DNA from: a virus
Lineage: Duplodnaviria > Caudoviricetes
Reading direction: 5' to 3' (one strand)
IMG/VR virus record: IMGVR_UViG_3300033145_000237
Coordinates: 1-33,544 of that record
Length of the DNA stretch: 33,544 nucleotides
Shown here: piece after piece, positions 1 through 33,544 of the stretch
Position numbering within the stretch: the stretch's first letter is position 1
Layout: each line of letters opens with the position of its first letter
Position numbers and translations under genes: made by a program
The notes under the pieces: model-generated
Databases searched by the model: none
Told to the model about the DNA's origin: nothing
Seen by the model: only the letters and a program-made list of their open reading frames with translations

Positions 1-16
1 TTAGAAAGGGAACAAG

Positions 17-673
17 ATGAATTTTCAGCAAGTGCAACAAGCAAATGGTCAAAATGTTATTATATTTGGGACAATAGTCGAGTTTAAAGGTCAAGGGGTA
101 AACCCCAAGAGCAATAAGCCTTATATGAAAGTATCTGTTCTTGATGACACTGGGGTAAAAAAGAACGTAACATTGAGGGGTGCACTTCCAACTATGAACA
201 TGATTAACCAAAGAGTACAGTTTAACCTTAGGTCATATCAAGGGACGTATCAAGGACAGCCATACACGGGCTATTCAGGCTTTTGGTATAATAGAGCAAC
301 AGTTAATCAGGGTCAGCCACAAATGCCTCCACAAGCAGCACAGGCAGCCCCACAACAGCCAACATACACACCCGTTCCACAGACTACGCCACAATCGACA
401 TATACTCCACCTAAAAAAAGAGACTACGATAAAGAGAATAGAGGTAAATGTAGGTTTGGGTTTTATCAAGCTATGTTATCAAGTGGCGTTAAACCTGCTG
501 ATATTATCAGTAATCTAATGACATTGTCTGCCGTTGAAAAGCTTGTACGGTTTTCTATGGAAGGTATAGATAAGGATAAGCCTATGCCAGAACCATCACC
601 CCAGCCGACAGCAGATACAATACCAGGCGAACCTGTTAATGAACCAGTAAATGATGATGATATTCCATTTTAA
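17..673 (+). CDS. Putative single-stranded DNA-binding protein
   Basis: 218 aa. Beta-rich OB-fold-like N-terminus, Q/P-rich linker and acidic SSB-type tail DDDIPF. GAAAGGG RBS. Next to a NinB-like gene. Confidence 0.65.
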   Translation: MNFQQVQQANGQNVIIFGTIVEFKGQGVNPKSNKPYMKVSVLDDTGVKKNVTLRGALPTMNMINQRVQFNLRSYQGTYQGQPYTGYSGFWYNRATVNQGQPQMPPQAAQAAPQQPTYTPVPQTTPQSTYTPPKKRDYDKENRGKCRFGFYQAMLSSGVKPADIISNLMTLSAVEKLVRFSMEGIDKDKPMPEPSPQPTADTIPGEPVNEPVNDDDIPF

Positions 674-684
674 GAGAACTAATA

Positions 685-1137
685 ATGGACTTTTACGGCA
701 CTAAAAATAATGGTAATATTTGCTTTTCTGCTATGCAATTGCAGTTTAGAAAACTGTATATAGAATCCCTTAAAGATGGTGCTGAAATCAAAGAATCTAT
801 AACTATACTCCGAAAATCTAAGACTAATAAGCAAGTCAAAGCACACTGGGGTATGATTATTAATATGTCTTTAGCAGAATTTGAAGATAGAGGATATGAT
901 ACTTCTTATATTCTAAGACTTGATAAACCTACCGGTATCGCTATTAGCAAAGACTTGCTATATGAGTACCTATGTAATGTATGTCCTATTTTTGACGAGA
1001 ATGGCAAGAGAATAACATTAAGTAAAATGGATACTGCACAAGCATCTAAGTTCTTTGAAGATTGTAGAAACCATCTTGCGAGCCAGTGGAGCATTTATAT
1101 TTCAGAACCTGATGAAAATTGGAAGGATAAAAAATGA
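685..1137 (+). CDS. NinB/Orf-like recombination accessory protein
   Basis: 150 aa with the pattern KT-x-KQ-x3-HWG...TLSKMDTAQASKFFE...IYISEPD typical of NinB-like proteins. Confidence 0.65.
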   Translation: MDFYGTKNNGNICFSAMQLQFRKLYIESLKDGAEIKESITILRKSKTNKQVKAHWGMIINMSLAEFEDRGYDTSYILRLDKPTGIAISKDLLYEYLCNVCPIFDENGKRITLSKMDTAQASKFFEDCRNHLASQWSIYISEPDENWKDKK

Positions 1138-1856
1138 AAACATTAGTAATTGATAAAAGTTATGAGGGTCTTATTGAAAAAGAGACTTATTACGAATTAG
1201 ATTCTTGCTTGATATTTGATGGTAATATAGATATTCAAGTGAATTTGGATGTCAAGGGGTCAGTCCAAGCAAGCGGATGGATTCAAGCTGATGGTTGGAT
1301 TGAATCTGGCGATTTAATTATTGCTGGCGAGTATATAAAATCTACTGGGTCTATTAAAGCAACTTACTGTATTGAAACAGTTGAGTGGATTGAAGCCGGT
1401 GAGTATATTGAGGTTGGTTGGTATATTAAGGCTGGAGGGTCTGTTAAGGCTGGTGGTTGGATTAAAGCAAATATGTTTATCAAAGCAAGTAAAAATATTA
1501 AATCTGGTAAGTTTATTAAATCTAATGGGTGGATTCAAGCCGATGAATCAATTGAAGCTGGTAAGGATATTAAAACCGGTGAGTGGATTGAAGTGGGTGA
1601 ATGGATTAAAGCTGATAAGTCTGTTAAGGCTGGCAGTTATATTAAAGCCGGTAGGTATATTAAGGCTGATGAGTATATTGAGTCTATTCAGTTTCTTAAG
1701 GCTGGTAGATATATTGAAGCAGGCAGGTCTATTAAGGCTGGCGGGGTAATTGAAGCGGGTGAATATATTGAAGTTGGCGAATCAATTAAAGCTGATAGAG
1801 GGATTAAATCTGGTGGTTGGATTGAAGTAGGCCAGCGGATTGAAGGAAACGAATAA
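1134..1856 (+). CDS. Hexapeptide-repeat (predicted beta-solenoid) protein
   Basis: About 32 tandem [G/E]-[W/Y/S]-I-[K/E]-A-G-like hexads. ATGA overlap with the upstream gene. Confidence 0.8.
   Translation: MKTLVIDKSYEGLIEKETYYELDSCLIFDGNIDIQVNLDVKGSVQASGWIQADGWIESGDLIIAGEYIKSTGSIKATYCIETVEWIEAGEYIEVGWYIKAGGSVKAGGWIKANMFIKASKNIKSGKFIKSNGWIQADESIEAGKDIKTGEWIEVGEWIKADKSVKAGSYIKAGRYIKADEYIESIQFLKAGRYIEAGRSIKAGGVIEAGEYIEVGESIKADRGIKSGGWIEVGQRIEGNE
1260..1845 (+). repeat. Degenerate 18-nt coding tandem repeat
   Basis: Recurrent ATTGAAGCTGG / ATTAAGGCTGG / ATTAAAGCCGG units with 18-nt period. Confidence 0.8.
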
Positions 1857-1869
1857 TAAAGGAAATAAA

Positions 1870-2208
1870 ATGATTAAAGCATATAAATATTTAATTCTTT
1901 CAGCAATAAAAGAACACGAAAAAAAGTATCATACTGAAAAGAAAGAAAAGTCTAATAAAATTAAATATCTTGACTTCGTCAAATTAACAGGAGATGAACA
2001 CAAGAAATTAGTTGCTAAGTTTGGCAAATCAGGTGCTGATAAGAGAATAGAGAACCTTAATAACTATATCGGTAGTAAAGGTAAGAAATACAAAAGCCAC
2101 TATCATACTATTTTAGTTTGGGAAAAGAAAAATGAACGGAATGCACCAAATGATGGAAGAGATTTCTCGTCGCAATCCAGCCAGTACGGTGAAACTATCT
2201 CGGTCTAA
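1870..2208 (+). CDS. Replication initiator (replisome organiser) C-terminal domain protein
   Basis: KY-x-DFVKLT-x-DE-x-KKL...IENLNNYIGSKGKKYKSHY-x-TIL-x-W resembles phage initiator C-termini. Directly upstream of a DnaC-like gene. ATG at 1870 follows AAGGA and is preferred over the TTG at 1840. Confidence 0.65.
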   Translation: MIKAYKYLILSAIKEHEKKYHTEKKEKSNKIKYLDFVKLTGDEHKKLVAKFGKSGADKRIENLNNYIGSKGKKYKSHYHTILVWEKKNERNAPNDGRDFSSQSSQYGETISV

Positions 2209-2905
2209 ACCTGAACCTACTACATGTAAAGACTGCGGGTTAGTAGTTGAGCCAAGATTTTATGGTACTGATGCGTTTGGTATGTGGTTTTCTTTTGAAT
2301 ATTGCCCAGATTGTTCATCTTTAAGAGACGCTAAAATACTAATGAACGAAAAATGCAGCAAAGATAGAATAGAGCTTCGTAAAAGCCGTCTTGTAAAATG
2401 GAGTGATAAAATTAAGTTAGCTAAAAAGATACCGTTGTTATATCGCCAAGCAAGAATCGGTAAGATAAATAAAAAGCTTGCAAAATTACTTACCAGTCAG
2501 AGCGTATTCCTTTGGGGTGGTACTGGTACTGGAAAGACTTATGCTACTATTGCTATTCTTAGATACGGAATAATCAGAGGTAGAACCATAATCAGGGTGA
2601 AGTTTGACGATTTAATGGCTGAATTTAGACAATTTGAGAAGACAGAAGATGACGTGTTAAGCAAATATAATTCACCGCAGACACTAATTGTAGATGATAT
2701 TGGACAAAGTAATAGCGATTTTGCCAGAAGAATGTTATATAGAATAATAGATTATAGACTTGAATGGGAAAAACATACAATAGCTACCAGCAACTTGAGC
2801 ATAGAACATCTTAAACCTTTAATTGGTGAAAGATTATTTAGTAGATTTAATTGCTTTAAGATTGTTAAAATAGATGGTAAAGACAGGAGAGTAAAGTATG
2901 AATAA
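2132..2905 (+). CDS. DnaC/IstB-like AAA+ helicase loader
   Basis: CKDC/CPDC zinc pair, Walker A GGTGTGKT, Walker B IVDDIG, TSNL, RLFSRF, GKDRR. True start may be 2150. Confidence 0.9.
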   Translation: MNGMHQMMEEISRRNPASTVKLSRSKPEPTTCKDCGLVVEPRFYGTDAFGMWFSFEYCPDCSSLRDAKILMNEKCSKDRIELRKSRLVKWSDKIKLAKKIPLLYRQARIGKINKKLAKLLTSQSVFLWGGTGTGKTYATIAILRYGIIRGRTIIRVKFDDLMAEFRQFEKTEDDVLSKYNSPQTLIVDDIGQSNSDFARRMLYRIIDYRLEWEKHTIATSNLSIEHLKPLIGERLFSRFNCFKIVKIDGKDRRVKYE

Positions 2906-3092
2906 AAAAAAAATATGTAAGAATCATAAGAAAGTTGCTAAATTTGTCAGAACAGAAATGATTTGTCCTTATTGTGGTGCTTTAATAAAATCTTATTGTA
3001 GTGATTACAGTGAAGGTGATACGGTTTATTGTTATTCTTGTGGTGATTTTTTTGCTCTTGGAAACCAAACGCTATATGTAATAAAATTATGA
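2898..3092 (+). CDS. Small zinc-ribbon protein
   Basis: 64 aa with CPYC...CYSC; overlaps the upstream stop. Confidence 0.7.
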   Translation: MNKKKICKNHKKVAKFVRTEMICPYCGALIKSYCSDYSEGDTVYCYSCGDFFALGNQTLYVIKL

Positions 3093-3117
3093 ATAAAATG
3101 AGAATAAAGGAAATAGA

Positions 3118-3372
3118 ATGAAAAAGCACACAAAGGTATATCTTGAAAGCGTAAATAAGACAGTGGCAGATGTGATTATGTGTGAGCTATGCCATCAGGT
3201 AGCAGTAGATATACACCATATAAAAGGTAGGCTTGGTGAAGATGCTAATAAGCCAGAAAACCTTATAGCCTTATGTAGACAATGCCATGAACAAGTACAT
3301 GATGGCAAAATAGAAAGAGAAACATTACTTAAAGTAGCTAAAAGGAGAATAAATGCTAACAATAGGAATTGA
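3118..3372 (+). CDS. HNH endonuclease
   Basis: CELC...DIHHI...N-x-PENLIALCRQCH-x3-H. Confidence 0.9.
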   Translation: MKKHTKVYLESVNKTVADVIMCELCHQVAVDIHHIKGRLGEDANKPENLIALCRQCHEQVHDGKIERETLLKVAKRRINANNRN

Positions 3373-3787
3373 CCCAGGCGTTAATGGTTCTGCTGCCTTG
3401 TTAGAAGATGACGGTAGCTTAATAGATGTCATCGAGTGGAATAAGAACACAGAAAGAGAAATTGCTGATGGGTTTGATGAATGGACTTGGTCAAGTAGAC
3501 ATATTAAAGCATATATTGAGCAAGTGCATTCAATGCCTGGACAAGGAGTAGTATCATCATTTAAATTCGGTAAGAACTTAGGGTTCTGGATAGGATTATT
3601 GACTGTACTTAAGATACCTTATGAATTCGTAACACCTCAAAAATGGCAGAAATCTTTAGGGTGTATGACTAAAGGTGATAAGAATGTGACTAAGAGTAAG
3701 GCACAACAGCTTTATCCTAATGAAAAAATAACACACTCAAACGCAGACGCAATATTGATAGCCGTGTATGGCTGTCGTAATAATTAG
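3353..3787 (+). CDS. RuvC-like Holliday junction resolvase
   Basis: IGIDPG, YIEQV, GVVSSFKFG, TPQKWQK, ADAILIA motifs. Confidence 0.9.
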   Translation: MLTIGIDPGVNGSAALLEDDGSLIDVIEWNKNTEREIADGFDEWTWSSRHIKAYIEQVHSMPGQGVVSSFKFGKNLGFWIGLLTVLKIPYEFVTPQKWQKSLGCMTKGDKNVTKSKAQQLYPNEKITHSNADAILIAVYGCRNN

Positions 3788-3798
3788 AAAGGAAAAAA

Positions 3799-4068
3799 AT
3801 GAAAACACTATTAACATTACTCATATTACTTATATCAGGGTGTACGTCAGTTACATTTGATAGGAAATATGAACAGACAGACGCTAACCTCAAACCAGAA
3901 AGACTAAAGATATCTTATTGCAGTCTTGGAGGTAAAGAGTATCAGGGCTTAGACTGTAATGCGCCAGGCGGTTGGAATATCAAAGTCAATAAGTCTAAGC
4001 AGCAAGAAATTAAGGTAGAGACTTTGATGGCTGAAATAGCTGAAATGATTGCGGGAATGAAAAAATGA
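3799..4068 (+). CDS. Putative lipoprotein
   Basis: MK + hydrophobic stretch + lipobox ISG-C15; GAAAGG RBS. Confidence 0.75.
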   Translation: MKTLLTLLILLISGCTSVTFDRKYEQTDANLKPERLKISYCSLGGKEYQGLDCNAPGGWNIKVNKSKQQEIKVETLMAEIAEMIAGMKK

Positions 4069-4478
4069 TAAAATACAGAAGCCTTGAAGGATATAAGTAT
4101 GAAACGCTAAAAACCTATCAGATTAAAACAGATATAATCTTAGACAAGTTTGTTGACAACGGGTATATTAGGTTAGTGCATGGCAATTTGATTATCAGAA
4201 ATAGGTATGCTTGGGACGGCGCTTCATTTATCATAAGAGATACAGATAATATCATGGAAGGTTCTTTGGTACACGACGCTCTTTATCAGTTAATGAGACT
4301 TGGTTTAATTGATAGAGATAAATATAGAATAGTCGCAGATAAACTACTATATGATATGTGTATTAAAAAAGGCATGAGTAAATTCAGAGCATGGTATATT
4401 TACAGAGGACTAAGGTGGTTTGGCAAGAAAGCGTCTATGCCTAATAAGAAAAAAAGAGGTAAGGTTTTTGAAATCTAA
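4065..4478 (+). CDS. DUF1353-like protein
   Basis: Y-x-WDGAS...SLVHDALYQ...AD...GMSKFRAW-x2-Y-x2-LR-x-FG pattern. Confidence 0.75.
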   Translation: MIKYRSLEGYKYETLKTYQIKTDIILDKFVDNGYIRLVHGNLIIRNRYAWDGASFIIRDTDNIMEGSLVHDALYQLMRLGLIDRDKYRIVADKLLYDMCIKKGMSKFRAWYIYRGLRWFGKKASMPNKKKRGKVFEI

Positions 4479-4764
4479 GGATAAAGATTTTCGTTTCAAT
4501 ATTAAATCGTTTAGAGACGCAGCCAGATATGTCTTAATGGATATTGGACTAAAGCCTACTTATACTAACTTCTTGGCTTTAGATAGTATTATGAATTGGA
4601 TTGAGATATATCGCAACAGGAACGCCTATTACGCAGTATGTCATATCATGGGTAAAGAAGTGCTGTATGACACCAGAATATCGCTTAGAATCGAAGCAGC
4701 GAGCCGAGAAGAGGCATTGAGTAAGATAGATACGAAAGTATATTCATTTATTGAATGGTGGTAG
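4468..4764 (+). CDS. Hypothetical protein
   Basis: TTG at 4468 follows GAGGT at 7 nt spacing, preferred over the 4420 start in the ORF track. Confidence 0.6.
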   Translation: MKSKDKDFRFNIKSFRDAARYVLMDIGLKPTYTNFLALDSIMNWIEIYRNRNAYYAVCHIMGKEVLYDTRISLRIEAASREEALSKIDTKVYSFIEWW

Positions 4765-4766
4765 AT

Positions 4767-5006
4767 ATGAAAAAGATAAACAAATGCGATGTTTGTGGAA
4801 AAGAAGAAATCCATTATTATAATGGTAAAGAAACTGTAACTAATTTGCCATTTGGTTGGTGCTACCTTGTTGAAGAAGTTAATAAATCTCGCAATACAAT
4901 TCCATTTTATACTACTGATAAATATACGTTATGTGATGAGTGTAGGTCTAATGTAGGTAAAATGCTTAGGGTAGTCTTGAGTAGTTTGTCAAAGAAAGGT
5001 AAATGA
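4767..5006 (+). CDS. Small zinc-finger protein
   Basis: CDVC...CDEC; likely start MKKINK (track start 4755). Confidence 0.65.
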   Translation: MKKINKCDVCGKEEIHYYNGKETVTNLPFGWCYLVEEVNKSRNTIPFYTTDKYTLCDECRSNVGKMLRVVLSSLSKKGK

Positions 5007-5088
5007 TGAAAAAATGTAACAACTGGAGAGAAGTTTAGGAGATATTTTCTAAAGAATTTTCAATGATAGTCGTAATAGAGGTTACGCC

Positions 5089-5151
5089 ATGATAGAACTA
5101 ATAATAATGTGTGCTATTCTTGTATTGGTAATATATGAAGGGAATGAGTAA
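5089..5151 (+). CDS. 20-aa hydrophobic mini-protein (MIELIIMCAILVLVIYEGNE)
   Basis: GAGGT RBS and TAATG coupling to the next gene; below the ORF-track cutoff. Confidence 0.4.
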   Translation: MIELIIMCAILVLVIYEGNE

Positions 5152-5450
5152 TGGAATATAGAAACCAATTTGTAATGGATTTTTCACCAGCAACAAAGAC
5201 AGTAGACCCTAATACTTCACGCAAAGCCGAAAGAAAAATAACTAAGTCTGGCAGCAGGAAGACTCATTGCCAGATAATACTTGACATGCTTAAAAAACGA
5301 AACGGCTCAACATCTTTCGACTTAGCAGGTTATTTGCGAGGGACATTAACAGAGGCTCAAATTCACAAAAGACGGAATGACTTAATAGAAAATGGATATA
5401 TCAAAATCGACGGAGAACGAAATGGTTTTGGTATATGGTGGGTAATTTAA
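5151..5450 (+). CDS. Winged-helix DNA-binding protein
   Basis: DP-x-TS-x2-A...IL-x2-L...G-x-T-x2-DLA...QI-x-KR-x2-DL-x3-G pattern common in phage wHTH proteins. Confidence 0.7.
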   Translation: MEYRNQFVMDFSPATKTVDPNTSRKAERKITKSGSRKTHCQIILDMLKKRNGSTSFDLAGYLRGTLTEAQIHKRRNDLIENGYIKIDGERNGFGIWWVI

Positions 5451-5465
5451 ATAAAGATTGGAATA

Positions 5466-5732
5466 ATGAAACAAAAAGACAACAAAATTGTAAAACACAA
5501 AGAAATAGAAAACACTAAGCATGATTGGTATTCAGTAATAGAATTAAGTCCGGCAGATAAAGGTTATGATTATGTGCGTTGCATTATGTTTTTAACCAAT
5601 CTTAAAGATGCTCAATATCTTTTAGATGCACTTGAGAAAATAAATGTTCTTTTCGACACATATGCAATAACTAAAAATGATGAAGAATATCCCAACTTAT
5701 CTGTTAGTTGGAAGAAATATAAAAGGTGTTAA
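5466..5732 (+). CDS. Hypothetical protein
   Basis: 88-aa ORF co-oriented in the operon. Confidence 0.65.
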   Translation: MKQKDNKIVKHKEIENTKHDWYSVIELSPADKGYDYVRCIMFLTNLKDAQYLLDALEKINVLFDTYAITKNDEEYPNLSVSWKKYKRC

Positions 5733-5885
5733 TAAATAAATGGCCAACATTTGTATATATTATTATAGACTGTTGGATTATGCCCCAGCAGTAATAGGTA
5801 AATTATTGAGAAAGCCGGCAGGTTTTTGGAGTGGATTCGTTTAGTCGTGTGTCAATAGTAGTCGGTTCATAACGTTGAAACTTCA

Positions 5886-5941
5886 ACCCCGCTCGTTTAA
5901 ATAATAAGCAAAACATATAACATGCGGGCGGGGTATTTTTT
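5886..5941 (+). terminator. Putative intrinsic terminator with large loop
   Basis: ACCCCGCTCGT pairs with GCGGGCGGGGT (two G-U pairs valid only on the + strand), 27-nt AT-rich loop, then ATTTTTT. Confidence 0.55.
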
Positions 5942-5993
5942 AAATGATAGAAGAAAATCAATAAGGAAAGAAAGTTAAATTATAAGCAATCAA

Positions 5994-6170
5994 ATGGATA
6001 TACAAAACAGAAGGTCAGAAAATAGCAAAAAGAGAATACCACCTCAAATATTTACTCTATTAGATGCCAGTAGACTGATGAGAGCTTATTATGAAATGGG
6101 AATAGAAATAAATAAACGTGAATTTGAAGAGATGATAAAGAGGTTTCAAAGTACTTTTAACGAAAGATGA
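5994..6170 (+). CDS. Hypothetical 58-aa protein (MDIQNRRSEN...FNER)
   Basis: Translated by hand; ATGA overlap with the next mini-ORF. Confidence 0.5.
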   Translation: MDIQNRRSENSKKRIPPQIFTLLDASRLMRAYYEMGIEINKREFEEMIKRFQSTFNER

Positions 6171-6403
6171 ATATAATGGAATGCCGCAAATGTAAATCGA
6201 CAGCAAGGTTTGTAAAGATATTAACCAATTCCCGGAAGATTTACAGATTAGGGAATACCCGAAAGCGAGGAAATAAATGAGCAAAGAAATTACATTACCA
6301 TTAAATTCACACAATATAAGGAAAAAAGAAAATGATTGATTTCACAAGGTTGAAAGTTGGGACGAAAGTTAAGACTACTCGTAAGACTGGCAGAGGTAGG
6401 TAG

Positions 6404-6440
6404 AATAAAACGTGCGGCCAACGCTAATCGACCGCACATT
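6404..6440 (-). terminator. Intrinsic terminator of the morphogenesis operon
   Basis: Minus strand GTGCGGTCGA-TTAGCG-TTGGCCGCAC (10-bp stem with G-U pairs) then GTTTTATT, about 20 nt after the last - strand gene at the convergence point. Confidence 0.8.
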
Positions 6441-6459
6441 GAGAAAGAGAAGGATGAAA

Positions 6460-6978
6460 TCAATAATATCTATATAAGCTTGTTACGAGCGTTGGGTCTC
6501 CAGTTTGTGCTGTTATTAAGCTATATAGATATCTAAATCCTGTACAATCGAATGACACACATGATATTCTGTTATTACCGCTGTCATCACCAGTTCCAAC
6601 CGTAGTTATATGCGTATCTGTCACAACTGCCGTATCAGCCCACAGATGGTCAGCAGTGGCAGCAACTACCCTTGCTGTACCGATAGTCCAAACGATAGAG
6701 CATATCAACTGTGGCGCTCCCCCTTCGGCTATCCCGTATATCTTCTGTGTTAATGTATCACCATCAGCAGCACCTTGTGCATTTAAGATTAACACTACAC
6801 CATTAGCGTAACTCTCATAGCCTGCACCAGCGTCAACTTTTAAGTCTGTTGCACCATCTGGTACTGAAATAGTAAAACCACTGGCAGCAGCTAAGTCAGA
6901 GTCAACAGCACTGCTGGCATCAGTTAATGTATCTAATGTTCTAAATGACGACATTCTTGTTGTTAGTATACTTCCCAT
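6460..6978 (-). CDS. Putative virion structural protein (beta-rich)
   Basis: 172 aa rich in A/T/G/D/S; AAGGA RBS; last gene of the structural operon. Confidence 0.6.
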   Translation of the reverse strand: MGSILTTRMSSFRTLDTLTDASSAVDSDLAAASGFTISVPDGATDLKVDAGAGYESYANGVVLILNAQGAADGDTLTQKIYGIAEGGAPQLICSIVWTIGTARVVAATADHLWADTAVVTDTHITTVGTGDDSGNNRISCVSFDCTGFRYLYSLITAQTGDPTLVTSLYRYY

Positions 6979-6989
6979 TTTAATTTCCT

Positions 6990-8570
6990 TTAATTATAAT
7001 CATATCGATATCTTCTTATTTTAGTGTCTTTATCATTATTACTTATTATAACACCATTTGTGTAATTGTCTTGTTTCCCGTCTAAATCATAATCCATAGG
7101 TATCATTTTATCTCTAATAAGGTCGCCTCCACCAGTATTATTATTTAGATAAAAGTCTTTAGCTTCTGATGGCGTTGTATTAATAAATGGAATAGTAGTA
7201 AGCGATATAGTCCCTACTTTATTTTCTCCGAAATTAGACTCTGTATCAACATTGCCTATAAAATTATTATCAACAAAGATAGTGCAAGTCTTAGTTGCCA
7301 CATCAGCATTGTAAATACCATAACTACCAGCAGAATTATCACCCCAGATTATATTGTTGTAAATAGCAAGAGAGTAATTATCAGTCCAATCAGGAAGCGT
7401 CGCTATATTTATTCCTTTATTAAATCCGTAAATAATATTGTTATAAAATGCCGCAGACGCATACATTGTATTTCCGCCGTATAAATAAATACCATCAGTG
7501 GAATTTGCACCACCAACAATAATATTATTAGAGCATCTACATCTCTCGGTTAAATTACTATAAACACCTTTACCAGCATCCGAATAAATAAAGCAACTAT
7601 TCATAAAAGAAAATGCTACCAACTTAACAGCATCTTCATCTTGCGTACCCATAGATTTAATATAACAATTTAAAAGGACACCCCTTGAACAATAAACAAC
7701 TCTGCCAGCCGTTGCCGCAGTATTAGTATTTATGAAGGAACATTGATAAAAAACAGTTTCATTTGCATTAAAAGCAAGAACTACATAGGAAGTGGATGTC
7801 CCCGTAAATGCAATATGCCTATATCTTGTCCAAAGTCCAGTACCATCATCATTGCCAATTTTGAAATAATAAGAAGCACAATCTATCTCTGGGAAATCTG
7901 CCTTATCTGCAAGATTAGTAAATTCTATAAAATTATTATCGGCAACCGTAGCATCATATTTCGTTCCTATAAATTGAATCTGATGTAGTAAACTTGAATT
8001 TGCCGCCATTGAAGCATTAGTAGATAATGTCTCGTCTTTTTTATTATATAAAACATCAATAGAGTAAGTGTCTACGTCTATATCATTGCCTATAAAAGCA
8101 TCACAATTTTCAAGAATATTATTATCTCCAGCTTTATTTGCTGCACCACCAGCAAAAACATTACAAATATCGGTCGTGAAAACATCAAGCGTTTCGCCAT
8201 ATAGATTTGTATTACCAATAGTAACTTTAGATGTTCCTGTTATAGATTGTACTGGGAAGTAACCACTCTTTGTGTTATTAGTTTCTTGTGTCATACCACT
8301 AACATAGATATAAACAGACCCTTGTCCCAAAGCAACTACCATTGCTAAATCGCTAAAATCACCATCTATATAAGTTGTATCACCTGCCCCATAAGTAATA
8401 GTTGTAGAAGTATAGCTTACAAATTCCAGTCCATTCGTATCCATTAAATCAGAAGCACCATAACCATTGGCAAGCATATAATCCCATAATGTTTTATCAA
8501 TAATAATAGGAGGAAGACCTGTACCAGTTTGTGTTCCAATTCCACCAGCAAACATGACTAATTTACTCAT
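6990..8570 (-). CDS. Right-handed beta-helix protein (tailspike/depolymerase-like)
   Basis: Repeated NC-x-I, NNIIYG, GI-x-L/I, IYNNIIW turns; C-terminal P-x2-A-x-DFYL motif. Confidence 0.7.
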   Translation of the reverse strand: MSKLVMFAGGIGTQTGTGLPPIIIDKTLWDYMLANGYGASDLMDTNGLEFVSYTSTTITYGAGDTTYIDGDFSDLAMVVALGQGSVYIYVSGMTQETNNTKSGYFPVQSITGTSKVTIGNTNLYGETLDVFTTDICNVFAGGAANKAGDNNILENCDAFIGNDIDVDTYSIDVLYNKKDETLSTNASMAANSSLLHQIQFIGTKYDATVADNNFIEFTNLADKADFPEIDCASYYFKIGNDDGTGLWTRYRHIAFTGTSTSYVVLAFNANETVFYQCSFINTNTAATAGRVVYCSRGVLLNCYIKSMGTQDEDAVKLVAFSFMNSCFIYSDAGKGVYSNLTERCRCSNNIIVGGANSTDGIYLYGGNTMYASAAFYNNIIYGFNKGINIATLPDWTDNYSLAIYNNIIWGDNSAGSYGIYNADVATKTCTIFVDNNFIGNVDTESNFGENKVGTISLTTIPFINTTPSEAKDFYLNNNTGGGDLIRDKMIPMDYDLDGKQDNYTNGVIISNNDKDTKIRRYRYDYN

Positions 8571-8943
8571 CGTTATCTTCCAAATAAGTCATTATGGTAT
8601 CGAGTATGAAAGTCTCTAAAGTATCATTACTAACTTTCATACCATCGGTTGTATCTCTTAATTGTATCTTCAAATTGTCATAAGCTTTAATTACCGCTGG
8701 TTTAAGACTATCCATTGTGTTACGATAGTTCTTTGCAATAGCACGCTTCCTAATATATCTCGGAAATTTCTTAGCCCAGTCGAGCGTTCTCTGATTAACT
8801 TCAGGACTGATGCTTAATTGTGCAAGAGATTTGGCAGCTTGTTCAATAGTTATATTACCGCTTTTTTGTAACCTCAATATCTCATCTATGTAAGAGTTTT
8901 TATCTAACGATTCTTTTTCTATAGGTTCTATTTTACTATCCAT
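8563..8943 (-). CDS. Hypothetical protein
   Basis: 126-aa ORF overlapping both neighbours in the operon. Confidence 0.7.
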   Translation of the reverse strand: MDSKIEPIEKESLDKNSYIDEILRLQKSGNITIEQAAKSLAQLSISPEVNQRTLDWAKKFPRYIRKRAIAKNYRNTMDSLKPAVIKAYDNLKIQLRDTTDGMKVSNDTLETFILDTIMTYLEDNDE

Positions 8944-9310
8944 AATACCCCAATGTTATTAGCCATACAGTTCTCTTTATAATACGCTTTATGATATACC
9001 AAATTGAGCCTATTACTAATCTTAATGTCATTACAACAACAAGGCCACTCGTTAATTTTTTATATACTTTCTTTGTAGTAAGAGAATTTAAAGCTATAAA
9101 TAACTGATGTACTATTGATTTCTCTATGATTTTTTGTCTCTTACTTTCTATGCGAGCTAACACTATCTTCTTATAATATTTTGGGAACTTCATAAGATGG
9201 GCTTTATGTTCAGCATCAAGTTTATTTACTTTATCGACATTGAACTTAGCAATAGATTTATTGCCAACTTTCTTAATCATTCTATTTATTATTTTTTGTT
9301 TATCTATCAT
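8936..9310 (-). CDS. Basic protein with hydrophobic C-terminal segment
   Basis: 124 aa, Lys-rich, possible transmembrane segment GLVVVMTLRLVIGSIWYII. Confidence 0.6.
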   Translation of the reverse strand: MIDKQKIINRMIKKVGNKSIAKFNVDKVNKLDAEHKAHLMKFPKYYKKIVLARIESKRQKIIEKSIVHQLFIALNSLTTKKVYKKLTSGLVVVMTLRLVIGSIWYIIKRIIKRTVWLITLGYYG

Positions 9311-9326
9311 TTACTCATCTGCTTTC

Positions 9327-10991
9327 TTATGGGAATGTACAAGTAGTACCTATCGTCAACCACTCTACACCTGACCACTGCAAAGCAATCCAATCGCTTG
9401 TAGCATCAAATGTAACTACTTCTGGGTCTGATGTTGCATGATGATCAATAGTAAGTGTACTCGAATTTGTTGCATTACGCATACTAATTACAATAATCTG
9501 CCCAATATTAGAGCCGTCCGCTAAGGTTGCAGCAACAGCACCACCAAAAGAATTGATGACATTATTACATGTCGGTTCACATGCAAGGGCGGAAACCGTA
9601 ACTTCCTTCCCAACACCAACATTTGTGTTACCTGTAACAACATTTCCTTCTATTCTATTATTATAGGTACTCTGTACATCTATAGCATTGCCCATAGTAC
9701 CAGATGTATGTATGTAATTATCTATAATCGTATGGTGTGCACCATAAATCTGCATACCTTTATAACCACTGTTTACATTCAATACTCTATTGCCTGCAAT
9801 AATACAACGGTTACAATATGGCGAATTATAAGTGAAATATATGCCATTTAAACCACCTCCACGCATGTCAACTGTATTACCTGAAATCACACTATAATTT
9901 GTTTTAATAAATTGCATACCAATATAAGTGCATGCAATTACCTTATTATCTTTTATTGATAAATTTTGATTTCCACCAAAGAAATTTATACCTAAATACC
10001 AACCTTTAATATAATTATCTTTTACAACACCATAATTGTATGTTTCAGAACTATTAACATATATACCATTATTCATTGTTAAATCTGCTGTACTGGCGGA
10101 AGTTTCAATTATGTTACCACTTATGATAAAGTAATTATCTGTTGCTTCATGTGCTATACCTCTTGATTGTGAATAAGGAGAAGAAGTAAGTATATTGTTA
10201 TTCAATACTCGACTACTACCACTTAAACTACCACCGTGAAATAATATAGAATTATATAAAACATCTACAATATGACAATCTTGTATTAAAATATTATCTG
10301 TTCTTAGGATACGAATACCGTTTAAATAGTAGTCCGTTTTCTCTGAACCATCGTCTGTCATACCATTTTCTGCCCCGTCAGCAGGTTCTAACTCGTCCCA
10401 TTGACCATCAATATTTATACCATCCAATGTAATAAATTTGGTATCCGTTGATTTATTACCTACAAATACAGCATCGTAAACGACTACAACATCACTACCT
10501 ACTGCATAAGTAACAGCAAGATTCCCTGTTTCAGAGGAAAAATAACCTTCTCCTAATGTTATTACATTATCAGTAATTGAAGCCACCCTTCTTACATTAC
10601 AATGGGCATTATCTGAAATTCTAATATACATACCAGCTTCAAAGCCACTTCCATCAGCAACTGTAATCGTAGAAGCATCAACAGCAGGCTGTACAGCTAA
10701 TGTAGTTTGAGCTTGATTAACATTGATAACAGCGTTTTTGTCCATCGTAAAGATGCTCTTGCTGTAAAGTACATGAATAGAATTGTAAATTTCATAAGTA
10801 CCCTTAGCAAGATGAACATGAACTCCATTAGAAGCAGAAGCAAATGCACTATTTATTTGTACTTCGTCTGATAATCCGTCACACTGGTAATCTGCTACTT
10901 CTTTATCAGAATTAGACGAGTCAGAAGCAGCTACAACTAAATGAGTAGTTCCACCAACATTTCCATAATTATATCTATTTTTAATGCTCAT
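9327..10991 (-). CDS. Pectate-lyase-like beta-helix tailspike
   Basis: VVAASDS...ADYQCDG-x2-DEVQIN-x-A...VHL-x-KGTY helix cap, many I-x-GN-x-I/V repeats, small C-terminal beta domain. Confidence 0.85.
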   Translation of the reverse strand: MSIKNRYNYGNVGGTTHLVVAASDSSNSDKEVADYQCDGLSDEVQINSAFASASNGVHVHLAKGTYEIYNSIHVLYSKSIFTMDKNAVINVNQAQTTLAVQPAVDASTITVADGSGFEAGMYIRISDNAHCNVRRVASITDNVITLGEGYFSSETGNLAVTYAVGSDVVVVYDAVFVGNKSTDTKFITLDGINIDGQWDELEPADGAENGMTDDGSEKTDYYLNGIRILRTDNILIQDCHIVDVLYNSILFHGGSLSGSSRVLNNNILTSSPYSQSRGIAHEATDNYFIISGNIIETSASTADLTMNNGIYVNSSETYNYGVVKDNYIKGWYLGINFFGGNQNLSIKDNKVIACTYIGMQFIKTNYSVISGNTVDMRGGGLNGIYFTYNSPYCNRCIIAGNRVLNVNSGYKGMQIYGAHHTIIDNYIHTSGTMGNAIDVQSTYNNRIEGNVVTGNTNVGVGKEVTVSALACEPTCNNVINSFGGAVAATLADGSNIGQIIVISMRNATNSSTLTIDHHATSDPEVVTFDATSDWIALQWSGVEWLTIGTTCTFP

Positions 10992-11038
10992 TTCAATTAA
11001 ACCTTAATATAAATTTCATTTTTGTCAAGTAAAACATT

Positions 11039-11326
11039 CTAAGGATTCCGCTTCCATATAGCTATAATATAAGCTATAACAGCAAATATAACAAATCTAA
11101 CAGTCTCTACAACAGCACTAACAATTGGTCTACGCCAGGTAGCTTTAGTCTCTTCATGCTCTTTAAGGTGAGACTCAAGGGCTTCGCAAGGTCTTTGTGG
11201 CGCAGGTGGTATCATATTAAATCTCATCTTTATTACTTCAATGTCAGTCTTAGTAGAAGCAATGTCTAAACCCATTTTATCTAACTTGTCATAAATTCTG
11301 TTTAAATCGCATGTGTTGTTTTCCAC
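11039..11326 (-). CDS. Small membrane protein (holin-like candidate)
   Basis: 95 aa, GTG start after AAGGGA; coiled-coil N-terminus, one C-terminal transmembrane segment and basic tail. Confidence 0.5.
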   Translation of the reverse strand: MENNTCDLNRIYDKLDKMGLDIASTKTDIEVIKMRFNMIPPAPQRPCEALESHLKEHEETKATWRRPIVSAVVETVRFVIFAVIAYIIAIWKRNP

Positions 11327-11337
11327 GTTGTTCCCTT

Positions 11338-14300
11338 TTATCGTTTTTCCGGTTCATTTTCAAACCACTTAATTTGGTCAATAGCCCTTACTGGTATTCC
11401 ACGTATTACTAAGAAGTCTTTTAATATCTTTGGCAGGTTTTCTTTAAATGCTTTAGTTGACTTTTTATCGCCTCTGTATTTACCACTGCTAATATACTCA
11501 TCATCAAACAAATATCCTATTCCAGTAGCAATGCCGCCTATATGTCTAAAGATACTACTAATAGTCATCATTCCAACAGTAGAAAAAGATGGGGTAAAAG
11601 TATTTATCCCCATTGCTTTCATTGCATATTTCTGTGCAGGATAACCCACTATCGGTAATATTGATAATGGTGCAGTTACCATTTCAGCTAATATTTCTTT
11701 TGCCTCTTTCTTCTTACCAAGTGCAGCACCAATAAATGTCTGAACTAAAACTTTAGTAATAGATGCCAATACGAGAGCATTAGCAATATTAGTAACACCT
11801 CTTTTTTTAGATATTTGACCGTATCTCATAAGTGCTATTTGCCTTGCAGGTATTCTAAGTAATTGCTCTACGAAACTTCTAAATACAAAAAACTCTCTCA
11901 ATAGTGCATTGTCAGAATTAGCATAACTTGACTTATTTTCAGGATTAAACATTGGTTGCGTAAGAGTCGCTAACCAGTCAGCCCTATCGTTAAATGCGTC
12001 CCAGAATTCTTGTGTTCCATATTCAAGCTGTGATGGGTCTACACCGTAATCCTGCCACCAACTAAGAGCTAAGCCACTAAGGTTACTATCGCTCATTTCT
12101 GACATTGTTATCTTAGCAGCCCTTGTAATACCATACATATCGCCTTTGTGTAGAGGTGCTAATTGGACATCAGTAGATGTTCCTTTACCAGTAACCATTT
12201 TTCGTATACCACTGTGAGAGACAATAGAAGACTGGTTGCTTTTGCCAGATTCTCTAATTTGTCCCATTGTCCAGTTTGCCATTACATCACTATATATAGA
12301 CGAATTCATTGGTAATACAGCAGTTTTCATATATTTAAGTTCTGTCTCTGTGTGATATAACATTATAGATAATGGCTGTACACCAATTACTTGTAATCCT
12401 GTTAATATATTTTTGCGAACATTAGATGACAGTTTGCTAAATAATCTAACTATTTTAGATTGAGGCATCATAACATCTCTCTGTGTTGCCTTTATTCTAT
12501 TATTGAAGTCATCTACTAAATCTGATTGTCCTGCTTTTTTCATCGCGGCATTAAAACTTGTAGAATTAGATAGCATTCTTAATTCCATAAGTGTTTCAGT
12601 TCCACCTGCAAAATTTGAAACAACTCTGATATCTTCTGCAAGTACTTGAAATACATCTCTAATGACTACGTGCCTATTACTCGATGTCCTTGATTTTAAT
12701 GCGCCATTTTCGTCTACAATAGATTCTCTTACAAATTGAGTACCAGTAACACCCTTTTCAGGTACATACTCTACATGCCACCTATCTTTAACTGTAGCTA
12801 TATCTATTCCGTGTAATTTACGGCTTGTCTGATTAAGTAATTTTTGAGAAACTGAAACTATCTTTTCAAGTGCGCCGATATATTTCATTGCAGATGGGTT
12901 GGTCTCTACAATCGTAATCATTTTTCTAATTGTATCTTCGTTTATCTTACCAACTTCTCTGAATTCCATTCCCTTTTTAGCAGTTCCAATACCATTCTTT
13001 ACTGCTTGACCAAACCAATATTGGTCTCCCGAACCCATATAGAAACTAATCAATTCTGCCATAGTAAAATCAACAGAAGTATTCCCAATTTTGAAAGTAT
13101 AATTTATTACATTGCTACCAAATTTGTCCTCTATCTTCTGACCAAGTTTGCTTTCAAAGAAACTCATATCATCAGACCATGTACTTAACTCATCAATTCC
13201 TATCTCATTTGCAACTTCTTGCTGTATGTTTTCGAGAGATAGCATTATCTTGTTAATTTTTCTTCTCATTCTCATAACTTTAAGATTGATTCCAAAGCCT
13301 TCTTTACCCCAGATTTTAGTCGCTAACGTGTAAAAATCATCTTTTCCAGAGCCTAATAAAGAATTATAAAGCGTTTTAGCAGTACCAGAACGAGGTATTT
13401 CATCATTTATCTTATACTTATCTTGGAACTTTATATTGGCTACATGGTAGTCTATAAAAGCTTTTGCTGTTCTTAATTGTTGGGCATCGATGAGTCTATT
13501 ATATGTTTGTGCGTTTTTAAGATATTGTCTTATAGACGAGTTTAGGTCTGTTATCTCCTCTGCTGTCATTTCTTGAAGTCTCTGGGCATCTATATTCTCA
13601 AGACTTTTGAGTAATGACTTTGGCATTAAAGCTACTGCAATTTTTTCAGATACTATATCACCTGTATTTTTTCTTATACCGTCAAGATAAGTTTTAGAAC
13701 GTTTAAGAGCATTGATTCTTTCACTTGATAATAGAGAATAACCTTTCATCAACTCTGAAATATCATTATAAATATGAGCCGGAATACCACCATCTCTTCT
13801 ACGTAATTTAGAAGCACGATTTACCATACTCCTAATCTTTTTGTATTCAGCAATAGCGTTAATTTGATGTTGCTTATCAGATACTGCTATGATATATGAA
13901 ATAGCCTCCATTCTCTGTTTGTCATTCTTAGCTTCTGATAGTCTTTTAAGAATCGCATTACGCTGCCTGTTATTAATTGACACTTCCTTCAATATCTTTT
14001 TGGCCTGGATATATATATCTTTATGTATTGCAAGTATATGCTTAGCACCATTAATAGCAGCTTGTCTCATGGTATTTGATTTACCCAAAACCTGTGAGAT
14101 AAGGTTATTAAATGTGGTTGTAAGTATCATTTCAGAGTCTGGTACTGCTTCTGCAAGAGTATCCGGCGTTTGTGCAGCATTCATATCTCTTGACATTTGT
14201 TGTGCTTCTTCACGTTCCATTCCAGACTTTATCTCTTTTTGAGTATTCCAGTCGATTACCGAATATTTACCATCTTCATTCTGAAATACGCCATAACTTG

Positions 14301-16587
14301 GTGCAGCATCTATCAATTCAGATATTTCTGTATTTGTGTCTGGTGTCTTAACATCTAATGTATTGGATAATTGCTTGGTTTTAACATTGTCATTAGGAAC
14401 ATCCTGCTTCGCGGAGGCGGCGTATTGCTCTAATAACGATTTATTATAGACAATTAAATATTGCTCTCCAGTTTTATCTACAATTGTCCCGTCAATTCCA
14501 TTTTTAACCATTATATCAACAAATGTTTCAGGGTTTTGGTGATAGCTTATTTCTGCCCAAATTCCTATTAACTGGTCAAACGCTGTTTCTTCTTCCATAA
14601 TCGTATCTATAAGCAACTGCTTTCCATGTTCAAAATCTTCCGCCCAATTACTTGCAGCTAACTCTACGGTTTCTGCATCAAATGAATCAATTATTTTTTC
14701 TATTTTCGTTCTATCCAACGGAGCAGTCTTTTGGTCAATAAATTTTTCAGTAGGAATATTACGTTCACTTACATTTTTACCAAAACCTTGAGCAGTCTTT
14801 TTATTTGTTGTGAAATAAACACCAGGTCCTTCAGCAAATATACCACCTAAATCTTTTATATTTTCACCCATTGCCCTATTGAGGTCAAATTGAGAAGGGT
14901 CAATCTTTACGGAATCACCCCTAAATACTTTAATTTCACCCCCACGAACGCCCTGCTTCGCTTCTAAGGGCTTTTCTTTCGCACCCACCCCATTGGTCTC
15001 AGTTCCTTGCGTTTGTACGTCAGACTCAGTCTGTGTGAGCAGGTTTTCGCCAGTTCCTAATCCTTTACCAAAAGTCTCATTTTTAGATACCTCTTGTAAA
15101 TCATTCCATGCTTGGATTACCTTTTCGGCAGCAGCAGACTTATTACCAGACTTTATATCATTATTTAATTCAACAGTCGTACCTACTGATGTCATTATAA
15201 ATGACATAAAAGCAGTATCTCTTGCTAATCTAATAACCCTATCAGTTATTTCGTTCCAGTTTAAAGTGCCATCTTCATTATATGGTACTTGCTTACTGAG
15301 TATAGTAGAAACTACCTCTTGTGGCAACTCCTCCATAAATATTTCTTTGAACATATTTTTGGTCATTGTGCCAGCAATTCCAGCAAGTTTTTTGCCAAAT
15401 GTCTTAGGTAGATATTTAGTAGCACCACCGCCGGCGGATTCTAAAGCACCATTTATTACACCACCAATAAAACCTCTAATCTTAGCCTCTCCATCTGGAA
15501 TGCCTTGTGATATAGAGTCGTGATATATGCCAGACCCCTCATAAGCAGCTGATGACAAAAATATGGCAGCAGTAGAACCTCCTGTTGCGATAGATGATAC
15601 AGTTGCAAGAGATATATATGGTACGTTTTGAAATAGAGAATTAGTCATTTCGTCAAATGCACCATTAGCTTGAGAATGCAAATCAGGGTCGTCAAGTGCT
15701 TTATGCCAAGCATGAGACATTTGTGCTAAACCATCTGATGTTTCCGCCATACTCTTAGAATGACATATCTTACCGGCAAGACCAATTACATTAGAAGCTA
15801 TATCCATAGCAGCAATATCTATTCTTGCACCACCACTTTCAAATGCTCTTATCTTTTTTGTCCATTGACTTTGAGGTTCAAGTATTCTTTCTTTTTGCTT
15901 TTGTTCCCAGTTTTCAAACTTGCGTATCTTATCTTGTCTCTGTTCTAATAGTTGAGTATATCTTTTTATCTTAATTTTAGATTTTTCTTTTTCTGTTTCA
16001 GCAGAAGAATACTCGTCAAAGAACTCTTGCTTTTCAGGGTCAGAAGACCAATAAGCATTAGAATACATAGTGTACATAGCAGAACCCTCATTAGCTATAT
16101 TCTGGTCTATGTTCTTATACCACTCATCTATATCAGGTGCTTTAGCTGCAAGCTCATCTATCTTTTCGTAGTATTTGTCAAGGTCTATCTGATTCATATT
16201 TATATTTTCAGATTTTATCTTATCAATAGCCTTAGCTTCTTCTTCTATTTGCTTGTTAATCATCTCTGTATTGTATTTTGGCTTTACACTAAATGGCTTA
16301 GAAGTTTCATATAAGTCCATCAATACTTTGTTATCGTCTGCGTCTTTCCCGTATGCTTGTTCAATAATATGCGGCATAAACTCATACGCAGTACCAACAT
16401 TTGTCATGTAAGTTTCTGCTAATTTACTTGCAATTAGAACTTTCGTAGGTGACATGTTTTTAGATAAATGACTTTTATCAACCATATCATCAGGCGATAT
16501 ACCAGCTTTTAATCTATCAGCAACAGTTTTATTGTAACTAATTAAATTATCTTGTCTTATTCTTAACTGTATTCTGTTTATTGCCAT
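11338..16587 (-). CDS. Large internal virion/DNA ejection protein with an ADP-ribosyltransferase-like domain
   Basis: 1749 aa; third of three ejection-type genes; G/A-rich hydrophobic helices; VFRG...GPGVYFTT...GIDG...YLIVYN segment at about 14420-14940. Confidence 0.75.
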   Translation of the reverse strand: MAINRIQLRIRQDNLISYNKTVADRLKAGISPDDMVDKSHLSKNMSPTKVLIASKLAETYMTNVGTAYEFMPHIIEQAYGKDADDNKVLMDLYETSKPFSVKPKYNTEMINKQIEEEAKAIDKIKSENINMNQIDLDKYYEKIDELAAKAPDIDEWYKNIDQNIANEGSAMYTMYSNAYWSSDPEKQEFFDEYSSAETEKEKSKIKIKRYTQLLEQRQDKIRKFENWEQKQKERILEPQSQWTKKIRAFESGGARIDIAAMDIASNVIGLAGKICHSKSMAETSDGLAQMSHAWHKALDDPDLHSQANGAFDEMTNSLFQNVPYISLATVSSIATGGSTAAIFLSSAAYEGSGIYHDSISQGIPDGEAKIRGFIGGVINGALESAGGGATKYLPKTFGKKLAGIAGTMTKNMFKEIFMEELPQEVVSTILSKQVPYNEDGTLNWNEITDRVIRLARDTAFMSFIMTSVGTTVELNNDIKSGNKSAAAEKVIQAWNDLQEVSKNETFGKGLGTGENLLTQTESDVQTQGTETNGVGAKEKPLEAKQGVRGGEIKVFRGDSVKIDPSQFDLNRAMGENIKDLGGIFAEGPGVYFTTNKKTAQGFGKNVSERNIPTEKFIDQKTAPLDRTKIEKIIDSFDAETVELAASNWAEDFEHGKQLLIDTIMEEETAFDQLIGIWAEISYHQNPETFVDIMVKNGIDGTIVDKTGEQYLIVYNKSLLEQYAASAKQDVPNDNVKTKQLSNTLDVKTPDTNTEISELIDAAPSYGVFQNEDGKYSVIDWNTQKEIKSGMEREEAQQMSRDMNAAQTPDTLAEAVPDSEMILTTTFNNLISQVLGKSNTMRQAAINGAKHILAIHKDIYIQAKKILKEVSINNRQRNAILKRLSEAKNDKQRMEAISYIIAVSDKQHQINAIAEYKKIRSMVNRASKLRRRDGGIPAHIYNDISELMKGYSLLSSERINALKRSKTYLDGIRKNTGDIVSEKIAVALMPKSLLKSLENIDAQRLQEMTAEEITDLNSSIRQYLKNAQTYNRLIDAQQLRTAKAFIDYHVANIKFQDKYKINDEIPRSGTAKTLYNSLLGSGKDDFYTLATKIWGKEGFGINLKVMRMRRKINKIMLSLENIQQEVANEIGIDELSTWSDDMSFFESKLGQKIEDKFGSNVINYTFKIGNTSVDFTMAELISFYMGSGDQYWFGQAVKNGIGTAKKGMEFREVGKINEDTIRKMITIVETNPSAMKYIGALEKIVSVSQKLLNQTSRKLHGIDIATVKDRWHVEYVPEKGVTGTQFVRESIVDENGALKSRTSSNRHVVIRDVFQVLAEDIRVVSNFAGGTETLMELRMLSNSTSFNAAMKKAGQSDLVDDFNNRIKATQRDVMMPQSKIVRLFSKLSSNVRKNILTGLQVIGVQPLSIMLYHTETELKYMKTAVLPMNSSIYSDVMANWTMGQIRESGKSNQSSIVSHSGIRKMVTGKGTSTDVQLAPLHKGDMYGITRAAKITMSEMSDSNLSGLALSWWQDYGVDPSQLEYGTQEFWDAFNDRADWLATLTQPMFNPENKSSYANSDNALLREFFVFRSFVEQLLRIPARQIALMRYGQISKKRGVTNIANALVLASITKVLVQTFIGAALGKKKEAKEILAEMVTAPLSILPIVGYPAQKYAMKAMGINTFTPSFSTVGMMTISSIFRHIGGIATGIGYLFDDEYISSGKYRGDKKSTKAFKENLPKILKDFLVIRGIPVRAIDQIKWFENEPEKR
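14403..14961. repeat. 10-bp direct repeat CCTGCTTCGC (14403-14412 and 14952-14961) flanking the ART-like domain
   Basis: Read directly; offset 549 nt = 183 codons. Confidence 0.8.
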
Positions 16588-18134
16588 GAAGAACTTTCAG
16601 TAATGTACGTATCTCTATCCCATTTTTCTATTAAGTCATTCACGTTCGACATATCTTCGCCTGATTTTAGAAGTTCCATTAGAACATCAGCTCTCTTATC
16701 CCAATTATCTAAATCTTGAATTTCTTTAGTGAAATCTTCTGCGCCTTTATGCCACTTTCTCGACCACCAGCCACGCCACATAGATTCAGTGTTAGAGTCA
16801 AAAGCATTTGCAATATAATTATCTATCTTAATACCTTCTTCTCCAGACGATACCATAGCTTTTACATCTCTATATATTTTCTTTTCAAATCCCTTTATAG
16901 TTTCTTGAACACGAGGAACATTTTCTAACGAAACTTTAGGTATTATAGCTTTAACTGCTTTTAATCTTGACTGAACATTTGCTTTATATATATCAAAGCT
17001 TTCTTTTTGGACACCAGTTAATTTCTTATTATCTTCATTAGATTGTTTCAATGCTAAATATTGCTCTGTTGACAAACCATCTGCATAAGCATCTGTTAAT
17101 TCAGTTTGTGATAAATATTTCCCTAAATTAACCTTGTCTTGCATAAAATCATAAAGTATATCGTCTCCAACATCTAACGTATTGTTTCCTTGTCTCTCTG
17201 TTAGTTTGTCATGTGCTTCTTGTACTTGTGGACTTAAATTTTCAACATTAGTTAATGGCTGATTTTGAGAAAATGCTTGACCAATTTGTCCTGACTGTTC
17301 TTCAATATATGCTTTTGTTTTATCTGTATTCTTTTGCCTAACAGAACTAATACTTGCATCAAGAGTTCTTTCAAGTCTATATTTTTCTTCTGGATTTAAT
17401 GTAGATTTATCTATTAACTCTTTTGTTATATTATAGTTGTCCTGGTCTTGAGTTTCAGAAGCCGTACGAATAGATGAAAATATTGCATTTTTAGTTCTCT
17501 TTTTTTCACCTTTTTCTATTGCATCATTTAAAAGAGGTTCGGCAACATCTGAAGAGTATTTAGCTTCAAGTGCATCTTTTAGGTTTTCAATTGCGCCTAA
17601 AAATTTTAATGCTTCTTCTGCGGACTCCTGCCCAGGCATACTATCACTTGACGACATAGCTTCATCAAAATTAGCTGTAGCAATAATTAAAGCCTCATTA
17701 GTTTTCTGTTTAACTATTCCAGAATTAGCTCTTGCAGCAAATATTTCCATTCCTGTCTTGAGATTTACATTAGACTTTTGCTTAGCTAATTTAGTTCCCC
17801 ATTTTAATCCAGAAGTTCCTTCTGAAATCTCTTTATTGTATTCACTTAAATAATTCTTATAATTATTAGTGTCTGGGTCATTGTCTATTTTTTCTTGATA
17901 ATGTAATTCAGCAATTTTCTGTATTCTTGCAGTTTCAGCTGATGCTATTATATCATCAGCCCTCTGTGCTTTTTGCGCGAGACCAACAACTATATTACTT
18001 AATTTATTACCGAGATTAGCAGCAGCAGAAGCAAGTTCTCCTTTTCCTGTGTTTGTTCTTATATTTGTAAAGGGTGCAGACCCTACTCCTGTTGCATACT
18101 TTTCTGTACTTCTATATTGTCTTACTAATGACAT
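16578..18134 (-). CDS. Internal virion protein (position of T7 gp15)
   Basis: Helical, charged protein. Start MSLVRQY at 18134 follows AAGGA; the 18260 start would overlap the upstream gene. Confidence 0.65.
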   Translation of the reverse strand: MSLVRQYRSTEKYATGVGSAPFTNIRTNTGKGELASAAANLGNKLSNIVVGLAQKAQRADDIIASAETARIQKIAELHYQEKIDNDPDTNNYKNYLSEYNKEISEGTSGLKWGTKLAKQKSNVNLKTGMEIFAARANSGIVKQKTNEALIIATANFDEAMSSSDSMPGQESAEEALKFLGAIENLKDALEAKYSSDVAEPLLNDAIEKGEKKRTKNAIFSSIRTASETQDQDNYNITKELIDKSTLNPEEKYRLERTLDASISSVRQKNTDKTKAYIEEQSGQIGQAFSQNQPLTNVENLSPQVQEAHDKLTERQGNNTLDVGDDILYDFMQDKVNLGKYLSQTELTDAYADGLSTEQYLALKQSNEDNKKLTGVQKESFDIYKANVQSRLKAVKAIIPKVSLENVPRVQETIKGFEKKIYRDVKAMVSSGEEGIKIDNYIANAFDSNTESMWRGWWSRKWHKGAEDFTKEIQDLDNWDKRADVLMELLKSGEDMSNVNDLIEKWDRDTYITESSSWQ

Positions 18135-18144
18135 ATTATTCCTT

Positions 18145-18708
18145 TTATGGTAACGGCGTCGACAACCATTTATCTGCTTTCTTAGCCATTTGGTCAAATG
18201 ACATGCCACTATTTGTAGCTGAATTACCAACATAATACGCACTGGCAACTCCACCAGCAATAGTTCCTGCCATTCCTAAGTATCCAGCTCTTGCCATATT
18301 TTTGCCGTATTGTTTAGCGACTTGACCTTGATACCTATCGATTTCAGCACCAGATTTTAACTTCATTTCATCTATTAAACCTTTTCTTAAAATTAAAGCT
18401 CTATCAACAGCAAATTCTCCATATGTATCTGCCATTATATCTACGGATGTTCCCTCTTCTATTGAAAATCCTGATTTAGCAAATGTAGCTTTTTGGTGTC
18501 CGAGAACTGCCTTTTGTTGCTCTGCTCTACGTGCTTCGTCTATCTGTGCTTGTCGCTCTACGTTACGAGCCTCTGCTTCCTTTAGACGAGCGTTATATTC
18601 ATATATGGCTTGTTGTGCCTTGCCCTGTTGTTTGGCAGCAGTAGCGGCCTGTGCTTGCGATGAAGCTGATAGTGCTGTTGCTACGGCTATCGCAGCTATA
18701 ATCATCAA
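18145..18708 (-). CDS. Internal virion protein (T7 gp14-like)
   Basis: A/Q-rich; A-x2-YNA...G-x-Q-x-A-x2-AKSG-x4-GTS-x-DI motif; Gly-rich hydrophobic ends. Confidence 0.8.
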   Translation of the reverse strand: MMIIAAIAVATALSASSQAQAATAAKQQGKAQQAIYEYNARLKEAEARNVERQAQIDEARRAEQQKAVLGHQKATFAKSGFSIEEGTSVDIMADTYGEFAVDRALILRKGLIDEMKLKSGAEIDRYQGQVAKQYGKNMARAGYLGMAGTIAGGVASAYYVGNSATNSGMSFDQMAKKADKWLSTPLP

Positions 18709-19124
18709 AACCTCCGTATATATATTGTACTTGACTGGATACCTTGGATATTAGTCTTCTTAAAACCAAGATGTTTAAGCCAATTTATTTTTTCATCAAA
18801 GGAATCAGACCACGTAGCTTGCAAGTATTCTAAGCTACAAAAATCAAGTACATCTTTTAAGAACTTTCTTGCACCTCTTAATAACAATCTCTTTCTCTTA
18901 AATGTTATATTATTGTCAACTATACACCACGCCTCTCCAATGTCATTAGGCATTATCACTACACCACCACAACCAATTATACCATCACTATCAAGCCAAG
19001 TATGACAAGGCCCTGCATTTTCAAGCAGCTTTAATTTATCAATATCAAGTTTTTGACGTATATCTTCCGTAGCATTACTTAAAATGCTTTGTGCATGACA
19101 CGCTTTAAACTTTATTTTTCTCAT
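18705..19124 (-). CDS. GNAT-like protein (position of T7 gp13)
   Basis: IIGCGGV...GEAW...LQA...WLKHLGF motif; lies between the nozzle and ejection genes. Confidence 0.75.
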   Translation of the reverse strand: MRKIKFKACHAQSILSNATEDIRQKLDIDKLKLLENAGPCHTWLDSDGIIGCGGVVIMPNDIGEAWCIVDNNITFKRKRLLLRGARKFLKDVLDFCSLEYLQATWSDSFDEKINWLKHLGFKKTNIQGIQSSTIYIRRF

Positions 19125-20437
19125 TGTAATACGTCCAATTTAGTCATAAACGCTAATAATGTAAACGGATATGGTTCATCAGATTGTAATAATATATAGG
19201 CGTCAGAATCGAAACCACCAGTACACAGTATAGAAGCATCTTTAGACTTTTTATTAAAATCACAATTTAAATTGCTAAGATAAGTTTTATCGCCATATTG
19301 CTGACCAACTTTACCACCTTTACTTTTTAGATATCTTACTTTAATCTCCTCTATTCTCTTAATATTTCCTTGAGTAGTTCCTGGTGTTGGTACTAACTCT
19401 AATCGTGTAGTTTTTACTTTCATTGTATATGGAATACCAACTGCATAATTATATACTGTACCACTAAACGAAATTTGACCAGAAGATACTTCACCAGTTA
19501 ATACTACTGAACCACTTGCTATAAGTTTTACAGTCTCACCTTCTAAATGCTCAAGCCCAGATATTACAGTTGAACCACCACCAGCTTCTTCTCTTACATA
19601 TCCATCTACAATATCAGTTGTATATTCGATATTAGCACCACCTGCGCCGTATGTAAGTTTAAATGAATTAATGGTAGGGTCATCTATATAGTAATATCCA
19701 CCAAGCCAAGATACATATACTAATTGATTATCCGCGTATCCATGATTTGGAACGTAACAAACTAAATCAGACGAATCAGGTAAAGGGTCAATAGAGCCTG
19801 TTTCATATAGATTTTTTATTTCATCATTAGTTAAAGCTGTATTATAAATATGAATATCATCTAATATACCAGTGAATTTTTGGCTATAACTTTTGTTAGC
19901 ACCTATTACTAATTCAACTTCATTATCCAAATCTCCTATACTGGCAATGCTTTTAACATCATTTTGAGCAACCCCATCTATATACATAGTCATATCGCCA
20001 TCTCTATCACAAGTTACAGCCCAATGATGCCATTTGCCAAGAGTAAAGGTTTGAGATGTTATTTGAACATGACTACTTGCATCGCCTATTAAAAATTGAA
20101 GCTTAACACCATAAGTTATGTATGCTGCAACCACTTTATTAGGCCAGCCTGATGAACTATTAAGTTGTATAAGTATTATTTGTGAAGGATTTGTATTTGA
20201 TGTTTTGAACCAGCCAGCATAACTAAAATCTGTATCAGCACCAAAGTTTAAACTTGAATCATTTGCAACAGTTACATAATCATTAGTACCATCAAAATCA
20301 AATCCCTTATCAATGATACTTATAGCAGACATTAAATTTGTATTACGAAAAGATGTGCCATTATTTGTATTTATATCGTCTAATACAACTTTATCTGCAA
20401 GATTATCGTCAAATTTCCAGTGTGATACTAACGACAT
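19121..20437 (-). CDS. LamG/ConA-like domain fused to the C-terminal part of tail tubular protein B
   Basis: N-terminal LVSHWKFD...FDGTNDYV...WHHWAVT...YIDG...IG...F-x-G-x-LDDIHIYNTAL. C-terminal ISGLEHLEGETV...GIPY...T-x-RLE...GTTQG-x2-KRI...QSDEPYPFTLLA. Confidence 0.85.
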   Translation of the reverse strand: MSLVSHWKFDDNLADKVVLDDINTNNGTSFRNTNLMSAISIIDKGFDFDGTNDYVTVANDSSLNFGADTDFSYAGWFKTSNTNPSQIILIQLNSSSGWPNKVVAAYITYGVKLQFLIGDASSHVQITSQTFTLGKWHHWAVTCDRDGDMTMYIDGVAQNDVKSIASIGDLDNEVELVIGANKSYSQKFTGILDDIHIYNTALTNDEIKNLYETGSIDPLPDSSDLVCYVPNHGYADNQLVYVSWLGGYYYIDDPTINSFKLTYGAGGANIEYTTDIVDGYVREEAGGGSTVISGLEHLEGETVKLIASGSVVLTGEVSSGQISFSGTVYNYAVGIPYTMKVKTTRLELVPTPGTTQGNIKRIEEIKVRYLKSKGGKVGQQYGDKTYLSNLNCDFNKKSKDASILCTGGFDSDAYILLQSDEPYPFTLLAFMTKLDVLQ

Positions 20438-20640
20438 TATTCAAGCCCCGAAGCTAAAGCTACTAATTCTTTTATTTTAGGCATATTCTTATCTCTTAAA
20501 TTAATAGCAGCCTTTACTTTTTTTAAACTTATTTCTGTGCCTTCTGGAATATTTGAAAAGGCTTTGCCTGCTAACATTGAAAATTCAGTAGGTGTCATTT
20601 CTATTATCACACCTTTATTTGTTCTGCCTAACTTTTTCAT
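20437..20640 (-). CDS. Hypothetical 67-aa protein (possible fibre chaperone)
   Basis: Coupled by ATGA and TAATG overlaps on both sides. Confidence 0.65.
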   Translation of the reverse strand: MKKLGRTNKGVIIEMTPTEFSMLAGKAFSNIPEGTEISLKKVKAAINLRDKNMPKIKELVALASGLE

Positions 20641-21182
20641 CTTATATATCCTAATAACTTTATTGTAAATGTATCTGAATTCGTATTTGCACCAATTTGG
20701 ATAATACCACTTGTGTCTGTTGCCATAGTAAAATAACTATAACGGTTAGTACCACCAAATTGACAATTACCACCTCCAGTATAACCTGACATAGTATGGT
20801 CAGTAACCGTACTTCCTTCTCCTTTTGGCTTAATAAAAAATACACCAGAACCACTACACTTTACTTGTAAAAACACTAACATTGATGTAGCCGTTATTCC
20901 AGCTTCCGTAGCAATATCTAAATTTTGAAATGTATTTGCTGTGGTAAGATGTGTATTAAAAATTGTAGCAGAGGAAGCGTGAAAGAAACCTGTCCCAGCC
21001 ACAGCACTTGTTATCTGGTCATCTACATATTTTTTATTAGAGACACCAGCGTCTGCCGTTGGTGCTGCACCAGATTCCATTACTGCACCATCTTTAATCT
21101 TTCCATCGTCTGCAAGTGAAACACTCAACATTGCTTTTATCTTTGTCCACCAATCTGTTACACCATTTACCGGCCATGCCAT
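20637..21182 (-). CDS. Short tail fibre-like protein
   Basis: AAGGAG RBS; APT-x5-SNKKYVD fibre motif followed by a beta-rich tip ending LLGYIR. Confidence 0.65.
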   Translation of the reverse strand: MAWPVNGVTDWWTKIKAMLSVSLADDGKIKDGAVMESGAAPTADAGVSNKKYVDDQITSAVAGTGFFHASSATIFNTHLTTANTFQNLDIATEAGITATSMLVFLQVKCSGSGVFFIKPKGEGSTVTDHTMSGYTGGGNCQFGGTNRYSYFTMATDTSGIIQIGANTNSDTFTIKLLGYIR

Positions 21183-21194
21183 AATAATACTCCT

Positions 21195-23792
21195 TTAACT
21201 TGGAACTCCACCTAATAGTCCCGAACCTAATAATCCTGACCCTAATCTTACAGTGTCAGATGCTAAAATTATATCACCAACCGCACCACTCGATGTGGCA
21301 ACCACTGCTGAATCTAACATTATAGCTTCATCTTCGTTTTCTACGTATCTCGATGAAAGTAATTCTATATATCTAACTTCATCACCATTAATAATTCTTT
21401 TAACTGATACCCATACTTCGTCTTCTTCTGTACCATGTGTTACCGCTACTGACTCATATTTGTCTACTGGTATCAATAATGATGAACCAGTTACATGCCT
21501 CGACCATGCAGCAAAAACACTTTCCCCTGGTTCGTAAACAAATGAACACAAAGTACCATCATCTCTTGTAATCCATAATGTTGAATTAGGTGTTCTCTGC
21601 ACCGCTATGGTAGTAGGTAAATTATCTTCAAATATATGAGGTGATAAAATAGTAGCATCTTCTGACTTATAAGATGTAGTCTCATACGAATAAGTCATTA
21701 CATTTAACTTTTTACCCTGTCTCTGGAAATAAAATAACCCATCACTTAATATTATAGGCTGTAAATTATTGCTACCTATATATGATTGTGGTGTTACTTT
21801 CTTGTCTATCGCTGTCATTGGGTCATCAGGATTAGTAGCACTTGCAACAAACTCCATACTTGCAGTGCCTACTATTATAGTCTTTTTAGCTTTAAGCCAT
21901 TGTATTTGAGATATATCACCACTATCAATAGGTAAAATAATTGCATCAGACTCTACTGTACCGGTTAAATGACTTAGGTATTCTCCAACAACAGAACCCC
22001 ATAATGTTTGAGGATTATATGTTGTACTTGCCCAATATAATCTCTGTTCATAAAACGCTACCGTTCTCGGAAAACCTCTATACGCACTCCATGCACCCTC
22101 TGCCCACATAGACGTCTCTGATTCATTAGCGGTAGCTGTGGCAGTTCTCGTGGCTGTACCTGTTGTAGTGCCGCCTACATCTGTACTTTCGTAAATAAAA
22201 TGAGTTGCATCTGGAACTGATGTTATTACTACATCTGTTGCATCAAATCCAGTAGCTACTATATCAACAGTATCTCCAACACTAAATCCATGTGCAGGAT
22301 TAGTAGTTATTTCAACATGATTAGCATCAGGATTATTGTCATCAATAGCAGATATATTCGCAACTGGATTATCAAGTTCATTAAATACCGCAGTCTTAAC
22401 TTTAACACTTACCTCAGTAGAACTCGTGTATCCTGTTACTTCTACTACACCATAATTGTTCTGGTCTTTTGCAGTTAATTGATTAACCGTTGTGGCCCCC
22501 GCAGAAGTAGTAAAAGCATAGTAAACATTGTCATAAGTTTCTGTTGAACTATACGAAGTAGCACTCAAAAATGTTTCATATTCTACCCATTCGCCATTTC
22601 CCTCTTTACGCCATAACTTTACAGAATCAGTACCAGCAGTAAATTCAGTAGTCTTAAATGAAAAATTACCTTTAATTCTTATAGCATTATCTAAATTTGT
22701 TGGTGCAGTATTTGTTGTATTATCTTCTGTGTCAGTTGCATTATCTTTTCTTGTGTTCTTTAATAGCCATATAGAACCAACATGCGATTGCTTAAATGGT
22801 GCTAATGCGACACCATCAACTGTACCACTTGCAGTCAATGTTCCTGTCACATCAACTTCTGAATAGCCGTGAACAGGTGCAGTATTAGTTGAAAATGTTA
22901 ATTTTCCATCAGCATCTGTATTTTCTGATAAAAACGGACCGTTAGTTATCTGTGAACTTGCTATCGTCCAATTATCATCTGCTAACCTTGTAAGTGTATA
23001 TGGATTATGATATGAATGAGCAATATACATAACATCTGCCGATTGTTCTTTGTGTATTTCAAATGCCTCACTTAAAGTATAAGGCGATGTTATCTCATAT
23101 ATTTTTTTAGTTGTACCAAAACCTGTCCATGCAGAAAAATCACTACTATCAGTATTGTATAAAGTAAAATTATCTGCATCAGTCTTAATTATAATATATT
23201 CATTATTGCTTAATTGTGTTGTGCCGCTAACATCTGAAAACTTAATTGTGTCACCAGTTAAATAGCCATGACCTGTTATTTCAATACTTACAGCATCTGT
23301 TCCATTTAATGTTATACCCTCTATTGTTTTTTCAGTTTCAAATATTCTCTCTTTGTTCTTATATACTCTAATATATCTTTCGCCAAATTCTAAAATATGA
23401 ACATCGTCAACGGAAAACTCAAAACTAAATAATTTAACCTTACCTTCATTTTCTGTTGTTGATGTTAGAGTCCAATAATCTGAATGTGCAGTTCTGTCAT
23501 CTGCTAACGTAGTACCACAAGAAGTATGTGCAGTATCACAATAATACAAATTGCCATTATCACTAACAACAATACCTTCTGGATAATCAGTAGAAATAGT
23601 CCAGGGCATGAACAATTTTGTGCGTGATATAAATATACTTCCACTTCTCTTAACAATACCACCTTGAGCTAAACAAATACCATTAACCAGTTCGGAACAA
23701 CCATTGTAATATTTAGCTAAATCAGTTCGCCCTGATAATGACTCGTCTAATTCGCCTGAATTACCAGAATTTTTTATTATTCTCACTGTCAT
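21195..23792 (-). CDS. Tail tubular protein B / nozzle, N-terminal part
   Basis: NSGEL-x3-L-x-GRTDL-x2-Y, QGG-x2-KRSG, LEFGERYIR, QSADVMY, FP-x2-V-x-FYEQRL, AWSRH, V-x-R-x-ING-x3-RYIE, LDSA. Stops about 35 aa after LDSA. Confidence 0.92.
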   Translation of the reverse strand: MTVRIIKNSGNSGELDESLSGRTDLAKYYNGCSELVNGICLAQGGIVKRSGSIFISRTKLFMPWTISTDYPEGIVVSDNGNLYYCDTAHTSCGTTLADDRTAHSDYWTLTSTTENEGKVKLFSFEFSVDDVHILEFGERYIRVYKNKERIFETEKTIEGITLNGTDAVSIEITGHGYLTGDTIKFSDVSGTTQLSNNEYIIIKTDADNFTLYNTDSSDFSAWTGFGTTKKIYEITSPYTLSEAFEIHKEQSADVMYIAHSYHNPYTLTRLADDNWTIASSQITNGPFLSENTDADGKLTFSTNTAPVHGYSEVDVTGTLTASGTVDGVALAPFKQSHVGSIWLLKNTRKDNATDTEDNTTNTAPTNLDNAIRIKGNFSFKTTEFTAGTDSVKLWRKEGNGEWVEYETFLSATSYSSTETYDNVYYAFTTSAGATTVNQLTAKDQNNYGVVEVTGYTSSTEVSVKVKTAVFNELDNPVANISAIDDNNPDANHVEITTNPAHGFSVGDTVDIVATGFDATDVVITSVPDATHFIYESTDVGGTTTGTATRTATATANESETSMWAEGAWSAYRGFPRTVAFYEQRLYWASTTYNPQTLWGSVVGEYLSHLTGTVESDAIILPIDSGDISQIQWLKAKKTIIVGTASMEFVASATNPDDPMTAIDKKVTPQSYIGSNNLQPIILSDGLFYFQRQGKKLNVMTYSYETTSYKSEDATILSPHIFEDNLPTTIAVQRTPNSTLWITRDDGTLCSFVYEPGESVFAAWSRHVTGSSLLIPVDKYESVAVTHGTEEDEVWVSVKRIINGDEVRYIELLSSRYVENEDEAIMLDSAVVATSSGAVGDIILASDTVRLGSGLLGSGLLGGVPS

Positions 23793-24530
23793 TTAAAAAT
23801 TTCTACTCTTAAGCCATGAAATATTATTAGATATAACTTTACGCGGTTTACCTTGTCTTGCATCTATACTTCTTGCCTGTGGCATTACTATTTTTTCAAA
23901 TTCCTCAAGTAACAATCTCTTATTATCCATATTGCCAGTCAGAGGTACAACTATCAATGTTGCAAGCCTATATACTATTGATTGTCTTAGTAATTCAGAA
24001 AATTCTGTTACATCAGTTAATTGCTTAATATAACTTAAATCTATAACTGCATAATCACCACCAGTAGTTGTCCAAGTTACATCGTCTATATCTGGACTTG
24101 TAGCACTACCAGCAGTATGACTAACATTACATAAATACGTTATGTTACTAAGTGAAACATATTGGCCTGCAACGTACACACTACCAGATGACCATGAAGA
24201 AGGACTTCTACTGTAATCTGTTACTATATATCCAGCTTTAACGTCCCAGTCATAACTATCAGCATTTATAGATTTAGCCCTTAAACAATCATCTGGAATT
24301 GGATATTTAAAACTATATCCAAATATTGGTGAATACTTTTCTTGTGGAATAGTTTTCATTGCTTCTGCTTCATTCCACAAATGAGATACTAAAGTTCTAT
24401 CTCTTGCAAATTCATAAAATCTTTCACATAAAAGATACTGCTTAGAAGAAGTATCTCCATCTTCTATTTCATACTCACCTATTAGGCCTAAAGCTTCATT
24501 TTGAAGAACCTGTTCATCTGTAAGAGCCAT
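23793..24530 (-). CDS. Tail tubular protein A / adaptor with an inserted CBM5/12-like module
   Basis: N-x-AL-x2-IG...LC-x3-Y-x3-RD-x2-L-x2-H-x-WN-x-A, Y-x-IP-x-DCLR, AR-x2-DA-x-Q, W-x2-SR. Confidence 0.9.
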   Translation of the reverse strand: MALTDEQVLQNEALGLIGEYEIEDGDTSSKQYLLCERFYEFARDRTLVSHLWNEAEAMKTIPQEKYSPIFGYSFKYPIPDDCLRAKSINADSYDWDVKAGYIVTDYSRSPSSWSSGSVYVAGQYVSLSNITYLCNVSHTAGSATSPDIDDVTWTTTGGDYAVIDLSYIKQLTDVTEFSELLRQSIVYRLATLIVVPLTGNMDNKRLLLEEFEKIVMPQARSIDARQGKPRKVISNNISWLKSRNF

Positions 24531-24541
24531 AATTATACCTC

Positions 24542-24576
24542 AAAATAAAGAGGTGTGGGTTTTAACCACACCCCTT
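24542..24576 (-). terminator. Intrinsic terminator after the capsid genes
   Basis: Minus strand GGGGTGTGG-TTAAAAC-CCACACCTC followed by TTTATTTT. Confidence 0.8.
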
Positions 24577-24583
24577 AAACAAA

Positions 24584-25030
24584 TTAAACGTCCATTACAT
24601 AAAGAGTCGTAAGTGTTACTGTTGCTTCTGGTGCAAAAGCTTGAGCCGCAGTAGTTACTGTAATAGCAGAATCTGCTGTCAATGGAGTATATGGAAATAT
24701 TCCAGTAGACAAAACAAACTGCTGTGTGGCTGATGTCATATCAGTAAATGCCTCAGCGGCAGTAGCTGCCACTCCACCGATTTCAACATCTGCTGTCATC
24801 GCTGCACCCATTGCAGTAGCAGACCACAAGAAGCCAAGAACTATTGCATGTTTAGGAAGACGCCCCATTGATATAACAAAACCTGCTGCTGCTGTATCAG
24901 TAGCTGGTAACGTATATTTGTCATAAGCGAATTTAATGTCGTTATTCCAAAGTTTAGCTACCATATTAGCGATTCCACCAGCGGCGTATTTTGTTTGCTC
25001 TACGCCATTAGCGGTTGTTAGTGCTGCCAT
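24584..25030 (-). CDS. Capsid decoration/cement-like protein
   Basis: 148 aa, A/T-rich, I-x-MG-x-LP-x2-A-x-V motif; directly after the capsid gene and before the terminator. Confidence 0.7.
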   Translation of the reverse strand: MAALTTANGVEQTKYAAGGIANMVAKLWNNDIKFAYDKYTLPATDTAAAGFVISMGRLPKHAIVLGFLWSATAMGAAMTADVEIGGVAATAAEAFTDMTSATQQFVLSTGIFPYTPLTADSAITVTTAAQAFAPEATVTLTTLYVMDV

Positions 25031-25064
25031 AATTTATACCTTTCAAATTTAAATACTTTTAATT

Positions 25065-26009
25065 TTAAGCACATTCTACTTTTAAAACCATATCTTCATT
25101 CATACGAATTGCATTACCACCAAAGTCAACCTTTATTTGCCATGTTTCACCAACTTTTTCTGGCAAATAATCAATCTTAAACGTAGGTGCTAAATGCCAT
25201 GCAGCTTGAATACCATCATTCAGCCATGCAAATAACTCGTAAACATTTGTATCACCATCAGCATCATTGTTAGTTCCCTTAGTAATGGCATTGGTATTTA
25301 TGAAATTGATTCCCATATACCTATTGATTGTTCCATTTACAAGAGCTTTTACTTCTGATGTATCAGTACCTTGAATTTCTGCCTCTCTAAGCAAGTCTGA
25401 TTTCTGCTTAAAAGAACAACAGAGATTTACAGGAAGGCCATCTTCATTGCCAAGAGTAGCAAACTTTTCTCTAATGAGAATAAGCTTGTTAATTGTAAGG
25501 CCAGTCGATGTACCACCAGCAGCACCATCTATATCAGTGTCATGCACAACAGTACGACCATCAGCATTGCTTATGGCTGTGTTTGTAAATGTATAACCAC
25601 CAGAAATATCACCAGGATTCTTACCACCAGTTACAGCAGCATCGAAAGCGTTTAAGATAATATCTCTTTTCTGACGCTCAACAGCGAAAATCTGACTTTG
25701 CATAAACTTACTCTGTGGGTCAGTGTGTTGTGCTATCTTATCCTGCCTGTCTTCAAGTATAGCATCATAGTAGAATTCAGGGAATAACCATCGTCTCCTG
25801 AAATCTCTGTCAGAGTGGTCTACGTCTGCAAACTTAGTAGTTTTCTTTTTGAGCGTAGTTGTGCCAATGTCATCAAACGACATCTGTTCGCCTTTAAGAG
25901 GAACTTGTGTAACATAACCCTCAAAAGGATTTTTTGTTTCTTGTGGAATGTTTTTATACCCACTTGTATAAGCAAGTACAAAAGCATCTTCATAATTTGG
26001 ATTTGCCAT
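25065..26009 (-). CDS. Major capsid protein (BPP-1-like type)
   Basis: 314 aa; AFV-x2-Y-x6-Q, RRW, D-x2-DK...DP-x-S, R-x2-D-x-I, VKALVNG-x-I-x2-YMG-x2-FI, A-x-R-x-NE-x2-V. Confidence 0.92.
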   Translation of the reverse strand: MANPNYEDAFVLAYTSGYKNIPQETKNPFEGYVTQVPLKGEQMSFDDIGTTTLKKKTTKFADVDHSDRDFRRRWLFPEFYYDAILEDRQDKIAQHTDPQSKFMQSQIFAVERQKRDIILNAFDAAVTGGKNPGDISGGYTFTNTAISNADGRTVVHDTDIDGAAGGTSTGLTINKLILIREKFATLGNEDGLPVNLCCSFKQKSDLLREAEIQGTDTSEVKALVNGTINRYMGINFINTNAITKGTNNDADGDTNVYELFAWLNDGIQAAWHLAPTFKIDYLPEKVGETWQIKVDFGGNAIRMNEDMVLKVECA

Positions 26010-26137
26010 TTTAATAGCCCTTAAAAAAATAATATTGTCAATTGTCGCTCAAGTTGTCCTTATAAGGGCTATCGCTGGATTTAACGTCTTTTAGACGAAT
26101 GGGCTACCATTATCTTGTGGGGCGTTTAAGCTTATCC
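26010..26137 (-). promoter_or_regulatory. Structured major-capsid mRNA leader with anti-Shine-Dalgarno
   Basis: Perfect inverted repeat 26014-26023 / 26063-26072 covering the RBS; several short hairpins with AYAA bulges. Confidence 0.6.
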
Positions 26138-26926
26138 ACCTATTCCCATAAGCTCAAGATATTTCGCATGTACCTTTTCATGGTCAGGGTGCATATTATC
26201 ATTCCATGCTGGATTATCTGCTATTGCTTTTAGTTCTTCTTCACGACTTAATTTTTGAGTTACACTCGAAGTCTTAATACCATCTTCACCTCTAAGCTTA
26301 TTTAAATCATATAAAGCTCTTATTATTTCTGGGTCACTATCCAGTTTTTTCTTCTCTAACAGTTCAAGTAGTTTAAACTCTTTAGCAAACTCTAATGCTT
26401 TAACAGTATTAGCATTCCTCTCTTCTCCCCAGTCTTTAGCTAATGCTTCATCGCAAGCTTTTAATTCAGCTTCGTATTTTGCATCTTCTTCTTTTTTAAG
26501 ATTCTCACCTTTTTCTGCAAGATTTTTAAATACATTTATATGCTCTTTTACGGCTATTTCGTATTGTGCTTGAGTTAATCCTGCTTTATGGGCAGTCTCT
26601 TTAAAAGCAGCCATACTGTTTTCATCTAACTCTATACCAGAATCATTTTTGAAATCATACTTGTCAGGTGTTTCAGGCCTACCGAGTTTATTATAAATAT
26701 CTCCCCATTCTTCGCTATCAGGTTCTGTTGGTAACTTTATAATTGAGTCTCTATTACCTACAAACTTTTCAAGTTCAGAATAACTCTTTGCCATATCGTC
26801 TGGAGTTGACCAACCTTTAGTCTGCATTAACTCATTTGTTTCGGTTGAAAATGAACCAGACTCTACTGTTGTACTTGGATTTTCAGTAACTTGTGTTTCT
26901 TCGCTTGATGTTTCTTGTGTTTCCAT
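26132..26926 (-). CDS. Capsid scaffolding protein
   Basis: Acidic N-terminus, KSY-x-ELEK-x-VG, IYNKLGRPETPD-x-Y, AHKAGLTQAQ, L-x-KDWG, HPDH-x-K. Confidence 0.9.
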   Translation of the reverse strand: METQETSSEETQVTENPSTTVESGSFSTETNELMQTKGWSTPDDMAKSYSELEKFVGNRDSIIKLPTEPDSEEWGDIYNKLGRPETPDKYDFKNDSGIELDENSMAAFKETAHKAGLTQAQYEIAVKEHINVFKNLAEKGENLKKEEDAKYEAELKACDEALAKDWGEERNANTVKALEFAKEFKLLELLEKKKLDSDPEIIRALYDLNKLRGEDGIKTSSVTQKLSREEELKAIADNPAWNDNMHPDHEKVHAKYLELMGIGG

Positions 26927-27153
26927 TATTTTTTCCCTTCTGCTTTCTTAATTAAACTTAATATTCTTAAATACACGCGTCTTTTCCCCTCGCAGTACAT
27001 TGTCTGTAAAGCATTAGGTTCTTGTTCGCAAACTGAACTTCTCTCGAATCCACAAAATGATTTTAAATCTTCTAAAACTTTTAACCCTTTTGCTGAACAA
27101 AATACATCTTTATAGTATTCTGCATTTTCTTTAATTATTTCTTCTGGTTTCAT
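26926..27153 (-). CDS. Bbp19-like small head-module protein
   Basis: Y-x2-VF-x3-G-x2-VL-x-DL...EG-x-R-x-V-x-L-x-I; lies between portal and scaffold. Confidence 0.8.
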   Translation of the reverse strand: MKPEEIIKENAEYYKDVFCSAKGLKVLEDLKSFCGFERSSVCEQEPNALQTMYCEGKRRVYLRILSLIKKAEGKK

Positions 27154-28784
27154 ATCATTTCTCCAATAGTCTCTGCCAATGAATCAGGTTGAGCAGCAAC
27201 TGATGTATTCTTATATGCCTTAGACATCTTGTCAGCTAATTCAGCTTGCTGTGCCTGTTGCGCTTCTTGGTTTCTGGCATCTCTTATCTGTTTAACTTCT
27301 TCATCACTTCTTATTCTTGCAGCTGGATAGCCGGCAGCTATTGCAGAATCTACCGCTGAACCATCTAAATCAAAGTTATCTAATACAGGATGAATTGATT
27401 CAAGAGGTGACCATTTTGATAATGTAACTTCAATTGCATTAGCTTGCATTGCTGACATTGCTACTGCTAATCTACCTTGATATACAATGTCTATATTTAT
27501 ATCACCCAAAATAGAATCATCTATAATTTTATTTTCTACTAATAAATTAAATACGGCTGATATTAACGGGTCTGATAATTCTTTGTTTATACCACCTACA
27601 AATGGGGCAAGCATAGAAAAACTATCTGCTGCTAATTGGTCAACTTCTCTCGCAGATGATAAATTCTTTCTGTTTTCTAAGACTTGGAATATTCCAGTAA
27701 AATAACCATCTCTAATTACTTGCCTCTGTGCCTCTAAGTCTCTGTATGCAGACTCGCTATTACCACCTGTTTTATATGGTTGAGGGTATAGAGCGCCGGG
27801 ACGAATATACATTGCTGAATTTGGTTCTGTTGTTGGTTGACCTACTACGCCATCATCTTCCATCATCATAGGCGGTAAAACATTAAGAGCAGAAGCAAGA
27901 GTATAATCACGCTTCATCTCAATTAGTTCTCTTATTTCTGGTATCATATCAATACCTGGAGATGTACCCATTAACTCATCTTGTGTCTTATCGAATCTAC
28001 CTATCATATAAGGTAAATAGTTAAATCCTTTATCATCTTTTACTATAACTTCATCTTCAACATTGATATATTTCGATACATATTTTTTACTCTCTTTACT
28101 CAAAACTAATTTAGGATTGTAGTCTTTTCTTGGGTATATACAGTGAACAAACTCAAACTTCTTGTTCCTTTGGTTTTTATCTTTCAATGCTTCTTCTACT
28201 GTTTTACCCAATGGCATGTCTGGAAATTCCTGTTGTGCTTGTCTTGGAGTGTACCATAGTCTGTGATATACAGTGTCAATTCTACCTAAACTATCAATAT
28301 CAAAGAATATATCTTTAATATTATGAGACTTAAAATATAAATCGCCAGTATCTGTCATTACAACAGAGATGCAACCTGTACCCAAAACTACCATTGACCT
28401 TATAGTAGAGAACATCTCTCTCTGAAAATTAGACCTACCTATTTCACTTAATGTAATTTCAGTTGCATAAGATAATCCCTTAATTACCTCTTTATCATTA
28501 TTCAAACTTTTATCTGATGGCCTGAATATAAACCATTCTGTACCATTAGGCATTAGGTTAGTGTATATACCTGCTGTCATCTTATATGACGACCTTATAC
28601 CAATAGAGTCTAATATCTCAACCGTCTTGACCATATTGGTATCAGGTGTACCCTCTAACATCATATCTTGCGCATTAGGCCATGATAAACGCGCAGCTTC
28701 TTCAAGTGTAGAGATATATGGCTCTCGCATTCTCTTTAAATCGCTGTATATATATAGTAATTCTTTAACACTTAGTTTTTTCAT
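27150..28784 (-). CDS. Portal (head-to-tail connector), T7 gp8/BPP-1 type
   Basis: 544 aa; RSNF-x2-E, V-x-GTG, D-x2-G-x-IDTV, PY-x3-R...G-x-SPG, PP, SA-x-EV, IRS-x-EEV-x2-IR-x2-R. Confidence 0.93.
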   Translation of the reverse strand: MKKLSVKELLYIYSDLKRMREPYISTLEEAARLSWPNAQDMMLEGTPDTNMVKTVEILDSIGIRSSYKMTAGIYTNLMPNGTEWFIFRPSDKSLNNDKEVIKGLSYATEITLSEIGRSNFQREMFSTIRSMVVLGTGCISVVMTDTGDLYFKSHNIKDIFFDIDSLGRIDTVYHRLWYTPRQAQQEFPDMPLGKTVEEALKDKNQRNKKFEFVHCIYPRKDYNPKLVLSKESKKYVSKYINVEDEVIVKDDKGFNYLPYMIGRFDKTQDELMGTSPGIDMIPEIRELIEMKRDYTLASALNVLPPMMMEDDGVVGQPTTEPNSAMYIRPGALYPQPYKTGGNSESAYRDLEAQRQVIRDGYFTGIFQVLENRKNLSSAREVDQLAADSFSMLAPFVGGINKELSDPLISAVFNLLVENKIIDDSILGDINIDIVYQGRLAVAMSAMQANAIEVTLSKWSPLESIHPVLDNFDLDGSAVDSAIAAGYPAARIRSDEEVKQIRDARNQEAQQAQQAELADKMSKAYKNTSVAAQPDSLAETIGEMI

Positions 28785-28987
28785 TCGCCTAATTTCTGTT
28801 TTAATGCGTTAAGTCTTTGGTCTAATTTACTTTGAATACCTGCAAACATTGTAGATTGTCTACCACCAGCAATATAACTTTTTCGCCTCTGACGTTGCAC
28901 TTCTTTGTTCTTAATATCATTAACATTAGTGACTATTTCCACCGGTTTAGATTCAGGTATATGTGGACTACCTCCGCCTTTACCCAT
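28781..28987 (-). CDS. Small basic protein preceding the portal
   Basis: MGKGGGSP...GRQST...LG pattern typical of pre-portal genes in podoviruses. Confidence 0.75.
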   Translation of the reverse strand: MGKGGGSPHIPESKPVEIVTNVNDIKNKEVQRQRRKSYIAGGRQSTMFAGIQSKLDQRLNALKQKLGE

Positions 28988-29402
28988 CGTTGTTCTCACT
29001 TAAACTTAATGTCATTTCTATATTCTGTTCTTTGAAACCATAGTCTTTAATACAACGTTGGGCAACACTATTTCTACTTGTAGATGCCCGTATTTCACTT
29101 GCGCCTATTTCTCTTGACCACATTTTAATTATTTCAATTATCTCTTTAGATATAACTCTTCGATAACTACTCCATACCTGGTCAAGTAAAACGTAATTCC
29201 TGTTATATGGCCTGAATGCAATTAGTAAACCTACAATCTTATCTTTATCATAACCAACTAATACACATATACTATCTGGATAAGCAGTCATAGATAATCT
29301 AAACTCTTCTGCCATTATGTCTCGTGTATAAGAACCATCTTCAATAAAATGGTCTTTAATTCGACTTATTATATCAGGATTTGTCTCTCTGACTATTCTC
29401 AC
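28980..29402 (-). CDS. GNAT-like acetyltransferase-fold protein
   Basis: IVGLLIA...LDQVW...W-x-REIGA-x-EI-x-A-x-T-x-R...YGF. Confidence 0.65.
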   Translation of the reverse strand: MRIVRETNPDIISRIKDHFIEDGSYTRDIMAEEFRLSMTAYPDSICVLVGYDKDKIVGLLIAFRPYNRNYVLLDQVWSSYRRVISKEIIEIIKMWSREIGASEIRASTSRNSVAQRCIKDYGFKEQNIEMTLSLSENNDG

Positions 29403-29632
29403 ACTATTCCACCGATAGATTGTAGTCTGTTTATAATAGCATCAATAGCTGTATTATTCGCGTCAATAGCAGTCTTAAGTGCAGCTAAATCAGCAACAAT
29501 AGTAGCGGCTTGCGCAGCCGTCATATCTGTTCCAGTATCAACTCCAGTAAGCGAAGCTGTCATCGCCGCACATGCCGCAGGGTCTGATACTGTTGCTAAA
29601 TTTGTTCTTAATTTACTTGCATACGTTGCCAT
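29399..29632 (-). CDS. Small coiled-coil virion protein (head-fibre-like)
   Basis: 77 aa, A/T-rich; V-x-DL-x-AL...I-x-AII-x2-L-x3-G-x-I C-terminus; GAAAGG RBS. Confidence 0.55.
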   Translation of the reverse strand: MATYASKLRTNLATVSDPAACAAMTASLTGVDTGTDMTAAQAATIVADLAALKTAIDANNTAIDAIINRLQSIGGIV

Positions 29633-29649
29633 AATATAAAACCTTTCTT

Positions 29650-31239
29650 TTAAATTGCAAATTTATTTACGCAAAATTTCCTTCGCTGGACATCAACTTG
29701 ATTCCTACGACGAGTAGAAACCCTTGATGCCGCTAATAAAAAATAAATAAATGCGTGGAAGTAATGGTCTTCCCCGCCACTTAACTTAATCCATTTGGCC
29801 TTAGCTATACCAGTGTCAGGGTGAACTTCTACCCTACGAGCAGTCCTCGTTAATTGATACGCAAACTTTTTAATCTCTGGTGTTATCTTTGGTAGCATAA
29901 CTCTATTACCTATAAAAGTATCATATACTTTATCACAATACTCGTTTCTATTACATTTGACAATACCATCTTTATTAAAATTTGGCTTTTCTAACATATT
30001 TTCATTGTAAAAACATCTGTATACCCTGTATCTCTGGCTATTTTGGAATTTTTTAGACTGATGAATGTCAGGCATTGCATCTATAACACATGACTTTACA
30101 TTAAACTTTTTAGCGATTACGTCTAATTCATCAAAGTCATTTACTGTCATTACATTTAAAATATCATACCTGTCTTTATCTATCCTGATTCCTACAACTA
30201 CATGTAATGTATCGCCAACGTCAACCCCCATACATGTCTCACCTGTTGACATTACTTGAGGTGCTAAATTAGTACACGTCATTAAAACGTCTTGTTCACT
30301 TAATTGATTCTCTGTCTCTGTTGACGCAAGACCTAAACTTGTTCGCATAAACTCACATCTACGCTGCCCCTCCGTATTGTCCCACTGATACATCATTTCT
30401 TCTAAATCTGCAAATGGACTCATTAAACCACTTATCCATAAGCCACCTTCACGCCTGTCAGGGTATTCAGCCTCCCAGTGCCCATCTAAGACGCTTATCT
30501 CACTACCGCAATGAACACACACTCTTATCCATTTACCGCCTCTAAACGCTATACTCTTGGGAAATTCACTGGCTAAGTGAGTGTACTTGCCACATGAATT
30601 GCATTTTATCTGCCACATCCTCTGGTCAGAATTCTCATATAACTCGTCTATACCATAATTGGGGTATGTAGGACTACCAAAATTGAACTCATAAGAAAAC
30701 TTGCTTCGTTTAAGACGCTGTTTACTCATATATACCATGTCCATGTCCATTAAATCTAACTCATCTCTGACTATCATATCACATGGAATACTGCGTAAAG
30801 CATCACTATCTTTCTCGTTCGTATTGCCAACTTTCTTGCTCTGTGCCCCTACAAAGACTATACTGCGACCGTTAATCTCCTTTATCCCCGCTGTATTCGT
30901 ATTGACCATCTTCTTTAACCAGGGATTAAAATCAAATATCGGGTCAAAACTAACTTTACTCAACTTCTCCGCACTCGTTACATAAGGCATCATGTACATT
31001 ATATTCTGGTCGAATTTCCTGTATACACACGAATGTACCGATTCAATAAACTTAGTCGTAGTTACACAGCCTTGTGCAGCTTTTCGTACATTAAAAACCT
31101 TCTTGTCACAATTTATCAATCCACCTAAATAAGGCATGCCAGCTAAATCAAAAGTAACGCCGTCTCGAAGCTTTAAACCTCGTAATTTAGCCCAAAGTAA
31201 GCAATCTACTTGCATTAACTTTTCTGTGGTATTATCCAT
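29650..31239 (-). CDS. terL: Terminase large subunit, GpA-like
   Basis: RKAAQ (Walker A region), Y-x-MP, LRS-x-P-x-D-x4-DELD (Walker B), SPT, SDQR-x-W-x2-KC-x2-C...C-x2-C, MGVDVG, VIDA-x-P, DHYFHA. Confidence 0.92.
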   Translation of the reverse strand: MDNTTEKLMQVDCLLWAKLRGLKLRDGVTFDLAGMPYLGGLINCDKKVFNVRKAAQGCVTTTKFIESVHSCVYRKFDQNIMYMMPYVTSAEKLSKVSFDPIFDFNPWLKKMVNTNTAGIKEINGRSIVFVGAQSKKVGNTNEKDSDALRSIPCDMIVRDELDLMDMDMVYMSKQRLKRSKFSYEFNFGSPTYPNYGIDELYENSDQRMWQIKCNSCGKYTHLASEFPKSIAFRGGKWIRVCVHCGSEISVLDGHWEAEYPDRREGGLWISGLMSPFADLEEMMYQWDNTEGQRRCEFMRTSLGLASTETENQLSEQDVLMTCTNLAPQVMSTGETCMGVDVGDTLHVVVGIRIDKDRYDILNVMTVNDFDELDVIAKKFNVKSCVIDAMPDIHQSKKFQNSQRYRVYRCFYNENMLEKPNFNKDGIVKCNRNEYCDKVYDTFIGNRVMLPKITPEIKKFAYQLTRTARRVEVHPDTGIAKAKWIKLSGGEDHYFHAFIYFLLAASRVSTRRRNQVDVQRRKFCVNKFAI

Positions 31240-31711
31240 CTGATACCCTCTCAGGAGTAACAGTTATCGCTGATAACTCTTTCCGCAACTTATCACTCGC
31301 CTTCAATAAAGCACGCTCTTCTTGACTACTCAATATCATAACGTTAGTTACATCGCCACCATTATCTTCCTTAAAATCAGCCTCACTCTTGCCTAATAAC
31401 TCACTTGCTCGCAATCTATCGCCCATATTAACAGTATCATCGTCCATAATGTCTGACCACCACTGTTTACGCTGTAAACGTGTCTTTATATTAAAATTGC
31501 CCTTAACTCGCATATTGTTCATGCGATGCTTTATCTCTCTCTGTATCCGCTCATTACGTAAATTAGTCTTAGAAATGTTCGCTAATGTAACGTAACTGCC
31601 GCCATAACCAGCATCCCTCGCTGCATTAGTGCCATGACCACCATTAGTTAAATACAAATCAAGCCACTTCTGCTGCTTTAAAGTTAAACTCCTGTTCCTA
31701 TGCTTGCCCAT
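31232..31711 (-). CDS. terS: Terminase small subunit
   Basis: LT-x-KQ-x2-W-x3-Y...T-x-AA-x2-AGY...L-x3-I, DRLRASELLGK. Confidence 0.9.
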   Translation of the reverse strand: MGKHRNRSLTLKQQKWLDLYLTNGGHGTNAARDAGYGGSYVTLANISKTNLRNERIQREIKHRMNNMRVKGNFNIKTRLQRKQWWSDIMDDDTVNMGDRLRASELLGKSEADFKEDNGGDVTNVMILSSQEERALLKASDKLRKELSAITVTPERVSDG

Positions 31712-31886
31712 ACGAACCCCTTATATTGTACAACCTCGCAAATACTACATTCAATGAAGATATTAAATCACTACGCTTAACTAATATGTCAGGACTAAGT
31801 ATCGGTAAACTATTGCTCAATTCCATCATAGCACTCAACTTATCATCCAAATCGTCCAATGTCTCTTCAATTTTCATTATATTCAT
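31698..31886 (-). CDS. Hypothetical 62-aa helical protein
   Basis: AAGGA RBS; overlaps the terS start. Confidence 0.6.
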   Translation of the reverse strand: MNIMKIEETLDDLDDKLSAMMELSNSLPILSPDILVKRSDLISSLNVVFARLYNIRGSYGQA

Positions 31887-31966
31887 ATCCTTATTAAAGA
31901 GGAAAATTGTCTAAAAAGGCAAACTGCAAATACTGGTGGAAGGACTGTTATCACACGCACGACATG

Positions 31967-32038
31967 CCCCCCGTCCCGGGGCCACCCCCCCCCCATTGCT
32001 TTTTTTTTGCTTTTTGTCCTGGAAATATTGTCCTGGAC
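31967..32038. other. C/G-tract and T-tract element upstream of the packaging genes
   Basis: C6-GT-CCC-GGGG-CCA-C10-ATTGC-T9-GC-T5, then TTGTCCTGGA twice. Confidence 0.6.
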
Positions 32039-32118
32039 TTGAAGCTTGCTTGGAGTATTGATCTTAATATTGCCATAGTCATTAACATAGTTATACACAA
32101 CGATTGCTCTTGTTATAG

Positions 32119-32763
32119 TTAGTCTGAAACATAATCCCAATCACCCGGCCTTGGCACTCTGTTAGCAATGTAATTGTTGTCTACAAGTTCTTTGCGATTT
32201 AAATATGTTCCAAAGTTAAGCTTGTCATAGTCATCACGCTCTACATAATCCTCAGGATTCGCCAGATAGTCTTCATAGCTTGCAATCCTATCAGTAATAG
32301 GCCTAATTTTTTTTGGCCTTATGACTAATCCTGGAGTTGGTTCATTATCGCCAGTTTCCATGGCTTCAGTAGAAAGATCATTAGGCACGCTTTCAGTGCT
32401 TATTTCTTCAATGCCCGTTTTTGAGCCAGAATCAAGGGTTGAAGTGTCTGTTTTTACCCCCTTTTGCTCAATATTGCCCTCGTTTTTACCCCCATTTTTG
32501 GGGTTGCCTGGATTTTGAGCTATGGGCTCTGTACTATCAATATTCGGTACTCTAAGACCATCGCCATCAGAGACCGAAAGTCTCAGGTCCCCACCGTACG
32601 GCGCTTCAACTTTTGGAGTGACATCTGAAACACGCTCATTATCGCCGAAATACTTGGCAGCAGATGCCCTTACTTCTGTCACTGTTAAACCCTCTTTGCA
32701 TTCATTTAAGCCATTATCTTGGCCATTATCAGCTTTATAGTCTTTATTCTTTTTCTTTCTCAT
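32119..32763 (-). CDS. Hypothetical protein, disordered with a compact C-terminal domain
   Basis: Start MRKKKNK at 32763 follows AAGGGA (track start 32832 has no RBS); ends ANRVPRPGDWDY. Confidence 0.7.
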   Translation of the reverse strand: MRKKKNKDYKADNGQDNGLNECKEGLTVTEVRASAAKYFGDNERVSDVTPKVEAPYGGDLRLSVSDGDGLRVPNIDSTEPIAQNPGNPKNGGKNEGNIEQKGVKTDTSTLDSGSKTGIEEISTESVPNDLSTEAMETGDNEPTPGLVIRPKKIRPITDRIASYEDYLANPEDYVERDDYDKLNFGTYLNRKELVDNNYIANRVPRPGDWDYVSD

Positions 32764-32954
32764 TCTAAATAGTCCCTTAAATAATTTAATAATGTTGTTT
32801 TTTGCAACTATAACGTTGTTTTTTATATTCATAGCTTAAGTTCTTTAGTAATAATAACATACAATAATAATAGCACAATAGTTATAATCTAATGTTTATT
32901 TAATACAACAAGTTTCTCTAAACTAACCTTAATAATGTTTTATAAATATATTGC

Positions 32955-32967
32955 TAAAATGTTGATT
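32955..32967 (-). promoter_or_regulatory. IHF-consensus site
   Basis: AATCAA-CATT-TTA matches WATCAA-N4-TTR, although in very AT-rich DNA. Confidence 0.35.
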
Positions 32968-33018
32968 TTTAGGCTAATAACGCCGATTAAAATAATATAG
33001 TGTTGATCTTTAAATCTT

Positions 33019-33034
33019 TGGCATAAACATTGCA
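33019..33034 (+). promoter_or_regulatory. Sigma-54 (-24/-12) promoter
   Basis: TGGCAT-AAACA-TTGCA matches TGGCAY-N5-TTGCW; intergenic, oriented toward 33140. Confidence 0.65.
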
Positions 33035-33139
33035 CTATATACAAGTAGTTATGGCTTAATAGATTATGTACTCAAGTTTACAGCTTGTGTAGCCGAATAA
33101 TAATAAGACAATAATAATTTTTTATGAAAGGGTAAAAAA

Positions 33140-33331
33140 ATGGAAACTGTTTGGATTTATACTTTTAACGAAAAGGCTCAGCCAACAGAAGCTTTTACAA
33201 CATTGGCACTACTAAAAAGGGACTTGCCCGCTTATATACTAACGAGGATTAGTAGCGGGTACTATGATATTGAGAGTAAGTTTGGAGATCGCATAGGCAC
33301 AGTCAAAAAATTGCCTCTTATTATCCAATAA
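33140..33331 (+). CDS. Hypothetical 63-aa protein (probable early gene)
   Basis: GAAAGGG RBS; first gene after the divergent control region. Confidence 0.7.
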   Translation: METVWIYTFNEKAQPTEAFTTLALLKRDLPAYILTRISSGYYDIESKFGDRIGTVKKLPLIIQ

Positions 33332-33364
33332 AATGTTAATTATAATTAGAAAGTGAGGTTTATT

Positions 33365-33544
33365 ATGAAAGTAGTTAAAATACACAAACAACACTGCTTA
33401 AGTAAGGTCGAAGAAAATACTATTTATGCCGTTCTTGAAGATAATGGCAATCGCCTTGTGATTGCCCCAGTTAATTGCCAGTTGCCCATTGTACCCACTG
33501 AACTAATTCAAGCTTGCATGGTATTTAACGTTGGAGATAGTACA
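33365..33544 (+). CDS. Hypothetical protein, partial (MKVVKIHKQH..., runs off the window)
   Basis: GAGGT RBS; 60 open codons to the window edge. Confidence 0.65.
   Translation, partial: MKVVKIHKQHCLSKVEENTIYAVLEDNGNRLVIAPVNCQLPIVPTELIQACMVFNVGDST

Follow-up and report, generated by a model that had tools for sequence, protein, structure and literature searches.

A conserved RNA leader with a bulged motif precedes the major capsid gene of a short-tailed phage and resembles a protein-responsive translational switch

The balance between coat and scaffold in phages appears to be understood mainly from P22, and solely as self-repression of the scaffold. Control through a refolded leader is known from the mom gene of phage Mu, where the Com protein, a dedicated zinc-finger regulator, binds upstream, refolds the leader and frees the initiation region. 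As for the P22 scaffolding protein gp8, one report implicates its N-terminus in translational control (10.1101/2022.12.13.520362). According to Fremin et al. 2023 (PMC10690425), the pseudoknot in the leader of T4/T2 gene 32 is bound by a phage protein for translational control. The same source lists candidate RNAs upstream of PHA00201 capsid genes (DNAVirus_231, 3706, 3823, 3864 and 5397), as well as the GP20-a/b motifs.

The DNA analyzed here, referred to as the window, is the whole of a 33,544-nt stretch of the linear virus record IMGVR_UViG_3300033145_000237, which by its gene content belongs to a short-tailed phage. Its head and tail genes include those of terminase, portal (PF12236), a Bbp19-like protein, scaffold, major capsid protein and tail tubular proteins. 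The scaffold gene product matches phrog_3742 (E 3e-35) and phrog_458 (E 5e-14), and its homologues carry the annotation capsid assembly protein. Its feature neighbour in the ESM Atlas is the T7 capsid assembly protein family PF05396 (score 0.95; the family is on 66% of the cluster), and its model is all-helical, with a long helix (residues 119-183) and a C-terminal helix pair. The capsid protein shows 24-30% identity with the capsids of Pelagibacter phage HTVC010P and Ralstonia phage DU_RP_II. The terminase large subunit, encoded at 29650-31239 on the minus strand, has a lambda gpA-type ATPase domain (PF05876), and the head-tail genes are T7/HTVC010P-like. A terminator-like 11-bp hairpin with a U tail (24548-24576, minus strand) follows a 148-aa gene located 3' of the capsid gene. 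A sigma-70-like site at 26138-26109 was rejected, such sites being below chance level (4 found vs 8.2 expected). The features of the locus are collected in Table 1.

Table 1. Features of the scaffold–capsid region of the window (Shine-Dalgarno, SD).
Feature	Positions	Strand	Remarks
Scaffolding (capsid assembly) protein gene, 264 aa	26132..26926	-	UAA stop codon is the P1 bulge
N-terminal scaffold block, residues 28-57, predicted two helices, candidate reader of motif M	26756..26845	-	Co-occurs with motif M
P1 hairpin, motif M copy 1	26117..26139	-	G26136-C26120, A26135·C26121 wobble, UAA bulge 26134-26132, G26131-C26122
P2, 5-bp hairpin with 4-nt loop	26098..26111	-	95.8% of cells paired; both-side changes in 4/5 pairs
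P3 stem (26097-26085), A-rich linker and strand completing the pseudoknot in relatives	26076..26097	-	Second stem absent here
P4 hairpin, motif M copy 2 in opposite polarity, predicted ON state	26047..26075	-	A26070-U26052, G26069-C26053, C26068·A26057 wobble, CAA bulge 26056-26054, C26067-G26058
Anti-SD strand (5' arm of P4), predicted OFF state	26063..26073	-	11 bp with 26023-26013
U-rich tract, SD region (AAGGG 26022-26018) and spacer of the capsid gene	26010..26033	-	U-tract conserved in alignment A2
Major capsid protein gene, 314 aa	25065..26009	-	PF19821 E 1e-45; phrog_3437 E 1e-38

Searches with the capsid protein yielded 3 + 48 viral loci, 80 of 133 metagenomic loci and one genome locus. 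They gave 86 distinct upstream regions including the window, of which 73 entered alignment A2; those left out were L127 (a wrong start call), the divergent L038, L086 and L132, and nine near-duplicates, and the three divergent loci later served among the held-out tests. L132, from a Thermoguttaceae MAG, is a prophage-like locus with a full leader and the sole genome match for the clade of the window. It hints at planctomycete hosts and does not fix the host of the window.

Judged by comparison of these sequences, the 122 nt that separate the scaffold stop from the capsid start on the mRNA strand form a conserved RNA leader with the elements P1, P2, a P3 pseudoknot and P4. With its penalties on the A·C pair and on gaps, RNAalifold recovered just P1 and P2 from A2; the structure was then named by hand. 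Across the 73 leaders, 84.0% of the cells of the 26 hand-named pairs are paired, compared with 73.3% after shuffling and at most 41.6% when the pairs are slid, the latter control being biased by the naming by hand. Changes on both sides of a pair number 287 vs 127 in shuffled alignments, a count reached in 0/500 shuffles. Since relatedness inflates compensatory counts, 35 pairs of tree neighbours were also compared. The ratios of both-side to one-side changes were 18/2 and 11/3 for P2, 10/4 and 12/3 for P1, 14/2, 12/7 and 8/4 for the pseudoknot, 6/1 for P4 and 5/2 for its wobble, and 7/16 and 4/9 for non-partner controls. Compensatory changes, which the original prediction had proposed to look for in the scaffold–capsid gaps of relatives, are found across the 73 leaders.

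The individual elements proposed earlier look somewhat altered in the light of the relatives. A CGUCU-AAA-AGACG stem does exist (P3), and in most relatives it is stem 1 of an H-type pseudoknot. The pseudoknot helix is paired in 70.3% of cells and has both-side changes at all 4 pairs; a second stem of at least 3 bp is possible in 66/73 leaders, and the window is among the 7/73 below 3 bp. Five occurrences of GAYAA are indeed present in the leader, a number reached in 0/3000 shuffles, and two of the five are conserved: those at P1 and at P4 occur in 63/73 leaders each, the one before P2 in 6/73 and the downstream ones in 10/73. Three hairpins with a 4-nt AYAA bulge had been proposed. P1 and P4 are bulged and kept in relatives, and the third is not kept: given the rarity of GAYAA before P2, this element is best described as the ordinary hairpin P2. 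The bulge itself has three bases (YAA), not four, because the remaining base forms a wobble with the supposedly unpaired C, the pair being A·C or G·U in relatives.

A covariance model of the leader (R1) recovered it once in the window and in 5/8 held-out loci, including HTVC010P (E 7e-5, a rough value), and missed the leaders of DU_RP_II, ct8d5349 and L086. Rfam 15 gave nothing at the gathering score for the window leader (best E 0.11, below gathering) and no match over the leader in 60 related loci at E ≤ 1. In HTVC010P (L133 1230-1406), DU_RP_II (L134, about 1150-1360) and ct8d5349 (L135 1168-1353), an ORF of ~60 aa lies between the scaffold gene and the leader, with its end overlapping P1 or P2; in the window, an ORF of this kind is absent from this place. 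Several known element types were considered and rejected. A K-turn at the base of P4 does not fit, the GA/GA columns being symmetric and conserved in just 46-61 of 73 leaders, and an RNase III site is unlikely in our judgement, the leader helices being short. The CsrA/RsmA consensus is GGA in a hairpin loop; in this leader the corresponding bases are in stems and variable (column 49 G55/A16, column 170 A44/G29, column 172 A48/G23).

P1 and P4 carry the same motif in opposite polarity. In this motif, designated M, a G-C pair that hardly ever varies is followed by a purine-pyrimidine position, then by a YAA bulge and finally by a closing pair (5'-G-R-YAA-S / S'-Y-C-3'). A wobble occupies the middle position in 77/90 P1-type matches (A·C 67, G·U 10) and in 68/70 P4-type matches (A·C 46, G·U 22), with A-U in only 3; A·C and G·U wobbles share the same shape. 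The P1-type motif is present in 61/73 and the P4-type motif in 54/73 leaders of the window's clade, and some relatives have two or three copies of P1. Placement is strongly biased: in the 73 loci, 125 matches fall at -250 to -50 vs 12 elsewhere and 11 on the antisense strand, and the whole window contains only the 2 matches in the leader.

According to the original prediction, the strand 26072-26063 is perfectly complementary to 26023-26014, covers the AAGGG of the ribosome-binding site (RBS) and stops 4 nt short of the AUG. All of this holds, with the AUG at 26009, and the helix reaches 11 bp if the G·U at 26073/26013 is counted. A perfect inverted repeat of at least 10 bp arises by chance in 26/3000 dinucleotide shuffles and in 6/523 tiles of the window. 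The fold of the whole leader region has a z of only -1.78, and its minimum-energy form is the SD-paired one. For the structures named in the window, the calculated energies are -24.9 kcal/mol (OFF) vs -13.3 kcal/mol (ON), with an ensemble difference of 5.3 kcal/mol, and the probability of P4 is below 0.2 in 69/73 unconstrained leader folds, all in an energy model that ignores wobble-bulge and tertiary terms. The OFF form is the predicted resting state, from which P4 would need stabilising.

The 5' arm of P4 pairs with its own RBS at -12.3 vs -5.9 with the RBS of the next gene, its own being better in 56/58 cases; the pairing is weaker than -9 kcal/mol in 15/73 leaders, including the nearest relatives L059, L057, L052 and L053. 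Among tree neighbours in the window's clade, the whole P4 region pairs better with its own RBS than after neighbour swaps in 15/23 informative pairs (p=0.013, with a definition of the region picked after the result for the 5' arm alone was seen), and the 5' arm alone in 16 pairs vs 11 worse (p=0.13). Co-adaptation of SD and anti-SD, which the original prediction had proposed as a check, thus reaches significance for the P4 region as a whole and not for the arm by itself. Within individual alignment columns, most changes in OFF pairs between tree neighbours affect a single side. Two A2 leaders (the window and L107) have A-U for G-C in P4, both with U at the SD-side partner; U is also found there in 11/70 leaders that keep G in P4.

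The sister clade is represented by 69 non-redundant of 101 loci, with P4-type M in 52/69 and P1-type M in 41/69 leaders. Here the whole P4 region prefers its own RBS over neighbour swaps in 17/25 informative pairs (p=0.0007). Which part of P4 engages the RBS, whether 5' arm, loop or 3' arm, differs between lineages, and the pairing excludes P4 in every case. As far as can be read from the sequences, P4 and SD pairing are therefore mutually exclusive in both PF19821 clades.

For T7-type capsid genes, 138 loci were fetched and 83 non-redundant ones retained. P4-type M occurs in 51/83 of their leaders against a background of 0.014 per 105 nt, and P1-type M in 2/83. The two capsid families are homologous (cross-matches phrog_267/phrog_3437). 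A pattern scan for P4 had reached four such leaders; its output is mostly chance (120 loci, with 3 PF19821-type and 4 T7-type leaders, L249 judged by sequence only), R1 matched 2/80 of the pattern-scan loci, and the T7-like leaders were missed by this model. Among 11 named T7-like phages picked across the ranking, P4-type M is present in BB8, CRP-171, P-SCSP1m, Hroenn and 9515-10a, and absent from the capsid leaders of T7, RSB2, Mora-5, Cota, Atu_ph02 and NED111; in T7 the phi10 promoter lies at this place. No direct P4:RBS pairing was detected in T7-like leaders (11/24 neighbour pairs, p=0.62), and an indirect switch gave p=0.26 in the neighbour test. The strand 3' of P4 can pair upstream or beside the RBS in these leaders, which beats permutation and is not significant among tree neighbours. 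In addition, T7-like leaders such as those of L274, L286, L292 and L304 surround P4 with outer stems of their own (within -170 to -1 relative to the capsid start). A short hairpin whose loop is rich in U recurs ~100-150 nt ahead of the capsid gene, for example in L297, L312, L313, L316, L330, L348, L386 and L388.

A conserved structure upstream of one gene is thus found in the capsid leader, and a mutually exclusive helix sequestering the SD in the two PF19821 clades and not in the T7-like leaders. The two-state design put forward originally keeps its conservation and co-adaptation in two clades, while several of the nearest relatives have no anti-SD and the T7-like leaders gave a null result.

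In the sister clade, M is also found inside the scaffold gene, beginning 6-37 nt after the A of the AUG in 25/40 loci, vs a mean of 1.7 and a maximum of 6 after synonymous shuffling. It is encoded through the peptides GNP, GQG and DNG and with both wobbles, which on comparative grounds means that selection acts on the RNA at this operator-like position. The scaffold-start copy occurs in 6/37 T7-like loci (one group), and it is absent from the window and from 53/55 loci of its clade (present in 2/55). At +20 to +60 of the scaffold gene, part of the window's clade (L022, L078, L091 and others) has a conserved stretch with loose P1-type matches and YAC bulges; such YAC matches at scaffold starts number 5/55, near background, and are possibly a degenerate operator.

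The sole block common to both scaffold families is N-terminal (residues 36-61; hhalign probability 67 over 26 columns), with K37 conserved in 53/55, Y49 in 52/55 and E53 in 48/55 scaffolds of the window's clade. Scaffold N-termini are available for 52 T7-like loci, of which 45 show agreement between motif and block (28 have both and 17 have neither; Fisher 1.5e-7). On the tree, the independent pairs that point in the same direction number 3.9 of 7 and those in the opposite direction 0 (median p=0.125, not significant). The block was scored by a lysine pattern chosen post hoc, which just 12/55 scaffolds of the window's clade retain. The block tends to go missing together with M, as in T7, vB_EcoM_APEC and RSB2; vB_EcoM_APEC has a homologous scaffold from which profile positions 1-73 are missing, and its gap of 14 nt holds no leader. 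In Alteromonas phage ZP6 (L505 1114-1270), a variant form of M, with G·U as the wobble and UAG as the bulge, occurs in two hairpins beside a diverged scaffold block. The window scaffold is acidic (58 D/E, 35 K/R), the block has no net positive charge, and comparison of the scaffold with solved structures gave no fold match to an RNA-binding domain and no match at all.

A protein ligand of the leader is favoured, and the comparative evidence points to the scaffold rather than the capsid protein. At the level of sequence, the comparisons establish the helices, motif M and its two copies, the exclusion between P4 and SD pairing, and the presence of M before T7-type capsid genes and in the scaffold start of the sister clade; from these we infer that M is a protein site and that the protein is the scaffold, acting through its N-terminal block. 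The leader would then be a protein-activated translation switch, a proposal for which we see about equal grounds for belief and doubt. In the unbound leader, the prediction is that the P4 strand masks the capsid RBS by base pairing. Free scaffold would bind the wobble-plus-YAA-bulge motif through its N-terminal block and hold P4 folded, which would free the RBS and turn capsid synthesis on; P1 at the scaffold stop codon may be a second site, recruiting newly made or dimeric scaffold. In the sister clade, the scaffold-start copy at +11 to +40 could be a repressing operator, so that one signal would lower scaffold and raise coat. The net effect would be to limit coat production to times of surplus scaffold. 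A little below even we rate the wider possibility that in both podovirus head families (HTVC010P/DU_RP_II-type and many T7-type) the scaffold moonlights as a sequence-specific RNA-binding regulator, self-repressing and capsid-activating through an ancient motif and so fixing head-protein stoichiometry, and that lineages like that of T7 gave up the motif along with the reader domain. On the comparative evidence, the leader itself is real, conserved and widespread, and the mechanism is plausible.

The same switch might be operated by a host RNA-binding protein, such as a ribosomal protein, or by another phage protein, which would set the levels of capsid and scaffold with no feedback. A universal host protein would account for the retention of M in phages of alpha-, beta- and gammaproteobacteria, cyanobacteria and others; moreover, the scaffold block lacks basic character and the resemblance between the two scaffold families is weak. 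However, the copies of M are confined to the scaffold start, the scaffold stop and the capsid leader, and M is lost along with the scaffold N-terminal domain in vB_EcoM_APEC, T7 and RSB2, so this reader seems unlikely.

A leader without any ligand, in which ribosomes finishing the scaffold or co-transcriptional folding of P4 open a window for capsid initiation, is improbable. In 60 loci, P1 contains the scaffold stop in 17 (as its bulge), comes no more than about 12 nt after it in 21, falls within the end of the gene in 9 and is more distant in 13; the first two groups, together with the transcription of P4 ahead of the SD evident from the sequence order, would suit such a kinetic or ribosome-coupled device. 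It leaves unexplained, however, an invariant non-canonical motif with A·C/G·U exchange and a copy of M inside the scaffold start, and M is also found in T7-like phages whose scaffold ends hundreds of bases upstream.

Less probable again is the capsid protein as the ligand, which would imply positive feedback on its own synthesis and late shut-off of the scaffold. The homology of the two capsid families and the constant position of M in front of the capsid gene agree with it, but positive feedback would worsen a coat excess, and the loss of M tracks the scaffold block while the capsid stays. A metabolite or ion riboswitch, with P1-P4 and the pseudoknot as aptamer and the anti-SD as expression platform, ranks lower still in our estimate: despite the conserved core, variable expression platform and H-type pseudoknot, M recurs as a lone hairpin elsewhere (in T7-like leaders almost without P1-type copies, at scaffold starts, and as tandem extra P1 copies), the pseudoknot is lost in the window phage and there is no Rfam riboswitch match. 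Finally, a role of the leader in mRNA stability or processing with incidental SD pairing would suit the 15/73 leaders and the T7-like ones in which the anti-SD is missing, but is the least credible, as the lineage-specific 10-12-bp matches between the variable P4 loop and the RBS in the sister clade would hardly arise by chance.

If scaffold does activate the leader, an activating protein-responsive RNA switch would be common to abundant marine and soil phages, and a compact RNA–protein pair for synthetic translational control could possibly be derived from it. The small defined RNA motif and the named candidate reader domain make the scaffold-to-coat question directly testable, and there are natural cultured controls: the motif is present in HTVC010P, CRP-171, P-SCSP1m and BB8, and motif and block are both lost in T7 and vB_EcoM_APEC.

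As regards known systems, the C-loop is an internal loop with a three-nucleotide C-A-A-type bulge between stacked pairs. M has a bulge of the same type, but unlike the C-loop it is flanked by the A·C/G·U wobble. With P22 gp8 (10.1101/2022.12.13.520362), the likeness lies in a phage scaffold with an N-terminus implicated in translational control, and the scaffold-start copy of M in the sister clade fits an operator. P22 control reportedly targets the scaffold gene itself, whereas here the main site is the capsid leader, with predicted activation through an anti-SD switch. No kinship of the window scaffold to P22 gp8 was found by PDB sequence or fold matches, its neighbour being the T7-type PF05396. 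The gene 32 leader, as summarized in PMC10690425, is likewise a pseudoknot-bearing phage leader under translational control; it serves to repress the gene of a DNA-binding protein by its own product, with no bulged motif or anti-SD exchange, whereas the pseudoknot here appears dispensable. The candidates of Fremin et al. 2023 (PMC10690425) are also predicted RNAs beside T7-type capsid or GP20 genes; they are tabled without a mechanism, measure 43-80 nt (the four looked up) and sit no more than 25 bp from the gene, compared with 50-140 nt upstream for M. An overlap of the PHA00201 candidates with M as it occurs in T7-like leaders is possible. In the openly readable literature that was searched, no description of the leader element was found. 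The leader works like a protein-responsive translational switch, which is a known kind, and its motif family and the activating link from scaffold to coat appear undescribed. The scan of 34 window proteins gave no Com family. The likeness to Com/mom of phage Mu consists in binding upstream that would refold the leader; unlike Com, the candidate regulator here is a structural assembly protein.
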